Shown here: positions 1-43,579 of the stretch, in pieces
Position numbering within the stretch: the first letter of the stretch is position 1
How the letters are laid out: each line of letters starts with the position of its first letter
IMG/VR virus record: IMGVR_UViG_3300045988_049214
Direction: 5' to 3' (one strand)
Length of the DNA stretch: 43,579 bases
Origin: a virus
The notes under the pieces: model-generated
Told to the model about the DNA's origin: nothing
Seen by the model: the letters and a program-made list of their open reading frames with translations, nothing else
Databases searched by the model: none
Made by a program: the position numbers and the translations under genes

Positions 1-95
1 TGCGCAGATTGGGTCTTCCGGTGACTCTGCGCAGATTGGGTCTTCCGGTGACTCTGCGAAGATTGGGTCTTCCGGTGGCTCTGCGCAGATTTGTA
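1..95 (+). repeat. 27-nt in-frame tandem repeat (about 3.5 units of GCGCAGATTGGGTCTTCCGGTGACTCT and variants); nt 1-55 are identical to nt 43525-43579
   Basis: Direct reading: units at 2-28, 29-55 and 56-82 plus a degenerate unit. The same unit tiles 43403-43579. Confidence 0.95.
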
Positions 96-310
96 GCACA
101 GGAGAAGATTCCGTGATCTGCTGCGCTGGACATAATTCTATTGTTAAGGCAAAAAAAGGCAGTTGGATCACGCTTTCTGAATGGGAATATTCAGAAGAAA
201 AGAGCCGAGTTGTTCCGTTATGTGTCAAGACGGAATATGTGGACGGAGAGCAAATAAAAGCAGACACGTTCTATCGCCTTGTAAAAGGAGAATTCAAGGA
301 AGTTAACTAA
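2..310 (+). CDS. C-terminal part of the tandem-repeat protein whose 5' part is 43040-43579 (gene spans the circular junction)
   Basis: Frame is open from nt 2. It encodes AQIGSSGDS nonapeptide repeats and then a unique C-terminal domain; stop TAA at 308-310. The track ORF at 113 is only an internal GTG. Confidence 0.75.
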   Translation, partial: AQIGSSGDSAQIGSSGDSAKIGSSGGSAQICSTGEDSVICCAGHNSIVKAKKGSWITLSEWEYSEEKSRVVPLCVKTEYVDGEQIKADTFYRLVKGEFKEVN

Positions 311-395
311 TCAATACTGTCAAATGCATAAGACAGTGCATTTTAACATATCACAAATAAACGAGCTGCCAAATGGCAGCTCAGGAGGTGGTCTA

Positions 396-1337
396 ATGGA
401 TTTAGAACAAAAAGCGATAGAGAGGATACAAACAGCTTCAGAAATGAGTCTGAATTATTATAAAAAACCTCTTGTATGCACATATTCCGGTGGAAAAGAT
501 TCAGATGTGATGCTTGAATTGTTCAGGCGGTCTGGTGTTCCTTTCGAGGTGCATCACAGCCATACAACCGTAGATGCGCCGCAAACGGTCTATCATATTC
601 GAGACGTATTTAAAAAGCTGGAATCAGAAGGGATTAAATGTGAAATTTCGATGCCAAAATTGACAATGTGGCAGCTGATTGTGAAAAAGAAAATGCCACC
701 GACAAGATTAGCCAGATATTGCTGCGCGTACCTGAAAGAAAATGACTGCAAAAATAGAATGATTGCAACTGGCGTAAGGTGGGATGAAAGCAAAAACAGG
801 GCTAGTAGGGGAAGTTATGAGGTGATAATGAAAAATAAAGCCGACAGAGTTATTCTTTCCGATGATGACATGCCAGACATGCAAACGGAAAAAGATTTTA
901 AACAATTAACAATTCCGGGAGTGGGTTCTGATTTAATGCTGATGAATGATAATTCGAAAAAAAGAAGATTCATCGAACGGTGCGAAATGAAAGCGAAAAC
1001 CGTATGCAATCCAATTATAGATTGGAAAGATAAAGACATAAAAGATTACATTGAGTCAGAAAAAATTTGCATGAATCCGCTGTACCGCATGGGTTTTAAC
1101 AGATGTGGCTGCATTGGATGTCCGATGGCCGGAAAACATAGATATTTTGAATTTTCGATATTTCCGACGTACGAAAGAGCGTACAAAAGAGCATTCAACA
1201 AAATGCTTGATGTAATGAAAGCAGACGGCACAGGAAGAACGCCAAAATGGGGAAACGGTGAAGAGGTCTTTCTGTGGTGGATGGAAGATAAAAACATACC
1301 CGGACAGATGACGCTTGATGATTTTATCAAAGAGTAA
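396..1337 (+). CDS. Phosphoadenosine-phosphosulfate (PAPS) reductase family / PP-loop ATPase, DndC-like
   Basis: PP-loop motif YSGGKDS and a C-terminal Cys cluster (NRCGCIGCP). ATG 396 follows AGGAGG at 383-388; the track start at 324 lacks an RBS. Confidence 0.8.
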   Translation: MDLEQKAIERIQTASEMSLNYYKKPLVCTYSGGKDSDVMLELFRRSGVPFEVHHSHTTVDAPQTVYHIRDVFKKLESEGIKCEISMPKLTMWQLIVKKKMPPTRLARYCCAYLKENDCKNRMIATGVRWDESKNRASRGSYEVIMKNKADRVILSDDDMPDMQTEKDFKQLTIPGVGSDLMLMNDNSKKRRFIERCEMKAKTVCNPIIDWKDKDIKDYIESEKICMNPLYRMGFNRCGCIGCPMAGKHRYFEFSIFPTYERAYKRAFNKMLDVMKADGTGRTPKWGNGEEVFLWWMEDKNIPGQMTLDDFIKE

Positions 1338-1357
1338 TACAAGGCGAGGTGGAAGAG

Positions 1358-1693
1358 ATGAAAACTAAATGTCCAATATGTGATTATGAATTGAGAATGT
1401 GTCAGTGTTTATTCGCTGGTGATTGTCATCCAGACAGAACAAAAATCAGAGAAGTTGTACTTGATCACTTATATCTTTTGACAGATGAGCAAATTAAACA
1501 TATTCAGTATTTGGAAAAATATTGGAATATGTCGTATGCTGACGAAGAAAAAGAAGAGATTAAACGCAAGTTGGAAGAGATGAAAAATAAAGAAAAGTTT
1601 GCAAAAGAGATTGTAGAATGGGAAGATGTTCCACCTGTTCAGATGACACTGGATGATTTTATGAAAAATGTGACAGAACATCGATTGGAGTGA
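1358..1693 (+). CDS. Hypothetical Cys-rich protein (CPICDY...CQC); C-terminus repeats the QMTLDDF motif of the upstream protein
   Basis: ORF with an AGGCGAGG RBS; coiled, charged middle; shared C-terminal motif PVQMTLDDFMK versus PGQMTLDDFIK. Confidence 0.55.
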   Translation: MKTKCPICDYELRMCQCLFAGDCHPDRTKIREVVLDHLYLLTDEQIKHIQYLEKYWNMSYADEEKEEIKRKLEEMKNKEKFAKEIVEWEDVPPVQMTLDDFMKNVTEHRLE

Positions 1694-1698
1694 ATACA

Positions 1699-1935
1699 AT
1701 GATTATACACTTGAAGATCAATGAAGTGTGTGACTGCACCATCGGAGTCACGAAAAAAATGAAAGATGACATGATATCGTGTGAAAATGGGATTTCTGTC
1801 GAAAAATATCCTGATTGTAGAAAGTGTTCATGGGATCATGTCAAGATTGGAAATGAAGACCTTTGCATGGTTCATAGAATCAGAGCTGCCGTTTTGAATA
1901 ACGAAAGGAATGTTACATACTATGGTGAACAGTAA
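1699..1935 (+). CDS. Hypothetical small Cys-rich protein
   Basis: ORF with a GGAGTGA RBS before ATG 1699; tightly packed in the operon. Confidence 0.45.
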   Translation: MIIHLKINEVCDCTIGVTKKMKDDMISCENGISVEKYPDCRKCSWDHVKIGNEDLCMVHRIRAAVLNNERNVTYYGEQ

Positions 1936-2314
1936 ACAAAAAGGGGCCAGATTTGAGAGGGAATTGTCCAAAATCTTTCAAAGTTACGGCTATGAAAATG
2001 CAAGAAGGACAGCTCAATATTGCGGAAATACCGGAGATGCTTCTGATGTAATCGGCCTTCCTGGCATCCATGTCGAGGCAAAGATGCAGGAACGTATGAG
2101 GCTATATGACTGGATGGCTCAGGCCGAAAATGACGCCTCAAATAACCGCGTGAAGCCTCTCCCGGCAGTGTTTCATAAGCAAAGTCGAAAAGAAATTCTT
2201 GTGTCCATGCGATTAGACGACTGGATGAAGCTGTACGATGCGTACAGAGAGAAACTGAGACTGGGTGAAATGCCACTGTCTCCGATGCTTGAAAGGGGTG
2301 ATGCTGATGAGTGA
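1922..2314 (+). CDS. PD-(D/E)xK nuclease, Holliday-junction-resolvase-like (Hjc/RecU-type)
   Basis: N-terminal KGARFEREL motif, then D (ASDVIG) and E-x-K (VEAK) motifs typical of small resolvase-type nucleases. The start is uncertain (1910 or 1922). Confidence 0.55.
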   Translation: MVNSKQKGARFERELSKIFQSYGYENARRTAQYCGNTGDASDVIGLPGIHVEAKMQERMRLYDWMAQAENDASNNRVKPLPAVFHKQSRKEILVSMRLDDWMKLYDAYREKLRLGEMPLSPMLERGDADE

Positions 2315-3440
2315 TGTCAAGTGGATCAAGATTACAACAGACATCTTCGATGACGAGAAGATTCTCCTGATCGAGAGCTTGCCGGATGCTGATGCAATCA
2401 TTGTGATTTGGTTTAAATTGCTGTGCTTAGCCGGTAAGATGAATAATTCTGGCGTGTTCATGATGAACAACCGGATTGCCTTCACGGACAAGATGTTGGC
2501 AACGATATTCCGGCGTAAGGAATCGACTGTTCAGTTAGCTTTGAGTACCTTCGCAGCATACGGAATGATTGAGGTTATTGACGATGTAATCACCATTCCG
2601 AACTGGGGAAAACATCAGAATTTAGACAGCATTGAAAGCAAAAATGAGTACATGCGAGAGTATATGAAGGAGTACCGGAAGAAACAAAAGAAACTTACTG
2701 GAAACAACAAGCTTTGTGAAAATGGGCTGTCGGTGAATGATTGGAAGGCTGTGCTTGATTATTTCAATCACAAATGTGCATATTGTGGTTCAAAAGAGGA
2801 TTTGGAACAGGAACACATCGTACCGGTGAGCGACGGTGGCACATATGCCATCGGGAATATTGTTCCAGCTTGCAGAAAATGCAATGCAAGCAAGGGAAAT
2901 AAAAATCTTGATGACTGGTACAGAAATTCAGGGGTGTTTGATTCTGAAAGGCTCGAAAAACTGTATGAATACCGACGTAAAACTAACGTTAATGGTTTAC
3001 GTAAAACTAACGTTAGCTCCCTAGAAGAAGATATAGAACTAGAAGGAGATACAGAAGGAGAAAAAGAAAAGAATAATATAACTACAACTTGTAAACAAGT
3101 TGTTAGTATGTACCACAAAATTTGCATTTCGTACCCTTCTGTCAAGGTCATCAACGAAGATAGAAAGAAAGCTATCAAGGCACGATTGAAGACGTATAGC
3201 CTTGAAGACTTCAAAGCTTTGTTCGAGAAAGCAGAGGCATCGACCTTTTTGAAGGGCGGAAATGACCGGAATTGGTCAGCAGATTTTGACTGGCTCATTA
3301 AGGACTCAAGCATGGCGAAGGTGCTTGAAGGCAAGTATGACAACAGATCTGGGGGCAGAAATCAAGCACCGAACAAGACAGCACAGCAGTTAGATGATTT
3401 TTATGACATGGCTGCCAGATGGGCAGCAGAGGGGGAATGA
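2307..3440 (+). CDS. Phage replisome organizer / replication initiator with an internal HNH endonuclease domain and a conserved phage C-terminal domain
   Basis: N-terminus KWIKITTDIFDDEKI...WFKLLCLAGK is replisome-organizer-like. Middle segment CAYCG...EHIVP...CRKCNASKGNK is HNH. C-terminus NWSADFDWLIKD...VLEGKY is the conserved phage C-terminal domain. Confidence 0.75.
   Translation: MSDVKWIKITTDIFDDEKILLIESLPDADAIIVIWFKLLCLAGKMNNSGVFMMNNRIAFTDKMLATIFRRKESTVQLALSTFAAYGMIEVIDDVITIPNWGKHQNLDSIESKNEYMREYMKEYRKKQKKLTGNNKLCENGLSVNDWKAVLDYFNHKCAYCGSKEDLEQEHIVPVSDGGTYAIGNIVPACRKCNASKGNKNLDDWYRNSGVFDSERLEKLYEYRRKTNVNGLRKTNVSSLEEDIELEGDTEGEKEKNNITTTCKQVVSMYHKICISYPSVKVINEDRKKAIKARLKTYSLEDFKALFEKAEASTFLKGGNDRNWSADFDWLIKDSSMAKVLEGKYDNRSGGRNQAPNKTAQQLDDFYDMAARWAAEGE
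2975..3015 (+). repeat. Two exact 17-nt direct repeats ACGTAAAACTAACGTTA (2975-2991, 2999-3015; period 24 nt), each ending in the palindrome TAACGTTA; iteron-like, candidate origin
   Basis: Direct reading. Located inside the replication-initiator gene and followed by a purine/AT-rich stretch (3016-3100). Confidence 0.6.
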
Positions 3441-3444
3441 AGAC

Positions 3445-4023
3445 ATGGACAAGAATGAATTCTCGATGTTCTCGATGGCATTAAAAACTTACTATCCGCG
3501 AGAAAACCTGTTGCCGAACACACAGGCCATGGAGCTGTGGTTTAAGCAGTTACAGGATATTCCGTACACGGTGGCAGAAACGGCACTGAACAAGTGGGTA
3601 GCTGTGAACAAGTGGTCGCCGTCGATTGCGGACATCCGGGCAGAGGCAGCAGAGATCAAGAACGGTGAGGCTCCTGACTGGGGCGAAGGCTGGGAGAGTG
3701 TGATCGCTGCCATCCGGCGATACGGCTCTTACCGGGTAGATGAGGCGATGGCGAGCTTTGATCCGGTAACCCGTAAGTGTGTTGAACGAATCGGGTTCTT
3801 AAACATCTGTCAATCGGAGAACATTGCTGCGGATCGGGCGAACTTCCGGACGCTGTACGAGCAACTGTCGGAGAAAGAGCAAAAAAATAAGCAGATGCCG
3901 AAGATGCTAAAGGCGTTGATTGAAAAAATACAGAGCGGAGAAATTGATGTTGACGCTCTTGAGACTCGTATGAGACAAATAGAGCGTCGAAATACAAAAG
4001 GCGATAAAATTATCGAGCATTAA
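3445..4023 (+). CDS. Replicative-helicase loader, SPP1 G39P-like
   Basis: N-terminus FSMFSMALKTYYPRE...ELWFKQLQDIPY...KW.PSIADIR resembles the G39P loader family. Sits directly after the replisome organizer; GAGGGGGA RBS. Confidence 0.6.
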   Translation: MDKNEFSMFSMALKTYYPRENLLPNTQAMELWFKQLQDIPYTVAETALNKWVAVNKWSPSIADIRAEAAEIKNGEAPDWGEGWESVIAAIRRYGSYRVDEAMASFDPVTRKCVERIGFLNICQSENIAADRANFRTLYEQLSEKEQKNKQMPKMLKALIEKIQSGEIDVDALETRMRQIERRNTKGDKIIEH

Positions 4024-4060
4024 AATAAAAAGCCTTAAAATGGCGAGTAGGAGGTATAAA

Positions 4061-4249
4061 ATGGATTTTAAATTACTTGTTACGACAAAAATGCTCATGG
4101 AGGTGTTATCAGCTGGCAAATCGTCAGCTGAGGTCGTCGGGGAAAAGGCGGAGGCGAAAGTCAGGGTGGGTTCCAGAGTTTTCTGGTATCTGCCGAAGAT
4201 TCAGAAATACCTTAAGGAGAACGCAAGTGATGATGGGAGGTTGAAATAA
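4061..4249 (+). CDS. Hypothetical small protein (possible HTH/excisionase-like)
   Basis: ATG 4061 preceded by TAGGAGGT; function not recognisable. Confidence 0.45.
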   Translation: MDFKLLVTTKMLMEVLSAGKSSAEVVGEKAEAKVRVGSRVFWYLPKIQKYLKENASDDGRLK

Positions 4250-4710
4250 TGCCGGCGGGATACAGTATCACAAACGATGAAAGAAAAAAGATTGTGCGAA
4301 TGCATGATGAGGGAATGAGATACACTGATATAGCCTGTGTGCTCGCTCTGAGCAAATCTAGCGTTTATAACATCTGCCGTGAGGAAACTTACAGGAGACA
4401 CAACAGAAACACTGTATTCAGCTATGAGGAGGCAAAAAAGGCGAATCAGGCAATTCACCCGGAGGATATCGACAAGCTGAAAAGAGAAACGTACATCGGC
4501 AGGACGGTAGTGATCAAACAAAAATCGTATGAAAGCGATGGCGTCCGTGCAACCGGTATGACGGGAATCGAGGAGAAAAGAGGGCGGGTGTGTGCCCTCT
4601 ATCGGGATTTCTTCGGTCTCATCATGGAAAATGGCGGATATCGGACGTCGGTGAGATGGGCTGACATGCTGAGCCACCATGCGGATTACGACATTGCTTT
4701 TGAGGGGTGA
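4249..4710 (+). CDS. HTH-domain protein (resolvase/IS30-type N-terminal HTH)
   Basis: ERKKIVRMHDEGMRYTDIACVLALSKSSVYNI is a typical HTH; GGGAGG RBS. Confidence 0.5.
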   Translation: MPAGYSITNDERKKIVRMHDEGMRYTDIACVLALSKSSVYNICREETYRRHNRNTVFSYEEAKKANQAIHPEDIDKLKRETYIGRTVVIKQKSYESDGVRATGMTGIEEKRGRVCALYRDFFGLIMENGGYRTSVRWADMLSHHADYDIAFEG

Positions 4711-4717
4711 CGGGGTT

Positions 4718-4870
4718 ATGGCGTGCAAGTTGGAATGTATCGGAAATGCAAGTGACAAACATCAATGTTGCATAATTTGCAATTGTAGAGACAAATGCAA
4801 CATATTATGCGACTGCATGGATGAATTCGAATTCGCAGAGGATTGCGACGAGTGGGAGGATGATGATTGA
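4718..4870 (+). CDS. Small Cys-rich acidic protein
   Basis: 50 aa with 11 Cys and an acidic tail; start is coupled to neighbouring genes. Confidence 0.4.
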   Translation: MACKLECIGNASDKHQCCIICNCRDKCNILCDCMDEFEFAEDCDEWEDDD

Positions 4871-5172
4871 TGCCGTACTATAAGAAGTATTATAAACCAC
4901 AGGTGATGGCGTGGATCAAGCATTTCAGAGATGGCAAGCAGCCTAAAACATTGCAGGAAGCTGTACACTACTATGCTGTTAAGTGTGCAATCCATGATAC
5001 TTTACAAATGGATGATGGCGTCGACAGAATGAGGTTGATTGAAATGTGCTACTTAAAAAAACGAAAAAGCATCATCGGAGCTGCCATGGAAGTCGGGGTA
5101 TCAGAACGAACGGCATACAATTGGTGTTCTGATTTCGCAAAAATTGTAGAAGAAAAAGCAGGATATGTATGA
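4870..5172 (+). CDS. Putative late-gene transcriptional regulator (RinA/ArpU-position, C-terminal HTH)
   Basis: Last gene before the packaging operon. HTH-like segment IIGAAMEVGVSERTAYNWCSDF; ATG overlaps the preceding TGA. Confidence 0.4.
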   Translation: MPYYKKYYKPQVMAWIKHFRDGKQPKTLQEAVHYYAVKCAIHDTLQMDDGVDRMRLIEMCYLKKRKSIIGAAMEVGVSERTAYNWCSDFAKIVEEKAGYV

Positions 5173-5174
5173 AG

Positions 5175-5194
5175 TTTGCAGTTACAGTAGAAAG
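5175..5194 (+). promoter_or_regulatory. Conserved intergenic motif, copy 1 (TTTGCAGTTACAGTAGAAAG)
   Basis: Near-identical 15-16-mers at 10498-10513 and 39276-39291, plus a split copy at 29033-29056. All lie at the heads of transcription units. Confidence 0.5.
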
Positions 5195-5410
5195 TGTTTT
5201 TGTAGAATGGAGCGTGGATGGATGTCTTTTGACATTTTGTTTTTCCTCCTTACGATTATGCTGGGTGCGTAAAATCAGCAGTAGCAGACCGGATTCGCCG
5301 GCATGGCTATCGCCTTGAGATAGGTTGCACACTGTTTCATATTATTTCCTTTCTGAAGGGCTGTTCCGCTTTGACGGGCGGCCCTAAAGTTGTCTTACGA
5401 GGTGATTTTC

Positions 5411-6310
5411 TTGGCGAGAGCTCCAAATGAAAAAGTCGATAAAGCAAAAAAGTTATATTTGAAGGGCGAGAAGTTAATTGATATCGCTAATGAGCTGGAG
5501 CTTCCGGAAGGCACCGTCAGAAGGTGGAAAAAAACGTATCAATGGGATAGCGAACGTTCGGAAAAGAATAGCGAACGTTCGGTTAAAACGTCCGTTAAGA
5601 AAAAGAAAACCGTTGCAAAAGAAGTTAAACAGGTCATGGAAAACACTGAATTAACCGATAAACAGAGGCTTTTCTGTCTGTATTACATTAAGTGCTTTAA
5701 TGCAACGAAGGCATATCAGAAAGCGTATGAATGTAGCTATGAAGTAGCAGCTTCGGCAAGTTATCGAATGTTGGACAATGTTGGAATTCGAAATGAAATT
5801 CAGCATCTTAAACAGAACCGTTATCAGCGAGAATTCCTTTCCGAAGCAGATATCTTTCAAAAGTACATGGATATCGCATTTGCGGATATCACGGATTATC
5901 TCGATTTCGGGACAGAGGAAGTTCCGGTCATGGCATTGTACGGTCCTGTAAAAATCAAAGACCCTGAGACGGGGGAGGAGAAAATGCTGACAAAGATAGT
6001 GAACACGGTATACTTCAAGTCTTCAAGTGAGGTGGATGGTTCTATTCTAGCTGAAGTCAAGCAAGGGAAAGATGGCGCTAGCATTAAGCTTTCCGACAGG
6101 ATGAAGGCTCTTGAATGGCTATCGAAGCATATGAATATAGCTACAGACGAACAGAAAGCAAGAATCGAACAGATTCACGCTCAGACGGAACTGCTTAAAG
6201 CAAAGGCTCAGGCGGACGACATTGAAGAGGCTGCCGACGATGGATTCTTAGAAGCACTGAAAGACACTGCAGCGAGCGACTGGGAGGACGGATCAAGTGA
6301 AGAGGATTAA
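5411..6310 (+). CDS. terS: Terminase small subunit (N-terminal HTH + Terminase_2-type domain)
   Basis: LTDKQRLFCLYYIKCFNATKAYQKAY is a classic small-terminase motif. TTG 5411 gives MARAPNEK... and follows GAGGTGA. Confidence 0.85.
   Translation: MARAPNEKVDKAKKLYLKGEKLIDIANELELPEGTVRRWKKTYQWDSERSEKNSERSVKTSVKKKKTVAKEVKQVMENTELTDKQRLFCLYYIKCFNATKAYQKAYECSYEVAASASYRMLDNVGIRNEIQHLKQNRYQREFLSEADIFQKYMDIAFADITDYLDFGTEEVPVMALYGPVKIKDPETGEEKMLTKIVNTVYFKSSSEVDGSILAEVKQGKDGASIKLSDRMKALEWLSKHMNIATDEQKARIEQIHAQTELLKAKAQADDIEEAADDGFLEALKDTAASDWEDGSSEED
5547..5582 (+). repeat. Two exact 15-nt direct repeats ATAGCGAACGTTCGG (5547-5561, 5568-5582; period 21 nt), each containing the 10-bp palindrome CGAACGTTCG; pac-site candidate
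   Basis: Direct reading, inside terS. A third partial AACGT copy lies at 5585-5590. Confidence 0.5.
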
Positions 6311-7619
6311 GCAATTCTTCAAATTCCAGCCATTCTCGAAAAAGCAGCGGATGATCTTGAACTGGTGGACGGATGGATCACCGGTAAGAGACTACGAAGG
6401 AATCATAGCAGACGGGGCGATTCGTTCTGGAAAGACGGTGTGCATGTCGCTGTCGTTCGTAATATGGGCGATGTCTACATTTAATGACCAGAATTTCGCA
6501 ACGTGCGGCAAGACGATCGGCTCCTTCCGGCGTAACGTTCTTTTCTGGCTGAAGCTGATGCTCAAGTCGAGAGGATATAGAGTTACAGATCACCGTGCGG
6601 ACAATCTTGTCGTAATATCCCGAGGGGATGTGGAGAATAACTTCTACGTCTTCGGCGGTAAGGATGAGAGATCACAGGATCTGATCCAGGGCATCACATT
6701 GGCCGGCGTGTTCTTCGATGAAGTGGCCCTGATGCCGGAATCTTTCGTCAATCAGGCGACCGGACGATGCTCTGTGGATGGCTCAAAGTATTGGTTTAAC
6801 TGCAATCCGGACGGTCCGAATCACTGGTTCAAAAAAAACTGGATAGACAACAGAAAAGCTAAGAGGCTGCTATATTTGCACTTCACGATGGACGATAACT
6901 TGAGCCTTACAGAGAAGATTAAGGCTAGATATCGAGCTATGTATGTAGGTATCTTCTATGCAAGATACATAGAGGGACGCTGGGCGATGGCAGAGGGTGC
7001 GATTTACGACATGTTTGACGAGAATGTGCATGTTATAGATCAGCTTCCGGAGCTGGATGGTCAATGGTACATATCGTGTGACTTCGGTATCCAGAACGCC
7101 ACTGTCTTTCTGTTGTGGAGACGTAAGAAGGGCACGAATACGTGGATATGCACGAATCAATACCGATACAGTGGACGAGAAAAGAAAGTACAGAAGTCGG
7201 TCAAACAGCTTATAGACGGCATGGAAGAAACGTTCGGGCTGAGTTCGGACGAATACGACACAGAAAAGATATGCCCTAGAAACATTATCGTAGATCCTTC
7301 TGCAAGTGCGCTAATCGTAGAGCTTAGACAGAGGGGATACAGTGTCAGGAAGGCGAAAAATGATGTCCTGAATGGTATCGCAGACGTACAAGTGATGCTT
7401 AAGGATGGCCGTCTGCTGTTCCTGAAACGATGCTGTAAGGAGACTATCGAGGAGATACAGGGGTACAGATGGGACGAAAAGAAAGCCGAGCGAGGAGAGG
7501 ATGCCCCGGTCAAAGAGGCCGACCATTCCTGTGATGCAATTCGATATTTCGTAAAAACAATGAAGCTTGTGAACAGAGATGACACGGAGGACGATAATGA
7601 ATATGAATTCTATCTATAG
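6297..7619 (+). CDS. terL: Terminase large subunit (PBSX/Terminase_3-like, headful type)
   Basis: Walker A DGAIRSGKT, a C-terminal nuclease-like region, and position after terS. Confidence 0.9.
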   Translation: MKRIKQFFKFQPFSKKQRMILNWWTDGSPVRDYEGIIADGAIRSGKTVCMSLSFVIWAMSTFNDQNFATCGKTIGSFRRNVLFWLKLMLKSRGYRVTDHRADNLVVISRGDVENNFYVFGGKDERSQDLIQGITLAGVFFDEVALMPESFVNQATGRCSVDGSKYWFNCNPDGPNHWFKKNWIDNRKAKRLLYLHFTMDDNLSLTEKIKARYRAMYVGIFYARYIEGRWAMAEGAIYDMFDENVHVIDQLPELDGQWYISCDFGIQNATVFLLWRRKKGTNTWICTNQYRYSGREKKVQKSVKQLIDGMEETFGLSSDEYDTEKICPRNIIVDPSASALIVELRQRGYSVRKAKNDVLNGIADVQVMLKDGRLLFLKRCCKETIEEIQGYRWDEKKAERGEDAPVKEADHSCDAIRYFVKTMKLVNRDDTEDDNEYEFYL

Positions 7620-7628
7620 AGGTGAGAT

Positions 7629-9077
7629 ATGAGAACGTATCAAGATTTAGAGAAGCTCGGCAAAAATGATATTGAACGGGGAAATTTCTGCCGATATGCC
7701 GTAAACTCTTTCATGGAATCAGAAGAATACAAGAATGCACGGTCTGGGGAAGCTTATTATTCGAAACATAACGAGACGATAGAACGGTTTCAGAAATTCC
7801 TGTACAGCCTGTCCGGTCGTAGGATTCCTGATCTGTTCAGCGCAAATTATAAGCTTAAAACGCTCTTTTTTAGACGTCTGATCATACAGCAGGTGCAGTA
7901 TGTGATAGGAAACGGCGTTACCTTGCAGAATAAGGACAACAAGGAGAAGCTTGGCCGAGATTTCGACTATAAGTTGCAGACTGCCGCAAAAAAGGCAATG
8001 GCTGCGGGTCGTGCCTTCGGGTTTTGGAACTACGATCATTTAGAGGTCTTCGGATATGCAGACACCCCTTCTTCTCCGGGCTTCTGTCCTCTCTACGACG
8101 AGGATACAGGAGAGCTGCGAGCTGGTATTCGATATTGGTTCAGAAACGAAGGAAAAAACAAGATTTTTAGAGCAACACTCTATGAAGATGAAGGCTATAC
8201 GGAATATATCAAGACAGGCAGCGAAGATGCGAAGGTTATGCAGCCTAGAAAGGGCTACAAGATCATCACGAAGTCTACAGAGGTACAAGGCATTGATGAT
8301 GTTTGTGAGGAAAACTATAGCAGCCTTCCAATCGTCTGCCTCTATGCGAATGATACGCATGAAAGCGAACTTGTAGGCATCCGTGAAAACATCGACTGCT
8401 ACGATTTTATCAAATCCGGCCTCGCAAATGATATTGATGATACATCCGGCTTCTACTGGATCCTTAAGAATGAGGGCGGAATGAAAGACGTTGACCTGGC
8501 TAAGTTCATACAGAGAATGAAGTCTGTACATGCTGCTGCCGTGGACGGTGATGAGGCAAGCATAGAAGCACATACCCTCGATGTGCCTTACGATGCACGA
8601 AAGACTATGCTTGAGCTACTCAGAAAGGACATCTATGAGGACTTTCAAGCTCTTGATGTCAATACCCTTTCTGCCGCACAGAAGACAGCGCAGGAGATTC
8701 AGGCAGCTTATCAGTCGCAGGATAACAAGTGCGCAGACTTCGAATACAACGTTATCGATTTCGTACAAAAAATTCTGGAACTGGCAGGCATCGACGATGA
8801 GCCAACTTTCGTCTGGAATAAGGTCACGAACCAGAACGAAGCACTGGATATGGTCCTTAAAGCTGCGGCTTATCTGTCGGATGAGTGCATTATTAAGCAC
8901 TTGCCTTTCCTGACTCCGGAAGAGGCCGACGAAGAGATTGACAAGCGAGAAAAAGAACAGCTGAATAGCTTCAATCTTGGAGGAGATAATCAGAACGGAG
9001 AAGGAGAAGAGGGAGACGGTGAAACCGGCGAAGGTGATGATCAAGGCGGACGGGGTGACAATGGGGATGATGAATAA
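7629..9077 (+). CDS. Portal protein (SPP1 gp6-like)
   Basis: Size (482 aa), position after terL, SPP1-portal-like N-terminal half, acidic Gly-rich tail. Confidence 0.8.
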   Translation: MRTYQDLEKLGKNDIERGNFCRYAVNSFMESEEYKNARSGEAYYSKHNETIERFQKFLYSLSGRRIPDLFSANYKLKTLFFRRLIIQQVQYVIGNGVTLQNKDNKEKLGRDFDYKLQTAAKKAMAAGRAFGFWNYDHLEVFGYADTPSSPGFCPLYDEDTGELRAGIRYWFRNEGKNKIFRATLYEDEGYTEYIKTGSEDAKVMQPRKGYKIITKSTEVQGIDDVCEENYSSLPIVCLYANDTHESELVGIRENIDCYDFIKSGLANDIDDTSGFYWILKNEGGMKDVDLAKFIQRMKSVHAAAVDGDEASIEAHTLDVPYDARKTMLELLRKDIYEDFQALDVNTLSAAQKTAQEIQAAYQSQDNKCADFEYNVIDFVQKILELAGIDDEPTFVWNKVTNQNEALDMVLKAAAYLSDECIIKHLPFLTPEEADEEIDKREKEQLNSFNLGGDNQNGEGEEGDGETGEGDDQGGRGDNGDDE

Positions 9078-10045
9078 TGTCGTATATAGAGGATTGGACA
9101 GAAGAAGAACTGAAAGCCCTTGAAAGAAAGCTAGACAAGCAATATCGAGAGGCGTGGAAAGACCTGAATGCAAAGGCCAGAGCCTACTTCCTCCGGTATG
9201 CGAAGCGGTGGGAAAAGGAATACAAGGCATATCAGGACGGCAAGTATACAACTAACGAATTTCGGCTGTGGGAACAATCTCAGTTGGCTAGAGGTCAGCA
9301 CTGGGACGATCTTCGAGACAAGATGGCAGAACGTCTTACGAATACGAATGTTATCGCTGCAAGCTATATAGAAGACGCAATCATTAATATATATTGCGAA
9401 AACTATAACTACGCTGCCTACACGGTCGAAGGATATGCGCAGAATTATATATCTAATATCCAGATGGGTGCCGACTCTGATTTGATGAATGAGGCGGTTC
9501 TGCGACGTTTGATTCTCAAAAATCCGCGTTTATTGCCGCTTCCTTCTGTTGATATTCCTAAAGATCAGCAATGGAACAAGAAGAAGCTACAAGCCTGCAT
9601 CATGCAAAGCATCCTGCAAGGCGAAGGCATCGGGAGCCTTGCAGACAGGTTTCAGCAGGTCGCGGCAATGAATCGTGCATCTGCGATAAGGAGCGCAAGG
9701 ACGGCGACGACAAGTGCACAGAACGGCGGAACATATGAAGCCTATACAGCTGCGGAGAAGATTGGCATACAGATTCAGGACGAGTGGATCGCTACACACG
9801 ATTACCGCACCCGTGACAGCCACAGGGCATTGGACGGTACAAGGGTTAAGCACGGGGAACGGTTCGCAAACGGCCTGCGCTTTCCGGGAGACATGCTATT
9901 CGGTACAGCAAGAGAACTGTATAACTGCCGATGCACTACACGGGCTATCATATCCGGCATCAATGACTCTGATCCTGTTGACCTGAGCCATTGGAGTGGC
10001 GGCGCAAAAGAATATGCAGCATGGAAAAGAGGAAAGAGGCGGTAA
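9077..10045 (+). CDS. Head morphogenesis / minor capsid protein (Mu F / SPP1 gp7 family)
   Basis: THDYRTRDSHRALDG...YNCRCT motif typical of the Mu F-like family; follows the portal gene. Confidence 0.8.
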   Translation: MSYIEDWTEEELKALERKLDKQYREAWKDLNAKARAYFLRYAKRWEKEYKAYQDGKYTTNEFRLWEQSQLARGQHWDDLRDKMAERLTNTNVIAASYIEDAIINIYCENYNYAAYTVEGYAQNYISNIQMGADSDLMNEAVLRRLILKNPRLLPLPSVDIPKDQQWNKKKLQACIMQSILQGEGIGSLADRFQQVAAMNRASAIRSARTATTSAQNGGTYEAYTAAEKIGIQIQDEWIATHDYRTRDSHRALDGTRVKHGERFANGLRFPGDMLFGTARELYNCRCTTRAIISGINDSDPVDLSHWSGGAKEYAAWKRGKRR

Positions 10046-10046
10046 G

Positions 10047-10469
10047 ATGTCAGGATTCGAGATGGTTGACAATGTGGATGCAGTCAAGGCCTTGTTTGAG
10101 GAAAAGTGCAACAAGGCCTTGGAAGAAATTGGACTGGCTGCGGAAGGGTATGCCAAGAAAAACATACAGAAAAAGATTATAACCGGAGCTACAACGCCCC
10201 GAACGGGCCGTCTGATGTCTAGCGTAACACACATCGTTGACGGGAAAGACTGCTATATCGGAACTAATGTTTCTTATGCTATCTATTTCGAAATGGGAAG
10301 CGGTACTCAGTCACCATACGGAAGAAGAAAAACCCCGTGGAAGTATCAGGATGCTAATGGAAACTGGCACATGACACACGGTATGCGTCCAAGGCCGTTC
10401 CTTAAACCGGCAGTGACGGAAAATTCAAGTAAATACGCAAACATCATAAAAGATATGATGGAAGGATAA
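10047..10469 (+). CDS. HK97 gp10-family protein
   Basis: TGRLMSSVTH...VSYAIYFEMGSG...RPRPFLKPA matches the gp10-family pattern. Unusual position before the scaffold gene. Confidence 0.55.
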   Translation: MSGFEMVDNVDAVKALFEEKCNKALEEIGLAAEGYAKKNIQKKIITGATTPRTGRLMSSVTHIVDGKDCYIGTNVSYAIYFEMGSGTQSPYGRRKTPWKYQDANGNWHMTHGMRPRPFLKPAVTENSSKYANIIKDMMEG

Positions 10470-10500
10470 GGGATTCGGCATTGTGCCGAGTCCCTTTTTT
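10470..10500 (+). terminator. Rho-independent terminator
   Basis: GGGATTCGGCA-TTG-TGCCGAGTCCC stem-loop followed by TTTTTT. Confidence 0.75.
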
Positions 10501-10513
10501 GCAGTTACGGTAG
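10498..10513 (+). promoter_or_regulatory. Conserved intergenic motif, copy 2 (TTTGCAGTTACGGTAG)
   Basis: Overlaps the terminator T-tract, about 100 nt upstream of the scaffold gene. Confidence 0.5.
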
Positions 10514-10610
10514 ATAAATACACAGTATATTGTGCCTATAGACTGCGAAGAATAGCGGTCGTTTTGCCCGTTAGCAAAGCGAAGCTACCAGAGAAGTGGA
10601 GGGAATAAAA

Positions 10611-11240
10611 ATGGCACTTAAAAGAAGTGAACTGAGAAAAATCGTCAAAGATGCCGACATGACAGATGAAGAAAAGCTGACGGCTGTGATGGACCTGCTG
10701 CACAGCGAGGTGGACGACCTCAAAGAAGAACAGGACGACTTAAAAGAACAGCTGAAGAAGGCACAGGATGATCTGAAAGATGCACAGAAAAATGGCGGTG
10801 GCGATGATTCCGAATGGAAAAAGAAATACGAAAGCGAGCGCGACGCTTTCAAAAAATTCAAAGATGATCAGACTGCTAAGGACAGCAGAGCGGCTAAAGA
10901 AGCGGCTTACAAGAAGCTTCTTGAAGAGTCAAAGGTGAGTGCCAAGACTATTGACAATGTGCTTAAAGTCACCAATTTTGAAGAAATTGAGCTGGACAAT
11001 AAAGGACAGATCAAGGATGCAGCTGAGGTCAAAAAGAAGATTGAATCAGATTGGTCAGGATTTATTGAATCTACACAGACAAAGGGCGCAAATGTCAAAA
11101 ATCCGCCAGCAAATGACGGAGTAACTGGAACATATACAAGCAGAGCTGAAGCCAGAAAGGACGTTAAATCAACAGCAGAAATGATTAAACGAATCAGAGA
11201 AAACAAGCAGCTCTATACATCTAAAGAATCTGGAGAATAA
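10611..11240 (+). CDS. Scaffolding protein (GP20-like)
   Basis: Charged coiled-coil protein directly upstream of the capsid gene; GGAGGGAA RBS. Confidence 0.75.
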   Translation: MALKRSELRKIVKDADMTDEEKLTAVMDLLHSEVDDLKEEQDDLKEQLKKAQDDLKDAQKNGGGDDSEWKKKYESERDAFKKFKDDQTAKDSRAAKEAAYKKLLEESKVSAKTIDNVLKVTNFEEIELDNKGQIKDAAEVKKKIESDWSGFIESTQTKGANVKNPPANDGVTGTYTSRAEARKDVKSTAEMIKRIRENKQLYTSKESGE

Positions 11241-11243
11241 AAA

Positions 11244-12119
11244 ATGGCAGTTGAAAAAAACTTGATCGTAACAACTGACTTGACCGATGCACAGATTAGA
11301 GAGATTGCGTTTACCGAAATGTTTACGGAAAATCTCAGAAAACTTCTTGAAGCACTTGGTGTTACAAGGAAGATTGCGAAGCAGTCAGGAAGTGTTTTAA
11401 AAACATACAAAGCGACAGGGACTCTTGAAAACGGAACTGTCGCAGAAGGTGAAGTTATTCCACTTTCTAAATACAAAATGAAAGTGGTAAATTACGGCGA
11501 AATCACGCTGAAAAAGTGGAGAAAAGCAACAACAGCGGAATCTATCATTGCTTCTGGCTTTGAACAGGCTGTCACGCTGACTACAGACAGAATGATGAAG
11601 GACATCCAGAACAATATCAGAAAGGATTTCTTTACATTCCTCGGAACTGGAACAGGAACAGCCGCAGGTGTAGGTCTTCAGTCAACGCTTGCACAGACAT
11701 GGGGACAGCTTCAGACATTGTTTGAGGACAACGCCATAGAAGCAGTTTACTTCATTAATCCGCTGGACATTGCTGACTATTTAGCTACAGCTCAGATCAC
11801 AACACAGACCGCATTCGGTATGAGTTATATCGAAAACTTCCTCGGAATGGGCACTGTATTTATGAACAGCTCTGTTCCAAAAGGCAAGATTTACGCGACA
11901 GCAAAAGACAACATTGTTCTCTACTACGTCCCTGTCAATGGCGCTGATCTTGGCGAAGCGTTCAGTTTTACGAGTGACGAAACAGGCCTGATCGGTATCC
12001 ATGAAGATTCTGAATATAAAAATCTTACTTGTGAAGATGTCATCGTCAGCGGACTGACACTGTTTGCGGAAATGTTAAACGGTATCGTCATTGGTACAAT
12101 CACAGCGGTATCAGCTTAA
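11244..12119 (+). CDS. Major capsid protein
   Basis: 291 aa, directly after the scaffold gene, in the strongly conserved gene order. Confidence 0.75.
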   Translation: MAVEKNLIVTTDLTDAQIREIAFTEMFTENLRKLLEALGVTRKIAKQSGSVLKTYKATGTLENGTVAEGEVIPLSKYKMKVVNYGEITLKKWRKATTAESIIASGFEQAVTLTTDRMMKDIQNNIRKDFFTFLGTGTGTAAGVGLQSTLAQTWGQLQTLFEDNAIEAVYFINPLDIADYLATAQITTQTAFGMSYIENFLGMGTVFMNSSVPKGKIYATAKDNIVLYYVPVNGADLGEAFSFTSDETGLIGIHEDSEYKNLTCEDVIVSGLTLFAEMLNGIVIGTITAVSA

Positions 12120-12135
12120 ATAAAAAGGAGGGTTG

Positions 12136-12552
12136 ATGATGATTTCTGAGGTAATGAGACATATCCGGAATTACTTCCAAACAGGGGAGTATATCGACGG
12201 GACCTATACGATTCAGGATGGCACCATTGACCTTCCTTTTCTGCTTGACGGACAGTATTTCTTACTTGAAGGTTCTGTGCTGAATGACGGGGTGTACCAG
12301 TACCCGCCTTATGAGCTCGAAGATGAGACGTTCACCGGAACGATTGTTCCTCTGAAGCCTCCGAAAGCTTTCCTTAATCTCTGCGAGGATATCGCACAGT
12401 ATGTAGAGAAGTATGGCGGCAGCAATGTCGGGCCGTACTCTAGCGAGTCATTCGGAGGATACACATATACCCGCGCAACGAATCAGAATGGCTCTCCGCA
12501 GACATGGAAAGATGTGTTTGCGAGCCGATTAAACGAATGGAGGAAGGTCTAA
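12136..12552 (+). CDS. Head-tail connector/adaptor protein (gp15/gp6-like position)
   Basis: Position and size; AGGAGGG RBS. Confidence 0.55.
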   Translation: MMISEVMRHIRNYFQTGEYIDGTYTIQDGTIDLPFLLDGQYFLLEGSVLNDGVYQYPPYELEDETFTGTIVPLKPPKAFLNLCEDIAQYVEKYGGSNVGPYSSESFGGYTYTRATNQNGSPQTWKDVFASRLNEWRKV

Positions 12553-12902
12553 TGAGCTTGATTGAAAACATGATGGTTCCTTTTTGCTTCGTCGAAAAGA
12601 AACGTACACCAGACGGCGCAGGCGGCTTCCTTTCTGAGTGGACAGACGGCGCAGAATTCAATGCAGCTCTTACTCTTAACACCACCATGGAAGCCCGCAA
12701 GGCCGAACATGACGGCATGACGAGCGTATACACAGTGACTACAAGCAGAAACATTCATCTGGATTATCACGATGTTATCCGCCGTCTCTCTGACGGCAAA
12801 ACGTTCCGAATTACATCTGATTCTTCAGACAAGATGTCTCCGACTGTATCGACACTGGACATCGCACAGTCAACGGCGGAGAGATGGGAGCTGACACAAT
12901 GA
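12552..12902 (+). CDS. Head closure / head-tail joining protein (gp16-like)
   Basis: Position, size and TAATG coupling with the upstream gene. Confidence 0.55.
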   Translation: MSLIENMMVPFCFVEKKRTPDGAGGFLSEWTDGAEFNAALTLNTTMEARKAEHDGMTSVYTVTTSRNIHLDYHDVIRRLSDGKTFRITSDSSDKMSPTVSTLDIAQSTAERWELTQ

Positions 12903-13267
12903 CAACAGGCGAAGCATTATATAAGTTTTTTAACTCTTTTGGAATAACGGCATATCCTACGACATCTGTCCCGGATGATGTCGTTTTTCCGTATATGACA
13001 TACGATTATTACGACGGCTTCTTCGGAGATGCAGAGCAACCTATAACTGCATCCCTGTGGTTCTATACGACTTCTGAGCTGATTCCGAACAAGAAAGCGG
13101 ATGAGATTGCAGCAGCTATCGGACGAGGCGGAAAAGTAGTAGCCTGCGATGGCGGAGCAGTATGGCTCAAGCGTGGGGAACCTTGGTGTAATGCCCTGTT
13201 AGATGATGGGGATACATCAATTAAGAGACGTCTACTTAATATTACAGCTGAATTTTTGAAGGGGTGA
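12899..13267 (+). CDS. Tail completion/terminator-type protein (gp17/DUF3168-like position)
   Basis: Position, size and ATGA coupling. Confidence 0.5.
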   Translation: MTTGEALYKFFNSFGITAYPTTSVPDDVVFPYMTYDYYDGFFGDAEQPITASLWFYTTSELIPNKKADEIAAAIGRGGKVVACDGGAVWLKRGEPWCNALLDDGDTSIKRRLLNITAEFLKG

Positions 13268-13273
13268 TAGAAA

Positions 13274-13846
13274 ATGAAATTCACAAAAATTCCCGAAAAT
13301 ACATTCAAAGAATTGCAGATGAACACAGGCGTTCTGTGTGATACATTCACACCGGCAAGCGGCACTATCGGGAATATTCTTGGTGCTACTACAGGAGGTA
13401 TCAGCTTCGCGGATGCCCTTACATTTACGGATTTCGGCGAAGATATCGACAATTGCCCGAAAAATACGATGGAACTGAAGCGTCTGGACAGCCATGAAGT
13501 CACGCTATCCGGCACGTACGTTACGGCCACAGCGGCAAGCGTCAAAAAACTCATGGCTGTTGCGGACATCGACAGCGTAGACGAGACGAAGATCACGCCG
13601 AGAAACGACGTGAAGCTGGCGGACTATGGAGATGTCTGGTGGGTCGGCGACTATTCCGATAAAAACGACGATTCAAACGGCGGTTTTATCGCTATACATC
13701 TGATTAACGCCCTTTCTACAGGCGGTTTTCAGCTGACTACAAGCGACAAATCAAAGGGACAGATGGCATTCACATACACAGGACATTACAGCATCGACGA
13801 ACCGGACAAAGTGCCTTACGAAGTGTATGTATCTGCCGGTAAATAA
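13274..13846 (+). CDS. Major tail protein
   Basis: 190 aa, immediately upstream of the chaperone pair and tape measure gene. Confidence 0.7.
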   Translation: MKFTKIPENTFKELQMNTGVLCDTFTPASGTIGNILGATTGGISFADALTFTDFGEDIDNCPKNTMELKRLDSHEVTLSGTYVTATAASVKKLMAVADIDSVDETKITPRNDVKLADYGDVWWVGDYSDKNDDSNGGFIAIHLINALSTGGFQLTTSDKSKGQMAFTYTGHYSIDEPDKVPYEVYVSAGK

Positions 13847-13863
13847 GAAAGGAATGAGATAAT

Positions 13864-14280
13864 ATGAAGAAGCTTTCAGAAATCACAATGGAGCAGGGAC
13901 TTGATATCGTTGCAGATATCCTTGTTCCGATCATGAACATTGCCGAAGACGATACAGCAAGAGATTTTTTCACAAAGGAAAAGCCACAGGAAGGTGAAAA
14001 TGCGATCCAGATGGCATTGCGCCGGATCAAGTCAAGCCTTCCAGTCCTTATCAAAAAGCATAAGGAAGACCTGATCGTCATCATGGCAGCTCTTAACACG
14101 CAGACTGTAGACGAATACAAGCATTCAAAAGGCTTCATGGGCCTTGTAAAAGACGTAGTGTCACTTGCGAATGATGATGACTTACAGGGGCTTTTTACAT
14201 CAGCAGAGTCAGAGAATATCAGCGAATCGTCTGGCTCTGCGTCGGAGAATACAGAGGGCGCAGCGTTAAAGGGTTTATAG
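13864..14280 (+). CDS. Tail assembly chaperone (gpG-like)
   Basis: Acidic 138-aa protein directly upstream of the tape measure gene; contains a slippery site near its 3' end. Confidence 0.75.
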   Translation: MKKLSEITMEQGLDIVADILVPIMNIAEDDTARDFFTKEKPQEGENAIQMALRRIKSSLPVLIKKHKEDLIVIMAALNTQTVDEYKHSKGFMGLVKDVVSLANDDDLQGLFTSAESENISESSGSASENTEGAALKGL

Positions 14281-14504
14281 GCTTTACAGTAGCCCGTATT
14301 CAGCAAGATATTGAAATAAAGGCGTATAGAATATATGTGACAGACAGCCTCCTGTGTGGTCTCAACGCCTTCAGAAAAGAGCCGATTCTGCAAAGATATG
14401 CTGACGTTATAGAAGGTAAAACAAAAGAAGAAGACACCCGTTCCGGTGATGAGATTGTCGCTGATCTGATGAGAAGGGCGGGGTTGAAATTTGAATCTTC
14501 TTGA
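14268..14504 (+). CDS. -1 frameshift extension of the tail assembly chaperone (gpT-like)
   Basis: Heptamer A_AAG_GGT at 14268-14274. The -1 frame is open from 14181 to the TGA at 14502-14504 and encodes ...AYRIYVTDSLL...DEIVADLMRRAGLKF, which is typical of G-T extensions. Confidence 0.7.
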   Translation, partial: KGFIGFTVARIQQDIEIKAYRIYVTDSLLCGLNAFRKEPILQRYADVIEGKTKEEDTRSGDEIVADLMRRAGLKFESS

Positions 14505-16755
14505 ATTATATGCAAAACTGAGCCTTGACACAGGAGAATATGACAAAGGCTTGGATGATTCTAAAAGCAAAGCAAAATCGGCTGGCAGTTTCATCGCGTC
14601 CACTTTCGGGAAAGCTGCTGTGACGACCGCTAAGACGGTAGCGGCGGCGTATGGAACGATTCAAGCCGGTATTGCTGTTGTTACAAAAAAATCGCTCGAT
14701 GCATATTCGAGCTATGAGCAGCTCACTGGCGGTGTCCAGACTCTGTTTGGCGCCGGAGGGCAGAGCCTGAAAGAATACGCAAAGAGCGTAGATAGTACGG
14801 TCGATAACGCGAAAGATAAATATAAAAGTCTCATGTCTGCGCAAAATGCAGTGATGAAAGCAGCTGCGGGAGCCTATAAGACGGCCGGCATGTCGGCAAA
14901 CACCTACATGGAAACCGTCACAAGCTTCTCTGCATCGTTGATTCAGGGTCTTAGCGGAGACACCGAAGCGGCGGCGAAAGAAGCCGACAGAGCCATCACG
15001 GACATGAGCGACAACGCCAACAAGATGGGCACGAATATTCAGGATATTCAGAACGCCTATTCCGGATTTGCGAAACAAAATTACACAATGCTCGACAACC
15101 TGAAGCTCGGTTATGGCGGTACTCAGGCCGAAATGGTCAGGCTGATCAACGATTCCGGCATCCTGAATAAGACTATCGAAGACTTAGACGGCATCACATT
15201 CGACCAGATTGTCGATGCAATTCACGAAGTCCAGACCAATATGGGAATCACGGGAACAACAGCGAAAGAAGCAGCAACCACCATTGAGGGCTCGATCAAT
15301 TCTGCAAAAGCATCCTTGGATAACCTTCTGACTGGTATAGCAGACGAAAACCAAGATGTATCCGAGCTGACTAAACAGCTCATCGAAAGTGCCGAGGTGG
15401 CAGCTAGCAATGTCCTTCCGAGAATTCTTCAGATTTTCAAGGGCATTGGAGAGGCAGCGCAGGACATTGGCCCTGTCATTGTAGAGAAGCTTCCCGGCGT
15501 TGTGACAGAAGTTGTTCCGGCGTTCTTCAGTGCTGGACAGTCGATGATGAAAGCTATCGGTTCGGCCATTGTCGAAAATGCACCTGATGTCATTGAATTC
15601 GGCATTGAGACCCTGTCCGACCTGTGGGAGTCCGGTGGAAAGGACTTCATCGAAACAGGAAAAGACACGGCTGTTGAGCTTCTGAAAAAGCTCAGTGAGG
15701 GGCTTGTCGATGGTATCCCGACATTCTTAGAGAATGTGTTGCCGATGCTGGAACAGTTCACGGAGTACATTCGAGAGAACTCCGGAACGGTCATAGATGC
15801 CGGATTGGAATTAATTAAGAATCTGGCGCAGGGATTAATCAACAGCCTGCCGCTTCTTATCGAGTATGTTCCGCAGATTGTTATTAATATTGCGGAAATC
15901 ATCAACGAAAATGCTCCGAAAATCCTTATGGCCGGCGTTGATCTGATCGTAATGCTTGTGACCGGCATTATTCAGGCTATTCCGACATTGATCGAGAATA
16001 TTCCGAAAATTATTGAAGCTATCGTTTCGGTATGGACAGCATTTAATTGGCTGAATCTCGGCAAAAATGTCCTTGACGGTGTTATCAACGGCATTAAGTC
16101 ACTGCCTTCGAAGGCGAAAGGAATCATCAAAAATGCTGTATCTAATATCAAGTCGACATTTACAGGAGGCGGCATCGAAAGCGTTGTGAGTCGTATCTTT
16201 TCGAATGTGAAAAACTTCATCACGTCTCCTATTAAAAATGCGATAGCGACAGTTAAGAGCACTGTAGCAACTGTTACAAATCCGTTTGAGACAACCTTCA
16301 CGAAGGCTTTTAACATCGTAAAAGGTGCAATCGACAAGATTAAGGGCGTCTTTAAGTTCAGTTGGAGCCTGCCGCATTTGAAATTGCCTCATTTATCAAT
16401 TACCGGAAAATTTGGCATTAATCCGCCACAAGTTCCGCATTTTGGCATTGAATGGTATAAAAAGGCCATGGATAACGCAATGGTTCTGAGCGATGCGACC
16501 ATTTTTGGAGCGTCAGGAGGTCATTTGTTAGGCGGTGGAGAGGCAGGAAACGAGGTTGTAGCAGGAGAAGCGCATCTGATGGACATGATTAGAGAAGCCT
16601 CTGCCGAAGGCTCTAATGACGTTCTTGAAGCCATCCTGTCAGAGTTGATAAAGCTCAATAACGGCCTCTATGACAAGATTGTGAACGCTCTTAGGTCGAT
16701 GAACATTAAATTTGACGAGCGTGAGCTTGCAAGACTGGTGAAAAAATATGCTTGA
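14491..16755 (+). CDS. Tape measure protein
   Basis: 754 aa, Ala/Gly/Ile-rich and helical; position after the chaperones; TTG start. Confidence 0.85.
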   Translation: MNLLELYAKLSLDTGEYDKGLDDSKSKAKSAGSFIASTFGKAAVTTAKTVAAAYGTIQAGIAVVTKKSLDAYSSYEQLTGGVQTLFGAGGQSLKEYAKSVDSTVDNAKDKYKSLMSAQNAVMKAAAGAYKTAGMSANTYMETVTSFSASLIQGLSGDTEAAAKEADRAITDMSDNANKMGTNIQDIQNAYSGFAKQNYTMLDNLKLGYGGTQAEMVRLINDSGILNKTIEDLDGITFDQIVDAIHEVQTNMGITGTTAKEAATTIEGSINSAKASLDNLLTGIADENQDVSELTKQLIESAEVAASNVLPRILQIFKGIGEAAQDIGPVIVEKLPGVVTEVVPAFFSAGQSMMKAIGSAIVENAPDVIEFGIETLSDLWESGGKDFIETGKDTAVELLKKLSEGLVDGIPTFLENVLPMLEQFTEYIRENSGTVIDAGLELIKNLAQGLINSLPLLIEYVPQIVINIAEIINENAPKILMAGVDLIVMLVTGIIQAIPTLIENIPKIIEAIVSVWTAFNWLNLGKNVLDGVINGIKSLPSKAKGIIKNAVSNIKSTFTGGGIESVVSRIFSNVKNFITSPIKNAIATVKSTVATVTNPFETTFTKAFNIVKGAIDKIKGVFKFSWSLPHLKLPHLSITGKFGINPPQVPHFGIEWYKKAMDNAMVLSDATIFGASGGHLLGGGEAGNEVVAGEAHLMDMIREASAEGSNDVLEAILSELIKLNNGLYDKIVNALRSMNIKFDERELARLVKKYA

Positions 16756-17713
16756 TAAATTTTTTTACGAAAATAACAACGGTAAACGGGTCGTCTTCGG
16801 TGAAGGCGGCCTGTATGCTAATTATAACGACATACGAGATTACGAATGGTCGTATTCGGATGATAACAATATCATAGGCGGATTCTATAAGGAACCCGTT
16901 AAAAAGAGCCTTCCGATTGTTATTATAAAAAACTCCCTTTCTGAAAGAATAGCTGTTCGGAATAACCTTTTTGAAGTTTTCGAAAGTGATATTTTAGCAG
17001 GCAAAAAAGGACGTATATATATTGGCAAATGGTATCTAAAATGTTGGATTACTGCAATCGAAAATAGCAGCTATCTGATGCATAGAGACTTCACGAAGGC
17101 AGACCTGACCGTGATCACAGATGAACCGTTCTGGATAAAAGAAGAGCTATATTCTTACGGGGCTTTGAACACATCCGCAAGCGGCGGCGTTGATTTTCCT
17201 TTCGATCTCCCGGTCGACTTGCGGTCGGTGAATGTTGGACAGAATACCGTTTCAAATTCTCAAATCTTTCCTGCTGCATTCAAGATCACTGTGTACGGTC
17301 CATGCTCTAATCCGGTGATGATCAAGATTGGCGGCCATACGTATCAGGTCAATGTCGGTCTTAACTCAGGCGAAAACCTCGTTATTGACTCTATGAACAA
17401 GACGATCACTAAGGTTCTGCAAGACCGTGCTGAGACATCCGTGATGCGTTACAGGTACAAAAAAGAGAGCATTTTCGAAGAGATTCAGCCTGGTCATAAT
17501 GAACTCATATGGTCCGGAGATTTTGGATTTGACGTACTCTTATATCACAAGCGAAGTGAACCCGATTGGGAATCTCTTAATAACGATATCGGAAGCAGTG
17601 ATACACCTACACCGGCACCCGGTGGCAGTGAAACAGAAGATATGAGCGTTTACTTGCTCGATTCAAGCGGAGATCCGATTCTTGATTCTAATAACAATCG
17701 GATTGAATTGTAA
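16748..17713 (+). CDS. Distal tail protein (Dit-like)
   Basis: First gene after the tape measure gene; size 321 aa. Confidence 0.65.
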   Translation: MLDKFFYENNNGKRVVFGEGGLYANYNDIRDYEWSYSDDNNIIGGFYKEPVKKSLPIVIIKNSLSERIAVRNNLFEVFESDILAGKKGRIYIGKWYLKCWITAIENSSYLMHRDFTKADLTVITDEPFWIKEELYSYGALNTSASGGVDFPFDLPVDLRSVNVGQNTVSNSQIFPAAFKITVYGPCSNPVMIKIGGHTYQVNVGLNSGENLVIDSMNKTITKVLQDRAETSVMRYRYKKESIFEEIQPGHNELIWSGDFGFDVLLYHKRSEPDWESLNNDIGSSDTPTPAPGGSETEDMSVYLLDSSGDPILDSNNNRIEL

Positions 17714-17724
17714 GGGGGTACATC

Positions 17725-18723
17725 ATGGATTTTTATATAACCGATAAGGATAGATATGACATGATGTCTCTCTCTGATAAGTGCTCTTTTGATTTTGAAA
17801 TCGGAAGTGAAAATGATTTTGAAATCGGAATACCTGTGTCACTGTATGATTCAGAAATCTATGAAAAAGGACACTATATCTACTGCGACGGAACAGAATA
17901 CGGCGGACGGATAGAAGGAATTAAGTCAGATACATCCGATGGGATTGTAAAAGTATACGGCGAGACGTTCCGGGGAATGCTCAATGACAAGGTTGTTGAG
18001 CCGCCGACCGGAGAGGCTTATCTATACGTCTCAGGCGATCTGACGAACTGCCTCAAGACTTTGCTTGGCGGACAGTATACAGACGTATTTAAAGTCTCTG
18101 ACGCCCTCACAGGAGTTTCTGTGAGCAACTATAAAGTTAACAGATATGATTACATTCTCAATGCGATGGAATCCTTGCTTGAGTCTAAAGGCTATCGACT
18201 GGACATCAGCGTTGTCAACGAAGAGGCACAATTTTTTGTTGAACTGTCAGCGAAACCGAACGAGGTTGATGATGAGATATCGCAGGACTATGATTTCAAT
18301 TTCAGTATTGACAAAAAAATTCTGAAATACAACTACATGATCGCACTCGGTGGCGGACAGCTCGAAAAAAGAACGGTTCTGTATCTGCATCAAAAAGAAG
18401 ATGGCACGATTGAACAGGTTTCGGGCATCCCGAACGGTGACGATATCCGAGTGTATAAATACGATTACAGTTCATCAGAATCAACAGGAAGCGAAACAGA
18501 GCTACTTGATAGTGCTACGAAGAAATTTGACGAGATCAACGAATCAGACAGTCAGGCGATGACTATCTCGGACGGATCACAGATTGAGTTAGAGCTTGGC
18601 AGCATCGTTTCGGGCCGCGATTATGTCACCGGAATCACGATTCAAGAGCCGGTGACGAAGAAAATTCTAAAAATCAAAAATGGGATAGCAGCGGTTTCTT
18701 TCAAAATAGGAGATGATAAATAA
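17725..18723 (+). CDS. Tail-associated/baseplate protein (Tal position)
   Basis: Second gene after the tape measure gene; no enzymatic motif recognised. Confidence 0.45.
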   Translation: MDFYITDKDRYDMMSLSDKCSFDFEIGSENDFEIGIPVSLYDSEIYEKGHYIYCDGTEYGGRIEGIKSDTSDGIVKVYGETFRGMLNDKVVEPPTGEAYLYVSGDLTNCLKTLLGGQYTDVFKVSDALTGVSVSNYKVNRYDYILNAMESLLESKGYRLDISVVNEEAQFFVELSAKPNEVDDEISQDYDFNFSIDKKILKYNYMIALGGGQLEKRTVLYLHQKEDGTIEQVSGIPNGDDIRVYKYDYSSSESTGSETELLDSATKKFDEINESDSQAMTISDGSQIELELGSIVSGRDYVTGITIQEPVTKKILKIKNGIAAVSFKIGDDK

Positions 18724-19784
18724 TGGCAAAAATAGTTACCGGACACACAGGAAGTGCACACATTACAGCAGATGACTGGGCTTCTTTCAACGCGGGGCTT
18801 CTGAGTAGCTCTGACGTTGTGCTTGCATTTGATATGCCGGAGGCAAAAGAAACAACCTCCGGCGTTGTGACATTGCCGAAGCTTGAAATCGTCATTCAGG
18901 GTGTGCACTGTCGAACGGATGGTACAGAAAAAGTGACTATTGAAACGGGGTCGCAAGGACTTTACAGAAACGATTTAATTATTGGAAGGTATCAAAAAAA
19001 TGCATCATCCGGCATTGAATCTTTTGCGGTTGATATCGTAAAAGGGACAGCATCATCTTCACCGTCTGATCCATCTTTAACTCAGAACGATATTAGATCA
19101 GGCGGAACGCTTCGAGAAGTCCCGCTTTACAGAATCGTTCTCTATGGCTCGACGATTCAGAAAATCGAGCCAGTGATATCGAATATCAAGAATCTGTTGA
19201 ATCTTCAGAAAAATGTTAATGCTGCAAACGATGTTGCAAAGGCAGCGAATTCTCGGGCAAAAGCGAATTCGGACGATATCGCAAAGTTAGACACAAGGGC
19301 CACAAACCTTGAAAAGAAGCTTGATTTCAAAGGAACATTGAGGGCTTTCAGCGATAATGCAAAAGCGGCACTGATGAGCTGGGTGAGTTCTTTCAATTCT
19401 TCATCCGGCAACCCTGATATTCTCGGTGCCGGGATTGCTGTTCAGGATGCTAACGGCACCGAAAAATCTTCGCTTAGAATATACTCGAATGGCAAAATGC
19501 AGTTCAATTATAAGGATAATAGCTATAATGTTCCTATAATCCAGCGCGGATCACAATCCATGACCGTGGAGAAAGCGAATACAGCTGTTAAAAAAGAAAT
19601 CACATTCCCGAATGCATACAAGTCCATTCCAAATGTTTTTGTCACGATCCATGCAAGCGATCCGCTCAAGTACGGCGTTTCGGTTGGAGGGGTAACTGCA
19701 AAAAGCTTTACATTGTATTTCAATGCAACGAGCGCCACAACGGCAACAATCGAATGGTGTTCAATCGGTCGCATTGACTATTAA
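18723..19784 (+). CDS. Putative tail fibre / receptor-binding protein with coiled-coil and a C-terminal H-type-lectin-like domain
   Basis: Central heptad region (NVNAANDVAKAANSRAKANSDDIAKLD). C-terminus ITFPNAYKSIPNVFVT...VTAKSFTLYF resembles H-type lectin. Confidence 0.45.
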   Translation: MAKIVTGHTGSAHITADDWASFNAGLLSSSDVVLAFDMPEAKETTSGVVTLPKLEIVIQGVHCRTDGTEKVTIETGSQGLYRNDLIIGRYQKNASSGIESFAVDIVKGTASSSPSDPSLTQNDIRSGGTLREVPLYRIVLYGSTIQKIEPVISNIKNLLNLQKNVNAANDVAKAANSRAKANSDDIAKLDTRATNLEKKLDFKGTLRAFSDNAKAALMSWVSSFNSSSGNPDILGAGIAVQDANGTEKSSLRIYSNGKMQFNYKDNSYNVPIIQRGSQSMTVEKANTAVKKEITFPNAYKSIPNVFVTIHASDPLKYGVSVGGVTAKSFTLYFNATSATTATIEWCSIGRIDY

Positions 19785-19795
19785 GGAGGAAAGCC

Positions 19796-20083
19796 ATGTC
19801 AAAAATCAGTGCTTACGAAAAGATACAGGAATTCAACGGATCTGAAGTATTTATTGTTGATACATCGGACGGCACAAGGACGGTCACATATGATCAGCTC
19901 GTCGACCTTATCAAGTCAACCGGCGGTAATGTTGTAGCACAGCAGAAGAGTGTGACTCCGGCAGCGAATGAACAGGTTGTCGAGCCCGATTCTGGCTATA
20001 ATGCCCTTTCGAAGGTGACGGTTAATGCTATCCCAATATCGAGAGACGAAAACGCAAACGGGACGACCGTAACGATCGGATAG
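19796..20083 (+). CDS. Hypothetical structural-module protein
   Basis: ORF with an AGGAGGAAAG RBS. Confidence 0.5.
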   Translation: MSKISAYEKIQEFNGSEVFIVDTSDGTRTVTYDQLVDLIKSTGGNVVAQQKSVTPAANEQVVEPDSGYNALSKVTVNAIPISRDENANGTTVTIG

Positions 20084-20092
20084 GAGGTCAAA

Positions 20093-20704
20093 ATGGCAGT
20101 AAATAAGGTTATATACGGTTCTGATGTGCTGATTGACCTGACGGATGACACGGTTAATCCATCGTCCTTGAAACAGGGATATACAGCACACGATTGTCAT
20201 GGAAATCTAATCACGGGTGAGCATGTTGAGTCCGATGGCAGTTCCGGCGCCGGCCTCCCTGATATAATCGAAGCTGGCAATACACCTATTTGGATGCACT
20301 TGGAGATGTGCACTACAAGAAGTAATTCAAGCAGCGAAGCTTACAAATTAGGATCAGGCCGTTTCATAGCGCCAAAAAATGGCACATACAGATTTACTTT
20401 CGTCGGATGGACGAATGCAGCGTCAAGTGGCAGTGGTAATAAAGCTAGAGTGTATCTTAGCACAGCATCAAACAAACTGTATAGTGACGATTTAGACGGC
20501 ACACAAGTTGTTGAACTACCTTATAACGATGCTGATGTCAGATTTGTGCATATGGACGTGACTCTGAAAGCGGGACAAAAAATCTTTTTCTTTGGACGTA
20601 CAGCAGCGTCTAACGTTTCGTCGTATGTTGCAGGCTCAACCGGAACAGTTCATGCATTTTTAGTTAGTGTTGCATGGGACAATGGTTGTAACAATGTTGG
20701 ATAG
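20093..20704 (+). CDS. Hypothetical protein with C1q/TNF-like jelly-roll signature (possible fibre head domain)
   Basis: FIAPKNGTYRFTFVGW...VTLKAGQKIFFF pattern; GGAGGT RBS. Confidence 0.4.
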   Translation: MAVNKVIYGSDVLIDLTDDTVNPSSLKQGYTAHDCHGNLITGEHVESDGSSGAGLPDIIEAGNTPIWMHLEMCTTRSNSSSEAYKLGSGRFIAPKNGTYRFTFVGWTNAASSGSGNKARVYLSTASNKLYSDDLDGTQVVELPYNDADVRFVHMDVTLKAGQKIFFFGRTAASNVSSYVAGSTGTVHAFLVSVAWDNGCNNVG

Positions 20705-20718
20705 AAGGGGCATGTTAT

Positions 20719-23310
20719 ATGATTAGAGGAAAAGTGACCGGACAGGTTCTTCAGCTTGCGAAAAATACGACCGTAAGCGACAGCAAAAACTATATATCAG
20801 CCAGATTCGTCTTTTCACTCGACTGGCTTGGTCTGACTAAAACGGTGCATTTCAAGAATGGCGAGAATCAGGCGGATGTAACCCTTGTGGATGACGGCAT
20901 CACACAGGACAGAGGAATTGACCTGAGCGCCGGAACATGGGACGTATGGCTGCATGGGGCAGCTTATAACGAGTCTACAGGAGAGCTTGAAGAGAGAATC
21001 ACAACTACTAGCGCAAAGCTTGTAGTCCTTCCGTATCAGACCACAACCGGGGAACCTTTTAGAGGCAATAATGCCAGTGCGGTTGAAATTGAAGTCGGGA
21101 AAGCGGTTGTTGCTGCATCAAAAGCAGAAACGGCCAGAGACGCTGCGGAAACTTCAGCAAATGAAGCAGCTACGTCATCAAAGAGTGCCGCGTCTTCAGC
21201 TTCTTCTGCAAAAGAAACAGAAGAACGGATTAAGATTCTTGAAAATGATATCAACAGCGATGTTACGCAGTTCTCGGTAGATTATCAAGCGGCTATGAAG
21301 GAACTCGAATTAAAGCGAGCCTCATCGCTGTCAGATATTGATACAGCTGGAACAGTGCAAAAGAATTCGGTTATGAAAGCTGGAACCGATGCGGTAGATT
21401 CCATTAACGCTTCAAAATTATTTGCAATTTCTTCCGTAGAAAGTGCTGGTGCTATTCAGATAAAAAACGTCAACAGTTACGGAGCTGAACAGATTTCTGA
21501 CATCAATTCAACTGGATCAGCCAGACTGAAAGAGGTAAATGATGCAGGGACATCGAATGTCAACAAGATCAACACAGCAGGTTCTGATGCGGTAGCATCT
21601 GTAAAAAAAGCAGGAGAAACACAGACGGCGAATATTACGAAAACTGGTGCTGATGCGGTATCTAACATTCAAGCATCGGAATCAGCAGCGAATACGACGA
21701 TTGAACAAGCTATTTCATCCGGTTTGACAAAAATTGAGGAGGCTGGCCGGACACAGATAGATCTGATTAAGCAGAACGGGGGAGGCGTCGAAAATGCACT
21801 TTCAAATTTTTTCGCTCTAAGAAGAAATGGCAAGGTATTCACGACAAAAATCTATAAATACGAAACATCTACAAGTCCTGTGGGAGTCAAAATGAATGCC
21901 AATGAGAATATGGTTGCGGAGCCATCTGTGGGAAGAACAGAGGGCAGAGATGATTATGCTCAGTATGGCCTATTTCATCATTTTACCTGCAATTTTTCTG
22001 TAGACGAGAATGGTTTCAACCATGTAGATGCCCTGGAGGGCCAGATTGGATTTACCAAGTACGGCAAGGTGCAGGTCGGAGAGGTTACAATGAGCGCCTG
22101 GTTCGGTATTGAGGACACTACCGAGGCAGTCCTATATCATTATTCTGACAGCCAGACAGAGCTGACACCATATCCGATGAAAGAATCTATCAATCCGGAC
22201 GGAACAATCAGCCCATTCATGATCCATGCCAAGTATGCGGCGGGAGACATTGATGGAGTGCCGTATTCATCAAAAGGCCTGGCACCGGCCAATGGCTGCC
22301 AGGCAACACAGGCGAGAAATCCGGTCAGTTACACCGGAATGATAACCTATATGCACAAGCTGGGCGGTCACTATTGCGGCACGACAAGCTGTGATCTGTT
22401 CTATAGACAGCTCATGATGATTATTAAATATGCAACCATACACAGCCAGAGCATCATGGCCGGATGTACCTCATACAGCAATCAGAACCAGAACCTGGTA
22501 GAAGAAACCGGAGTGATGAGATTGGTGCTAACAAAGGCACAGGCGGCTGGTTATGTGATCGGCTCATATGTTTCCATCGGAGACGTTGGCTCAAACACAA
22601 ACAAAGACCGGTATTTTTCCTATATACACAACAAAGCATACAGTGTCAAAGTCACAAAGATTGAGGACGTGGATGACAGCAATGCAGCAGTATATGTGGA
22701 TGCTCCGGAGGCATTCGATACGACATTGACCACATGGATCACAACAATGCCATGGCACAGTGGAGCGACTGATGAGGTGGCTGGCTCAGACGGATCTCCG
22801 AACAGCAACACCAATGGGAAAGATCCGTACAAGATCCAGGGCATTGAGACCTGCATCGGAGCCTATGAGGTTCTGGGGAATGTGGTCATGGATATTGTTA
22901 CCGGTGCGGACGGGAATCCGGCCAGAGATGTCTATGTATGCGAGGACGCCAGCACACTGTCCAGCAACATTGCGACAGTGCGGGCAAATTATAAAAAGGC
23001 TATCGCACAGGTGGCCTATACAGCAGCATCATGGAAATATATCACGGAAGAAACAACAGATCCAAACCTGGGTATCATGATTCCTACGAAAGTAGGCGGA
23101 GGCTCAACCACTGGATTTGCTGATGGACTGTATACAGATACAGGAGCATCTGGACAGAGAGAGTGGCTTGCGCTGGGCGGTTTGGCCGATTGGTCGGTTG
23201 CTGGCCTCTGGATTCTGGGTGCGGACCGTGGCTGGTCGGCCGCGCACTGGAGGATCGTCTCCGGCGTTTCTCCAAACGGCACCAGGGGTGAATGGCAGGC
23301 AACAGCCTGA
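20719..23310 (+). CDS. Large tail fibre protein; DGR target (C-terminal variable, lectin-fold-like domain)
   Basis: 863 aa. Ala/Ser-rich fibre-type repeats (residues about 130-350). The C-terminus contains the VR matching the downstream TR. Confidence 0.8.
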   Translation: MIRGKVTGQVLQLAKNTTVSDSKNYISARFVFSLDWLGLTKTVHFKNGENQADVTLVDDGITQDRGIDLSAGTWDVWLHGAAYNESTGELEERITTTSAKLVVLPYQTTTGEPFRGNNASAVEIEVGKAVVAASKAETARDAAETSANEAATSSKSAASSASSAKETEERIKILENDINSDVTQFSVDYQAAMKELELKRASSLSDIDTAGTVQKNSVMKAGTDAVDSINASKLFAISSVESAGAIQIKNVNSYGAEQISDINSTGSARLKEVNDAGTSNVNKINTAGSDAVASVKKAGETQTANITKTGADAVSNIQASESAANTTIEQAISSGLTKIEEAGRTQIDLIKQNGGGVENALSNFFALRRNGKVFTTKIYKYETSTSPVGVKMNANENMVAEPSVGRTEGRDDYAQYGLFHHFTCNFSVDENGFNHVDALEGQIGFTKYGKVQVGEVTMSAWFGIEDTTEAVLYHYSDSQTELTPYPMKESINPDGTISPFMIHAKYAAGDIDGVPYSSKGLAPANGCQATQARNPVSYTGMITYMHKLGGHYCGTTSCDLFYRQLMMIIKYATIHSQSIMAGCTSYSNQNQNLVEETGVMRLVLTKAQAAGYVIGSYVSIGDVGSNTNKDRYFSYIHNKAYSVKVTKIEDVDDSNAAVYVDAPEAFDTTLTTWITTMPWHSGATDEVAGSDGSPNSNTNGKDPYKIQGIETCIGAYEVLGNVVMDIVTGADGNPARDVYVCEDASTLSSNIATVRANYKKAIAQVAYTAASWKYITEETTDPNLGIMIPTKVGGGSTTGFADGLYTDTGASGQREWLALGGLADWSVAGLWILGADRGWSAAHWRIVSGVSPNGTRGEWQATA
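23163..23264 (+). repeat. DGR variable repeat (VR)
   Basis: 102-nt gapless alignment with 23374-23475. Of 18 differences, 17 are at TR adenines. Confidence 0.9.
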
Positions 23311-23312
23311 CA

Positions 23313-23328
23313 GAGGGGCTTTCCCCTT
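23313..23328 (+). promoter_or_regulatory. GC-stem hairpin with 4-nt loop just after the fibre stop codon (DGR target-recognition hairpin candidate)
   Basis: AGGGG-CTTT-CCCCT with no following T-tract. Confidence 0.4.
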
Positions 23329-23373
23329 ATAAATAAATAACGGACTTGTAACGCTAAACGGGCGGTTTCCTCT

Positions 23374-23475
23374 GTGGCTTGCGCTGGGCAATTTGAACAA
23401 TTGGTCGAATGCTGGCCTCTGGATTCTGAATGCGAACAATGGCTGGTCGAACACGAACTGGAATATCGTCTCCGG
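23374..23475 (+). repeat. DGR template repeat (TR), part of a noncoding DGR RNA
   Basis: Contains 23 adenines, arranged as ten AAY codons when read in the VR frame. Lies 222 nt upstream of the RT gene. Confidence 0.9.
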
Positions 23476-23697
23476 ATTTTCTTGAAAATATTTGAAATTC
23501 AGCGTTACATTTCGCTCTGTAAGAACAGAGCCGCCGGAAAGCAGGTGCGTGGGGCATATCCCCAAAATACGATTGAAGCCACACCGCCCAGCTGGGAGCC
23601 AAGGAGCCTGACTGGACGGGCGCATGGTGCAGTAGGCCATGATGCGGAGTGAGTAGAAAAACCGGAAACTCCTGTATCAAGAAACGAGGACTCACAG

Positions 23698-24924
23698 TTG
23701 AAACGATACTGTAAAAATATACAACTGGATAAAGAATGGATTATGGCCTGTATGCTGGAATGTTTTTCAGATAAATGGAAACGGCGTGATGTGGCAGGGT
23801 TCCTGGCCGGATACCAAACCGGTCAACCACTGTCCGTCAGGGCTGTGAGCAGACTGATCCAGGAGAAAAGGAACAATGTGGACCCGTTGCTGGAAAGAGC
23901 AGCGGAAGATCTGGCAAGGGAAATCAAGGAGCGTGATGTTCATTTCCCGGAAATACGCTACTCCATGAGGTATGACGGAAACTCCGGAAAGCTCAGGGAG
24001 ATAGGCGTGGAGAGCATAAAACAGCAGATATACAATTATGTAGCTGTCAATGCTCTGAAAGGATTATTTGAAAGAAAGATAGGAAAATATCAATGCGCCA
24101 GTGTGCCGGGCCGTGGCCAGGTATACGGAAAGAATGCAATAGAGAGATGGATTCGGAAGAATCCGGATAAAACGAGAGCAGGAGCCAAGGCAGACGTAAG
24201 GCACTGTTATCCGTCAATCGACACAGGAAAGCTCATGAGATTTTTAAGAAAACAGGTCAAGAACGATGACCTTCTTTATTTAGTTGAGGCACTGATTGAA
24301 TCCTACAAACATGGCCTGTCAATAGGTTCCTATCTGAGCCAATGGCTTTGCAATTACTATCTGAGCTTTGCTTATCATTATGCAGAACAAAAGCTCTTTA
24401 AGATGTCTAAAAGGAGAGGACAAGAGAAGCGGACAAGGCTTTTTTACAAAATCATATTCTACATGGATGACATTCTGATTCTGGGACCACGAAAAGCGGA
24501 CGTCAAGAAAGCCATGCTCATGCTGATCCAATTTTTCAGGGACGAGCTTGGCCTGGAGATAAAACCGAACTGGAAACTGTTCCAGGTTGACTATATCGGA
24601 AAAGACGGAAAGCATCACGGAGATTGCATTGATATGATGGGATACAAAATTTACAGGGACCACACAGAAGTCCGCCGGAGCATATTCCTCCAGGCAAGAC
24701 GGGCATATCTGAGATTGAGAAAACAGGTGCAGCGTCGTATGGAGATAGCACTAGATCTGGCGTACCGCTGTATTTCATATTATGGGTGGTTCAAAAATTC
24801 AGATTCCGTTCACTTCAAAAAGAAGTATGGAATAGAGCAACTGATGAAATACGCGAAAAGGAAGGTAAGCATTGAAAGCAAGATTCACAACCGAACAGCC
24901 AGCGGTCAGCTGGCAGCCACTTGA
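23698..24924 (+). CDS. DGR-type reverse transcriptase
   Basis: FYMDDILILG (YxDD) and LSIGSYLSQ (DGR-typical [I/L]GxxxSQ) motifs; adjacent to the TR. TTG start after ACGAGGA. Confidence 0.9.
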   Translation: MKRYCKNIQLDKEWIMACMLECFSDKWKRRDVAGFLAGYQTGQPLSVRAVSRLIQEKRNNVDPLLERAAEDLAREIKERDVHFPEIRYSMRYDGNSGKLREIGVESIKQQIYNYVAVNALKGLFERKIGKYQCASVPGRGQVYGKNAIERWIRKNPDKTRAGAKADVRHCYPSIDTGKLMRFLRKQVKNDDLLYLVEALIESYKHGLSIGSYLSQWLCNYYLSFAYHYAEQKLFKMSKRRGQEKRTRLFYKIIFYMDDILILGPRKADVKKAMLMLIQFFRDELGLEIKPNWKLFQVDYIGKDGKHHGDCIDMMGYKIYRDHTEVRRSIFLQARRAYLRLRKQVQRRMEIALDLAYRCISYYGWFKNSDSVHFKKKYGIEQLMKYAKRKVSIESKIHNRTASGQLAAT

Positions 24925-25228
24925 CAACGGGATGGTAGACGTAAGCATCTGCCTGAATGGACAGGAGATCACGGAAAAACACCAGCAGATGGTTGAAAAA
25001 GAGCAGTATACAACTGTGACAGAGACGTTCTTAGAATATGATTTCCACCAGTTCCGGGAAAAAGCGGAAAACGTAAACCGTGAAGCTGTGGAGAAAAATC
25101 CGGAAAAATATCTGGACTACGAACCACAGAAAGAAAAGACGCTAGAGAGAAGGGTCAAAGATCAGGAGGAGACTATTGAGATGCTGACAAGCTGTCTGCT
25201 TGAGATGTCTGAAGTTGTGTATGCTTGA
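24872..25228 (+). CDS. Hypothetical acidic protein (pre-lysis module)
   Basis: TTG start after AAGGAAGG. Overlaps the RT 3' end by 53 nt. Not Avd-like (acidic). Confidence 0.5.
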   Translation: MKARFTTEQPAVSWQPLDNGMVDVSICLNGQEITEKHQQMVEKEQYTTVTETFLEYDFHQFREKAENVNREAVEKNPEKYLDYEPQKEKTLERRVKDQEETIEMLTSCLLEMSEVVYA

Positions 25229-25280
25229 CAACTTTAAGCATGCAATATGTAAATCTCTATTCGGAAAGGGAGGTGAAACA

Positions 25281-25442
25281 ATGATGGCAATGTTATGGGC
25301 TCAGAAGATTATGTATTCAGAAACAAAAGAAGAAGCGATTGCTCTTTATAAAAGAGTGCCGCGTCTTCTGAAAGATAAGGTTGAACAGATCTTAATCGAA
25401 AGCGGTTGTGAAGATCTCGTAAAAGAAAGTGAGGAAAAATAA
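25281..25442 (+). CDS. Small hypothetical protein (XkdX-position)
   Basis: ATG after AAGGGAGGTGA; 53 aa. Confidence 0.5.
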   Translation: MMAMLWAQKIMYSETKEEAIALYKRVPRLLKDKVEQILIESGCEDLVKESEEK

Positions 25443-25774
25443 TGCAAAAAAAAATAACACTAATGTTTTTGTCAACTGCACTTGTTGTGGCCATGGCGTT
25501 GCCGGCACTCGCTTGTACGCCGCCGCTGAGACCACCAAAAACGCCTGACATGCAGTCAGCTTATGACGCTGCCTACGAAGCTGGGAAGAAGGCTGCTGAG
25601 AATGTAGTGATTCCGGATTCATATTTCAAAAACAAGACAGAGACGGAATCCGAGACCGAAACGGTAATTGAAACAGAGACGGAATCCGAACAGGTCAATG
25701 AATATTATTTCAGATGGGAAAAATATATCCCCAAATCACTAAGAAACAGGTGGGCTAGCTTTCTCAGGAGGTGA
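25442..25774 (+). CDS. Secreted protein/lipoprotein with a Pro-rich segment after Cys and ETE-rich repeats
   Basis: Signal peptide MQKKITLMFLSTALVVAMALPALAC followed by TPPLRPPKTP. Repeated ETETESE region (DNA repeat ACAGAGACGGAATCCGA x2). Confidence 0.6.
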   Translation: MQKKITLMFLSTALVVAMALPALACTPPLRPPKTPDMQSAYDAAYEAGKKAAENVVIPDSYFKNKTETESETETVIETETESEQVNEYYFRWEKYIPKSLRNRWASFLRR

Positions 25775-25832
25775 TCCAGTTTATCTCCCTTGCCGGGGTC
25801 AAGGCAAATACTTAGAATTGAGGTATACAGAT

Positions 25833-26099
25833 ATGACCGAAGCAATGATAACCGGCGTGGTAGCCATCATAGTCTGCATGATCAATAATGCTTTTCAGCA
25901 GTATAGAATTCGAGAACAGCACGATGAGACCACAACGATGATAACCTACAAGATTGACGAGCTCACCAAGCGAGTTGACAAACATAACAGCATCATCGAA
26001 CGTACATATGCGTTAGAGAAGCAGATGGCTACAATGGACGAAAAAGTCCGTGTAGCCAACCACCGAATAGCGGATTTAGAGGAAAAGGAGCGTGTATAG
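25833..26099 (+). CDS. XhlA-like membrane protein (N-terminal TM + coiled coil)
   Basis: TM helix ITGVVAIIVCMINNAF followed by a heptad-rich helix; sits upstream of the holin gene. Confidence 0.55.
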   Translation: MTEAMITGVVAIIVCMINNAFQQYRIREQHDETTTMITYKIDELTKRVDKHNSIIERTYALEKQMATMDEKVRVANHRIADLEEKERV

Positions 26100-26100
26100 A

Positions 26101-26328
26101 ATGTTTAAAAATTGCGTATTAAAACCCGATGTAAATACAGTTAAGTGGTTCAAAGCGGCCGGGGTAAGAGCTATCAAGACGATGGCCCAGACAGCTGTGG
26201 CACTGATCGGGACTAACGCGTTCATCACTGCTGTAGATTGGAAGATGATCATCTCTGGTGCTGTGATGGCCGGATTGGTGAGCATCCTGACAAGTGTTGC
26301 AGGCATTCCGGAAGTAGAAGCAGAATAG
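26101..26328 (+). CDS. Holin
   Basis: 75 aa with two hydrophobic helices. RAIKTMAQTAVALIG motif is typical of Firmicutes phage holins. Immediately upstream of the endolysin gene. The start is ambiguous (26092 GTG or 26101 ATG). Confidence 0.75.
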   Translation: MFKNCVLKPDVNTVKWFKAAGVRAIKTMAQTAVALIGTNAFITAVDWKMIISGAVMAGLVSILTSVAGIPEVEAE

Positions 26329-26345
26329 AGAGGAGATAGACTGAT

Positions 26346-27113
26346 ATGAGTAAGACGTTTAAACAGAAAGAATGGGGAACACTGCATGGAATTTCCATGG
26401 CTGCTTCTGGCTGTGGCCCTTGCAGTATTGCATCAATCGTTGCCAATCTGGTCAAGGACATTACCCCGAAAAAGGTTGCCGAGTGGCTCTACGCAAACGG
26501 CGATTTCTTTTCATCCGGTACGACCCGTGCCGGCGTAACTGCTGCTTTTGAACATTACGGCTTCGACGTCGTTGGATATTACAAACCAGAACATTCCGGC
26601 GGCACAATCTGGAAAAATGCAATGGCTAAGATGAAGTCATTAAAAGGCGACTGGTGGGCCGTGTTCCTGACGGTCGGAAAGGTGAACGGGGCGAAGGATA
26701 ATTTCTGGACATCCGGCGGCCATTACTTAGCCATCACAGACTACAAGGACGGGAAGCTCTATGTGCGTGATTCCGGGGCAAGAAACAACACCGGATATTT
26801 CAGCCCTGAAAAGCTCAGATATGATACCAACGTCATCTGGATTGTTCAGAAGAAATCAAGCAAAAAGGCTTATACAGGCGAGTTCCCGACTCTTCCATCA
26901 AAAGGCTATATCGGTGAAGGTGACACTGGATCAGAAGTTAAGAAGGTGCAGCTGTTTTTGAAATGGTACGGCACATACAAGGACAGAGTAGATGGAAAAT
27001 GCCTTGGAAGGACTGTGGCAGCCATTAAGGCGTTCCAGATTGCAGAGGGAGAGACAACTGATCTGAAATTCGGACCATCCTGCCTTAAGAAAGCAAAAAC
27101 TGTCAGAAAGTAA
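26346..27113 (+). CDS. Endolysin: papain-like/C39-like cysteine peptidase domain + C-terminal PG_binding_1 domain
   Basis: Catalytic-type Cys (SGCGPCS) and His (GGHYLAI). C-terminus GDTGSEVKKVQLFL...VDGKCLGRTVAAIKAFQ is a peptidoglycan-binding repeat. Confidence 0.8.
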   Translation: MSKTFKQKEWGTLHGISMAASGCGPCSIASIVANLVKDITPKKVAEWLYANGDFFSSGTTRAGVTAAFEHYGFDVVGYYKPEHSGGTIWKNAMAKMKSLKGDWWAVFLTVGKVNGAKDNFWTSGGHYLAITDYKDGKLYVRDSGARNNTGYFSPEKLRYDTNVIWIVQKKSSKKAYTGEFPTLPSKGYIGEGDTGSEVKKVQLFLKWYGTYKDRVDGKCLGRTVAAIKAFQIAEGETTDLKFGPSCLKKAKTVRK

Positions 27114-27121
27114 ACAAGAAT

Positions 27122-27274
27122 ATGAAAAAAGCAAAGGAAATGCTGCTAGAAGATGCATTATCTTCCGCTATTCATTCAGAGAAACGCAATATTCATTTAA
27201 AAAAGGCTCTTACTCTTTCAGCCTTTTTCAATATCGTGTGTATTGTATATTGTGCATTAAAAAAGCATGGATAG
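27122..27274 (+). CDS. Possible 50-aa membrane protein (below the ORF-track cutoff)
   Basis: ATG 27122 to TAG 27272-27274. C-terminal hydrophobic segment LTLSAFFNIVCIVYCAL. 8-nt overlap with the next gene. Confidence 0.3.
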   Translation: MKKAKEMLLEDALSSAIHSEKRNIHLKKALTLSAFFNIVCIVYCALKKHG

Positions 27275-27527
27275 AAGCCTGGTCAAATATTTCTGGGATT
27301 GCGGAGACAGTCAGATCATCGAATTTGCGATGATCCGGGCACGGCTGAACAGAAGAGAGAAAGAGGCTGTCAGCCTTCTTCTGGACGAATGTTACACACA
27401 GGAAAAGGCGGCAGAAGTGATGGACATTTCAGTTCGTAATGTTCAAAAAATCTGGTACAATGCCGCGGACAAGCTCCTGTCAATTCCTTGGGTTGTAGCC
27501 TATGCAAAAGAGTTAAAAAATAAATAA
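27267..27527 (+). CDS. Sigma-70 region-4-like / small HTH transcription regulator
   Basis: LNRREKEAVSLLLDECYTQEKAAEVMDISVRNVQKIWYNA resembles a region-4 HTH. Confidence 0.5.
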   Translation: MDRSLVKYFWDCGDSQIIEFAMIRARLNRREKEAVSLLLDECYTQEKAAEVMDISVRNVQKIWYNAADKLLSIPWVVAYAKELKNK

Positions 27528-27588
27528 TATGCGTAAATATAGCGTATCTGATTTGATCTGACCCCAAAAAGTTAGACAAATTTGAGAG

Positions 27589-28488
27589 CTAAGCTACAAG
27601 GGATTGAATCCTGTATTGTACAGGACTCAGTCCTTTTAGTTTGCTCTTTATTCGTTTGTTATTATAGTAATCTATATATTTTATTAGCTCTTCTTTAAAC
27701 TCGTTCATTGACTTAAATTTATTTAGGTATAGTAATTCCGATTTTAACAATCCAAAGAAGTTCTCCATTATCGAATTGTCCAAACAGTTTCCTTTTCTGG
27801 ACATACTTTGTCGAATCCCCTTTTCCCTTAAACGCATTTGATATTGCTTATGCTGATATTGCCAACCTTGATCACTATGAAATATTAGCCCTGTGTTATC
27901 AGGTATTTTCTCAAACGCCTGATCCAGCATGTCCATTACTTGACCTAAGACTGGACGCTCACTGATATTATAACTTATGATTTCACCGTTATACATATCT
28001 AAAATCGGTGAGAGATATATCTTGGTTCCGAATAAAGAAATTTCAGTAATGTCAGTTGTCCACTTCTGGTTAGGCGCAGTGGCAGAAAAGTCTCTTTGGA
28101 TGATATTGGGAGCAATCTTTCCCACTTCACCTTTGTATGAGCGATATTTTTTTATGCGAACCATACACTTAATTCCAAGCTCTTTCATCAAACGTTGAAC
28201 TGTTTTATGGTTGATACAATAACCTCTGTTCTGTAATTCGAGTGTGATCCTGCGATATCCATATCGTCCTCGATTTTCATGATAAATTGCATGTATTTCA
28301 TTTTTAATATTTGCATATTTATCAGGCTCTTTACTTTTTTTTACATAATAGTAATAAGTGCTTCTAGGCATATGAACCAATTCTAATAATGCTGTCAATT
28401 TATATTTTTGCCTTAGTTCTGATATAACAGCTACTCTGTCTTCTTCTCGGATTTTTCCCGCTCTTGAACTAAGGCGTTCAATTTTTTT
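27589..28488 (-). CDS. IS3-family transposase OrfB (DDE/rve domain), expressed as an OrfAB fusion by -1 frameshift
   Basis: HSDQGWQYQH and NCLDNSIMENFFGLLKSE motifs. The frame is open upstream to the slippery site and is -1 relative to orfA. Confidence 0.85.
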   Translation of the reverse strand, partial: KKIERLSSRAGKIREEDRVAVISELRQKYKLTALLELVHMPRSTYYYYVKKSKEPDKYANIKNEIHAIYHENRGRYGYRRITLELQNRGYCINHKTVQRLMKELGIKCMVRIKKYRSYKGEVGKIAPNIIQRDFSATAPNQKWTTDITEISLFGTKIYLSPILDMYNGEIISYNISERPVLGQVMDMLDQAFEKIPDNTGLIFHSDQGWQYQHKQYQMRLREKGIRQSMSRKGNCLDNSIMENFFGLLKSELLYLNKFKSMNEFKEELIKYIDYYNNKRIKSKLKGLSPVQYRIQSLVA

Positions 28489-28952
28489 AAATATTCGTTC
28501 TCCATCCGAAGCCGTTGTACTTCTGCAAGCAGATCTTCGTTTTTATCCGTATTTTTCTTAGCCGCAGGTGCTCGTTTGCTTCCCATTTTAGGTGCCCTTC
28601 CTCTTCTTTCCTCATACAAGGCATCTTTACCTTCCTCATAATAGATACGTTCCCATTTCGCCACTGATTCTTTGGAAGGAATGTTAAAATGTGCTGCTGT
28701 TTGCCGCAATGATGCACCTGTATTATGCATATATTCTACAACAGCAATCTTGAAATCTCCACTATAAGTTCCGCTGGTTGTACAAAGGCCGGACACACCA
28801 TGCTCTCTGTAAAGAGCAAGCCATTTTTGAATACAGGCTTTTGAAGGGATATGATATTCTCGAGCTAAACTGTTTAAACCGATATCCCCTTTTAGATATC
28901 GCTGAACAACTTCTAGCTTGAATTTTGTACTATACATTTTTCTTCCAGACAT
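28431..28952 (-). CDS. IS3-family transposase OrfA (HTH domains + leucine zipper)
   Basis: MSGRKMYSTKFKLEVVQRYL... start at 28952 after AAAGGGG. The track start at 28994 runs into the IR. Confidence 0.85.
   Translation of the reverse strand: MSGRKMYSTKFKLEVVQRYLKGDIGLNSLAREYHIPSKACIQKWLALYREHGVSGLCTTSGTYSGDFKIAVVEYMHNTGASLRQTAAHFNIPSKESVAKWERIYYEEGKDALYEERRGRAPKMGSKRAPAAKKNTDKNEDLLAEVQRLRMENEYLKKLNALVQEREKSEKKTE
28482..28488 (-). promoter_or_regulatory. Programmed -1 ribosomal frameshift site A_AAA_AAA of the IS
   Basis: Seven As in the orfA frame (L-K-K). The -1 frame continues KKIERLSSRAGKIREEDRVAVISELRQKY... into orfB. Confidence 0.75.
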
Positions 28953-29032
28953 AGAAATAACCCCTTTCATTAGACTTACATTTTTGTCTAACAAAAGGGG
29001 TTCACTTCAATTCGTGGGATACGCTATATTTT

Positions 29033-29056
29033 TTTGCTTAAATATACAGTAGAAAG
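29033..29056 (+). promoter_or_regulatory. Split/degenerate copy 4 of the conserved motif (TTTGC...ACAGTAGAAAG)
   Basis: The 11-mer ACAGTAGAAAG (29046-29056) is identical to 5184-5194. A TTTGC is present 8 nt upstream. Confidence 0.35.
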
Positions 29057-29060
29057 GGGG

Positions 29061-29453
29061 ATGCCGATGTATAAGCGATACAACCCCAATCCGATAGCAG
29101 CGAGAGTCGGCGACTGTACAGTTCGGGCAATCAGTAAGGCGACAGATCAGAGTTGGCAATACACTTATGTGCAGCTGTGCTTGTACGGTCTGTTAATGTC
29201 CGATATGCCGTCAGCCAACAGTGTATGGGGCGCATATCTGTTAGATATAGGCTTTTCAAGGAATATGGTTCCAGACGTACACGGTAAGATATATACCGTC
29301 TCAGATTTCGCTAGAGATCATCAGGAAGGCATTTACATATTAGCCTTGTCCGGGCATGTAGTGGCACTAGTCAACGGCGATTGGTACGACACATGGGATT
29401 CCGGGCAAGAAATCCCGTTGTATTATTGGCATAAAAAGGAGGAGAGCGCATGA
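29061..29453 (+). CDS. Conserved hypothetical protein with a papain-like Cys/His/Asp signature
   Basis: RVGDCTVRAIS (Cys), SGHVVALV (His), DTWDSG (Asp); AAAGGGGG RBS. Confidence 0.5.
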   Translation: MPMYKRYNPNPIAARVGDCTVRAISKATDQSWQYTYVQLCLYGLLMSDMPSANSVWGAYLLDIGFSRNMVPDVHGKIYTVSDFARDHQEGIYILALSGHVVALVNGDWYDTWDSGQEIPLYYWHKKEESA

Positions 29454-29908
29454 ATTACCCTTACGGAAACATGAACAACTATCAGCAGTATCCGCAGTTT
29501 GGTGTGGGTTATAACCCACCTGTTCCAGATCAGCTGAGTCAGCTTCGGATGCAGAACGCATTCAACCAGATGAATCAACCGGTTCAGCAGCAGCCGACCA
29601 ATCAAGATGAACGAATCTGGGTACAGGGAGAGGGAGCAGCGCAGGCTTATCTAGTAGCACCGAACGGATTTGTTCGATTGTGGGACAGCACTGCCCCGGT
29701 ATTCTACGAAAAGAGAGCCGATCAGACGGGGAAGCCGTATATGGAAGTGTTCGAATACACCCGAAAAGGTGCACAGACTCCGAATCCAGAGCCTAAACGG
29801 ACGGATGCGGATAATGTTATAGAAAAGCAAATCAAATCACTAGAAGAGCGCGTCGGCGTTCTTGAAAAGAGAGGAGCGATGACAAATGATGCAGCAGATT
29901 CCGAATAA
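29450..29908 (+). CDS. Hypothetical protein with a Q/N/P-rich N-terminus and a conserved globular C-domain
   Basis: Residues 1-50 are strongly Q/N/Y/P biased, followed by ERIWVQGEGAAQAYLVAPNGFVRLWD. Confidence 0.55.
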   Translation: MNYPYGNMNNYQQYPQFGVGYNPPVPDQLSQLRMQNAFNQMNQPVQQQPTNQDERIWVQGEGAAQAYLVAPNGFVRLWDSTAPVFYEKRADQTGKPYMEVFEYTRKGAQTPNPEPKRTDADNVIEKQIKSLEERVGVLEKRGAMTNDAADSE

Positions 29909-30083
29909 TCCAATGCAGATGATACAGCAGTTCAATCAGTTCAAAAACTCTTTCACGGGAGACCCGAAGCAGGCGGTTATGAACCTTTTGCAAAGTGGTC
30001 AAATGAATCAGGATCAGTTGAATCAGCTACAGTCGATGGCAAAGCAGTTCCAAAGCCTCATCGGAGGGAATGAGCATAAATGA
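29886..30083 (+). CDS. Small Q/N-rich hypothetical protein
   Basis: 65 aa, about 35 percent Q+N; GAGAGGAG RBS. Confidence 0.5.
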   Translation: MMQQIPNNPMQMIQQFNQFKNSFTGDPKQAVMNLLQSGQMNQDQLNQLQSMAKQFQSLIGGNEHK

Positions 30084-30130
30084 AAAAATCATGGCCAATG
30101 GTTTAATAGATAAAAAAGGAGTGTGTTTGA

Positions 30131-30886
30131 ATGAGCTTAACAACAAGTGAAATGACCCCTGCCGACTTTGCGGCGGTGACGGGCAATAACAACAATGGAA
30201 CATGGGGAGACGGTGGCGCGTGGTGGATTATTATCCTTTTCCTTTTCGTTTTCTGCGGATGGGGCGGCAACGGCTTCGGAGGCAACAGAAACGGTGGCGG
30301 AGTAGTAGACGGATACGTCCTGGCATCCGACTTCGCGAACATTGAAAGAAAGATTGACAGCGTCAATAATGGCTTGTGCGACGGATTCTACGGACAGGCT
30401 CAGCTTGTGAACGGGGTACAGCAGAATTTGAGCAACGGCTTCATGTCTGCTGAGATTTCAAGAGCCAATCAGCAGGCCGGATTAATGCAGCAGCTTAATG
30501 CTATGCAGATGCAGCAGGCTAATTGCTGCTGTGAGACAAGAGAAGCTATTCAGGGCGTGAACTACAACTTTGCACAGCAGTCTTGCGAGACACGACAGAG
30601 TGTCAATACAGCCGCAAGAGATATCATCGACAATCAGAACGCCAATGCAAGAGCCATTCTAGATGCTATGACCGCACAGAGAATCGAAGCGAAGGATGCG
30701 AAGATTGCAGAGCAGAGCCAGCAGCTTTTTGCAGCACAGCTTGCAGCAAGTCAGGCGGCTCAGAATGATACGCTTAAAGCGTACATGACAGGCCAGTTTG
30801 CTTACTACAATCCAAGACCTGTTCCGGCATTCCCAGTTCCGGCACCTTATCAGTACGGCAACTGCGGCACAGGCTGCGGATGCTAA
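30131..30886 (+). CDS. Membrane protein with a Gly/Asn-rich N-terminus, one TM helix, a Q-rich coiled region with CETR motifs and a Cys-rich tail
   Basis: WWIIILFLFVFCGWGG is a TM helix. Two CETR(E/Q) motifs. C-terminus YGNCGTGCGC. AAGGAG RBS. Confidence 0.6.
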   Translation: MSLTTSEMTPADFAAVTGNNNNGTWGDGGAWWIIILFLFVFCGWGGNGFGGNRNGGGVVDGYVLASDFANIERKIDSVNNGLCDGFYGQAQLVNGVQQNLSNGFMSAEISRANQQAGLMQQLNAMQMQQANCCCETREAIQGVNYNFAQQSCETRQSVNTAARDIIDNQNANARAILDAMTAQRIEAKDAKIAEQSQQLFAAQLAASQAAQNDTLKAYMTGQFAYYNPRPVPAFPVPAPYQYGNCGTGCGC

Positions 30887-30955
30887 TTGAATAATGACAT
30901 AAGGCAGCTTGTCGCATATCGACATGGTCAGCACTCCTCCGCTGATACTGCTTAG

Positions 30956-30988
30956 GTGGCGGGGTGTTGCCCTGCCACTTTTTATTTA
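30956..30988 (+). terminator. Rho-independent terminator
   Basis: GTGGCGGGG / CCCTGCCAC stem followed by TTTTTATTT. Confidence 0.65.
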
Positions 30989-31003
30989 AAGGAGCGTGAA
31001 AAA

Positions 31004-31426
31004 ATGGCAGAATATACAAATTCTAATACAGTTCTAGTCGCCGCTGGCCAGAACCTTCCTCTTACAGAGACAGCGGTCAAAGGTGGATGCGGCATTATTC
31101 ACAGAGAGGGTGCCGGCATCGTAACACTAAGAGGCACGACGAATCAGTGTAAGGCCCGCTATAGAGTCAGCTTTGGAGGCAATATCGCTATACCTACAGG
31201 CGGCACAGTTGAAGCTATCTCCGTGGCTCTTGCGATTGACGGGGAGCCTCTTAATTCAGCAACTGCGATCGTCACACCGGCTGCGGTAGAAAACTTTTTC
31301 AACGTCTATGTTGCAGCTTATATCGACGTCCCTAGAGGATGCTGCGTGACGGTTGCGCTTGAAAATACATCTACAGAGGCTATTAATATCAGCAACGCAA
31401 ACATGATCGTTGAACGTGTTGCGTAA
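31004..31426 (+). CDS. BclA-C-terminal-domain-like / TNF-C1q-like jelly-roll protein
   Basis: Beta-rich 140 aa. Pattern ...VLVAAGQNLPL...GIVTL..G.Y.V.F...ALAIDGEPL...INISNANMIVERVA resembles exosporium BclA CTD-type domains. Confidence 0.4.
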   Translation: MAEYTNSNTVLVAAGQNLPLTETAVKGGCGIIHREGAGIVTLRGTTNQCKARYRVSFGGNIAIPTGGTVEAISVALAIDGEPLNSATAIVTPAAVENFFNVYVAAYIDVPRGCCVTVALENTSTEAINISNANMIVERVA

Positions 31427-31440
31427 CGGAGGTGTGAAGA

Positions 31441-31857
31441 ATGAACAAAAATACATTGTATGATTTGAAAGAAATGCTCTGCAAAGAGCTTGATGAGATT
31501 GCGAAGAAGGGCGAAATGAGTGCCGGAGACCTTGAGACAGTGCATAAGCTTACTGATACCGTCAAGAACATTGAAAAAATCATGTACATCGACGACAACG
31601 GTTATTCGATGGACGGCGATTGGAGAGCATCCGGCACGTATGCCCGTGATGGAATGCGAATGGACGACCGAGGCATGAGTTATGCGAACAGAGGACGTCA
31701 CTATGTTCGAGGCCATTATTCCAGGGGAGACGGACGAGAAATGAGTAGATGTCGTGACTATCTTTCTGATCAGATCAGAGATATGATGGACCGTGACGAT
31801 CTCTCTCAGACGGATAGAGCGTCGCTTAAAAGGGCACTGGAAGAATTACAGGGATAG
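31441..31857 (+). CDS. Hypothetical charged protein (R/D/G/Y-rich centre)
   Basis: ORF with a GGAGGTG RBS. Confidence 0.5.
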   Translation: MNKNTLYDLKEMLCKELDEIAKKGEMSAGDLETVHKLTDTVKNIEKIMYIDDNGYSMDGDWRASGTYARDGMRMDDRGMSYANRGRHYVRGHYSRGDGREMSRCRDYLSDQIRDMMDRDDLSQTDRASLKRALEELQG

Positions 31858-31860
31858 GCG

Positions 31861-32217
31861 GTGAAAGGCGTGGATTTGAACGAGATTAATGCTGAGATTG
31901 CGAAGCTTGAAGCGGGCGGCACAAATTATGCAGTCTGCGAAAAACTGGCGTGCCTCTATACGGTCCGTGACGGGCTTCAGAATGGAAGAGAGCCGGAACA
32001 GACAAGGAATATAGACGAATACAGCTATGCTTCAAATCCGCGCCAGATAGTCGCAGACGAGCCTCAGAGCGAATTCTCTCAGGCAGCTTACAGTGTGCCT
32101 GTAGATGCGCTTATATCCGTCATGAATGAACACATGGAAGCGATACGGGCCATCTATCCGAAAGAATACAGCGCCATTGTTGAGCGCCTGAAAAACGAAA
32201 GAAGGGCGGGAGATTAG
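31861..32217 (+). CDS. Hypothetical protein
   Basis: GTG start 4 nt after the upstream stop; last gene of the + cargo block. Confidence 0.45.
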   Translation: MKGVDLNEINAEIAKLEAGGTNYAVCEKLACLYTVRDGLQNGREPEQTRNIDEYSYASNPRQIVADEPQSEFSQAAYSVPVDALISVMNEHMEAIRAIYPKEYSAIVERLKNERRAGD

Positions 32218-32230
32218 TCCCGTCCTTTTT
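32204..32230. terminator. Terminator hairpin between convergent genes
   Basis: GGGCGGGA-GATTAG-TCCCGTCC followed by TTTTT on the + strand; T-rich on the other side as well. Confidence 0.65.
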
Positions 32231-32237
32231 ATAGTTG

Positions 32238-32594
32238 TTAAGCCCTAACAGCCTCTCGCATAAGCTTCCATACACCCTGAGTCATTACTTCTATAAGTTC
32301 GCCGTTTGATTCCTCAAGCTGGTTATATCCCTCTTCGAAAGAATCTAAAAGACTGTCCACGAAATTCTGATCGGAGTAACTGAGAGTTTTATAATCCACC
32401 AGTTCCCCGTCGTGGTAAATCTCGATCACTTTCGAAGGGTCGATATAGTATTCTTCGCCTTCAAATTCTTCTCCTTCCCCATAAGTTTCTCTTTTAACAA
32501 GTTTGCTGTAATCAACCGGTTTTTCGGGTTCCAGTTCTTCGGACATTCTTTTTAATGCCCCAATCATTTTGTCATCTATTTGCATCTCTGCCAT
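32238..32594 (-). CDS. Hypothetical strongly acidic protein (mini-operon 2, second gene)
   Basis: 118 aa, D/E-rich; coupled 2 nt after the upstream gene. Confidence 0.55.
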   Translation of the reverse strand: MAEMQIDDKMIGALKRMSEELEPEKPVDYSKLVKRETYGEGEEFEGEEYYIDPSKVIEIYHDGELVDYKTLSYSDQNFVDSLLDSFEEGYNQLEESNGELIEVMTQGVWKLMREAVRA

Positions 32595-32596
32595 TT

Positions 32597-32794
32597 TTAT
32601 TCCTCCTCTATATTTCTATATTCTGTGATGAAGTTTTTTTCATCACATTCAGAAAGTATGCCACTAGGTACATACTTCCATTCCTTTGTATACGGAAGTT
32701 TAGCTCCTCCAAAGTAAGCTTCCGTAACAATTCCGCATCCGACCGCTTCTGGATCATTAACAGCTGTCGTCCTAATTTCGTATTTCATCTTCAT
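32597..32794 (-). CDS. Hypothetical 65-aa protein (mini-operon 2, first gene)
   Basis: AAGGAGGAAA RBS downstream of promoter copy A. Confidence 0.55.
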   Translation of the reverse strand: MKMKYEIRTTAVNDPEAVGCGIVTEAYFGGAKLPYTKEWKYVPSGILSECDEKNFITEYRNIEEE

Positions 32795-32805
32795 TTCCTC
32801 CTTGA

Positions 32806-32862
32806 ATGTTGTCTTCTTTAACTGTCTTTATTATAGCATAGTGGACACCACTAGTCAAGGGG
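32806..32862 (-). promoter_or_regulatory. 57-bp promoter/operator repeat, copy A: TTGACT-N17-TATAAT with TG extension; palindrome TAGTGG-N3-CCACTA in the spacer
   Basis: -35 at 32853-32858 and -10 at 32830-32835 (minus strand). 55/57 identical to 34213-34269. Confidence 0.8.
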
Positions 32863-33045
32863 GTTTGTGTCCTTTTCTATTATTATTTTACCCTCATCTA
32901 AGGTCATCAAAACGCCTCTGTCTTCTTCGGTGATCCCAAGTGCCCTTATCATATCCACTGGGATGGAAACGCGGTAGTTTTTTGTGCCTTTGCCGGATGT
33001 CCCTCCGGCTTTATTTATCATTATATTCCTATTCACCTGTACCAT
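32851..33045 (-). CDS. AbrB/MazE/SpoVT-type small DNA-binding protein
   Basis: YRVSIPVDMIRALGITEEDRGVLMTLDEGKIIIEK is a looped-hinge-helix signature. Confidence 0.65.
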   Translation of the reverse strand: MVQVNRNIMINKAGGTSGKGTKNYRVSIPVDMIRALGITEEDRGVLMTLDEGKIIIEKDTNPLD

Positions 33046-33889
33046 TTTCCTGCTCCTTATTTATTTTTTCTATAATTATTTTGTTGTCTTCCATTTTCAG
33101 GACAACTTCCCGATCATCAAACGTTATTCCCAGTTTCTTGACCATTCGTGACGGTAGGCTTAATTTGTATTGATATGATGTTTTTGATTTGTCAAACATA
33201 ACTGTTCTTTTTTCAACCATCATTTCACCCTCGTGCTTGTCCAGTATCGGAGCAAACATTTCTTCTTCTGCGGCTTTTCTGGCTTTGGCAGCATCTTCTA
33301 TATTGTCATATCGCCCCAGACGGTAATTTTTTCCCTGAAATCCAATTTGAGCAGTCCATTTTTCACGTGAACTGTCCCAGAACACCCCTTTTACGCCGGA
33401 GGTATTATTTCTTAACATTGTATCGGACAGTCCCATAAGTCGGGTGCTGTCCACACAATCTTTTTTCTCAAATCTTTTGAGATTTTTAACGCCGATCGTT
33501 TTGCCGTGTTCTTTAAGCATACATCCGCAACTTTTTATTTCTCCGGAAATAAGTTTCGAAGCCACAACCTCTGTCATATTGCCACAGTCACAACGACATT
33601 TCCAGACTACTTCGCCGTTTTTTCTTTCTTTGAGCGGTTCAAGTGCAACAAGCCTTCCGGAACGTTGACCTTTTATTTCTGCCGGTTTAAAACGAGTCTG
33701 TTTGTTTAAACACCCACAACTTTTGACGTTGGGATTGTCGAGTGTGTCTTTTCTTATCCACCTTTGTTTATGACAGATGGGACATTCTATAAATACGTAA
33801 CCTCTGCCGTTTTCCCTTTTGGCCTGGATTACCTTAAAACCTTTGTATTCTGTACCAACCAATTCGTTGATACTCTCAACCATTTTCAT
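33029..33889 (-). CDS. Multidomain DNA-binding protein: two Zn-ribbon-like repeats + AP2 domain + C-terminal AbrB-like domain
   Basis: CPICHK...KSCGC and CRCDCGN...KSCGC are Zn-ribbon-like. SGVKGVFWDSSREKWTAQIGFQGKNYRLGRYDNIEDAAKARKAAE is AP2. YKLSLPSRMVKKLGITFDDREVVLKMEDNKIIIEK is AbrB-like. ATG 33889 follows AGGAGGA. Confidence 0.65.
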   Translation of the reverse strand: MKMVESINELVGTEYKGFKVIQAKRENGRGYVFIECPICHKQRWIRKDTLDNPNVKSCGCLNKQTRFKPAEIKGQRSGRLVALEPLKERKNGEVVWKCRCDCGNMTEVVASKLISGEIKSCGCMLKEHGKTIGVKNLKRFEKKDCVDSTRLMGLSDTMLRNNTSGVKGVFWDSSREKWTAQIGFQGKNYRLGRYDNIEDAAKARKAAEEEMFAPILDKHEGEMMVEKRTVMFDKSKTSYQYKLSLPSRMVKKLGITFDDREVVLKMEDNKIIIEKINKEQENGTGE

Positions 33890-33916
33890 TTTTTTGATCC
33901 TCCTAGCATTCACAAA

Positions 33917-34186
33917 CTAGTATTCACAAACGTCAGCAACTTTTAAGATGAAGGCGGCTGAATCTTCGTCTTCACCATCAATAGTAATTTCAAAGCTGAT
34001 TCTGATTTCAGCTACATCTGTATCACAAGCTGTATAGTATACACATTTATCAGCTTTGATATCATCCGTTGCACCATCATCAAGAACAGAGTAGTAACCA
34101 TTCTCGACCATGTAAGAATCAAGTTCTGTAAAATACATTTCCTTATTTACAAGTGCCTTTTTGATTTCGTTTGCTAATGTTTTCAT
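33917..34186 (-). CDS. Hypothetical acidic 89-aa protein (mini-operon 1, first gene)
   Basis: AAGGAGAT RBS downstream of promoter copy B. Confidence 0.55.
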   Translation of the reverse strand: MKTLANEIKKALVNKEMYFTELDSYMVENGYYSVLDDGATDDIKADKCVYYTACDTDVAEIRISFEITIDGEDEDSAAFILKVADVCEY

Positions 34187-34212
34187 ATTTCATATCTCCT
34201 TTTTTAATTGGT

Positions 34213-34269
34213 ATGTTGTCTTCCTTAACTGTCTTTATTATAACATAGTGGACACCACTAGTCAAGGGG
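34213..34269 (-). promoter_or_regulatory. 57-bp promoter/operator repeat, copy B
   Basis: -35 at 34260-34265 and -10 at 34237-34242 (minus strand), 17-nt spacer with the same palindrome. Confidence 0.8.
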
Positions 34270-34292
34270 TAAATCGAAAAAAGATGAAAAAT

Positions 34293-34340
34293 ATATACAA
34301 CATGAGTATGCAGATGAATCTGAATACTCATGATGTATAT
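34293..34340. other. 48-bp imperfect palindrome (22-nt arms, 2 mismatches, 4-nt centre TGAA) just downstream of the integrase gene; attP candidate (or int terminator)
   Basis: ATATACAACATGAGTATGCAGA-TGAA-TCTGAATACTCATGATGTATAT. Confidence 0.4.
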
Positions 34341-34349
34341 CTGAAAGCG

Positions 34350-35855
34350 TCAAATTAAAAGCTCTATATCGAGCGCGTATGATGGTTTTTCTTTTCTGCC
34401 TAAAAATATATAATCTATCCTCTTCACAGCGTTTTTTAGAAGTATATTTTTCTCTTCCGCTGAAAGATCATCGTTCCTGAGGCCATCAACCGCGGCTCGT
34501 AATCTAACAACTTGATCATTGTAATTTATACGCTTCGGCCGGTTCTTCTTTAATGTGTCTATCTTTTGACTCAGATCATTCATCTCCGCCCTGATAGAGC
34601 TGTTACGCTCTAAAAAAACTTCTTCCGAATAGATTCCCTTTTCAAGTAGGTCATATTGCTTCTTTTCTTGCTCTGCCATCGATTGTAGTTCATCTTCCAT
34701 CCTCTGTATCTGCTTTGCGTAAATGCTGTCATCGTCCGAATCACTGCTGTTTGTTCTCGCTTCTAACTCTATAGAAATCGACTCAAGCGAATTGGAGACG
34801 TTCTTTATCGTTTCGTACAGGTATGCAGACTTTCCTCCACACCCTTTTGTCCGGCATTCTATACGGTCCTTTTTGTTTTCATGATAAGGGTGCCGCGTCA
34901 TTGATCGGCCACATTCGGAACAGTATACCAGTCCGGCTAGAGGGTTTTTGATTGCATGATCTATGTGTGCACGTGGGTCGTTTTTGAGCATTATCTGCAC
35001 ACCGTCATATACATATTCTTCTACAAGTCCCTTGTGTCTTCCTCTTACTAATACAACGTCTTCGGGGTCGGCCGTGCTTTTCTTTCTTACAAGATGCCCG
35101 TCCTCATATGAAAATTCGGTTTTTGTATACGCAAAACGGACGTATCCTTTGTAATGAGGATTCTGAAGAATGAAACTCACAGAAGAACGCTCCCACTTTT
35201 TGCCTCGTGGCGGCTTGACGTCTATGCTGTTTAGATAGAACGCAATTCGTCCCAGACTTTTGTGTTCAAAAAATTTCATATCAAAAATTTTCGTTACAAC
35301 CCAACCGAACTCACCGACTTTCAGTGTCGGGCCGATTTCGTCATTCACCTTTTCGTAACCGTACGGCGGTATGCTGCCGATAAAATTCCCCTTCTGAGCC
35401 GACAGGACTCGACCACGCCAAAGAATCTCCTTTGTGTATTCAAGATAGTCGTTCCCTCGCATTAGTTCCTGTTCAAAAAATTTGCGCTGCATCTTGTTCG
35501 ACAGGTCGTATTCCATCTGAAGCGTTATAATGCGCGTGTTCGAATACCTGAAAGCGTTTTCGACCTTTCCACAGTCTTCCAGATCGCCTCTTGTGAGTCG
35601 CTGCGGTTCGACAGTAAGAACAGCCTTAACATTGTCAGCTTCGATGATCCGCAGCAGCTCTATCATCTTCGGACGTTCAATGATAGTTTCACCAGATACG
35701 ACTTCGCGAAGAATGTGATCTTCGCGGATGCGATAGCCGAGCTTTTTCAGTGCCAGTTCCTGAAGCATAGTTTCGTGCCTGGCAAGTACATCCTCTACAG
35801 ATTCAAGAGGACTGTCAGCCCGACTTTTTCTTAGATAGATATAATATTCGTACAT
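34350..35855 (-). CDS. int: Large serine recombinase (integrase)
   Basis: N-terminal resolvase domain (YIYLRKSRAD catalytic Ser region), recombinase domain, Zn-ribbon CSECG...C..KGC, C-terminal coiled coil; 501 aa. Confidence 0.9.
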   Translation of the reverse strand: MYEYYIYLRKSRADSPLESVEDVLARHETMLQELALKKLGYRIREDHILREVVSGETIIERPKMIELLRIIEADNVKAVLTVEPQRLTRGDLEDCGKVENAFRYSNTRIITLQMEYDLSNKMQRKFFEQELMRGNDYLEYTKEILWRGRVLSAQKGNFIGSIPPYGYEKVNDEIGPTLKVGEFGWVVTKIFDMKFFEHKSLGRIAFYLNSIDVKPPRGKKWERSSVSFILQNPHYKGYVRFAYTKTEFSYEDGHLVRKKSTADPEDVVLVRGRHKGLVEEYVYDGVQIMLKNDPRAHIDHAIKNPLAGLVYCSECGRSMTRHPYHENKKDRIECRTKGCGGKSAYLYETIKNVSNSLESISIELEARTNSSDSDDDSIYAKQIQRMEDELQSMAEQEKKQYDLLEKGIYSEEVFLERNSSIRAEMNDLSQKIDTLKKNRPKRINYNDQVVRLRAAVDGLRNDDLSAEEKNILLKNAVKRIDYIFLGRKEKPSYALDIELLI

Positions 35856-36020
35856 TTTATTTTTCCTCTTTTTTGTTGTAATTTTTAATTTTCACAGTAT
35901 AATAAAAATTGAGGTAAATTTTCATCTTTTCTCTTATTGTAATCAAATACATACAGTTATCTTTAGCTACATGCTTATTTTTCGTACATTTTATGTCATG
36001 TAGAAACTCCTTTCGATAGA

Positions 36021-36042
36021 AGCCCCGGCGCCAAACGGGGCT
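36021..36042. terminator. GC-rich hairpin between the regulator gene and int (good T-tract only on the + strand)
   Basis: AGCCCCG-GCGCCAAA-CGGGGCT followed by TTTTATTTTTT. Confidence 0.4.
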
Positions 36043-36043
36043 T

Positions 36044-36664
36044 TTATTTTTTCCCTTTTTCACCAATCTCGTTCTCGTTTGGGAGCACAATTGTGTAACA
36101 CCCTTTTCCGTCAATAACTGCCTGCCGTCCCCGCTTGATCGCAAGATTCAGAAGGCTCATGTTCGGTTGCACGTGTGCCGGATTGTTCAAGATGTCTTTC
36201 GATTCTGACACTTCATAACTTATCGCTATGCTTGCGGCGATGTTTAACCTGTATTCCAGCGGTGTCTGCAAGTAGGCCGTCAGCATTTCTAGGATACAGA
36301 TCGGGGACGATCCGTGGCAGCCTTGCAGGATGTATAGAAGTTTCCGTTTCTGATCCACAGTTAGATTAGATACAAGCGTCAGAAGCGCAATCCCGACATC
36401 CTTTTTATTCGCACCGGGTTCGATCCGGTCAAATTCGTACGGATAGAGAAGCTTCAAATAATACGGCATCGGCTGGACACCGAGAACCATGAACCACTCA
36501 AAACCCATTTGCTGAGACGGGCAAGACGTCCCGTTCTCCCAGTTCTGGACCGTCTTTTTACTTACTCCCAGAGCTTTTGCCATGTAGTCTTGACTCTTTC
36601 CAGCCGCTTCCCTTGATGTCCTCCACATTTTTGCAAACTTTTCCGAAATGTCATATTTTTTCAT
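36044..36664 (-). CDS. XRE-family HTH regulator with an uncharacterised C-terminal domain
   Basis: GKSQDYMAKALGVSKKTVQNWENG is an HTH_3 signature. No S24 peptidase motif was seen. Confidence 0.7.
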   Translation of the reverse strand: MKKYDISEKFAKMWRTSREAAGKSQDYMAKALGVSKKTVQNWENGTSCPSQQMGFEWFMVLGVQPMPYYLKLLYPYEFDRIEPGANKKDVGIALLTLVSNLTVDQKRKLLYILQGCHGSSPICILEMLTAYLQTPLEYRLNIAASIAISYEVSESKDILNNPAHVQPNMSLLNLAIKRGRQAVIDGKGCYTIVLPNENEIGEKGKK

Positions 36665-36800
36665 CTAAAAGCACTTCCTTAAGCGTAAATTATTTCCCTC
36701 TTTTTTGCATTAAATTGATAATTATGCAAATCCGACTGATTTGATAGAATATAAGCGTAACTAATATATAGAAACGTTAAAAATGATTGGGATGGTGCAC

Positions 36801-36983
36801 ATGAACAAGAAGAAGCAGATCAGGGAGATTGAGCAGATGCTCCTTGATGCGGACTGTGACACCGTAACGGCTGTTCACAGTGTATTGTCGAGGCTCAGAA
36901 AGCCTCGTGATGAACGAACGTGTTGGTTTTTTAAGCTTGCGAGCAAAATTGGCAAGCGATTCAGAAAGCGGGATAGTATATGA
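36801..36983 (+). CDS. Small basic hypothetical protein
   Basis: ORF only; start uncertain (36783 or 36801). Confidence 0.35.
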   Translation: MNKKKQIREIEQMLLDADCDTVTAVHSVLSRLRKPRDERTCWFFKLASKIGKRFRKRDSI

Positions 36984-37084
36984 GTAACGATGACCTAAAA
37001 ATGTACATTAAGAAGCACATTGACGAGATAGAAGACAGCTCGCTGCTGCTTTTCATCTACAAGTTGATAATCAACTTGATCTAA
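36980..37084 (+). CDS. Possible 34-aa ORF (ATGA-coupled)
   Basis: ATG 36980 overlaps the upstream TGA. Hydrophobic C-terminus; followed by a terminator. Confidence 0.25.
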   Translation: MSNDDLKMYIKKHIDEIEDSSLLLFIYKLIINLI

Positions 37085-37091
37085 AAGCAAC

Positions 37092-37124
37092 AAGGCCCCT
37101 CACGAACTGTGAGAGGCCTTTTGT
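37092..37124. terminator. Bidirectional terminator between convergent genes
   Basis: AAGGCCCCTCAC-GAACT-GTGAGAGGCCTT followed by TTTG; A-rich upstream. Confidence 0.65.
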
Positions 37125-37147
37125 CTAGCTGTAATACCTCAATGCTG

Positions 37148-37702
37148 TTACTCTTCGATTGTGATTAACTGTGTATCTTTTGCACCGTCGAAAGAAATCC
37201 AATCAGATACTTCAATGTCTACGTCACTTGTATCCTGCAACTCGAACGGTTCGCAAACGTCAATAGATCCTCCTGGCTGAATATCCTTCATATAATTTTC
37301 ATATTCAGGAATTTCATAGTCTATATAAGCCAATTCGTTTTCTACACCGTTCTGGAAGCACTGAATCTGCGCTGAAGCCATAGCGCTTGTGTTTTCGTCG
37401 CCGTTATTCGTGAATGTGTAATAATACAGAAGACATGGATTTCCATCCATATCCTTTCCAATCTCATGCTTCGAATATGTGATGACATATTTGTCTGTCT
37501 CAAAATTGATAGTGCCGTCATCGGCTGCTTCTGTCTCAGGAGCTTCTGTGGTAGCCTCCTCTGTTGTTGCAGGAGCTTCTGTTGCTGCCTCGGTCGCGGC
37601 TGGTGCCTGCGTTTCTTTTGGTGCATCTGATGAGCTGCCGCACGCCATGATAGACATAGACATAGCGGCAACCATCATTGCTGCAGTGATTTTCTTTTTC
37701 AT
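37148..37702 (-). CDS. Lipoprotein (DUF4352/DUF5067-like beta domain); possible superinfection-exclusion factor
   Basis: Lipobox MSIMAC-G, a T/E/A/P-rich linker, then a YYYTFTNNGDEN...FQNGVE domain. Confidence 0.65.
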   Translation of the reverse strand: MKKKITAAMMVAAMSMSIMACGSSSDAPKETQAPAATEAATEAPATTEEATTEAPETEAADDGTINFETDKYVITYSKHEIGKDMDGNPCLLYYYTFTNNGDENTSAMASAQIQCFQNGVENELAYIDYEIPEYENYMKDIQPGGSIDVCEPFELQDTSDVDIEVSDWISFDGAKDTQLITIEE

Positions 37703-37769
37703 GTTCCCTCTACTTCCTTTCTTTTATATATCAGGAATAGCCCCGGAACAATCCGGGGATTCCCAACTA

Positions 37770-38159
37770 TCATTCTTCTGGCGTTGCCGCTTCAGCAAGC
37801 CTTTTGACGAATTCAGCGAACGCCATCAGCTGTTCGTCTGTCATCTTCTCCATTGACCTGCAAAGCTCCAAAGACATTTTATATCTCATAGAGCCTTTAT
37901 CTTTATAGAGACGACCGACTAACTCAGCCAGTTCGTCGTCCGAACCTTTTATATAAGGTTCTCCTTCTCCTGTCCTGAGCCAATGCTCATTGACTGAGAA
38001 TGTTCTGCATATTCCCAAGGCCATTTGGTCTGTCAAGGTTCGCGCCCCTAATTCTACATGCGATAACGCTTGACGCGTTACGCCTAGACGTTTCGTGAAT
38101 TCTTCTTGAGTCATTCCGCTGTCTTTTCGAACCATGCGAACCCTTTCGCCTTCTGTCAT
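37770..38159 (-). CDS. CI-like repressor (XRE HTH)
   Basis: SGMTQEEFTKRLGVTRQALSHVELG is an HTH. Divergent from the early promoter. ATG 38159 follows GAGGTGAGG. Confidence 0.7.
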   Translation of the reverse strand: MTEGERVRMVRKDSGMTQEEFTKRLGVTRQALSHVELGARTLTDQMALGICRTFSVNEHWLRTGEGEPYIKGSDDELAELVGRLYKDKGSMRYKMSLELCRSMEKMTDEQLMAFAEFVKRLAEAATPEE

Positions 38160-38192
38160 TTCCTCACCTCTATTCTCTTTTATCTTGATTAT

Positions 38193-38221
38193 ATAATACC
38201 ACATTAAAAAACAAAAATCAA
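38193..38221 (-). promoter_or_regulatory. Leftward promoter for the repressor gene: TTGATT-N17-TATTAT with TG extension
   Basis: -35 at 38216-38221 and -10 at 38193-38198 (minus strand). Confidence 0.55.
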
Positions 38222-38229
38222 TAAAAAAT

Positions 38230-38275
38230 GCAACAAAGTAGCGAAAAAGTTATTGACATGCGCAACGTTGTAGCG
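38230..38275 (+). promoter_or_regulatory. Operator-like repeats GCAAC-N3-GTAGCG (38230-38243 and 38262-38275); related GTAGCAAACAAC at 38291-38302
   Basis: Direct reading. The second copy fills the spacer of the rightward promoter. Confidence 0.5.
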
Positions 38276-38281
38276 TATAAT
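38253..38281 (+). promoter_or_regulatory. Rightward early promoter: perfect TTGACA-N17-TATAAT
   Basis: -35 at 38253-38258 and -10 at 38276-38281. Confidence 0.75.
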
Positions 38282-38319
38282 GTAAACAGAGTAGCAAACA
38301 ACCACAAGGAGGAGAAAAT

Positions 38320-38577
38320 ATGAAAAAGTATGTAGGCATTTCTGAAGCAAATGAAGGATCAGTTTATTTCATCGGAAAAACAGATGAAATAAAGGCACTA
38401 TACAAAAGTATTTCCAGACACGGAGATAATATAGGTCCATTGTACAACGGAAACACGCTTTTCTCTCCCTATAAATACGTCTATTGTATTTGCATAGACG
38501 TTGATGGCTGGATGACAGTCACGACAAGCGATGATTTTGCATTGATGCTTGTCAACGGAGAGATTGAAGAGGTATAG
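38320..38577 (+). CDS. Hypothetical early protein
   Basis: AAGGAGGAG RBS; first gene of the rightward operon. Confidence 0.6.
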   Translation: MKKYVGISEANEGSVYFIGKTDEIKALYKSISRHGDNIGPLYNGNTLFSPYKYVYCICIDVDGWMTVTTSDDFALMLVNGEIEEV

Positions 38578-38632
38578 GGAATATGAGAATGACCACCCGG
38601 CACTGATGATGGCAGGTCAGAAAGGAGAAAAC

Positions 38633-38881
38633 ATGAAGATATCTAAGAAAGAATATTGTGAAATGATTCGAAACGCTTTTGAATGTTCGAGGGAGTACCT
38701 TTATAAAGGCAAATACAAAGACGCCTATTTCCAGCTGGGGCTTGCAAGAGGAATCATTATCGTTATGAGTTCAGAAGAAGTAATTACACAGGATGAGTTT
38801 AATAAGCTTTTGAAAGCCACATTTGACATTGAAAGATGCGCAGATGGTTACACAGAAGCATTGAAAGCACTGGAGGAATAG
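38633..38881 (+). CDS. Hypothetical early protein
   Basis: ATG after AAAGGAGAA. Confidence 0.5.
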   Translation: MKISKKEYCEMIRNAFECSREYLYKGKYKDAYFQLGLARGIIIVMSSEEVITQDEFNKLLKATFDIERCADGYTEALKALEE

Positions 38882-38883
38882 AG

Positions 38884-39024
38884 ATGGTATTGAAAATCTT
38901 ATGTTTTGCCATGTGGCTGTACTGGTGGTTTAAATTCAATCAGGCAACAAAAGAACACAATAATACTAAGCAGATTGAATATGGAGTTTGGTGGCTGTCA
39001 ATGTTTATATTACTTTTGAGATGA
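38884..39024 (+). CDS. Small membrane protein (46 aa, two hydrophobic segments)
   Basis: ATG after GGAGGAA; Trp-rich hydrophobic sequence. Confidence 0.4.
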   Translation: MVLKILCFAMWLYWWFKFNQATKEHNNTKQIEYGVWWLSMFILLLR

Positions 39025-39098
39025 GTATCCCGGCGTCGGTTAAGCCGTAGCGTCAAAGCAAGCGCCGGATTTAAAAATATAAGAAAGGGGGCCTTTGA

Positions 39099-39275
39099 AT
39101 GGCTGATAGCAAAAAAATGTCCAAAATGGACAGACACAGAGCATATGACAGTATTCTTGAATACTGTGACAAAATCCAGAACCCATTTGATCTCGGCAGA
39201 GTAGCTGGGACGGCTGGAACGCTCGCAATGATGGCAGAAGCGGCAGAGCTTCAGAAGAAAGAAAGAGGTGCATAA
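39099..39275 (+). CDS. Possible 58-aa protein (below the ORF-track cutoff)
   Basis: ATG 39099 after AAAGGGGG; stop TAA at 39273-39275. Confidence 0.4.
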   Translation: MADSKKMSKMDRHRAYDSILEYCDKIQNPFDLGRVAGTAGTLAMMAEAAELQKKERGA

Positions 39276-39291
39276 TTTGCAGTTACGGTAC
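39276..39291 (+). promoter_or_regulatory. Conserved intergenic motif, copy 3 (TTTGCAGTTACGGTAC)
   Basis: 15/16 identical to copy 2. Lies about 52 nt upstream of the Cro-like gene. Confidence 0.5.
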
Positions 39292-39295
39292 ATCA

Positions 39296-39316
39296 ATTAA
39301 CAGCATAACTGTTAAT
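39296..39316. promoter_or_regulatory. 21-bp palindrome ATTAACAG-CATAA-CTGTTAAT (operator candidate)
   Basis: Perfect 8-bp arms, directly upstream of the HTH gene at 39343. Confidence 0.45.
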
Positions 39317-39342
39317 AACAATAAACGAAAGGAGATAAAAAG

Positions 39343-39540
39343 ATGAAGCTCAGTAGAGACAAAGTCAGAATTTCTATGATTAGAAAGAAGATGACCATTG
39401 ACGAGCTGGCGAAGACTTACGGCTGTTCGAGAAGCCGAATTTATGTGCTTCTGAACAGTCAGAACATAAGACAGAGCAGCGCCGAAAAATTTGCAAAGGC
39501 GCTCGGATGCGAAACAGTAGATATTATTGAGGAGGCATAG
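39343..39540 (+). CDS. Cro-like XRE HTH protein
   Basis: KKMTIDELAKTYGCSRSRIYVLLN is an HTH; 65 aa. Confidence 0.65.
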   Translation: MKLSRDKVRISMIRKKMTIDELAKTYGCSRSRIYVLLNSQNIRQSSAEKFAKALGCETVDIIEEA

Positions 39541-39541
39541 C

Positions 39542-40270
39542 ATGAACGAGATTGTGAAAGTCAATTACGACAACGAACAGCCGACCGTGTCGGCGAGAGA
39601 GCTGCATAACGGATTAGAAGTGTCTGAACGTTTTCAGTCATGGTTCAATCGTCAGTTGCAGTACGGTTTTGAGGAAAATTCCGATTATGTAGGGTGTAAA
39701 GAATTTAACACCCTAGCAAAACAGGAGTTGCAGGACTATCAAATTTCTATCGACATGGCAAAGCAGATTTGTATGCTTCAGCGGTCGGATAAAGGAAGAC
39801 AGTATAGACAATATTTTCTTGACCTTGAAAAAGCCTGGAACACACCGGAACAGGTGATGGCCAGAGCTTTAAAGCTTGCTGACAAAGAGATTGACCGTCT
39901 GAAAGCAGATAACAAGGTTCTTCTTGAGGATACAGCCAGAATGAAGCCGAAGGAAATCTTTGCTGATGCAGTAGCAACAAGCAACACGACGATTCTGATC
40001 GGAGAGCTTGCTAAGCTCTTGAGACAGAACGGCATCGATATCGGACAGAACAGACTATTTTCGTGGCTTCGCGAAAATGGTTATCTGATCCGGCAGAAAG
40101 GAAGTGCTTACAATACGCCGACACAGCGAAGCGCCGACCTTGGCATCCTGACAACAAAAGAGACTGTGATCGTCCGTTCGGATGGATCTACAGAAGTCAA
40201 AAAGACAGTCAAAGTCACAGGAAAAGGTCAGCAGTATTTCATCAATAAGTTTTTGAAGGCTGCAAGCTGA
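39542..40270 (+). CDS. Phage antirepressor (AntA-like N-domain + KilAC-like C-domain)
   Basis: PTVSARELHNGLEVSERFQSWF...DYQISIDMAKQICMLQRSDKGRQYRQYF and ILIGELAKLLRQNGIDIGQNRLFSWLR. Confidence 0.75.
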   Translation: MNEIVKVNYDNEQPTVSARELHNGLEVSERFQSWFNRQLQYGFEENSDYVGCKEFNTLAKQELQDYQISIDMAKQICMLQRSDKGRQYRQYFLDLEKAWNTPEQVMARALKLADKEIDRLKADNKVLLEDTARMKPKEIFADAVATSNTTILIGELAKLLRQNGIDIGQNRLFSWLRENGYLIRQKGSAYNTPTQRSADLGILTTKETVIVRSDGSTEVKKTVKVTGKGQQYFINKFLKAAS

Positions 40271-40289
40271 TCGGAAGGATGGTGATCAC

Positions 40290-40550
40290 ATGAAACGGAA
40301 AGGAAACGATGACGAGCTGTATCTCGCAAACGTGCTTCATTTCGAGAACTGCACGGTCTATCTCTATAGACCGATACTGACACCAGAAGAGCGGGAACGC
40401 CGGTATGAAAATATTCGCAGGGCACTGCGGAGAATAGGGCCGTCGCTTATTGCGGCGGAAGAAAGAAGAAAGAAAAAGGAGATGGAGAAAAATGAGCAAG
40501 CTGCAAATTCCTCAGTGGGAGAAGAGAGAAAAGATCTATGTCGAATGTGA
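40290..40550 (+). CDS. Hypothetical protein
   Basis: ORF only. Overlaps the next ORF by 59 nt, so one of the two boundaries is uncertain. Confidence 0.4.
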   Translation: MKRKGNDDELYLANVLHFENCTVYLYRPILTPEERERRYENIRRALRRIGPSLIAAEERRKKKEMEKNEQAANSSVGEERKDLCRM

Positions 40551-40764
40551 AGAGGTGGACGACCGCACGGCTATCAGCCCGATCAAAGCGGCAGCGTGTG
40601 AGGTGGCGTGTGGTATGCATCTGCTGGCGTTCCTCGCATCGGCTTGTATCTTCGTGAATACGAGCTTTAACATCTCAACACTTTTATTCACATTATATTG
40701 TGCATTTGGGGCGTTCTGGTTCGGATCCACTGCAAGCAGCATTGGAGGTCTGGATGAAGAATAG
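40492..40764 (+). CDS. Hypothetical membrane protein
   Basis: ATG after GGAGATGGAG; two hydrophobic helices. Confidence 0.45.
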   Translation: MSKLQIPQWEKREKIYVECEEVDDRTAISPIKAAACEVACGMHLLAFLASACIFVNTSFNISTLLFTLYCAFGAFWFGSTASSIGGLDEE

Positions 40765-40981
40765 AAGAAATGACGAGTGGATTGATGAGTTTGCTTACAA
40801 GATAGCGCTTTCTGCTCCTTGCGTATGCATGGGGACCCTAGCTGCTATAGTGTGGGCGGTTATCTTGAAACTTTTGAATTCAATGGTTTTCAAGATTATT
40901 GTGTCAATTCCCGGTCATCCTGCTGGTATCCATTGCCATTCTCTTATACGAGATATGGAGAGGCGATTTTGGAGACAATGA
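40754..40981 (+). CDS. Hypothetical membrane protein
   Basis: ATG after GGAGGT; hydrophobic helices. Confidence 0.45.
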   Translation: MKNRRNDEWIDEFAYKIALSAPCVCMGTLAAIVWAVILKLLNSMVFKIIVSIPGHPAGIHCHSLIRDMERRFWRQ

Positions 40982-41003
40982 TTAATATTTAGGAGGAAAC
41001 AAA

Positions 41004-41258
41004 ATGGTTATCAAAAATGAAAAGGCCAACTGGTTGGCAGACCAGTCAGCCGAAAAAAATGAAAAAATCACTCATCGTGATTATATCACAGCGTTGCCGG
41101 TTTTGAAAGAGACTGTTGAAATCTATGTTGAAGATTTCGAAAATCTTGTCAGATCAGACACAAAAATGATGATTTTGACAGAGCTTTTTGAGAACAAAGC
41201 AACTGTCACGCAAGACGTTCTGTTTACGATCCTCGGCGTTGAGAAAGGAAGAAAATGA
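41004..41258 (+). CDS. Hypothetical protein
   Basis: AGGAGGAAAC RBS. Confidence 0.55.
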   Translation: MVIKNEKANWLADQSAEKNEKITHRDYITALPVLKETVEIYVEDFENLVRSDTKMMILTELFENKATVTQDVLFTILGVEKGRK

Positions 41259-42202
41259 AAAATCTAATATCAACCAGAGAAATGAGTCATGAAAAGTGGC
41301 TCGAATACAGAAAAAAAGGCATCGGCGGATCTGATGCCGGTGCAATCTGCGGTCTCAATCCGTATGTGTCGCCGGTGACGGTGTGGGCTGACAAAAAAAG
41401 CAAGATTCCGCCGAAACCTGACAATGAAGCAATGAGACAAGGGCGAGACTTTGAAGACATCGTCGCAAAGCGTTTTTGCGAGGAGACAGGAAAGAGGGTT
41501 AGGCGCTGCAATTACATCATCCAGCATGACGAATATCCTTTCATGTTGGCGAACGTCGACAGATTGGTCGTCGGAGAGACCGCAGGACTCGAATGCAAGA
41601 CATGCAGCGCTTACGGTGCCGATCAGTGGAATAACGGAAAGATTCCACCACATTATGAAGCTCAATGCTTGCATTATATGGCAGTGACAGGACTTGATCA
41701 CTGGTATATCGCTTGCTTGATATTGGGTGCTGGCGGCGGCCTCGTATGGAAGAGAATAGACAGAGATGATGATGCGATCAAATTTCTTCAATCAATAGAA
41801 GAAAGATTCTGGAACAGCTACATCATCGGCAATGACATCCCGGATCCGGACGGAAGCGATGCATATAGCGACATGCTCAAGCAGTTCTATCCAAGAAGCA
41901 GAGAAGACATAGAAACCGTTGAATTATACGGATACGACGAAAAGTTAGATAGAATCATGGAGATCAATGAGCTTGTTAAAAAGCTGAATACAGAAAAAGA
42001 ACAGATTGAACAAGATATTAAACTCTACATGAAGGACGCTGAGCGCGCTGAGTCTAACAATTATCGCGTGACATGGAAGACGACGACTTCTAATAGGTTA
42101 GATAGCAAAAAGCTTAAAAAAGAGCTTCCAGCAATCTATGAAGGTTATTCAAACAAGACAGAAAGCAGACGCTTTTTGATTAAGAATTTACAGGAGGAAT
42201 AA
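41255..42202 (+). CDS. YqaJ-like viral recombinase-domain exonuclease
   Basis: GIGGSDAGAICGLNPY...VWADK and D...ECK PD-(D/E)xK motifs; paired with RecT. Confidence 0.85.
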   Translation: MKNLISTREMSHEKWLEYRKKGIGGSDAGAICGLNPYVSPVTVWADKKSKIPPKPDNEAMRQGRDFEDIVAKRFCEETGKRVRRCNYIIQHDEYPFMLANVDRLVVGETAGLECKTCSAYGADQWNNGKIPPHYEAQCLHYMAVTGLDHWYIACLILGAGGGLVWKRIDRDDDAIKFLQSIEERFWNSYIIGNDIPDPDGSDAYSDMLKQFYPRSREDIETVELYGYDEKLDRIMEINELVKKLNTEKEQIEQDIKLYMKDAERAESNNYRVTWKTTTSNRLDSKKLKKELPAIYEGYSNKTESRRFLIKNLQEE

Positions 42203-42204
42203 AA

Positions 42205-43026
42205 ATGGCAGATTTAAAAACAGCCTTAGCTGAAAAGGCAGCAGGACAGTCAAAAGATGTAAAAATCACAAAAAACATGAAGATTGAGGACATGATCAAG
42301 GTCATGTCGCCAGAGATCAAGAACGCACTTCCAGAGGTTATCACTCCTGAACGATTTACAAGAATGGCGCTCAGCACTTTAAATAACAATGTAAAACTTC
42401 GGGATTGCTCTCCCGTAACATTTTTGGCCGCTATGATGAATGCTGCACAGCTTGGCCTTGAGCCGAACACACCACTCGGTCAGGCTTACCTTATCCCGTA
42501 TAGGCATCATGGAAAGATGGAATGCCAATTTCAGATTGGCTATAAAGGTTTAATTGACCTTGTTTATAGGAATCCAAATATTCAGACAGTGCAAGCTCAG
42601 TGTGTCTATGAAAATGATACTTTTGAATATGAGTTAGGTCTTGAGCCAAAGCTGATTCATAAGCCGGCATTAACAGATAGAGGCAACTTAATCCTTGTCT
42701 ATGCTCTGTGGAAGTCACAGAACGGCGGATACGGTTTTGAGGTCATGAGTAAGGATGACATTGATGTTCGTGCAAGAAGATACAGCCAGTCATACGACAG
42801 CAGCTTTAGCCTGTGGAAGTCAAATTTTGAAGAAATGGCGAAGAAAACGGTTATAAAAAAATGCCTTAAATATGCACCTCTCCGATCAGACATCCTTAGA
42901 GCTGTCAGCAATGATGAAACGATCAAGAGCAGCATCAGCGTTGACATGTCTGAAGTCGCTCCTGATGAAGTAGCAGGCGAATATGAGGAAGTAGAGAGCG
43001 TTCAGGACGAATCGTTGAACGAATAG
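42205..43026 (+). CDS. recT: RecT-family single-strand annealing protein
   Basis: LGLEPNTPLGQAYLIPY...QFQIGYKGLIDLVYR is a RecT signature. Confidence 0.85.
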   Translation: MADLKTALAEKAAGQSKDVKITKNMKIEDMIKVMSPEIKNALPEVITPERFTRMALSTLNNNVKLRDCSPVTFLAAMMNAAQLGLEPNTPLGQAYLIPYRHHGKMECQFQIGYKGLIDLVYRNPNIQTVQAQCVYENDTFEYELGLEPKLIHKPALTDRGNLILVYALWKSQNGGYGFEVMSKDDIDVRARRYSQSYDSSFSLWKSNFEEMAKKTVIKKCLKYAPLRSDILRAVSNDETIKSSISVDMSEVAPDEVAGEYEEVESVQDESLNE

Positions 43027-43039
43027 AGAGGAGTAAAGA

Positions 43040-43579
43040 ATGAAAGGCTACAAAGGATTTAGAAAAGGTCTTATATGCAAAGGAAAACAATATGCAGAGA
43101 ATACTGTTTTTGAAGAAGAAGAAGCCGTGATTCTTAAAAAGGGGATGCATTTTTGCAAAAATCCGTTTGACGTTCTTGATTATTACGGCTTCGTAGATGA
43201 AAAAGGAAGTATGAACGAATTTGCAGAAGTTGAATCGTTAAATGACACATACACATATACAAACGATGATAAAAATTATTGCACGACCAAACTGAAGGTA
43301 GGTGCAAAGCTGTCGTTTGCCGGATTTGTTAAGACGTGCGTTGATTTTGTTCTCGAAAAAACGACGGTAGAGATAGGAGATGCCGACGAAAATAAGATTG
43401 TGTCTTCCGGGAACTATGCGCAGATCGGGTCTTCCGGTGACTCTGCGAAGATTGGGTCTTCCGGGTACTATGCGCAGATTGGGTCTTCCGGTGACTATGC
43501 GCAGATTGGGTCTTCCGGGTACTATGCGCAGATTGGGTCTTCCGGTGACTCTGCGCAGATTGGGTCTTCCGGTGACTCT
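43040..43579 (+). CDS. N-terminal part of the tandem-repeat protein (DUF7666-like N-domain followed by nonapeptide repeats); continues at nt 2 across the circular junction
   Basis: MKGYKGF...GMHFCKNPFDVLDYY N-domain, then SSG[DY][YS]A[QK]IG repeats. No stop before the window end. Confidence 0.7.
   Translation, partial: MKGYKGFRKGLICKGKQYAENTVFEEEEAVILKKGMHFCKNPFDVLDYYGFVDEKGSMNEFAEVESLNDTYTYTNDDKNYCTTKLKVGAKLSFAGFVKTCVDFVLEKTTVEIGDADENKIVSSGNYAQIGSSGDSAKIGSSGYYAQIGSSGDYAQIGSSGYYAQIGSSGDSAQIGSSGDS
43403..43579 (+). repeat. 27-nt in-frame tandem repeat (about 6.5 units)
   Basis: Direct reading; same family as 1-95. Confidence 0.95.

Follow-up and report, generated by a model that had tools for sequence, protein, structure and literature searches.

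A repeated phage promoter with a putative AbrB-type operator in its spacer precedes exchangeable small genes

Why would a gut-bacterial phage carry the same promoter twice beside its integrase gene, each time with a palindrome between the -35 and -10 hexamers? We addressed this question for IMG/VR virus record IMGVR_UViG_3300045988_049214; the window is the whole 43,579-nucleotide stretch of DNA analyzed. In our judgement, it is likely that each repeat is a strong housekeeping-sigma promoter combined with a spacer operator for an AbrB-fold autorepressor, and that it drives swappable accessory genes, most likely ones for anti-defence. The argument is built on features that could be established directly, namely the sequence anatomy, the conservation pattern, gene co-occurrence, symmetric variants that track protein divergence, and the assignment of a protein fold.

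A sequence-only reading had described a 57-bp duplication containing a -35 hexamer, a 17-nt spacer, a TGnTATAAT element, and a leader. Direct comparison of the letters bears this out, as 32806-32862 and 34213-34269 are identical at 55 of 57 positions. Read on the minus strand, both copies have the form CCCC-TTGACT-AGTGGTGTCCACTATG(T/C)-TATAAT-AAAGACAGTTAA(G/A)GAAGACAACAT. A repeat search widens the pair to 76 nt with 86% identity (32787-32862 and 34194-34269), of which the 57 bp are the high-identity part. Both copies are of the sigma-70/SigA type, with TTGACT and TATAAT agreeing at 11 of 12 hexamer positions across a 17-nt spacer, and are the top matches of this type within 31.5-37.5 kb. Each has an extended -10 element, in which TG lies one base upstream of TATAAT. 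The two cassettes, defined by sequence anatomy, repeat search, and conservation over about 90 copies, comprise the following elements.

34213..34269, minus strand: promoter cassette copy B
34265-34260, minus strand: -35 hexamer TTGACT of copy B
34260-34246, minus strand: dyad TAGTGG-TGT-CCACTA of copy B, putative operator
34245-34244 and 34242-34237, minus strand: TG and -10 hexamer TATAAT of copy B
34236-34213, minus strand: conserved leader AAAGACAGTTAAGGAAGACAACAT of copy B
near 34230/34229, minus strand: predicted transcription start of copy B
32806..32862, minus strand: promoter cassette copy A
32858-32853 and 32853-32839, minus strand: -35 hexamer and dyad of copy A
32838-32837, 32835-32830 and 32829-32806, minus strand: TG, -10 hexamer and leader of copy A
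near 32823/32822, minus strand: predicted transcription start of copy A

The 15-bp dyad TAGTGG-TGT-CCACTA occupies the spacer of both promoters, sharing its first base with the end of the -35 hexamer and stopping 3 nt short of the -10 hexamer. The inverted repeat TAGTGG-N3-CCACTA reported for the spacer is thereby confirmed and limited to two sites in the window (32839-32853 and 34246-34260), even with up to two mismatches permitted. Likewise, the window contains two copies of the 29-mer TTGACTAGTGGTGTCCACTATGYTATAAT and no more (minus strand, 32830-32858 and 34237-34265), and 0 of 100 shuffles matched it. The dyad was also correctly described as unrelated to the CI/Cro-type GCAAC-N3-GTAGC repeats, which lie at 38230-38274. 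A riboswitch, attenuator, or terminator reading of the repeat was dropped on three grounds: an Rfam search of 32000-34600 matched no family up to E <= 1; shuffled sequence is more structured than the leader RNA; and the palindrome forms an ordinary RNA hairpin with 6-bp arms (-5.9 kcal/mol, z = 0.1 versus shuffled).

The genes behind copies A and B lie where they had been placed, all on the minus strand, and are listed here with the neighboring elements.

33917..34186, minus strand: 89-aa cargo gene 1 of operon B, the first gene behind copy B
33029..33889, minus strand: 286-aa cargo gene 2 of operon B, AP2-AbrB protein (294 aa if the start is GTG 33913)
32851..33045, minus strand: 64-aa AbrB/MazE/SpoVT-fold gene, last of operon B (cluster C0, phrog_2329)
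32597..32794, minus strand: 65-aa cargo gene 1 of operon A, behind copy A
32238..32594, minus strand: 118-aa cargo gene 2 of operon A, behind copy A
32199..32230, no strand: G+C-rich stem-loop, bidirectional terminator shared by the minus-strand module and the late genes converging on it from the plus strand
34293..34340, no strand: imperfect palindrome of 23 + 2 + 23 nt (arms 91% complementary, 2 nt apart), candidate attP core

The 64-aa AbrB-like gene ends inside promoter A: its final codons overlap the promoter, and its TAG stop codon directly follows TTGAC. A search for terminators combined with RNA folding found none between this stop codon and promoter A, and the downstream operon is therefore probably also transcribed by read-through from promoter B. 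The description of two mini-operons thus holds for the placement of genes and promoters and probably fails for their transcriptional separation. The palindrome at 34293-34340 sits between the serine-integrase stop codon and promoter B, and is kept in the related loci L001, L002, and L017. It is read as a candidate attP core because of the known form of serine-integrase attP sites; if so, promoter B would be about 50 bp from the prophage end after integration. With this far better attP-like palindrome 30 bp away, the spacer palindrome was rejected as an integrase site.

The duplication had been considered unusual, which it is not in this phage group. The same 41-bp core is present in 1-3 copies per genome in at least 45 IMG/VR phage contigs, a third copy occurring in sister phages; the approximately 90 copies are not fully independent, since a single IMG/VR data set (3300045988) supplied most of the viral loci. 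Across 64 distinct core copies, positions 1-41 hold 1.4-2.0 bits each, except for the two-state centre triplet (about 1.0-1.2 bits), these figures being limited by search patterns that fixed most core positions: a first scan left the -35 hexamer, centre triplet, TG, and leader unfixed, and a second left the spacer unfixed. The n of TGn is the sole freely varying core position (0.22 bits, all four bases found), and both flanks of the core drop below about 1 bit. These patterns support the view that the spacer sequence of the promoter is under strong constraint.

Gene content is far more variable. Among the 40 contigs spanning the region, a promoter comes first, then variable genes and an AbrB-like gene (58-76 aa), and in most of them a further promoter copy and more variable genes follow. 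About ten unrelated families lie directly behind promoter copies, and the 64-aa gene is the only one kept in every cassette array. In the proposed search of related phages for co-occurrence of repeat and genes, the core travels with the AbrB gene and the other genes vary. A second phage group has the array immediately upstream of its packaging genes. A distant-mode DNA search of INPHARED (GenBank phages) yielded no match for the 2.4-kb module. The exact TAGTGG promoter was not found in a scan of species-representative genomes, where most TAGTGG matches were chance or an unrelated repeat in one Clostridium MAG; host names from these genomes pertain to the TATTGG class only. The cultured relative Blautia phage Montmirail shares the arrangement, with the stop codon of the AbrB-like gene inside the -35 hexamer, a palindrome filling the spacer, and TATAAT-AAAGATAGTTAA after it. 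Its palindrome differs (ATTCGTACGAAT, 4 copies), and the recognition loop of its AbrB-like protein has diverged. Some homologues of the AbrB protein are found in operons without such a promoter, for example in phiCs5676-1.

The association between dyad and regulator was assessed with 114 loci retrieved through the leader alone. Of the 7 loci with a TA[G/T/C]TGG..CCA.TA dyad, 6 contain an AbrB gene, as against none of the 107 whose dyad is different (Fisher p = 2.6e-9); the seventh locus is a 1.4-kb fragment. Other dyad classes accompany other small regulators, namely RHH-like, HTH_26, and XRE proteins. Among the half-site variants (TAGTGG/CCACTA, TATTGG/CCAATA, and TACTGG/CCAGT(G)), both arms are always altered together, a symmetry that a requirement for hairpin formation would also produce. 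The AbrB proteins diverge along the same lines, with HMM E-values of 1e-42 to 1e-37 for the TAGTGG class, 5e-32 for TATTGG, and 1e-30 to 1e-7 for TACTGG, a covariation confounded with phylogeny because each dyad class also forms a clade of its own. Class-specific core residues are limited to S17 and T21, both in the N-terminal loop aligned with the AbrB stretch R8-R15. Taken together, co-occurrence and covariation with the AbrB gene uphold, by comparison, the suggestion that the dyad acts as an operator.

The fold of the 64-aa protein is consistent with this role. In Pfam it scores best with MazE_antitoxin (PF04014, 27.0 bits; cut-off 24.7), it matches phrog_2329 with an E-value of 3e-18, and a profile of its family retrieves the AbrB N-domain from the PDB (E 2e-4). 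In the AF2 monomer model (pLDDT 80.6), the protein is predicted to have the beta-hairpins and short helix of the swapped-hairpin fold. Foldseek ranks 1-18 are all AbrB, MazE, Abh, SpoVT, VapB, C56, C68, or Sso7c4 (probability up to 1.00, TM about 0.55); the E-values are weak (0.04) because the domain is small. R25 and R34 align with AbrB R15 and R24, two of the four AbrB arginines known to matter. Most family members have 58-65 aa, with a maximum of 76, and contain little beyond the DNA-binding domain. On this basis, we propose that the 64-aa protein is a dimeric autorepressor that binds the dyad.

The AbrB and AP2 proteins of operon B had both been put forward as the dedicated regulator. By comparison, this is supported for the 64-aa AbrB-type protein, which co-occurs and co-varies with the dyad, and not for the AP2-AbrB protein, which is outside the conserved system. 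The latter (286 aa) combines zinc-ribbon repeats, an AP2 domain (E 1.4e-7), and, at its C-terminus, an AbrB-like domain that is a paralogue of the 64-aa protein (38% identity, E 1e-11) and has a 5-residue deletion in the presumed DNA-recognition loop. It matches 'HNH endonuclease' PHROGs mainly over residues 68-135 and 160-270 and phrog_2329 over residues 227-279; Pfam and PHROG detected no nuclease domain. From its domains, it is predicted to be a DNA-binding protein. Its gene is found only in the window, L001, and L003, with other genes instead in L002, L014, and L017, and by gene content it is dispensable cargo.

These observations can be combined into a simple regulatory scheme, in which we infer the binding, repression, timing, and cargo function. 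A single swapped-hairpin dimer of the 64-aa protein would bind the 15-bp dyad TAGTGG-N3-CCACTA. As the dyad overlaps the -35 hexamer and spacer, bound repressor would exclude RNA polymerase from the promoter. Being made from promoter B, the repressor would autoregulate that promoter, and in trans it would bring promoter A, as well as the third copy in sister phages, to the same set-point. The whole would behave as one negative-feedback module, giving a burst of transcription on entry into a repressor-free cell and then shutting down to a low level. Promoter-leader and repressor gene would form the constant scaffold, and the small accessory genes the interchangeable part.

The cargo itself is exchanged between close relatives of the phage in the window, with only the promoters and the AbrB gene constant. 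The two mini-operons are hence not the one fixed functional unit that had been envisaged. The 89-aa protein is acidic (pI about 4.3), has homologues only in phage contigs, and is matched by nothing in Pfam, PHROG, PADLOC, or NCBIfam; its model is confident (pLDDT 85.8), yet it has no structural analogue in the PDB or BFVD. The 65-aa protein is likewise acidic, and an unrelated gene takes its place in L002. The 118-aa protein is very acidic (25% D+E, pI 4.2), with two other small genes replacing it in L001 and L003; its match to AcrIIA4_fam (E 0.0056) scored 16.7 bits where the cut-off is 40, and was discarded as sub-threshold and composition-driven. Searches of Pfam, PHROGs, PADLOC, NCBIfam, and structures revealed no similarity between the window's four cargo proteins and known defence or anti-defence proteins.

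Across phages, the cargo consists of small proteins, most of them acidic (pI 4.1-4.7). The same promoter precedes, in 11 sister contigs, a 283-aa protein (for example at L040:1660-2511) that corresponds to the Cas8c N-terminal domain (Pfam E 1.2e-19; PADLOC E 2.5e-29) and has no sequence match in the PDB. Ten further sister-phage cargo families gave nothing in NCBIfam. Viral homologues of Cas subunits are proven anti-CRISPRs (bioRxiv 10.1101/2023.06.24.545427). By this analogy and from the sister phages, we infer a possible anti-defence role for the cargo in the window.

The same device could instead serve another purpose. It is unlikely, though deserving of serious attention, that the cargo consists of morons or lysogenic-conversion genes (superinfection exclusion, prophage defence, or host fitness) whose expression from the prophage is set by the AbrB-like protein. 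The locus has several marks of a moron: it brings its own promoters, it ends in a terminator (32199-32230), and relatives whose flanks are 90-94% identical carry different cargo. Judged by the candidate attP, it would be at the extreme end of the prophage, convergent with late and lysis genes. The promoters have no CI-type operator and activity in the lysogen is therefore possible, and the window's cargo bears no anti-defence signature. Against such a role, PADLOC matches no cargo except the Cas8c fragment, which cannot be defence alone because the rest of the CRISPR-Cas system is missing. Furthermore, the cargo proteins are of 60-140 aa, strongly acidic, and by eye without membrane segments, which is more typical of inhibitors than of exclusion or defence systems, and the array of the second phage group is located just upstream of packaging genes.

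Two other explanations concern the palindrome. That it is the autoregulatory operator of a type II toxin-antitoxin pair, with the AbrB-like protein as antitoxin, seems very improbable: toxin-antitoxin operators are indeed palindromes in promoters, MazE_antitoxin is the best Pfam family, and some homologues in GenBank phages are annotated 'putative PemI', but many unrelated families lie before and after the AbrB gene and no neighbor is constant or matches a toxin family in Pfam, PADLOC, or NCBIfam. The AbrB-like family also has no C-terminal toxin-binding tail. This reading was rejected for want of a conserved partner gene. We give an equally small chance to the repeat being mainly a recombination device, a PeSL-like or integron-like linker that acts as a hairpin or is bound by a recombinase to exchange cassettes, with its promoter and operator functions secondary. 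Cargo replacement does start exactly at the end of the copy B leader and just past the start codon behind copy A, and the same cargo families follow different promoter copies in different phages. The palindrome centre occurs in both orientations (TGT/ACA, TTA/TAA, and ACGC/GCGT), as expected from hairpin template switching, and a serine recombinase gene adjoins. However, the arms have only 6 bp and the RNA hairpin is no stabler than shuffled sequence, the integrase has its much better attP candidate nearby, and other junctions fall at plain gene boundaries outside the repeat. Nor would a linker explain the exclusive link to the AbrB gene or the exact placement between -35 and -10. Homologous recombination between repeats is probably a by-product, compatible with the autorepressor explanation.

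The architecture of this autorepressor module would be that of an Acr-Aca operon in which an AbrB-fold regulator replaces the helix-turn-helix Aca. In passages of PMC8708921 that cite Stanley et al. 2019 and Osuna et al. 2020, Aca1/Aca2-type repressors are described as binding inverted repeats in the strong acr promoter. As in those operons, a strong promoter precedes small genes of varying identity, with a conserved gene for a small DNA-binding protein closing the operon (40 viral contigs), and the promoter contains an inverted repeat that appears regulator-specific, judged by its exclusive co-occurrence and symmetric variants, with negative autoregulation predicted. In both, the regulator can be used as a guilt-by-association marker and the module lies, here as judged by the candidate attP, at a prophage end. 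The present system differs in the AbrB swapped-hairpin fold of its regulator and in repeating an identical promoter-operator-leader 2-3 times, such that one repressor would serve several cassettes; the anti-defence activity of its cargo is putative. To our knowledge, the named Aca families are all helix-turn-helix proteins, and no paper linking the AbrB fold to Aca or anti-CRISPR-associated regulators was found in the searchable literature.

Similar designs are known elsewhere. In archaeal rudiviruses and lipothrixviruses, one conserved strong-promoter sequence precedes many unrelated small anti-defence genes of a given virus, is proposed to be shut off by the small viral regulator Aca8, and has been used as a motif to predict anti-defence genes (PMC11065993). 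The likeness lies in a single conserved promoter, many unrelated small genes, and one proposed small viral regulator; in place of the archaeal BRE/TATA elements and winged-helix Aca8, the phages have a bacterial -35/-10 promoter, a spacer dyad, and an AbrB-fold protein. The PeSL cassettes of T4-type phages consist of an early promoter and a terminator stem-loop, with no dedicated repressor (PMC2839356, PMC4122927). Common to both systems are hypervariable small ORFs flanked by repeated promoter motifs, which coincide with the junctions at which close relatives have exchanged cassettes, whereas the present unit has no terminator (its only stem is of 6 bp, with no T-run) and the repressor gene travels along. 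By its model, the 64-aa protein shares the DNA-binding fold of AbrB/Abh/SpoVT of Bacillus, the MazE/VapB antitoxins, C56 (pSSVi), and C68 (pSSVx), and is unlike these relatives in having no C-terminal multimerization or toxin-binding domain. While AbrB binding sites are loosely defined, its putative target is a short, sharply defined 15-bp dyad, and its gene is carried by phages alongside a promoter cassette.

A broader proposition is offered tentatively, as a real possibility: that gut Clostridia phages share plug-and-play promoter cassettes that each mark an anti-defence hot-spot, that the AbrB fold is a new structural class of Aca-like regulator, and that the Cas8c fragment is a type I-C anti-CRISPR. 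One core (-35, -10, and leader AAAGACAGTTAA) would be joined to interchangeable operator-repressor pairs, comprising the AbrB fold with TA(G/T/C)TGG, RHH-like proteins with CATATT, and HTH proteins with ACATTA or ACGCA dyads.

Through this analysis, the anonymous phrog_2329 ('unknown function') and a 41-bp motif become a proposed repressor-operator pair that can be put to the test. Natural specificity variants are at hand in three symmetric half-site states and the Montmirail palindrome, and Blautia phage Montmirail with Blautia coccoides provides a cultured test system. As predicted compact, strong, and self-limiting promoters, the cassettes may also offer genetic parts for gut Clostridia. 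We know of almost no anti-defence genes from phages of Lachnospiraceae and Oscillospiraceae. If the Acr-Aca analogy is true, the motif and AbrB gene would constitute an anti-defence marker in these phages, and genes linked to the AbrB fold would escape Aca searches built on HTH proteins. A concrete anti-CRISPR candidate, with type I-C systems as its putative target, is the N-terminal fragment of Cas8c. Should the plug-and-play reading also prove true, the 41-bp motif would be a direct handle on anti-defence genes in an under-studied host group.

The promoter duplication and gene order described by the sequence-only reading are borne out in full by direct reading, a repeat search, shuffled controls and gene positions. 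On the minus strand, both copies take the form CCCC-TTGACT-AGTGGTGTCCACTATG(T/C)-TATAAT-AAAGACAGTTAA(G/A)GAAGACAACAT (direct reading of 32100-34500). The repeat search finds the pair at 34269-34213 and 32862-32806 and, at a reduced identity of 86% over 76 nt, carries it on into the ribosome-binding region. A 29-nt promoter core has exactly two occurrences in the whole 43.6 kb, against none in 100 shuffles. Copies A and B are the top sigma-70-type matches within the surrounding 6 kb: each has an extended -10, its hexamers fit at 11 of 12 positions, and 17 nt separate them. The palindrome claimed for both spacers is present: the dyad TAGTGG-N3-CCACTA starts on the final base of the -35 hexamer and stops three bases short of the -10 hexamer, right beside the TG of the extended -10. 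It has no further site in the window with two mismatches allowed. The purine-rich leader is less structured than shuffled sequence and matches no Rfam family; its appearance is that of a simple, efficient 5' UTR.

Features around the promoter repeat in the window, in minus-strand order
35855-34350, minus strand, large serine recombinase
34340-34293, imperfect palindrome (23+2+23 nt) between the serine-integrase stop codon and promoter B
34269-34213, minus strand, promoter B
34186-33917, minus strand, 89-aa gene
33889-33029, minus strand, 286-aa zinc-ribbon/AP2/AbrB-like gene
33045-32851, minus strand, 64-aa AbrB/MazE-family gene
32862-32806, minus strand, promoter A
32794-32597, minus strand, 65-aa gene
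32594-32238, minus strand, 118-aa gene
32230-32199, bidirectional terminator

The 64-aa gene ends inside promoter A, its TAG stop codon coming immediately after TTGAC. The palindrome at 34293-34340 is conserved in three close relatives of the window (L001, L002, L017) and has the form of serine-integrase sites, making it a candidate attP core; if so, integration would place promoter B about 50 bp from the prophage end, parted from int. At 33903-33931, where the stop codon of the 89-aa gene meets the ribosome-binding site of the AP2 gene, there is a direct duplication of 14 bp (CTAGCATTCACAAA on the plus strand), which may be a scar of cassette insertion. Elsewhere, two GCAAC-N3-GTAGC sites, assigned earlier to a CI/Cro-type switch, lie 32 bp apart (38230-38274) upstream of a 144-aa HTH gene (38204-37770); at one mismatch, their count is not above whole-window chance. 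The 27-bp unit AGATTGGGTCTTCCGGTGACTATGCGC is repeated in tandem at both window ends (1-91, 3.4 copies; 43395-43577, 6.8 copies), so the contig is a phage genome, circular or permuted, whose array holds about 10 copies. This array may represent iterons at a replication origin, adjoining the genes at 41-43 kb.

The exact duplication had been considered unusual; a wider search shows it instead to be a family feature. IMG/VR was scanned with TAGTGG-N3-CCACTA-N3-TAYAAT, leaving the -35 and leader free. The scan returned 45 stretches from 44 contigs, comprising 44 real instances and one chance match, and these contain 82 copies when a few mismatches are allowed, at one to three per genome. All copies have TTGAC immediately before the dyad and AAAGACAGTTAA immediately after TATAAT, though the scan demanded neither. 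In a set of 64 distinct copies, information content is 1.4-2.0 bits at most positions of the 41-bp core and 0.22 bits at the n of TGn, where any of the four bases is seen; the flanks on both sides fall below about 1 bit within 1-2 bases of the core. Since the free n and the flanks carry so little information, there appears to have been time enough to randomise an unconstrained site; the 17-nt spacer, ordinarily under less constraint than the rest of a promoter, has nevertheless been conserved.

The centre triplet of the TAGTGG dyad has only two states, TGT in the window's group and ACA in all others, which are reverse complements. Across promoter copies in L001-L237, the loci from our scans, palindrome centres come as such pairs (TGT/ACA, TTA/TAA, ACGC/GCGT), the last even inside one contig (L053, L116). 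The flipped centres look like hairpin-loop inversion by template switching and suggest that recognition by the repressor does not involve the centre. An unrelated repeat, cccTTGACTAGTGGTTCCCACTACCAAGCCCAca, found among the L170-L237 matches (e.g. L168, L172, L174), has the same dyad arms, whether by coincidence or through descent; it occurs on many contigs of two MAGs (Clostridium sp. SIG253, Clostridiaceae AS04akNAM_37), has no -10 and no AbrB gene, and may be a dispersed repeat or mobile-element end.

Association of the 64-aa protein with the dyad was assessed by scanning IMG/VR with the -10 and leader TATAATAAAGACAGTTAA only, the dyad being left out against search bias. This gave at least 120 stretches. 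Most promoters among the matches listed also have TTGAC and a spacer palindrome, and the palindromes form classes. Two are of AbrB type (TAGTGG-aca/tgt-CCACTA and TATTGG-aca/tgt-CCAATA); others among these matches include TATACTT-ccgt-AAGTATA, CATATT-acgc/gcgt-AATATG, ACATTA..TAATGT and ACGCA-a-TGCGT. When an HMM of C0, the cluster of AbrB-like genes that includes the 64-aa gene, was run on all six-frame ORFs of 161 loci, its matches were confined to loci of the TAGTGG or TATTGG class. Of the 114 listed loci that only the leader had retrieved, 7 belong to these classes and 6 of those have the AbrB gene, against 0 of the other 107 (Fisher p = 2.6e-9); the sole exception is a 1.4-kb fragment. 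Among the loci listed, other dyads are accompanied by other proteins: a 73-aa RHH-like protein with CATATT, CATATG and ACATagATGT, a 79-aa HTH_26 protein with ACATTA and TTATACATAA, and a 68-aa XRE-type protein with ACGCA. As for the leader itself, TATAATAAAGACAGTTAA is common to at least 120 viral contigs with quite different palindromes (L046-L160; e.g. L053, L073, L060, L046), the 12 nt being conserved across operator classes, and is absent from the AbrB/TATTGG promoters of bacterial genomes.

Variation within the AbrB class affects position 3, which always changes symmetrically on both arms. Besides TAGTGG/CCACTA (G class), TATTGG/CCAATA (T class) occurs in viral loci and in MAGs or isolates of Blautia, Roseburia, Acetatifactor, Lactonifactor, Faecalibacterium, Pseudoflavonifractor, Anaerofilum, Butyrivibrio and Hominisplanchenecus, and a TACTGG/CCAGT(G) variant lies at a prophage end with a 72%-identical protein. 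The C0-model match weakens in the order TAGTGG (E 1e-42 to 1e-37), TATTGG (5e-32) and TACTGG (1e-30 to 1e-7). The only core residues separating the G and T classes are S17 and T21, in the loop AGGTSGKGTKNYR. Association and symmetric covariation are the pattern expected of a dimeric repressor with its operator, with the covariation not phylogenetically independent because the dyad classes are also clades. Judging from these comparisons, the 64-aa protein and the dyad are quite probably a repressor-operator pair. Of the regulators proposed earlier, it is thus the 64-aa AbrB protein that co-occurs and covaries with the dyad, whereas the AP2-AbrB protein belongs to the cargo. At the prophage end carrying the TACTGG-class promoter (L238-L242, about 2890-3095), a tRNA-like 3' fragment with the sequence GGGGATTCGAACCCC precedes that promoter by about 100 bp, and the host flank varies from sample to sample; ARAGORN gave no intact tRNA there.

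Sequence profiles and a predicted structure identify the 64-aa protein as AbrB-like. It matches Pfam PF04014 (MazE_antitoxin, SpoVT/AbrB domain) above threshold and belongs to phrog_2329 (‘unknown function’ in PHROGs), and its homologues have a functional name in 0 of 164 clusters. A profile of 23 family members matches AbrB N-domain structures (E 2e-4) and C56 of pSSVi. The first 18 Foldseek matches of its AlphaFold model (pLDDT 80.6) are AbrB, MazE, Abh, SpoVT, VapB, C56, C68 and Sso7c4. Having no C-terminal domain, the protein is essentially half a swapped-hairpin barrel, and a single twofold-symmetric dimer fits the 6+3+6 dyad. Its loop AGGTSGKGTKNYR aligns with the R8-R15 stretch of the AbrB N-domain, and its R25 and R34 align with AbrB R15 and R24, arginines that act in DNA binding.

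A dimer bound at the dyad would keep RNA polymerase out. Copy B would be under negative autoregulation, since the proposed repressor is the last gene of its operon, and copy A (with copy 3 where present) would sit at the same set-point, controlled in trans. Operon A would probably be transcribed in two ways, from its own promoter and by read-through, because no terminator was found between the AbrB stop codon and copy A. The predicted outcome is an expression burst in a repressor-free cell, followed by shut-down.

Genes were called downstream of every promoter copy and clustered. The order is constant: promoter, variable gene(s), then a 58-76-aa C0 gene, followed in most contigs by another promoter copy with variable gene(s) and often by a third with more genes. 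C0 is found in all contigs covering the region and all other genes vary; those immediately behind promoter copies fall into about 10 unrelated families, and one family may follow the first, second or third copy depending on the phage. Close relatives of the window are 90-94% identical in the flanks, yet their cargo is swapped. L002, L014 and L017 have 127-aa and 187-aa genes in place of the 89-aa and AP2 genes, with homology breaking exactly at the end of the copy B leader (34213) and the AbrB gene start (33069); in L002 the 65-aa gene is replaced, and L001 and L003 have two other genes in place of the 118-aa gene. The co-occurrence sought in relatives holds for promoter and AbrB gene in every contig covering the region, but not for the cargo. 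The position of the array differs between groups: in that of the window it comes immediately downstream of the serine integrase, converging on late genes, and in a second one it precedes the genes of the small and large terminase, with a serine recombinase gene nearby in 26 of 46 loci. Overall, the comparisons point to a widespread, modular promoter-operator-repressor cassette of gut-Clostridia phages.

Two readings of this arrangement fare poorly. A toxin-antitoxin pair is rejected because the 64-aa gene lacks a conserved partner and its product a toxin-binding tail. That the palindrome is purely recombinational in role is unlikely: its arms are only 6 bp, a better attP candidate exists at 34293-34340, and the exclusive link with an AbrB-fold gene would be left unexplained. 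Homologous exchange at the repeated promoter-leader probably does add to mosaicism, as likewise in the PeSLs of T4-type phages (PMC2839356, PMC4122927).

Cargo proteins are 60-140 aa long and mostly very acidic (pI 4.1-4.7, up to 30% D+E). In 11 sister contigs, an operon behind the second or third promoter copy encodes a 283-aa protein corresponding to a stand-alone Cas8c N-terminal domain (PADLOC Cas8c E 2.5e-29; Pfam Cas_Csd1 E 1.2e-19 over profile positions 5-206 of 559), with no other cas gene seen among its neighbours.

Cas8c-like gene in sister contigs
L040:1660-2511, plus strand, Cas8c-like 283-aa gene; also in L019, L021, L023, L027-L029, L032, L033, L044 and L045

Some phage-borne homologues of Cascade subunits are proven anti-CRISPRs: AcrIB3 is homologous to Cas5, and AcrIB4 to the C-terminal region of Cas8b (bioRxiv 10.1101/2023.06.24.545427); the Cas8c fragment is a candidate subunit-mimic anti-CRISPR against type I-C. 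Acr-Aca operons are built in a similar way, with variable small genes behind a strong promoter that contains an inverted repeat, and with a small conserved repressor; the present loci differ in having an AbrB-fold regulator and repeated promoter copies. The early regulatory sequence shared by anti-defence genes of archaeal viruses also has a matching architecture (PMC11065993). Because of these two likenesses, an anti-defence island would be the likeliest purpose of the family, a view we hold with about even confidence. A plain moron or lysogenic-conversion module under identical regulation would be a less likely alternative. For the window's own cargo, an anti-defence purpose is suggested by analogy and is more doubtful than for the family. 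Its four proteins gave nothing informative in Pfam, PHROGs, PADLOC or NCBIfam, and a structural search with the confidently modelled 89-aa protein gave no analogue. The 286-aa protein, which is cargo rather than a conserved regulator, combines zinc ribbons, an AP2 domain and an AbrB-domain paralogue (38% identity, E 1e-11) with a 5-residue deletion in the recognition loop.

A tblastn search of GenBank phages with the 64-aa protein detected distant homologues, 40-51% identical, among the phages of Clostridium scindens, Blautia coccoides and Clostridioides difficile. Blautia phage Montmirail (ON453898; L244) has the same architecture: the stop codon of its AbrB-like gene (1152-1334) lies inside TTGAC, and the spacer of the next promoter holds the perfect palindrome CCATTCGTACGAATGG, followed by TATAAT-AAAGATAGTTAA. 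Four ATTCGTACGAAT-type palindromes surround the gene (1016-1028, 1053-1066, 1074-1086, 1337-1349): the one in that spacer and three others, two of them imperfect, in the upstream divergent promoter region, where one lies in a divergently oriented promoter copy. The loop of the Montmirail protein is unlike that of the window protein, consistent with a different specificity. Montmirail provides a cultured phage-host pair suited to tests. The value of the cassette lies mainly in the handle it gives for discovery and in the clean natural system it offers for studying how the AbrB fold recognises DNA.
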